Shown here piece after piece: positions 1 to 16,170 of a stretch of 16,170 nucleotides of DNA. Location: the NCBI GenBank assembly GCA_964450845.1, contig CAYVGZ010000033.1:1-16170 (forward strand), given 5' to 3'. The position numbers and the translations under genes are program-made. The DNA comes from an uncultured Candidatus Bathyarchaeia archaeon (lineage in GTDB: Archaea > Thermoproteota > Bathyarchaeia > Bathyarchaeales > Bathycorpusculaceae). Position 1 is the first letter of the stretch, and every line of letters starts with the position of its first letter. The notes beneath the pieces are model-generated. The model worked only from the letters and a program-made list of their open reading frames with translations, was not told where the DNA came from and searched no databases.

Positions 1-2
1 AA

Positions 3-941
3 AAAACGGACAAAAAAGTATTTCCAATAGAAGGCGGAGCAGGCGCATCCTACTTGTCTATGGCTGTTGCCAACTCTAACGATATTGCAAACTTTGACCA
101 CGGAACAATTATTGAATGTAGCTTAGCAACCATAGGTAAGCAAGGTGCTGAAGTAACACCCGTGTGCTTCGAATTTAACGCCGAAAGAAGCTATGACATT
201 GACCCTGAGTGGATTGGAAAAGAAGCTGCAAGGCTGGCAACTTCTGCATTAAAAGCCAAGAAAATAGAAACAAAAAACACTAACGTAATATTCACGCAAT
301 TTGCATTTCAAGAGCTTCTTTACTTCACACTTATCAATGCTGTTAAAGCAGATTTTGTGCAGAGAAATCAATCCGCATTCAAAGGGAAGATAGGAGAAAA
401 AGTTGCCTCCGAAATCGTGACAATTTATGATGATGGCTTATTTAGTGGTGGTCTTCGCACATGGAAATTTGACGGCGAAGGCGTTCCTCAGCAAAAAACA
501 CCCGTTGTAGAAAAAGGCGTCTTGCGTAACTTTCTTTATGACAATTACACTGCCAAAAAAGAAGAAAAGGAAAGCACAGGAAACGCTGCAAGAGCTGGAT
601 ATTTATCTACACCAAGCCTACAAGCCACAAACTTTCATTTCACGCCTGGAAACAAATCGCCAGAAGAACTTATCAGCGAAGTAGATGACGGCCTGCTTGT
701 TTATTACTTGCAAGGTGCACACAGTAGCAATCCAACCAGCGGAGAATTTTCCGTAGTTGCAACTCCCGCTTGGAGAATCAAAAATGGCGAAATTGCCTAT
801 GCTACTAAAGGAGCAATGTTGGCTGGCAACATCTTTCAAACGCTAAAAAATATTTCGGCGCTTGCAGACAATGAACGGAAGATTGGGCAGTTGGTCGCAC
901 CATGGGTTCTTGTAGAAAACGTTAAAGTCATAGGAAAATAA
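3..941 (+). CDS. TldE/PmbA-family protein (non-catalytic partner of the TldD/E metalloprotease), 5'-truncated by the window edge
   Basis: The frame is open from base 3 ([22 protein letters not shown]...), so the TTG at 54 is not the true start. Family motifs [27 protein letters not shown] and a C-terminal [12 protein letters not shown]. No HExxGH zinc motif at the expected position (QFAFQELLY), hence PmbA/TldE rather than TldD. Confidence 0.85.
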
Positions 942-982
942 ATAACTCAGACTTCCATTAACCGCATTAAAGAGGCACAAAA

Positions 983-1897
983 TTGAGAAGCAAAATCAAA
1001 CATAGCCTACTTGAATTTAACACTCTCCGTAGAATAGTCCAATTCATTTCTTTCATACTCTTCAGTGCAATAATCTTGGGTGTAATACCACTTTTGCTTC
1101 CAGTTCTATGGACACAGGGGCTCGAACAAAACACTGTTGGAGACGCCTTCACCGCGTTGCAGCTGATGCTTTATGACGTTGTTTTTCCATGGCTCGCAAT
1201 GGCGTCATTTCTAGTTATAGGCATCTTAGCTGGTAAATCGCTGTGTGGTTGGGTTTGTCCCTTCGGCTTCATTCAAGACTTAGTCAGTTTTATAAAACGC
1301 AAACAGAACGAGTTTTCACCGCGGACCCATGAAAGTATGATCTACGTAAAATATGCCATTTTAGGCATTACCTTGTTCATTAGTGCAACTTTCTCCGCTG
1401 CCAAACTTGTAGGGGTCAGTCAAAGTTATGAAGGTGCTTTAGGTATTTTTGCAAAAGTACCTTTTACTGCGCTCAGTCCAGCTGAAACTTTGTTTGGAAC
1501 ATTGCCCAAAATGGTTCGAGATTTTATCACTGCAGCGTTGGCAAACCAAGTGGATATTTTATCTGGGATTACGAGTTTGTCTCCGCTTTTCTGGATTCAA
1601 CTATTCATTATGGTTACCGTTCTTGTTTTTGCTGCTTATATTCCACGAGGTTGGTGCAAATACTTTTGTCCCCACGGCGCAATTATGGCAATCCTGAACA
1701 GGTTTAGTTTTCTTGGTTTGCGTAGAGACCTGCATAAATGTCCCAAAGGCACATGTCGTCTATGCGTTGAAGTGTGTCCCATGCGTGTTCCTATTCTAGA
1801 TTTGCCATGGGAGAAATTCAGCGACCCAGAATGTATCTACTGTCTTAAGTGCGTGGATGCTTGCCCAAACGGCGCAATCAAACTAAAGTATCCATAG
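983..1897 (+). CDS. Membrane-bound 4Fe-4S-binding protein (NapH/MauN-like polyferredoxin)
   Basis: Several hydrophobic TM-like segments; two CxxxCP motifs (CGWVCP, CKYFCP); two C-terminal ferredoxin motifs (CPKGTCRLCVEVCP, CIYCLKCVDACP); N-terminal LRRIVQ motif typical of the family. TTG start with GAGG upstream. Confidence 0.85.
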   Translation: MRSKIKHSLLEFNTLRRIVQFISFILFSAIILGVIPLLLPVLWTQGLEQNTVGDAFTALQLMLYDVVFPWLAMASFLVIGILAGKSLCGWVCPFGFIQDLVSFIKRKQNEFSPRTHESMIYVKYAILGITLFISATFSAAKLVGVSQSYEGALGIFAKVPFTALSPAETLFGTLPKMVRDFITAALANQVDILSGITSLSPLFWIQLFIMVTVLVFAAYIPRGWCKYFCPHGAIMAILNRFSFLGLRRDLHKCPKGTCRLCVEVCPMRVPILDLPWEKFSDPECIYCLKCVDACPNGAIKLKYP

Positions 1898-2043
1898 CTT
1901 TTCAATTGTGTAGAAGAAGCCTTTGCTCGGCTGAGTCTAAATCCCTCCTTTATATAGATTGAATTAAGGCTTGAAACTTGGCTAGGTTTTAGGTGTTATT
2001 CAGCGATTTTGATAATGGAGAAGGGCGCGTTATATGTGATTGA

Positions 2044-3252
2044 TTATGTCCAGAAGCTTTTTGCGCATTCGGTTAAGACATTGTTGTATATGGTCTTTGT
2101 CTGCTGAGCAATTTTGTTCCAATCGTATTTTTCCTGAATTCTCTTGTATGCATTGTTTCTTAACCAGTTCGCATAGCTATCATCAGTCAAAACTTTTGTT
2201 ATTCCCCAAGCCAGCGACTCTGGATTATCTGCGTAAACTTTAACGCCAGTCACATTATGCTCAACTATCTCCGATAAACCGCCTGTATCTGAAACTACAA
2301 TTGGGCTTCTTGCCGCCATCGCCTCAAGAGCAACAATTCCAAATGGTTCGAAAAGGGATGGCACGACAGAAACGTCGGCGCATTTCTGCAGTTTTCTAAG
2401 GGTTTCGTCATCTACGAACCCTGTGAACATTACTTTGTGGCCAAATCCCATGTTTTTTACGATGTTTGAAAGCTGTTCCTTCATGTAACCGTTGCCCACA
2501 ATTATGAACTTTGCATTAACTTTCTCCAAGACCTTCGGGGCGGCGTTAACAAGCACGTGAACTCCCTTCTCATGCACCAATCTTCCTACAAAAAGAATGA
2601 TTTTCTCTTCTGGCAAAGCAAACTTGCCTCTGAAACCGCTTAAATCGTCATTTCCAATTTTTGCGTATGCGTCAGCATCTACGCCGTTCGGAACCATAAC
2701 TAGTTTATCTTTGGGAAGTCCAAAAGCCCATTGGACATGTGAAACCATGTAATCGCTGCAGCATATTACCCTCCACGCCTCGTATGTAAGCCATGCCTCT
2801 GTTTCATGTATCATCCTTTCATAATCAAAATGAATTCCATTTCTACGTCCAATTTCGGTGGAATGCATCGTAGCCAAAAGCGGCTTTCTAAAGACATGCT
2901 TTAGACCAATTCCTGCAGTGGCTACAAGCCAATCATGAGCATGAAAAACATCAACCTTTCCACCTAAACTGTTAACGAGAGCAGCCGCCTCCTTCTGCAT
3001 ATTCACATTCATCAAGTAAACCCATGTTGCAAAATCCGGCGAAGGGTTCTTGTAAGAATCTATCCTAAAAATTTCTACGCCATCAACAATTTCGTGTTGA
3101 GGTGCTCCAGGGAAATCACATGTAACCACATAGACCTTTATGCCGTTTCTCGCCAAACTTTTTGATAAGTAATAAACGTGTGGGGATATTCCGCCAATAA
3201 TTCTTGGTGGAAACTCCCAAGTAAGCATCATAACAGTCAATTCGCGACTCAT
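2044..3252 (-). CDS. GT4 (GT-B retaining) glycosyltransferase, complete; probably glycogen/alpha-glucan-synthase-like
   Basis: WEFPPRIIGG, HAHDW, TMHSTE, VPNGVD, FVGRLVHEKG, EPFGIVALE (E-x7-E) and terminal helix WNKIAQQTKTIY. Substrate is inferred from the GH57 neighbour, not shown by the sequence. Confidence 0.85.
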   Translation of the reverse strand: MSRELTVMMLTWEFPPRIIGGISPHVYYLSKSLARNGIKVYVVTCDFPGAPQHEIVDGVEIFRIDSYKNPSPDFATWVYLMNVNMQKEAAALVNSLGGKVDVFHAHDWLVATAGIGLKHVFRKPLLATMHSTEIGRRNGIHFDYERMIHETEAWLTYEAWRVICCSDYMVSHVQWAFGLPKDKLVMVPNGVDADAYAKIGNDDLSGFRGKFALPEEKIILFVGRLVHEKGVHVLVNAAPKVLEKVNAKFIIVGNGYMKEQLSNIVKNMGFGHKVMFTGFVDDETLRKLQKCADVSVVPSLFEPFGIVALEAMAARSPIVVSDTGGLSEIVEHNVTGVKVYADNPESLAWGITKVLTDDSYANWLRNNAYKRIQEKYDWNKIAQQTKTIYNNVLTECAKSFWT

Positions 3253-3875
3253 TAAGAAGTTTTGCCTCCCGCAACTGTTTGATAAGTTTCTAAAACGTTC
3301 TTTACCCAGTTGGCAGATTTTGGCAGAATCACCTTTACCTTTTCCAGTGGAACCTTGTATAACCGATAAACTTCATCCCGCATCCAATCAGACTTGACAA
3401 TTAGTTTTTCCGCTTCGTACATCCCCAGCCACTCAATGCTTTTGATAGCCATGTTGAATGGTGAATTTGCGCCATGGGAACGATGTTCTTCCAGGCTTTC
3501 CACCGAGTAAATAAACGGTAAGTTAAGCGCCTTTTTCAAAGTGACCGCCGCTGGTATGAAGTGCCAATCATGCGCGTCTATTAGGTCAACCTGCTTGCCT
3601 GTTTTGTAGTAGATGTTGGCTGATGCCCTTTCGATTTCTTGATTTAAAGTGAGAACCCACGTGAGAACGCCAATATGAGTGCGAACTGGATTCGTTACTC
3701 TACAAGTTCTAACACCATCTGGCTCATCATATTCCCCTGTCAAGAAGTCATGATAAGTAACCACACAAGTTTCCACTTTGTTTTTAACAAGTTGCCCAGC
3801 AAGCTCTCTCACGTAGTCTGCAAGTTGTCCAACTATTCTTGGTGGATATTCCCATGAGAGGATTATGGCATGCAT
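3252..3875 (-). CDS. Stand-alone GT4 N-terminal (acceptor-side) domain protein; probable non-catalytic glycosyltransferase homologue
   Basis: WEYPPRIVGQ and DAHDW align with the N-domain of both full GT4s; the C-terminal Rossmann domain (GRL..KG, E-x7-E) is absent. Its TAA stop overlaps the ATG of the downstream GT4 (TAATG at 3254-3250). Confidence 0.8.
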   Translation of the reverse strand: MHAIILSWEYPPRIVGQLADYVRELAGQLVKNKVETCVVTYHDFLTGEYDEPDGVRTCRVTNPVRTHIGVLTWVLTLNQEIERASANIYYKTGKQVDLIDAHDWHFIPAAVTLKKALNLPFIYSVESLEEHRSHGANSPFNMAIKSIEWLGMYEAEKLIVKSDWMRDEVYRLYKVPLEKVKVILPKSANWVKNVLETYQTVAGGKTS

Positions 3876-3884
3876 TATCTTTCA

Positions 3885-4136
3885 CTACGTAAAGAGTGCA
3901 CAGACTTTGATTATTCCGCGTCCAGTCAAGTAGTACCGTTTTTTTCCCTCGTTGTCCATGAAGCTTTCCACAAAGCCTTCAGTTTTATAATTGTCCAAAG
4001 TTTTCTCCACTTCGTTTATGTCGATTTGTAAAACCTGTGCCAGTTCTTCGCTTCTTCTGGCTAGGTCAGAGGCTGTTGCACATAGATTGTGCAATGTTTG
4101 CAAAATTTTTTCTGAAAGTGGTAGCTCTTCCCTCAA
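3885..4136 (-). CDS. Small (83 aa) winged helix-turn-helix protein
   Basis: Start reassigned to the TTG at 4136 because GGGTGA (4147-4142) lies 5 nt upstream; the longer 4211 start only adds an atypical 25-aa leader. Pattern LSEKILQTL...ELAQVLQIDINEVEKTLDNYKTEGFVES...KRYYLTGRG fits a winged-helix fold. Confidence 0.7.
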   Translation of the reverse strand: MREELPLSEKILQTLHNLCATASDLARRSEELAQVLQIDINEVEKTLDNYKTEGFVESFMDNEGKKRYYLTGRGIIKVCALFT

Positions 4137-4207
4137 TGTTTTCACCCTAGTTAGCCTTAAACATAGTTTTACTGAGGTTTTCTTATAAAAGCATGCATAA
4201 GCTCGTT

Positions 4208-5755
4208 TCAAAAGTATTTGGTTGCTGTTTGAATTTGTTTGTTCAATTCGTTGAATCTTTCCTTGGCAGTTTTGATTAGCGATTTTCTAAGTATTTCTCC
4301 CCTCATTTTTGAAGTTCTGATTTTCCTTAATTCTTCTTTTAATGGTTTATCGTAAAGCGAATTTTCTGCCCACTTTTCAAAGTCTCCACGGCTATTGTGA
4401 AATTCTAAGGATTTTATGCTGATTTTTTGAAGAGCTTGTTTGAACCCTTTTAAGCTCCATGCCGTTGTTCCTGTGAAGTGGTTTTCTCCTACACCTGTGT
4501 AGAACAGGAATGGTTCGTTTGAGGCAGTAATTGCAAGTCTCACTCTATTTTCAAAGTCCAATATTGCAGCTTGCTCCGTTACAAAGGCATCTATTGGAGA
4601 GTTGAAAGGGCTAAAATACGAGTGAACCTCGCCTGGCGCTCCGCCTGCAGTGAACATGTAATAGAGGTGATCGCTTGTCTGGAAATACCTCCATGTTTTC
4701 AAAAAATCTTCATCAGCAGTTTCCTTTACAAGTGGTTCGAGCCTCCTTACGTTTGTGTAGTAAGCCCACTGCATAGTATTTCCAAGCCAACAACTTGCAT
4801 CCCTTTCCAAATCTGCCCAAGAAACAGTCCCACCAAGTTCAGGAACATCAATCTCACCCACAGTTTCATACTTTTCTACGACTTCAGAAGGCGTAGCCAT
4901 GTGCAGATGCCACCACTTCAAAATCTCCCTCGGCAAATACCTTAAAAAGTCATGTATGCCCGTTTCCGGCCAATGATGTTCCCCAAAGGTTTCATAATCT
5001 GGGAAGATGTTGATGCAATGACCAGATGTTGTTCCAAGCCAACTTGCATACTTATCCGCTGTTAGAGGCCATTCACTCCACCATCTCGCTGAAAACCTGA
5101 AACCTATATCATCCGTCAACTTATAATTTCTTAATAGCATTTTGATTTTTTTGCAGCCTTTTGGAGTGTAAAGATGGTTTGGCGATTTTCCATGCAGTAT
5201 TCTTTCTACGCCTTCGGTGAAGATTCCTTTGTATCCAAGCTCTTCGATTGTTTTTGCTATGGCATTATTGTAGAGCAATTCTGTGTTCTCGAAAATTCTG
5301 GGCACATAGCCAAGTAAATCCTGCATTGTTTGTTGATGCATTTTCACTTGCTCGATGAATTCTTCTCTTTCAGGATACAGACTTGCCAGCGAATGGTAAT
5401 AGGTTTGGCTTAGAAATTCTACGCATCCCGTTTTTGCAAGTTGTTTGAAAGATTCCAGAAGATCTTTGCTAAACCTTTCACATTGTTCTAAGAAAACGCC
5501 TGAAATGCTGAATGAAACTTTGACTTGCTTTTTCTCTTTCTTGTATTTATCAACGAGGTCAAGCAGTATTTGGTTGGATGGGAAATAACATTTTCTACTT
5601 GCTCTCTTAAAAACCTCTTCGTTTACTGCGTTGTCAAAATAGTAATCAAAAAGGTCTTTCTTTTTTACGCGTTCAAAAGCTTTGTTTTCCCAGAAGAAAT
5701 TCTTTTTTAATCTACAGGGTTGATGAACTTCAAATACGAACACTATGTCTGTCAA
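4208..5755 (-). CDS. Glycoside hydrolase family 57 (alpha-amylase-like) with an extra C-terminal DUF5752-like domain
   Basis: GH57 conserved regions HQP, ENTEL (nucleophile Glu), PDYETFGEH (acid/base Asp) and QTSDHLYYM. An additional ~100 aa C-terminal domain (EPFLFYTG...AWSLKGF...SLEFH...GDFEKW) follows. TTG start with GAGG upstream. Confidence 0.88.
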   Translation of the reverse strand: MTDIVFVFEVHQPCRLKKNFFWENKAFERVKKKDLFDYYFDNAVNEEVFKRASRKCYFPSNQILLDLVDKYKKEKKQVKVSFSISGVFLEQCERFSKDLLESFKQLAKTGCVEFLSQTYYHSLASLYPEREEFIEQVKMHQQTMQDLLGYVPRIFENTELLYNNAIAKTIEELGYKGIFTEGVERILHGKSPNHLYTPKGCKKIKMLLRNYKLTDDIGFRFSARWWSEWPLTADKYASWLGTTSGHCINIFPDYETFGEHHWPETGIHDFLRYLPREILKWWHLHMATPSEVVEKYETVGEIDVPELGGTVSWADLERDASCWLGNTMQWAYYTNVRRLEPLVKETADEDFLKTWRYFQTSDHLYYMFTAGGAPGEVHSYFSPFNSPIDAFVTEQAAILDFENRVRLAITASNEPFLFYTGVGENHFTGTTAWSLKGFKQALQKISIKSLEFHNSRGDFEKWAENSLYDKPLKEELRKIRTSKMRGEILRKSLIKTAKERFNELNKQIQTATKYF

Positions 5756-5785
5756 AGCCTCAGCCTCTATTCACTCATATTCAAC

Positions 5786-5796
5786 ATAAGCGTTTA
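5786..5796 (-). promoter_or_regulatory. Candidate BRE/TATA-type promoter of the GH57 operon
   Basis: TAAACGCTTAT on the minus strand about 30-40 nt upstream of the TTG at 5755; nearly identical to TAAACGCTATA upstream of the GT4 at 6677. Confidence 0.4.
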
Positions 5797-5916
5797 TTTT
5801 AATTTGCTATGTAAAATGCGATGAATAACGAAAGCTTAGGTCGGATTTAGATTTTGAATTCATAATTTATTTATTCTTTATTCCCGCCTTCTTCTTAACA
5901 GTTAAGGTGAATCTGA

Positions 5917-6600
5917 GTGTCAATTGAAAAAATCAGAGTTGAAAGTAACCAAGAGTTAGAGCAGATGGTAGTGAAGGAGATAAGCCAAGTCTCGAAGGAT
6001 CTAACGGTAATCTGCAGTAACGTTTCAGTAAACGGCAAGACAAATTTGGACATTTTGTGCCATGACAACAATGGGCAGCTTGTTATTGTGCAGTTAAGCG
6101 TTAACGAAGACGACATCATGCTGTTACATGGAATACAAAGTCTAGACTATGTTGACAGGTTCAAAGCTTTCTTGAAAGCCACTTACAACAAACACAAGAT
6201 TGATGACAACGAACAACCACGGTTGATCTTAATTGCGCCCACTTTTTCAGACGCGCTGCGACATGCAGTTGAAAGCATGAAAGGCATACACATCGACTTA
6301 TACGAATGGGAATATCTAAAGCTCGGAGACCACAAAGGCCTCCGCCTCCAACCAGTTTTCACATGGGCTCCAACAGAAAAGGAAGAAAAAATAACTGAGA
6401 AAAAACACGAACCAAAGCCTGCAAAGAAAAAGGAACCTGAACAAGCACAAGAAAAGAAGGAAGAACCTAAACCCGAACCACTGGAAGAAGAAATTCCGAC
6501 GTTTCCACCGCCGCAACCAACAGAAGAGCCAGAAGAAGAGAACGAACCCTTTAAGCCAAAGAAGGAAGAACCATCCAAAAGGAAGCTAAAGCTTTTCTAA
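5917..6600 (+). CDS. NucS/DUF91-like PD-(D/E)xK-fold protein with a degenerate active site and a long Glu/Lys/Pro-rich tail
   Basis: ELE...LDILCHDNNGQLVIVQLS...LLHGIQSLDY...PRLILIAPTFS matches the NucS C-terminal/DUF91-like pattern (E..E, iDiL..D..g.lvviELK, QxxxY, PRliLvAp.F), with ExK changed to QxS. GTG start with AAGGTGA at 5904-5910. Confidence 0.65.
   Translation: MSIEKIRVESNQELEQMVVKEISQVSKDLTVICSNVSVNGKTNLDILCHDNNGQLVIVQLSVNEDDIMLLHGIQSLDYVDRFKAFLKATYNKHKIDDNEQPRLILIAPTFSDALRHAVESMKGIHIDLYEWEYLKLGDHKGLRLQPVFTWAPTEKEEKITEKKHEPKPAKKKEPEQAQEKKEEPKPEPLEEEIPTFPPPQPTEEPEEENEPFKPKKEEPSKRKLKLF
6367..6600 (+). other. Low-complexity, predicted disordered Glu/Lys/Pro-rich C-terminal tail (77 aa)
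   Basis: APTEKEEKITEKKHEPKPAKKKEPEQAQEKKEEPKPEPLEEEIPTFPPPQPTEEPEEENEPFKPKKEEPSKRKLKLF; purine-rich GAA/AAG DNA. This composition also explains the spurious Ser/Phe-rich antisense ORFs. Confidence 0.85.
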
Positions 6601-6639
6601 AATTCGTTAACCAGTTCTTTTTCCCAGCCTCTCAGACTC

Positions 6640-6652
6640 TAAACGCTATAAG
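6640..6652 (+). promoter_or_regulatory. Candidate BRE/TATA-type promoter of the second GT4
   Basis: TAAACGCTATAAG about 25-37 nt upstream of the TTG at 6677; GGTGA at 6663-6667. Confidence 0.4.
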
Positions 6653-6676
6653 AAATACCAGCGGTGACTTTTTTAC

Positions 6677-7975
6677 TTGAGAATTGGCTTCTTTGTTTGG
6701 GAGTATCCGCCCGCTCTTGTTGGTGGCTTAGGCACTTATGCAGAGTATATCACTCGTGAATTCGTTTCCATGGGCAGTGACGTAACAGTTTTCACCCTTA
6801 ATCCTGGAAACCTGAAAACCAGAGAAATCATAAAAGGTGTAGAGGTTCATAGACCTCTGATTGCAGATGCTAGCAATATTTTTCCAATGTTCGTCATCGA
6901 TGACTTGAAAAAATGGGGAACAAACATCCGTTTGTTCAACGACATATTCATCTACAACGTATTGAGTGCAACGAAGTTCATAAACAGCACATTGAAAAAG
7001 GAAGGATGTCACTACGACGTTGTCTGCGTGCATGACTGGCTGAGCAGCATAGCAGGGATTATAGTGAAAAACGAGACCAAAGTTCCAGTAGCGTTTCATG
7101 TTCACAGCACTGAATGGGGTAGAAGTGGAGGGCAAGGCTCCGAAGTTGTTTCGTATCTTGAATGGGAAACAGCTCAAAGAGCGGACAAAATAGTAACTGT
7201 AAGCCACGCAATGCAAGAAGACTTGACAAGGCATGGGTGGCTAAAACCAAAAATAAGTGTGGTCTGGAATGGAGTAGACCCTAAACGCTATAATCCGGAG
7301 AACTGTAAGCCTGAAGAAGTTGAAACGATTCGCAACAAGTACGGCGTAAAACCTGACGAAAAAATGCTTCTTTTCCTTGGAAGACTCGCATGGGTAAAAG
7401 GAGTTGGAAACCTAGTTCAAGCAATGCCTATGGTTTTAAAGGAATACCCAAACATTAAACTCGTGATTTTGGGCAAGGGAGAACAACAAAACGACATACT
7501 TGAAACTGCAAGCAGACTTGGAATAAGTGATAAAGTTGCTTGCAAGTTCGAGTTTGTGCCTGAAAAGGAGCGCATTCTGCATTATGCAGCAGCAGATGCT
7601 TGTATTTTCCCATCCACATACGAGCCTTTTGGAATAGTAAGCCTAGAAGCAATGTCAATGGCTAAACCATTAATTGTAGGAGCACAAGGAGTGGTTGGTT
7701 TCAGAGAACAAGTAATCTCATCTGGACCAGACCAAAATGGCGTGCATGTAAATGGCGGAAATTCAGCTGACATTGCTTGGGGCATAAAAGAAGTTTTATG
7801 TGATTCTGAGAGAGCCAAAAAATGGGGAGAAAACGGTAGAAAACGAGTGCTACAATACTTTACGTGGAGGATGGTTGCGGAACAAACTCTGCAAATATAC
7901 GAGATGCTTCAACATCCGCAAGAGCAAGGAGAATATAAAGTAGCAGATTTAATGGAAAAATTGACAAGAACATAA
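6677..7975 (+). CDS. GT4 glycosyltransferase, complete second paralogue; probably glycogen/alpha-glucan-synthase-like
   Basis: WEYPPALVGGLG, VHDW, HVHSTEWGRS, WNGVD, LGRLAWVKG, EPFGIVSLE, FTWRMVAEQTLQIY, plus a ~20 aa C-terminal extension. Confidence 0.85.
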   Translation: MRIGFFVWEYPPALVGGLGTYAEYITREFVSMGSDVTVFTLNPGNLKTREIIKGVEVHRPLIADASNIFPMFVIDDLKKWGTNIRLFNDIFIYNVLSATKFINSTLKKEGCHYDVVCVHDWLSSIAGIIVKNETKVPVAFHVHSTEWGRSGGQGSEVVSYLEWETAQRADKIVTVSHAMQEDLTRHGWLKPKISVVWNGVDPKRYNPENCKPEEVETIRNKYGVKPDEKMLLFLGRLAWVKGVGNLVQAMPMVLKEYPNIKLVILGKGEQQNDILETASRLGISDKVACKFEFVPEKERILHYAAADACIFPSTYEPFGIVSLEAMSMAKPLIVGAQGVVGFREQVISSGPDQNGVHVNGGNSADIAWGIKEVLCDSERAKKWGENGRKRVLQYFTWRMVAEQTLQIYEMLQHPQEQGEYKVADLMEKLTRT

Positions 7976-7987
7976 AAAGTGAAATAG

Positions 7988-9217
7988 TCAAGTTTTTCTA
8001 GCAGATGCCGTCTCCAATGCTACGACACCTGGCAACTTTTTACCCATGAGAAACTCTATTAATGCTCCTCCTGCAGTGCTGACATAAGAAATCTTGTTGG
8101 ATAGCCCAAACTCTTGTAAGGCTGCTATAGTGTGTCCTCCTCCAGCAAGGGAAAATGCTTTAGAATTCGCAATTGCCTCAAAAATGCTCTTTGTTCCAAA
8201 GATGAATTCGCTGTTTTCGAAGACTCCCATGGGTCCGCTAACAACAATTGACTTCGCATCTCTTATTACCTTGACATAGTCCTCAACCGTTTTTGCTCCA
8301 ACGTCAAAAGTTGGATGATTTGCTGGCAGTTCTCCAACAGAAATCTCTTCTCTTTTGCCATTTACGTCTAATGCCAAATCCTTTGGAGTTTTAATTTCGT
8401 CTGGAAACTTTTGAACAAGTTCGTTTATGCCCGGAACTAAACTCGTAAGTTCTTTTTTCTCCAAAAAATCCACGTTTGGTTTTCCAATGTCGAAGCCCCT
8501 TGCTACTAAGAAAACTTGTCCAACAACTCCTCCTGTAAGTATGTAATCGGCTATTCTGTTGTTCAACACGTATCTCGAGATTTCAAGAGAATCGTCTGCC
8601 TTGGCGCCTCCAAGGATAAATACGCATGGTTTTTCTGGATTCTCCAAGATTCTGCTTAGGGACTTCAGCTCTCTTTCCATTATACGCCCTGCAGCGCTTT
8701 GCAATACGGCTGTGAAGCCTACCATTGAAACGTGTGCTCTGTGGGCTGCGGCAAAAGCGTCGTTTACGAACAGGTTTGCTAGAGGAGCAAGGTTTTTTAC
8801 GAGTTCTGTTTTTGCATGTTCTTCAGGTGTTCCCTCTTTAGTTTCAGCGGCAAACGTCCTAACATTTTCTAAGACGAGAATTTCTCCGCTCTTCAAATTT
8901 TTGATTGCATCTTTGGCTTTTTCGCCGAAAACATCATCTACATACTTGACTGGCTTACCTAGAATTTTGCTGAGGATTTCAGCATGCTGCTTTAGAGGTA
9001 TAAAATCTGAGTCACCTTTCCGTCCTTGATGCGCCAAAATTACAACTTTTGCACCTTTTTCTACAAGCTCTTTTATTGTTGTTTCACCGTGAGCCCGAAT
9101 CCTCGCGTCATCTAATACTTTTTTGCTTTCAGGGTCCACTGGTGAGTTAAAGTCAACTCTAACAAGCACCACTTTATCTTTGACTTTTACATCATCTAGA
9201 GTTAAATACTTCGCCAT
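7988..9217 (-). CDS. pgk: Phosphoglycerate kinase (archaeal type)
   Basis: VRVDFNSP, AHQGR, LENVRTF, FVNDAFAAAHR, ILGGAKADD, SGPMGVFE, AGGGHT, YVSTAGGALIEFL. SD GAGGTGG at 9228-9222. Confidence 0.97.
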   Translation of the reverse strand: MAKYLTLDDVKVKDKVVLVRVDFNSPVDPESKKVLDDARIRAHGETTIKELVEKGAKVVILAHQGRKGDSDFIPLKQHAEILSKILGKPVKYVDDVFGEKAKDAIKNLKSGEILVLENVRTFAAETKEGTPEEHAKTELVKNLAPLANLFVNDAFAAAHRAHVSMVGFTAVLQSAAGRIMERELKSLSRILENPEKPCVFILGGAKADDSLEISRYVLNNRIADYILTGGVVGQVFLVARGFDIGKPNVDFLEKKELTSLVPGINELVQKFPDEIKTPKDLALDVNGKREEISVGELPANHPTFDVGAKTVEDYVKVIRDAKSIVVSGPMGVFENSEFIFGTKSIFEAIANSKAFSLAGGGHTIAALQEFGLSNKISYVSTAGGALIEFLMGKKLPGVVALETASARKT

Positions 9218-9285
9218 TTTTCCACCTCTTTTAGAAACAAAAATAAAGGGAAGGTTTGTTTTAAATTCAAACGTTTAAAGATGCA

Positions 9286-10299
<1,014 letters not shown>

Positions 10300-10346
10300 T
10301 TAAATCACCTTTTGTGTTAGGAGTGCTTTAACTATCATTTACTTAA

Positions 10347-11705
10347 TTAATTTTTTTGTGGTTGTCTCAACTTCATCAGTGTAATTTCTGCGGCAAGAAC
10401 CATGGGTTCCCATGTTTCGTTTAAGGGTGGCGCATAAGCAGTATCTGCTTTAGCTAATTCTCGTACAGTCATATGCTTCTGTATCGCAAATGATAAAGCA
10501 TTTATACGTTGAGTTACTTGCTCGCCCCCGACTATTTGGGCTCCAACTATTTTTTGGCTTTCTTTTTCTACGATGATTTTGATTTTGATTGACAAACCAC
10601 TTGGGTAATATTCGGGTCTAGTTTTTGAGGTAATTGTTCCTGTGACAGTTTCAAGTCCAGCTTTTTTTGCAAAGAATTCCGTTAATCCAGTTACACCTAT
10701 TTCGGTGTCGAAAAACTTTGTTACTGCCGAGCCTAAAACTCCGTGGAAAATCGCGTATCCGCCAGCTGCGTTAGTTCCAGCTACTTTTGCCTGTTTAACC
10801 GCTGTAGTTCCAAGTTGACATAGCGCAGGTCTCTGAGTGATCATGTTAATGGATTCTGCGCAGTCTCCAACAGCATAAACGTCTTTAATGCTGGTTTCCA
10901 TACACATGTTCGTTTTTATACCTCTGGTTTCACCTATTGCAACTCCTGCCTTCTGAGCCAGCTCAGTGTCTGCTTTCACACCAGTAGCTACTACAACGAT
11001 CTCAGTCGGGATCTGCTCACCTGCAACAGAGACACCGCTTACTCTATCTGTTCCGAGAATTTCGTCAACAGCCTTTCCTGTTATGATGCGCATACCTTTC
11101 TCTTCGAGCATGTTTTGAACCATTTTTGCCATGTCTTCATCAATCATTGCTGGAAGAACTTGCGGCAGAAGCTCCACAACCGTTGTTTTTAAGCCTCGCT
11201 CGATAAAGGCAACCGCAGCTTCCAAGCCTATTAATCCAGCTCCAATGACGACTGCTGATTTTGAATTTTCTATGGCTTGATCTATTTTCTTTCCGTCTTC
11301 TATCGTTCGTAAAACATATACTCCCTGTTTTTCTCTACCCTTAATTGGAGGTACAAAGGGGTATGCGCCTGTAGCGATTATTAGGCTGTCGTATTGGAGA
11401 GTTTCCTGCTTTTCTGTTTTGTCTTGTATTTTGACTGTTTTGTTTTTTGTGTCTATATCGGTTGCTGTTGTTTCTAGCATGAGGTTGAGTTTCATCATGT
11501 GGAAATAAGATTGTGGAAAAACTACGAGTTTGTCAAAGTCTGATATGTGTCTGCCTAGAACGAATGGAATTCCGCATGGTGAATAGCCAGCTTGTTTTTG
11601 CTTGGTTATTAGGGTTATCTCTGCTGTGCGGTCTGTTTTTCTAGCTGCTGATGCTGCGTCTACGCCTGCGGCGTGTGCGCCTATAATTACTATTCTTCTG
11701 GGCAT
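10347..11705 (-). CDS. FAD-dependent pyridine nucleotide-disulfide oxidoreductase, single-Cys CoA-disulfide reductase / NADH oxidase family
   Basis: N-terminal FAD fold (IVIIGAHAAG), YSPCGIP with a single redox Cys44, ATGA, NAD(P)H site VIGAGLIGLE...VVE, YAVGDC and C-terminal AYAPP dimerisation motif. Confidence 0.88.
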   Translation of the reverse strand: MPRRIVIIGAHAAGVDAASAARKTDRTAEITLITKQKQAGYSPCGIPFVLGRHISDFDKLVVFPQSYFHMMKLNLMLETTATDIDTKNKTVKIQDKTEKQETLQYDSLIIATGAYPFVPPIKGREKQGVYVLRTIEDGKKIDQAIENSKSAVVIGAGLIGLEAAVAFIERGLKTTVVELLPQVLPAMIDEDMAKMVQNMLEEKGMRIITGKAVDEILGTDRVSGVSVAGEQIPTEIVVVATGVKADTELAQKAGVAIGETRGIKTNMCMETSIKDVYAVGDCAESINMITQRPALCQLGTTAVKQAKVAGTNAAGGYAIFHGVLGSAVTKFFDTEIGVTGLTEFFAKKAGLETVTGTITSKTRPEYYPSGLSIKIKIIVEKESQKIVGAQIVGGEQVTQRINALSFAIQKHMTVRELAKADTAYAPPLNETWEPMVLAAEITLMKLRQPQKN

Positions 11706-11715
11706 TTGTTCGCCT

Positions 11716-12126
11716 TCATTTTGCTAGGCTTTTGTGCCATTCAACTGCTTGGTTGAAGTTCATTATATTAGCCAGTTCTGCTTGCAGGTTTGATGGTTTT
11801 ATTATTAGTAGCCAGCCTTTTCCATATGGGTCTTCGTTCAAAAGTTCGGGTTTCGACTGGACCTCTGCATTTACTTCTTCTATTGTTCCACTTACTGGTG
11901 CCACTAAGTCTGAAACGGCTTTTACAGATTCCACTGTGCCGTATGGTTCATTCTGTTTCGTTGTTGTTCCAGAGCTTGGCAATTCAGCATAGACAATTTC
12001 TCGGAGTTGTTTTTGAGCGTAGTCTGTTATGCCTACGCGAACCTTGTCGCCTTCAACTTTCACCCATTCAAAATCCTTTGTGTAGTATAGTCCTTCGGGC
12101 ACTTCGTTTCCGTCTGCTTTTACCAT
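11716..12126 (-). CDS. gcvH: Glycine cleavage system H protein / lipoyl-carrier protein
   Basis: VGITDYAQ, GTVESVKAVSDL (lipoyl Lys69), APVSG, VN...PELLNEDPYGKGWL. SD GAGGTGA at 12140-12134. Confidence 0.92.
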   Translation of the reverse strand: MVKADGNEVPEGLYYTKDFEWVKVEGDKVRVGITDYAQKQLREIVYAELPSSGTTTKQNEPYGTVESVKAVSDLVAPVSGTIEEVNAEVQSKPELLNEDPYGKGWLLIIKPSNLQAELANIMNFNQAVEWHKSLAK

Positions 12127-12290
12127 GTTTTATTCACCTCTTAAGTAGTTGTTACTCTTTCCTATTTTAGCCTTTAAAAATTAACGGTTCGCAAAAGCTG
12201 GATCACAAGGGAGAAAAGTCAATAAATGTGTGCTAGGTTTGAATTAAGTTTTAGTGAGGAAAAAGCACGAATCTTGGTTAAAAAGGCTTT

Positions 12291-12389
12291 TTGAAAGCTG
12301 TTCGATTTTGGCGAGAACTAGATGAGGAATTGAAAGAAGAGAAACAAAGCATCAAGAACATTATTCTTCAACACGAAGGGGATTAATAA
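12291..12389 (+). CDS. Candidate small protein (31 aa), below the ORF-track cutoff; may extend to a GTG at 12254 via a frameshift
   Basis: TTG-AAA-GCT... encodes MKAVRFWRELDEELKEEKQSIKNIILQHEGD and ends in tandem stops TAATAA (12384-12389) within the largest intergenic gap of the window. Confidence 0.3.
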
Positions 12390-12400
12390 GAAAGGCTCTC

Positions 12401-13480
12401 TCAGCGTTCACGTTTTCCTTTTATGTATTCTTCTACCCACTCTTTAGCCACTGGGTCTGACACTTGAATTGGCGGATGTTTAAACGCGTATGAAGATATG
12501 CTTATAAGTTGACCTGCTATTTTTCGGTCCAACGCCAGCTTTACAGCTCTTATAACGTCAATTACTACTCCTGCACTGTTCGGTGAATCTTCGACTTCAA
12601 GTTTAACAGTTATTGTTAATGGTCTGTCGCCGAATTTTCTGCCTTTAAGCCACAAATAACAAATTTTCTTATTTCCCAAAAATGGCACATAATCCGAGGG
12701 ACCAATTCGAGTGGGCAAATCATACGGAACCAAACTCGTAACAGCCTCCGTCTTACTGATCCGCTTAGTTTTCAATCGTTCCTCAACCGTCATGTTCTGA
12801 AAATCCGTATCTCCACCAAGATTAAGTTGATACGTCTCATCAATGATTACTCCCCTGTCCACACAGAGCCTAGCCAAGTTCCGATGCAAAATGGTCGCGC
12901 CAACCTGACTTTTAATGTCATCGCCAGCCACAGGCAACCCCGTCTCTTCAAACTTCTTAGCCCACGCAGAATCCGAAACAATGAACTCGGGCATGCAATT
13001 AATGAAAGCGCAACCCGCATCTAAAGAAGCTTGAGCATAAAACCGAGTGGCATCTCTGCTGCCAACAGGTAAATAGTTAACGAGAATTTCTGCCCTAGAT
13101 TTCTTTAGAATCTCGACAACATCCAATGGTTTACCCTCACCACTACCGTCGATGTTAAAGGTTTTTTTCATGTGTTCTGCTACACCATCAAGGATTGGAG
13201 CAGGCGAAACCTTAACGCCTAAACTGGGCACATCTGCAAATTTGGCACAGCAATTTGGCTCGGTGAAAATGGCTTCAGCCAAATCTTTTCCAATTTTCTT
13301 TTTATTAACTTCAAAAGCAGCCACAAATTTTACGTCTTTTATGTGGTATCCGCCAAAATTAACATGCATAAGCCCGGGTACAGTGGTATCTTCTCTTGCG
13401 TTTTTATAGTATTCTGTTCCTTGTACAAGGGCGGATGCACTGTTGCCTACGCCTACTATTGCTACACGAATTTCCGTCAA
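12401..13480 (-). CDS. ino1: myo-inositol-1(3)-phosphate synthase
   Basis: VAIVGVGNSASALVQG, LVNYLPVGS, FINCMP, GDDIKSQVGAT, QLNLGGDTDFQNM, SKTEAV, IGPSDYV, EDSPNSAGVVID, YAFKHPP. Confidence 0.96.
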   Translation of the reverse strand: MTEIRVAIVGVGNSASALVQGTEYYKNAREDTTVPGLMHVNFGGYHIKDVKFVAAFEVNKKKIGKDLAEAIFTEPNCCAKFADVPSLGVKVSPAPILDGVAEHMKKTFNIDGSGEGKPLDVVEILKKSRAEILVNYLPVGSRDATRFYAQASLDAGCAFINCMPEFIVSDSAWAKKFEETGLPVAGDDIKSQVGATILHRNLARLCVDRGVIIDETYQLNLGGDTDFQNMTVEERLKTKRISKTEAVTSLVPYDLPTRIGPSDYVPFLGNKKICYLWLKGRKFGDRPLTITVKLEVEDSPNSAGVVIDVIRAVKLALDRKIAGQLISISSYAFKHPPIQVSDPVAKEWVEEYIKGKRER

Positions 13481-13535
13481 GACTTTTCTCCTCTTTTATT
13501 GTTGTCAAAGTTTTAGCAATTGTCTACTCTATAAC

Positions 13536-13549
13536 TGTTTCTAGAAACA
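13536..13549. promoter_or_regulatory. Perfect 14-bp palindrome in the divergent ino1 / hypothetical-gene promoter region
   Basis: TGTTTCTAGAAACA is its own reverse complement. On the minus strand it runs directly into a TATA-like GTTATAG upstream of ino1. Confidence 0.5.
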
Positions 13550-13607
13550 TGGTAAAGCTAAAAGGGAACTTCAGCAGAGAGAAAAGCAAAGAACTTGGTG
13601 AACATTC

Positions 13608-13976
13608 ATGCGTGAAGACGAAGTAGACGTAAAATATGAACCCTTTAAAGAAATCGTGGTCATGGAACGCAACTTCTTTTTGACCCCTGATGACATAGCT
13701 AGATTTACATCAGTCATCGCCGGAGGCAAACTTGCAGGGCTATACTGGGCTGAAGGCGTTGTATTTCTCTATTTTCCTCTTCCAGCTTCAACAGAAACCG
13801 CTGCCAAAGCATTAATTGAAGACAAGCGGGTTTACTGGACTTTTGTTGGCTACTCGCTTATGCCAAAATATCAACCAACAATTGAAACTAAAGAGAAAAT
13901 AATTGTTCCAGTAATTGACATGTCTTCCAATCCAATGTTTAAAAAAGTAGCAAATTGGCTGAAAGAACAAAAATAA
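13608..13976 (+). CDS. Hypothetical protein (122 aa), function unknown
   Basis: ATG with GGTGA at 13597-13601; globular-looking composition with aromatic-rich motifs (LYWAEGVVF, VYWTFVGY, PVIDMS). No catalytic motif recognised. Confidence 0.75.
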   Translation: MREDEVDVKYEPFKEIVVMERNFFLTPDDIARFTSVIAGGKLAGLYWAEGVVFLYFPLPASTETAAKALIEDKRVYWTFVGYSLMPKYQPTIETKEKIIVPVIDMSSNPMFKKVANWLKEQK

Positions 13977-14020
13977 ACCTGTACAAATGACAACGCACCA
14001 TCTTATTAGGCAGGTTTAAA

Positions 14021-14404
14021 GTGTTGCGAGTCAAAGGAAAAGTCTTCTCCGGAAGTGGGGAAGGAGCAAAGTTTATCCAACTTCCATGGGCAAAAAAGCA
14101 AATAGCCGAAAAACTAGGATTCTTTCCGTATCCCGGAACATTAAACATAAAAACAACTGAAGACATCCATGAACTTGAAAAACTGTTAAAGAAGGAAAAA
14201 ACGATAGAAATTCTGCCAGCCAAGGGTTTTTGTCGCGGAAGATGTTTCAATGCTTGTTTTATGGATACTCTGAAATGTGCAATTGTCATTCCAGAAGTTG
14301 AGAATTATCCAGAAGATGTTCTAGAAGTTATAGCGCCAATAAATTTAAGAGAAAAATTTAAACTAAAAGATGGCGACATAGTCGATGTCCAAATTACGCC
14401 TTAA
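14021..14404 (+). CDS. ribK: CTP-dependent riboflavin kinase (archaeal), stand-alone without N-terminal HTH
   Basis: GKVFSGSGEGAKF, YPGTLN and LEVIAPINLREKFKLKDGD motifs. Start is GTG 14021 or TTG 14024. Confidence 0.92.
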   Translation: MLRVKGKVFSGSGEGAKFIQLPWAKKQIAEKLGFFPYPGTLNIKTTEDIHELEKLLKKEKTIEILPAKGFCRGRCFNACFMDTLKCAIVIPEVENYPEDVLEVIAPINLREKFKLKDGDIVDVQITP

Positions 14405-14409
14405 TAGTT

Positions 14410-15906
14410 CTACCTTTTTCCCTTACTTTGTAGAAAACGTTGCATATAATCTTCTAAGCATTTGTTTTTCTTCAGATAGAGTCCATATCTCACAAGTGCA
14501 TTCATGGCTCTTGCAGCATCTTCAGGCGAAGAATAAGCCGGAATGCCTAACTTGTCAAATCTTAGACGCGTTTGCAAAGCCATTTCTGTTTCTCCGATGT
14601 CGCATGCAACAATAGGTTTGTCATATTTGTTGGCGACTTCTGCCACTTTGTCGACGTAGTCTTCTTGCAACTCTGGTAGGTGGTGTAAACCAAGCAGTAT
14701 TATGCCGTAAATTTCTGAGTCTTGGAAAAGTGTTTCTGCTGCGAGTACGAACATTTCCGAGGTTCCCGAACCAGTTATGTCAACGGGGTTTAGGTTTGTT
14801 GCAAACTTTGGAAGTTTTCCCTCAATTTTCAGCCTTTCAAATTTTGCCATAGTTTTTTTGGAAAAACGATTAACGGTTAACCCTTTAAGTTCACATTCAT
14901 CAACAGCCATAATGCCTGGACCACCAGCATCCGTAATTACTCCCACGTTTTTCCCTACGGCAGGCAACTGCGTAGCCAACGCTTTTCCTGCGTGGAAGAA
15001 TTCGTCCATATCTGCTGCTCTGAAAATTCCAGTTTGCAAGAAAACAGCATCATATATCCTGTCTGAACCAGCCATGGCGCCAGTGTGCGAAGCCGCGGCT
15101 CTCGCTCCAGCTTCTCTTCTTCCTGTTTTAAGCGCTACAATGGGTTTTTTGTTTGCTACTTCTTTGGCTACTTCGAGAAATTCTCTTCCAGATTTTATGT
15201 CTTCAACATACAGCAATATTGATTTGGTTTCCTTGTCATACAGCAGATAATGCAGCATTTCCGCCTCATCTACATCGCATTTGTTGCCAAAACTCACGAA
15301 TTTGCTAACTCCAGTTTGCAGTCCAGCCAAATAATCAAGCGCTGAAACGCCGAATGCTCCACTTTGAGTAACTATAGCTATGTTTCCAGGCATTGGGCGT
15401 GGAGTTGCAATGACTTCGTCTCCTGTTGTTAGAATTTTTGTCTCTGGTAAAAACAGCATGTCCACGCCTGTTCTCGAGTCATAAACCCCTAGACAATTAG
15501 GTCCCAAAACTCGTATTCCAGCTTTTTTGGCTACATTCACAATTTTGTTTTCAGCTTCAAAGTTTCCAACTTCACTAAAACCTGAAGTGATTATGGCAAC
15601 AGCTTTCACTTTTTTAGACGCTGCATCCTCTATTATATCTGGAACAATGTTTGCTGGCACAACCACTACGACTAGGTCTAATTCTCCGGGAATTTTCGTT
15701 ACTGACGAGTAACATTGGAATCCGAGAATAGAATCTTCATGTGGGTTGACTGGGAAAACTTCTCCTTTAAAAAATCCTCTTCTCTTGTTCTCTACAAAGT
15801 TTTTGAAAATCACGTGACCTGCCTTGTTTATCTTTTTTGTTGCTCCGACAATGGCGACTGAACGAGGGTTGAAAAAGGCGTCTAGTTGCTTAAGGGAGGG
15901 TTCCAT
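14410..15906 (-). CDS. acdA: Acetate--CoA ligase (ADP-forming), alpha subunit
   Basis: PRSVAIVGAT, IITSGFSE, GPNCLG, TQSGAFG, VSFGNKCD, AAASHTGAMAG (phospho-His), ITDAGGPGIMAVD, NPVDITG. Start reassigned to ATG 15906 because AAGGTGA (15920-15914) lies 7 nt upstream. No ATP-grasp beta domain, and exact acyl-CoA specificity cannot be read from motifs. Confidence 0.9.
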   Translation of the reverse strand: MEPSLKQLDAFFNPRSVAIVGATKKINKAGHVIFKNFVENKRRGFFKGEVFPVNPHEDSILGFQCYSSVTKIPGELDLVVVVVPANIVPDIIEDAASKKVKAVAIITSGFSEVGNFEAENKIVNVAKKAGIRVLGPNCLGVYDSRTGVDMLFLPETKILTTGDEVIATPRPMPGNIAIVTQSGAFGVSALDYLAGLQTGVSKFVSFGNKCDVDEAEMLHYLLYDKETKSILLYVEDIKSGREFLEVAKEVANKKPIVALKTGRREAGARAAASHTGAMAGSDRIYDAVFLQTGIFRAADMDEFFHAGKALATQLPAVGKNVGVITDAGGPGIMAVDECELKGLTVNRFSKKTMAKFERLKIEGKLPKFATNLNPVDITGSGTSEMFVLAAETLFQDSEIYGIILLGLHHLPELQEDYVDKVAEVANKYDKPIVACDIGETEMALQTRLRFDKLGIPAYSSPEDAARAMNALVRYGLYLKKNKCLEDYMQRFLQSKGKR

Positions 15907-15913
15907 GCGTTTT

Positions 15914-16168
15914 TCACCTTTTGCTTCTAACAATTACTATAGGTTTATGTTTTACTGTCTCAAGCATCTCCCAACTCACTTCAGTTAATCCCACTTTGAA
16001 TTTTTCAGCCATATCCCACACGGTTCTTCCGGCACCAAAACCTCTTGCACGATTTGCAACCTCAGCGACTTCTAAAGCTTTTTCAGTTGATATTTGACAT
16101 CCAGCCACTGCTATTGGTGTCGCGTTCCGTTTAAGCTTAAACATTCGTCCAACAACATAAGAAATAAA
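15914..16168 (-). CDS. C-terminal fragment of an uncharacterised protein, possibly CofE/F420-glutamate-ligase-like
   Basis: The frame stays open to the window edge (FISYVVGRMFKLKRNATPIAVAG...GFGAGRTVWDMAEKF...HKPIVIVRSKR). The terminal PIVIVR recalls the end of the CofE-like fold; that family call is tentative. The TGA stop is embedded in the acdA SD. Confidence 0.6.
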   Translation of the reverse strand, partial: FISYVVGRMFKLKRNATPIAVAGCQISTEKALEVAEVANRARGFGAGRTVWDMAEKFKVGLTEVSWEMLETVKHKPIVIVRSKR

Positions 16169-16170
16169 CC

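Follow-up and report, generated by a model that had tools for sequence, protein, structure and literature searches.

A short gene in an uncultured Candidatus Bathyarchaeia archaeon encodes what is probably a subunit, itself non-catalytic, of a putative alpha-glucan synthase of the GT4 type. The gene lies on the minus strand at positions 3252 to 3875 of the window, a stretch of DNA of 16,170 nucleotides. Its product, half-GT4, has 207 residues, begins at an ATG, and consists of the N-terminal Rossmann domain (the acceptor side) of a GT4 glycosyltransferase followed by the terminal cross-over helix. Half-GT4 itself is most likely catalytically inert, as judged from its sequence, and its likely binding partner is GT4a, the intact GT4 encoded by the next gene.

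Archaeal glycogen synthesis is largely unexplored. A conserved, catalytically stripped paralogue beside a GT4 suggests that the enzyme may not be a plain homo-oligomer, and GT4a expressed alone may therefore miss its real properties. Half-GT4 is also a natural case of a GT-B protein that was cut down to an acceptor domain plus terminal helix and has persisted over a very long span of evolution, which makes it useful for the study of pseudoenzyme evolution and for GT-B domain engineering.

Architecture of half-GT4

In Pfam, half-GT4 matches N-domain families only: Glyco_transf_4 (PF13439, residues 21-183, E 1.9e-14), Glyco_trans_4_4 and Glyco_transf_5. It has no Pfam match to PF13692 or to Glycos_transf_1 (PF00534), a domain that both neighbouring paralogues, GT4a and GT4b, carry. 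The last strand of the N-domain is only 22 residues from the end of the protein. An earlier sequence-only reading had described the protein as a GT4 N-domain without its donor domain, and the Pfam matches agree with that description.

The same reading had proposed a direct jump from the N-domain to the terminal helix, and three kinds of evidence bear this out. In an alignment of 94 sequences, residue 186 of half-GT4 corresponds to residue 190 of GT4a, and residue 190 corresponds to residue 381. In 53 of 56 full-length GT4s, the best match of a hidden Markov model built from the tail of the half family alone falls within the final 35 residues. Finally, an AlphaFold2 (AF2) model of the monomer, an analysis that the reading had suggested, is predicted with a pLDDT of 96.3 and a pTM of 0.92. 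MshA residues 1-409 are matched by its residues 1-205 (Z 25.1 over 200 aligned positions), and GlgM residues 1-387 by its residues 1-203 (6TVP; Z 25.0, rmsd 2.0, 22% identity); these are its two best structural matches and are tied.

The terminal helix (residues 190-203; 3267 to 3308, minus strand) matches the last helix of GT-B enzymes, which folds against their N-domain. It is modelled with a pLDDT of about 98, and its Tyr198 is nearly invariant. The model also superposes on the N-domain and C-terminal helix of Thermosynechococcus elongatus sucrose-phosphate synthase (TeSPS), and it compares with the engineered TeSPS A-domain 6LDQ at Z 20.4 over 179 of 184 residues. Because the alignment jump, the tail model and the structural superposition agree, half-GT4 is best described as a GT4 from which the whole donor domain has been lost and the terminal helix kept. 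A sequence search of solved structures with half-GT4 gave no match at E 0.01 or better. Against TIGR02149 (glgA_Coryne) it scores 27.4 bits (cut-off 302.4) and covers only model positions 1-175 of 391; it is thus not a member of the GlgM family.

Among the features of a GT-B enzyme, the acceptor Rossmann domain and the C-terminal cross-over helix are present in half-GT4, and the nucleotide-sugar domain with its EX7E motif, an intact GG loop behind strand 1 and the invariant His are absent. Alignment with full-length relatives places the altered GG loop at codons 16-17, which read Gly-Gln (3825 to 3830, minus strand). The change from GG to GQ had been noticed before, and loss of the second Gly extends to the other halves: position 17 is Gly in 59/59 full-length relatives and in 0/34 halves, which have E, Q, D or N instead.

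Codon 126 (3498 to 3500, minus strand), a Glu where the HS(T/L)E motif has its invariant His, requires more care. The replacement of this His by Glu, as first reported, stands within the window, since all 59 full-length relatives have His. It does not stand for the family: the 34 halves include 14 with His, 8 with Glu and 7 with Tyr. On this alignment Glu126 is a clade-specific change and not a trait of the whole half family. The His126 column aligns with His158 of TeSPS, whose H158A mutant is inactive (PMC7264703).

More generally, 49-59 full-length relatives show no variation at Gly17, His126, Gly131 and the Asn185-Gly186 linker, whereas these residues are lost or variable in the halves. Five cleft-facing residues are common to half-GT4 and active enzymes: Glu9, Trp104, Glu129, Arg132 and Glu148. 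These could have a structural role and not a ligand-binding one. Residues conserved specifically in the halves line a single face of helix 70-91 (Thr76, Leu77, Glu80, Arg83 and Tyr90) and also occur in the preceding NPV loop (Asn62-Pro63-Val64) and in helix 139-154.

Conservation, origin and gene neighbourhood

Half orthologues of 203-212 residues with an ATG start are present in 81/81 loci. The dN/dS ratio is 0.096 for half-GT4, 0.063 for GT4a and 0.058 for GH57. Because length is kept in 81 loci and dN/dS is low, half-GT4 can be regarded as selected and not decayed, and the reading as a pseudogene is rejected. The earlier suggestion of a selected short form, for which a dN/dS calculation had been proposed, is thus upheld by purifying selection. 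Loss of catalysis-linked residues and domains on the one hand, and purifying selection on the other, are among the marks of a pseudoenzyme subunit, and both are seen in half-GT4.

The short form is widespread. A search for N-domain-only orthologues of about 200 residues beside GH57 and GT4 genes had also been proposed; such orthologues were found, with the short form conserved. Database matches within the short size range number 3237, and about 30 clusters (50% identity) of 200-222 residues align through the tail. In a phylogenetic tree, 33/35 halves fall in one clade (SH-aLRT 96). Because the halves form one clade, the deletion is ancient and single and not recent in this genome. That a copy of the adjacent GT4a lost the domain recently is rejected, as the halves are an old clade of their own and half-GT4 is only 29% identical to GT4a.

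Half-GT4 is the middle gene of a cassette that recurs across Bathyarchaeia and other classes of the phylum: a small winged-helix (wHTH) gene, then the half, then a full GT4. The wHTH gene (3885 to 4211, minus strand) is an open reading frame of 108 residues. Conservation sets in only around residue 22-26, which probably leaves a true product of about 85 residues. The gene is kept in 80/80 loci and also occurs upstream of the half in distant loci; a relative of the protein has weak MarR/TrmB matches in Pfam.

The third gene, GT4a (2044 to 3252, minus strand), encodes an intact GT4 of 402 residues with Glyco_transf_4 and Glycos_transf_1 domains. Among proteins of solved structure it is nearest in sequence to TeSPS, Pyrococcus abyssi glycogen synthase and GlgM, the last of which matches over its full length. 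It scores 174 bits against TIGR02149 (cut-off 302) and is therefore not a family member. GT4a is a putative alpha-glucan synthase, a reading in line with the genes that surround such cassettes. Archaeal GT4s of this kind, nested among GH57 genes, have been proposed as uncharacterised or missing glycogen synthases (PMC11046441).

Other neighbours are less constant. GH57 (4208 to 5755, minus strand; Glyco_hydro_57, E 1.4e-87), which has a DUF5752-like C-terminal region, is found in most half-GT4 loci and is sometimes missing. Fusions between GH57 branching enzymes and GT4s exist. GT4b (6677 to 7975, plus strand), the second intact GT4 paralogue by Pfam, lies on the divergent strand; it belongs to a separate clade (support 100) and is missing from many otherwise syntenic loci. 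Genes found near halves include GH57, GDE, NDP-sugar pyrophosphorylase and DUF5752.

A GT4 follows the half in 80/80 Bathyarchaeia loci, in 5/6 distant contigs, at locus L118 and in 6/6 loci from other families of the phylum, so the coupling to an intact GT4 that was first seen in this window is general. In the window, the half-GT4 stop and the GT4a start share one base in TAATG, which can be read directly at 3250 to 3254 (minus strand), as had been reported. Across 81 loci the distance from the stop of the half to the next start ranges from -16 to +8 nt and is most commonly -4. Close GT4 relatives also occur without a half, both in sister families and elsewhere; the half is therefore not generally required for GT4 function, a point against the subunit model set out below. 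At one locus without a half, an open reading frame of 103 residues encoding only a CBM53 (a starch-binding module) lies directly upstream of the GT4.

GT4a ends in a C-terminal extension of the E-Y-x4-W type (residues 390-402, ending ...CAKSFWT; 2047 to 2085, minus strand). Counted by eye, a tail of this type is present in 18/22 GT4s that follow a half and in 0/13 GT4s without one, but the count includes only two independent contrasts and the tail may therefore be a clade trait.

A probable partner of GT4a and the alternatives

The observations can be combined into a model. A single ancient loss of the nucleotide-sugar domain from a full-length GT4 would have produced half-GT4, which would then have been inherited within the wHTH, half and GT4 cassette. 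Overlapping stop and start codons would lead to half-GT4 being made together with GT4a. The GlgM homodimer, in which contact is made through three N-domain helices per subunit (PMC11046441), offers a geometry: half-GT4 would most likely bind GT4a N-domain to N-domain, giving an asymmetric pair with one active site. Since cleft residues are kept and donor-contacting ones (the GG-loop Gly, His126 and Gly131) are lost, half-GT4 may hold or present a glucan or acceptor; alternatively, it may tune the activity of GT4a.

Support for a physical link is indirect and comes from natural fusions, from the N-domain contacts of GlgM and from the placement of the half-specific residues on helix 70-91 and near it. 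Two diverged proteins, P0178 (575 aa) and P0272 (585 aa), contain a degenerate half-like domain followed by a full GT4, in the same order as the genes. They share 61% identity, originate from different datasets and each lies in a homologous locus; only two such sequences were found. A fused half and GT4a chain was also folded with AF2, using an alignment of five read-through fusions, halves and C-domain fragments. The natural read-through fusion L041 gave a pTM of 0.64 and lower pLDDT in the cleft loops; on these two scores the model speaks neither for nor against a fixed arrangement. A distance-matrix (mirror-tree) test detected no co-evolution between half and GT4a beyond that common with GH57: the correlation is about 0.77 for each of the pairs half-GT4a, half-GH57 and GT4a-GH57, and the partial correlation is about 0.4-0.45 in each case.

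These last results would also suit a free-standing protein, a lone N-domain that binds glucan, maltooligosaccharide or sugar phosphate and forms no stable complex with GT4a. It could, for instance, carry a primer, associate with granules, or modulate GH57 or the wHTH regulator. The fused chain does not dock confidently, co-evolution is not specific, and the cleft-facing residues that halves have in common with active enzymes do not vary among the halves; the lone CBM53 upstream of a GT4 would be comparable. The stop-start overlap with GT4a has nevertheless been kept over deep divergence, fusions of half and GT4 occur in nature, and a GT4 adjoins the half in nearly every locus, GH57 being sometimes absent. 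This explanation is accordingly considered rather unlikely, though worth keeping in mind.

Two further explanations are much weaker. GT-B enzymes made of two chains are exemplified by Alg13/Alg14 and by bacterial EpsE/EpsF-type pairs. Given such precedents, half-GT4, which is modelled as a complete and well-folded N-domain, might be one chain of a split enzyme whose C-domain is encoded elsewhere. A search with PF00534 found no C-domain-only gene in the genome, which is 93% complete; all 10 matches lie in frames of at least 369 aa, and the reading was dropped on this ground. The donor-contacting Gly17 is never kept in halves and the catalytic His is Glu here, and the separated A and B domains of TeSPS show no activity when mixed (PMC7264703). 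A split enzyme is thus very improbable.

The overlap of the stop with the next start, together with the 5/81 loci in which GT4a shares the frame of the half, could also hint at a pseudogene, at an artefact of gene calling, or at a product that programmed frameshifting or read-through links to GT4a. Both the dN/dS and the retention of length and stop position in 81 loci speak against this, and GT4a starts at a codon of its own and its N-domain is complete. The frame of GT4a relative to the half varies (58, 17 and 6 loci across the three frames); this spread excludes one recoding mechanism, and recoding into a single chain is rejected on that ground. Explanations of this kind are barely credible.

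The subunit model can be extended to a more tentative proposal, which is less likely than not. The pair of half-GT4 and GT4 might be the working form of an uncharacterised archaeal glycogen synthase, an obligate asymmetric heterodimer. Its stripped protomer would provide a second glucan-holding site for priming or processivity, and docking would involve the helical patch peculiar to the halves together with the catalytic chain's E-Y-x4-W tail. Such a form would occur widely in Thermoproteota, organisms with closed genomes among them, and would have a parallel origin in other prokaryotes. Natural half/GT4 pairs number in the hundreds and fused forms number two, so the idea that half-GT4 and GT4 work together is directly testable. 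A literature search for an N-domain-only GT4 partner found nothing relevant, most subscription journals being outside its reach.

Comparison with known systems

The closest structural parallel is artificial. The A-domain construct of TeSPS, itself a GT4, joins residues 27-220 to residues 406-426 (PDB 6LDQ). It is soluble, superposes on the same domain in the complete enzyme, was the sole truncation to crystallise, and is inactive alone or mixed with the B-domain (PMC7264703). Like this construct, half-GT4 is a GT4 N-domain joined straight to the terminal helix. Unlike it, half-GT4 is a natural and ancient gene that adjoins a full GT4 in nearly every locus, and the catalytic residues kept in the laboratory construct of an active enzyme are altered.

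GlgM, the GT4-type alpha-maltose-1-phosphate synthase of Mycobacterium smegmatis (6TVP), forms a homodimer that can serve as a template for the predicted heterodimer of half-GT4 and GT4a. GlgM is complete and active, unlike half-GT4, and to our knowledge no half-size partner of it has been described.

In Alg14/Alg13, as in half-GT4, an N-domain resides on a polypeptide apart from the rest of a GT-B enzyme. The two Alg chains jointly form one active site, whereas the partner of half-GT4 is already a complete GT-B protein.

The GtfA-GtfB O-GlcNAc transferase of Gram-positive bacteria includes a partner, GtfB, that keeps the whole GT-B fold. The system resembles the proposed pair in that a catalytic GT has a paralogue without catalytic function as its partner, which deals with the acceptor; its subunits interact through a conserved DUF1975 domain (PMC6973325). 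Its acceptor is a protein, and it has no homology to half-GT4 beyond the fold class.

STARCH SYNTHASE 5 (SS5) of plants lacks the GT1 subdomain. The Arabidopsis protein is described as a starch synthase that is noncanonical and nonenzymatic; this paralogue of glucan synthases has no catalytic capacity, as appears to be the case for half-GT4, and acts in glucan synthesis through protein contacts (PMC10801857). SS5 is a GT5-type plant protein, has other partners (MRC), and is encoded apart from its synthase. The suggestion that half-GT4 is a pseudoenzyme analogous to SS5 thus survives as a fair functional analogy, across different GT families and without homology, and any resemblance between the two would be convergent.

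A GT4 protein without its donor-binding domain

The 207-residue protein encoded at 3252-3875 on the minus strand, here called the half protein, is a GT4 glycosyltransferase that has undergone clean deletion of the donor-binding domain and has kept the terminal helix. The sequence-only reading had described this jump, and three independent routes bear it out: alignment, a tail profile and structure. The Pfam matches of the protein are Glyco_transf_4 (residues 21-183), Glyco_trans_4_4 and Glyco_transf_5, with nothing beyond N-domain families. The intact enzymes GT4a (402 aa, 2044-3252, minus strand) and GT4b (6677-7975, plus strand) each match an N-domain family and Glycos_transf_1.

In a 94-sequence alignment, the half protein tracks the full-length enzymes to residue 186, which corresponds to GT4a residue 190. 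Beyond that point it aligns with residues 381-394 of GT4a, 400-413 of GT4b and 373-386 of a 387-aa relative. A hidden Markov model built from the tail of the half family only (residues 186-204) was run against 59 full-length relatives. Of these, 56 gave a match, and in 53 the best one fell within 35 residues of the C-terminus; single scores are weak, and the positions agree on a common pattern of about T-x-x-(V/I)-Y-x-x-V.

The AlphaFold2 model of the half protein, made from a 53-row alignment, has a pLDDT of 96.3 and a pTM of 0.92, with residues 190-203 forming a confident helix. VIA-align places model residues 1-205 onto MshA 1-409 with just 200 residues aligned (Z 25.1), and residues 1-203 onto GlgM 1-387 (Z 25.0). 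Because these spans reach the C-termini of MshA and GlgM, the last helix of the half protein occupies the place of the GT-B C-terminal cross-over helix. The model also matches 6LDQ (Z 20.4), a laboratory construct of Thermosynechococcus elongatus sucrose-phosphate synthase (TeSPS) made of residues 27-220 and 406-426, so nature has built the same construct as the laboratory. Alone of three truncations, that construct crystallised, and its structure fits onto the A-domain of intact TeSPS; A and B domains mixed gave zero activity (PMC7264703).

Conserved residues and loss of catalytic residues

Halves and full-length relatives were compared residue by residue in two sets (34 against 59, and 33 against 49). 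At position 17, the second Gly of the GG loop, all full-length proteins have Gly and halves never do, carrying E, Q, D or N instead. At position 126, in the HS(T/L)E motif, His is invariant in full-length proteins; in 34 halves it is His in 14, Glu in 8 and Tyr in 7. Gly131 and the Asn185-Gly186 linker are also lost. Both substitutions reported earlier, GG to GQ and His to Glu, hold, the second with a refinement: Gly17 loss is family-wide in halves, and Glu126 is a trait of the window's clade. Position 126 aligns with TeSPS His158 (index offset set on the EPFG Glu, E331 in the paper and 334 in the index), and the H158A mutant of TeSPS wholly lost activity (PMC7264703).

Other residues are invariant in halves and common to active enzymes: Glu9, Pro12, Trp104, Pro120, Glu129, Arg132, Glu148 and Tyr198. 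In the AlphaFold2 model most of them come directly after strands 1, 4 and 5, and would lie on the cleft side of the Rossmann domain. A further set is conserved specifically in halves (Asp43, Asn62-Pro63-Val64, Ser133, Ala143, Lys145, Gly151 and Tyr173), together with one face of helix 70-91 (Thr76, Leu77, Glu80, Arg83 and Tyr90).

Judged from its sequence, the half protein is predicted to have no transferase activity alone. A split enzyme, with the missing domain supplied by another chain, is ruled out by the lack of a C-domain-only gene in the source genome (Bathyarchaeia, 1.64 Mb, 93% complete), where all 10 PF00534 matches lie in frames of at least 369 aa.

An old gene under selection, for a probable partner of GT4a

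The half gene belongs to a run of four minus-strand genes: GH57 (4208-5755), a small winged-helix (wHTH) protein (3885-4211), the half gene and GT4a. Its stop codon shares a base with the GT4a start, and the TAATG overlap noticed earlier is present at 3250-3254. GT4b is on the opposite strand, as is a NucS-like gene.

A collection of 5.8 billion proteins gave 3237 matches of 113-363 aa, and the best 120 of the 3237 are all 206-209 aa. Close relatives are encoded at 243 species-level genome loci, of which 80 were kept (79 Bathyarchaeia/Bathyarchaeota and one MAG named 'uncultured archaeon'). All 80 have the order wHTH, half, GT4a, nearly all with GH57 before the cassette; the presence of GT4b and of the NucS-like gene varies. 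Across 81 loci the half orthologues are 203-212 aa long and always start with ATG, and the distance from half stop to GT4a start is -16 to +8 nt. The dN/dS of the half gene is 0.096 (Nei-Gojobori, 87 pairs with unsaturated dS); over the same pairs GT4a gives 0.063 and GH57 0.058. These lengths and ratios agree with the earlier proposal that the short form is under selection.

The range extends further. A search without length limits added about 30 clusters of 200-222 aa, 25-48% identical and aligned through the tail, and full-length proteins in that search ceased to align at about residue 185. In 5 of 6 contigs the gene that directly follows a distant half is a full GT4, with neighbours that include GH57, glycogen-debranching enzyme, NDP-sugar pyrophosphorylase, DUF5752 and a small wHTH protein. 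When 301 genomes of the class and 301 of the phylum were searched with profiles, short frames followed by GT4 turned up in many families, five of them outside the class. Some of these genomes are single contigs of 1.2-1.6 Mb, and all six loci taken from these searches have wHTH, half and GT4 in that order, overlapping or abutting. Orthologues of about 200 aa beside GT4 and GH57, which the sequence-only reading had suggested seeking, were found in Bathyarchaeia and beyond the class. A protein atlas holds a 201-aa cluster whose members of known phylum are mostly Methanobacteriota, which is a lead only.

In a tree of N-domains, 33 of the 35 halves group in one clade (SH-aLRT 96). Of the 13 partner GT4s sampled, 12 fall in a different clade, of GT4s (support 95), and the half clade is also apart from the GT4s of sister families in the same taxonomic order, which have the arrangement GH57, GT4 (387 aa), wHTH and no half. 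Loss of the C-domain thus happened once and long ago, and was no recent accident. The possibility that the half gene is a copy of its present neighbour is ruled out, as its identity to GT4a is 29%.

One genome has a half-GT4 pair together with a solo GT4-wHTH set, and some have two pairs; the genomes of either kind are G117 (contig C3, about 97960-99150 and 103620-104830), G187 (contigs C8 and C9) and G038 (loci L111 and L112). Sporadic breaks, which could be assembly errors or occasional decay, occur at L023:2581-3912, L084:6618-7822, G016:C3:58987-59598 and G422:C54:7760-8335, and comprise a GT4b split in three, a GT4a split in two, and two halves with one in-frame stop each. For the winged-helix gene, the annotated TTG start probably lies 5' of the true one, as conservation begins near residues 22-26 and relatives have 75-94 aa. 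That gene accompanies GT4 whether or not a half is present, standing before the half or otherwise after GT4.

The best reading is that the half protein is a non-catalytic partner of GT4a. A physical pair is suggested by the stop-start coupling, by two fusions, by the GlgM dimer and by a tail on GT4. The fusions, P0178 (575 aa, JGI; L126:2258-3985) and P0272 (585 aa, ENA), share 61% identity from end to end and join a degenerate half-like N-terminal domain to a complete GT4. The half-like domain matches half residues 70-166 (E 2e-6), keeping the half-type Lys145 and having Glu at 126. Around the fusions are GH57, a 75-aa ORF and TldD, in a locus homologous to that of the window. In the GlgM homodimer, three N-domain helices per subunit hold the dimer together (PMC11046441). 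GlgM is the closest solved relative, and the half protein retains the entire N-domain and adds its own conserved helical face. Counted by eye, 18 of 22 GT4s located after a half have a C-terminal E-Y-x4-W extension, against 0 of 13 GT4s with no half; in GT4a it forms residues 390-402 (2047-2085, minus strand), past the terminal helix. With just two independent contrasts, this tail could be a docking element or a clade trait. Two results stand on the other side. At L041, where the two genes share a frame, the natural read-through fusion folded as one chain (TGA read as Gly) reached a pTM of 0.64, which favours neither answer. A mirror-tree test gave no specific half-GT4a signal.

Putative alpha-glucan setting and known systems

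The partnership of the half protein with GT4a would belong to a putative alpha-glucan synthesis pathway. This assignment follows from the neighbours, from fusions of GH57 branching enzyme to GT4, and from a 2024 review whose authors suggest that the archaeal GT4 genes lying among GH57 genes encode glycogen synthases yet to be characterised (PMC11046441). In P0159 (929 aa) and P0263 (915 aa), a GH57 and BE_C branching enzyme is fused to a full GT4 of the GT4a family, a Rosetta-stone link from GT4 to alpha-glucan branching.

Further GT4 fusions are NUDIX-GT4 (P0193) and DUF4912-GT4 (P0244). At L119:3612-3923, a 103-aa ORF with only CBM53, a starch-binding module, lies directly 5' of a GT4 without a half, near a CBS protein, a MarR regulator and a GH57 branching enzyme. 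The DUF5752-like C-terminal region of the window's GH57 spans about residues 400-510, and is a separate ORF of 120-197 aa at L104:9067-9633, L105:560-1126, L109:1110-1703 (directly 5' of the half), L124:6649-7200 and L096:2786-3148.

The observation of a half GT4 is confirmed, and its earlier interpretation, a selected pseudoenzyme serving an archaeal glucan synthase, is supported in part. Databases name the protein "glycosyltransferase" or "glycogen(starch) synthase", and literature searches found no description of the half form as combined here. A catalytically dead paralogue that serves a glycosyltransferase is a known kind of protein, with examples in plant SS5 (PMC10801857) and bacterial GtfB (PMC6973325). 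The half form combines four features: a GT4 acceptor domain with its terminal helix, co-translation with a full GT4, a position in putative archaeal alpha-glucan loci, and a broad range within a phylum.
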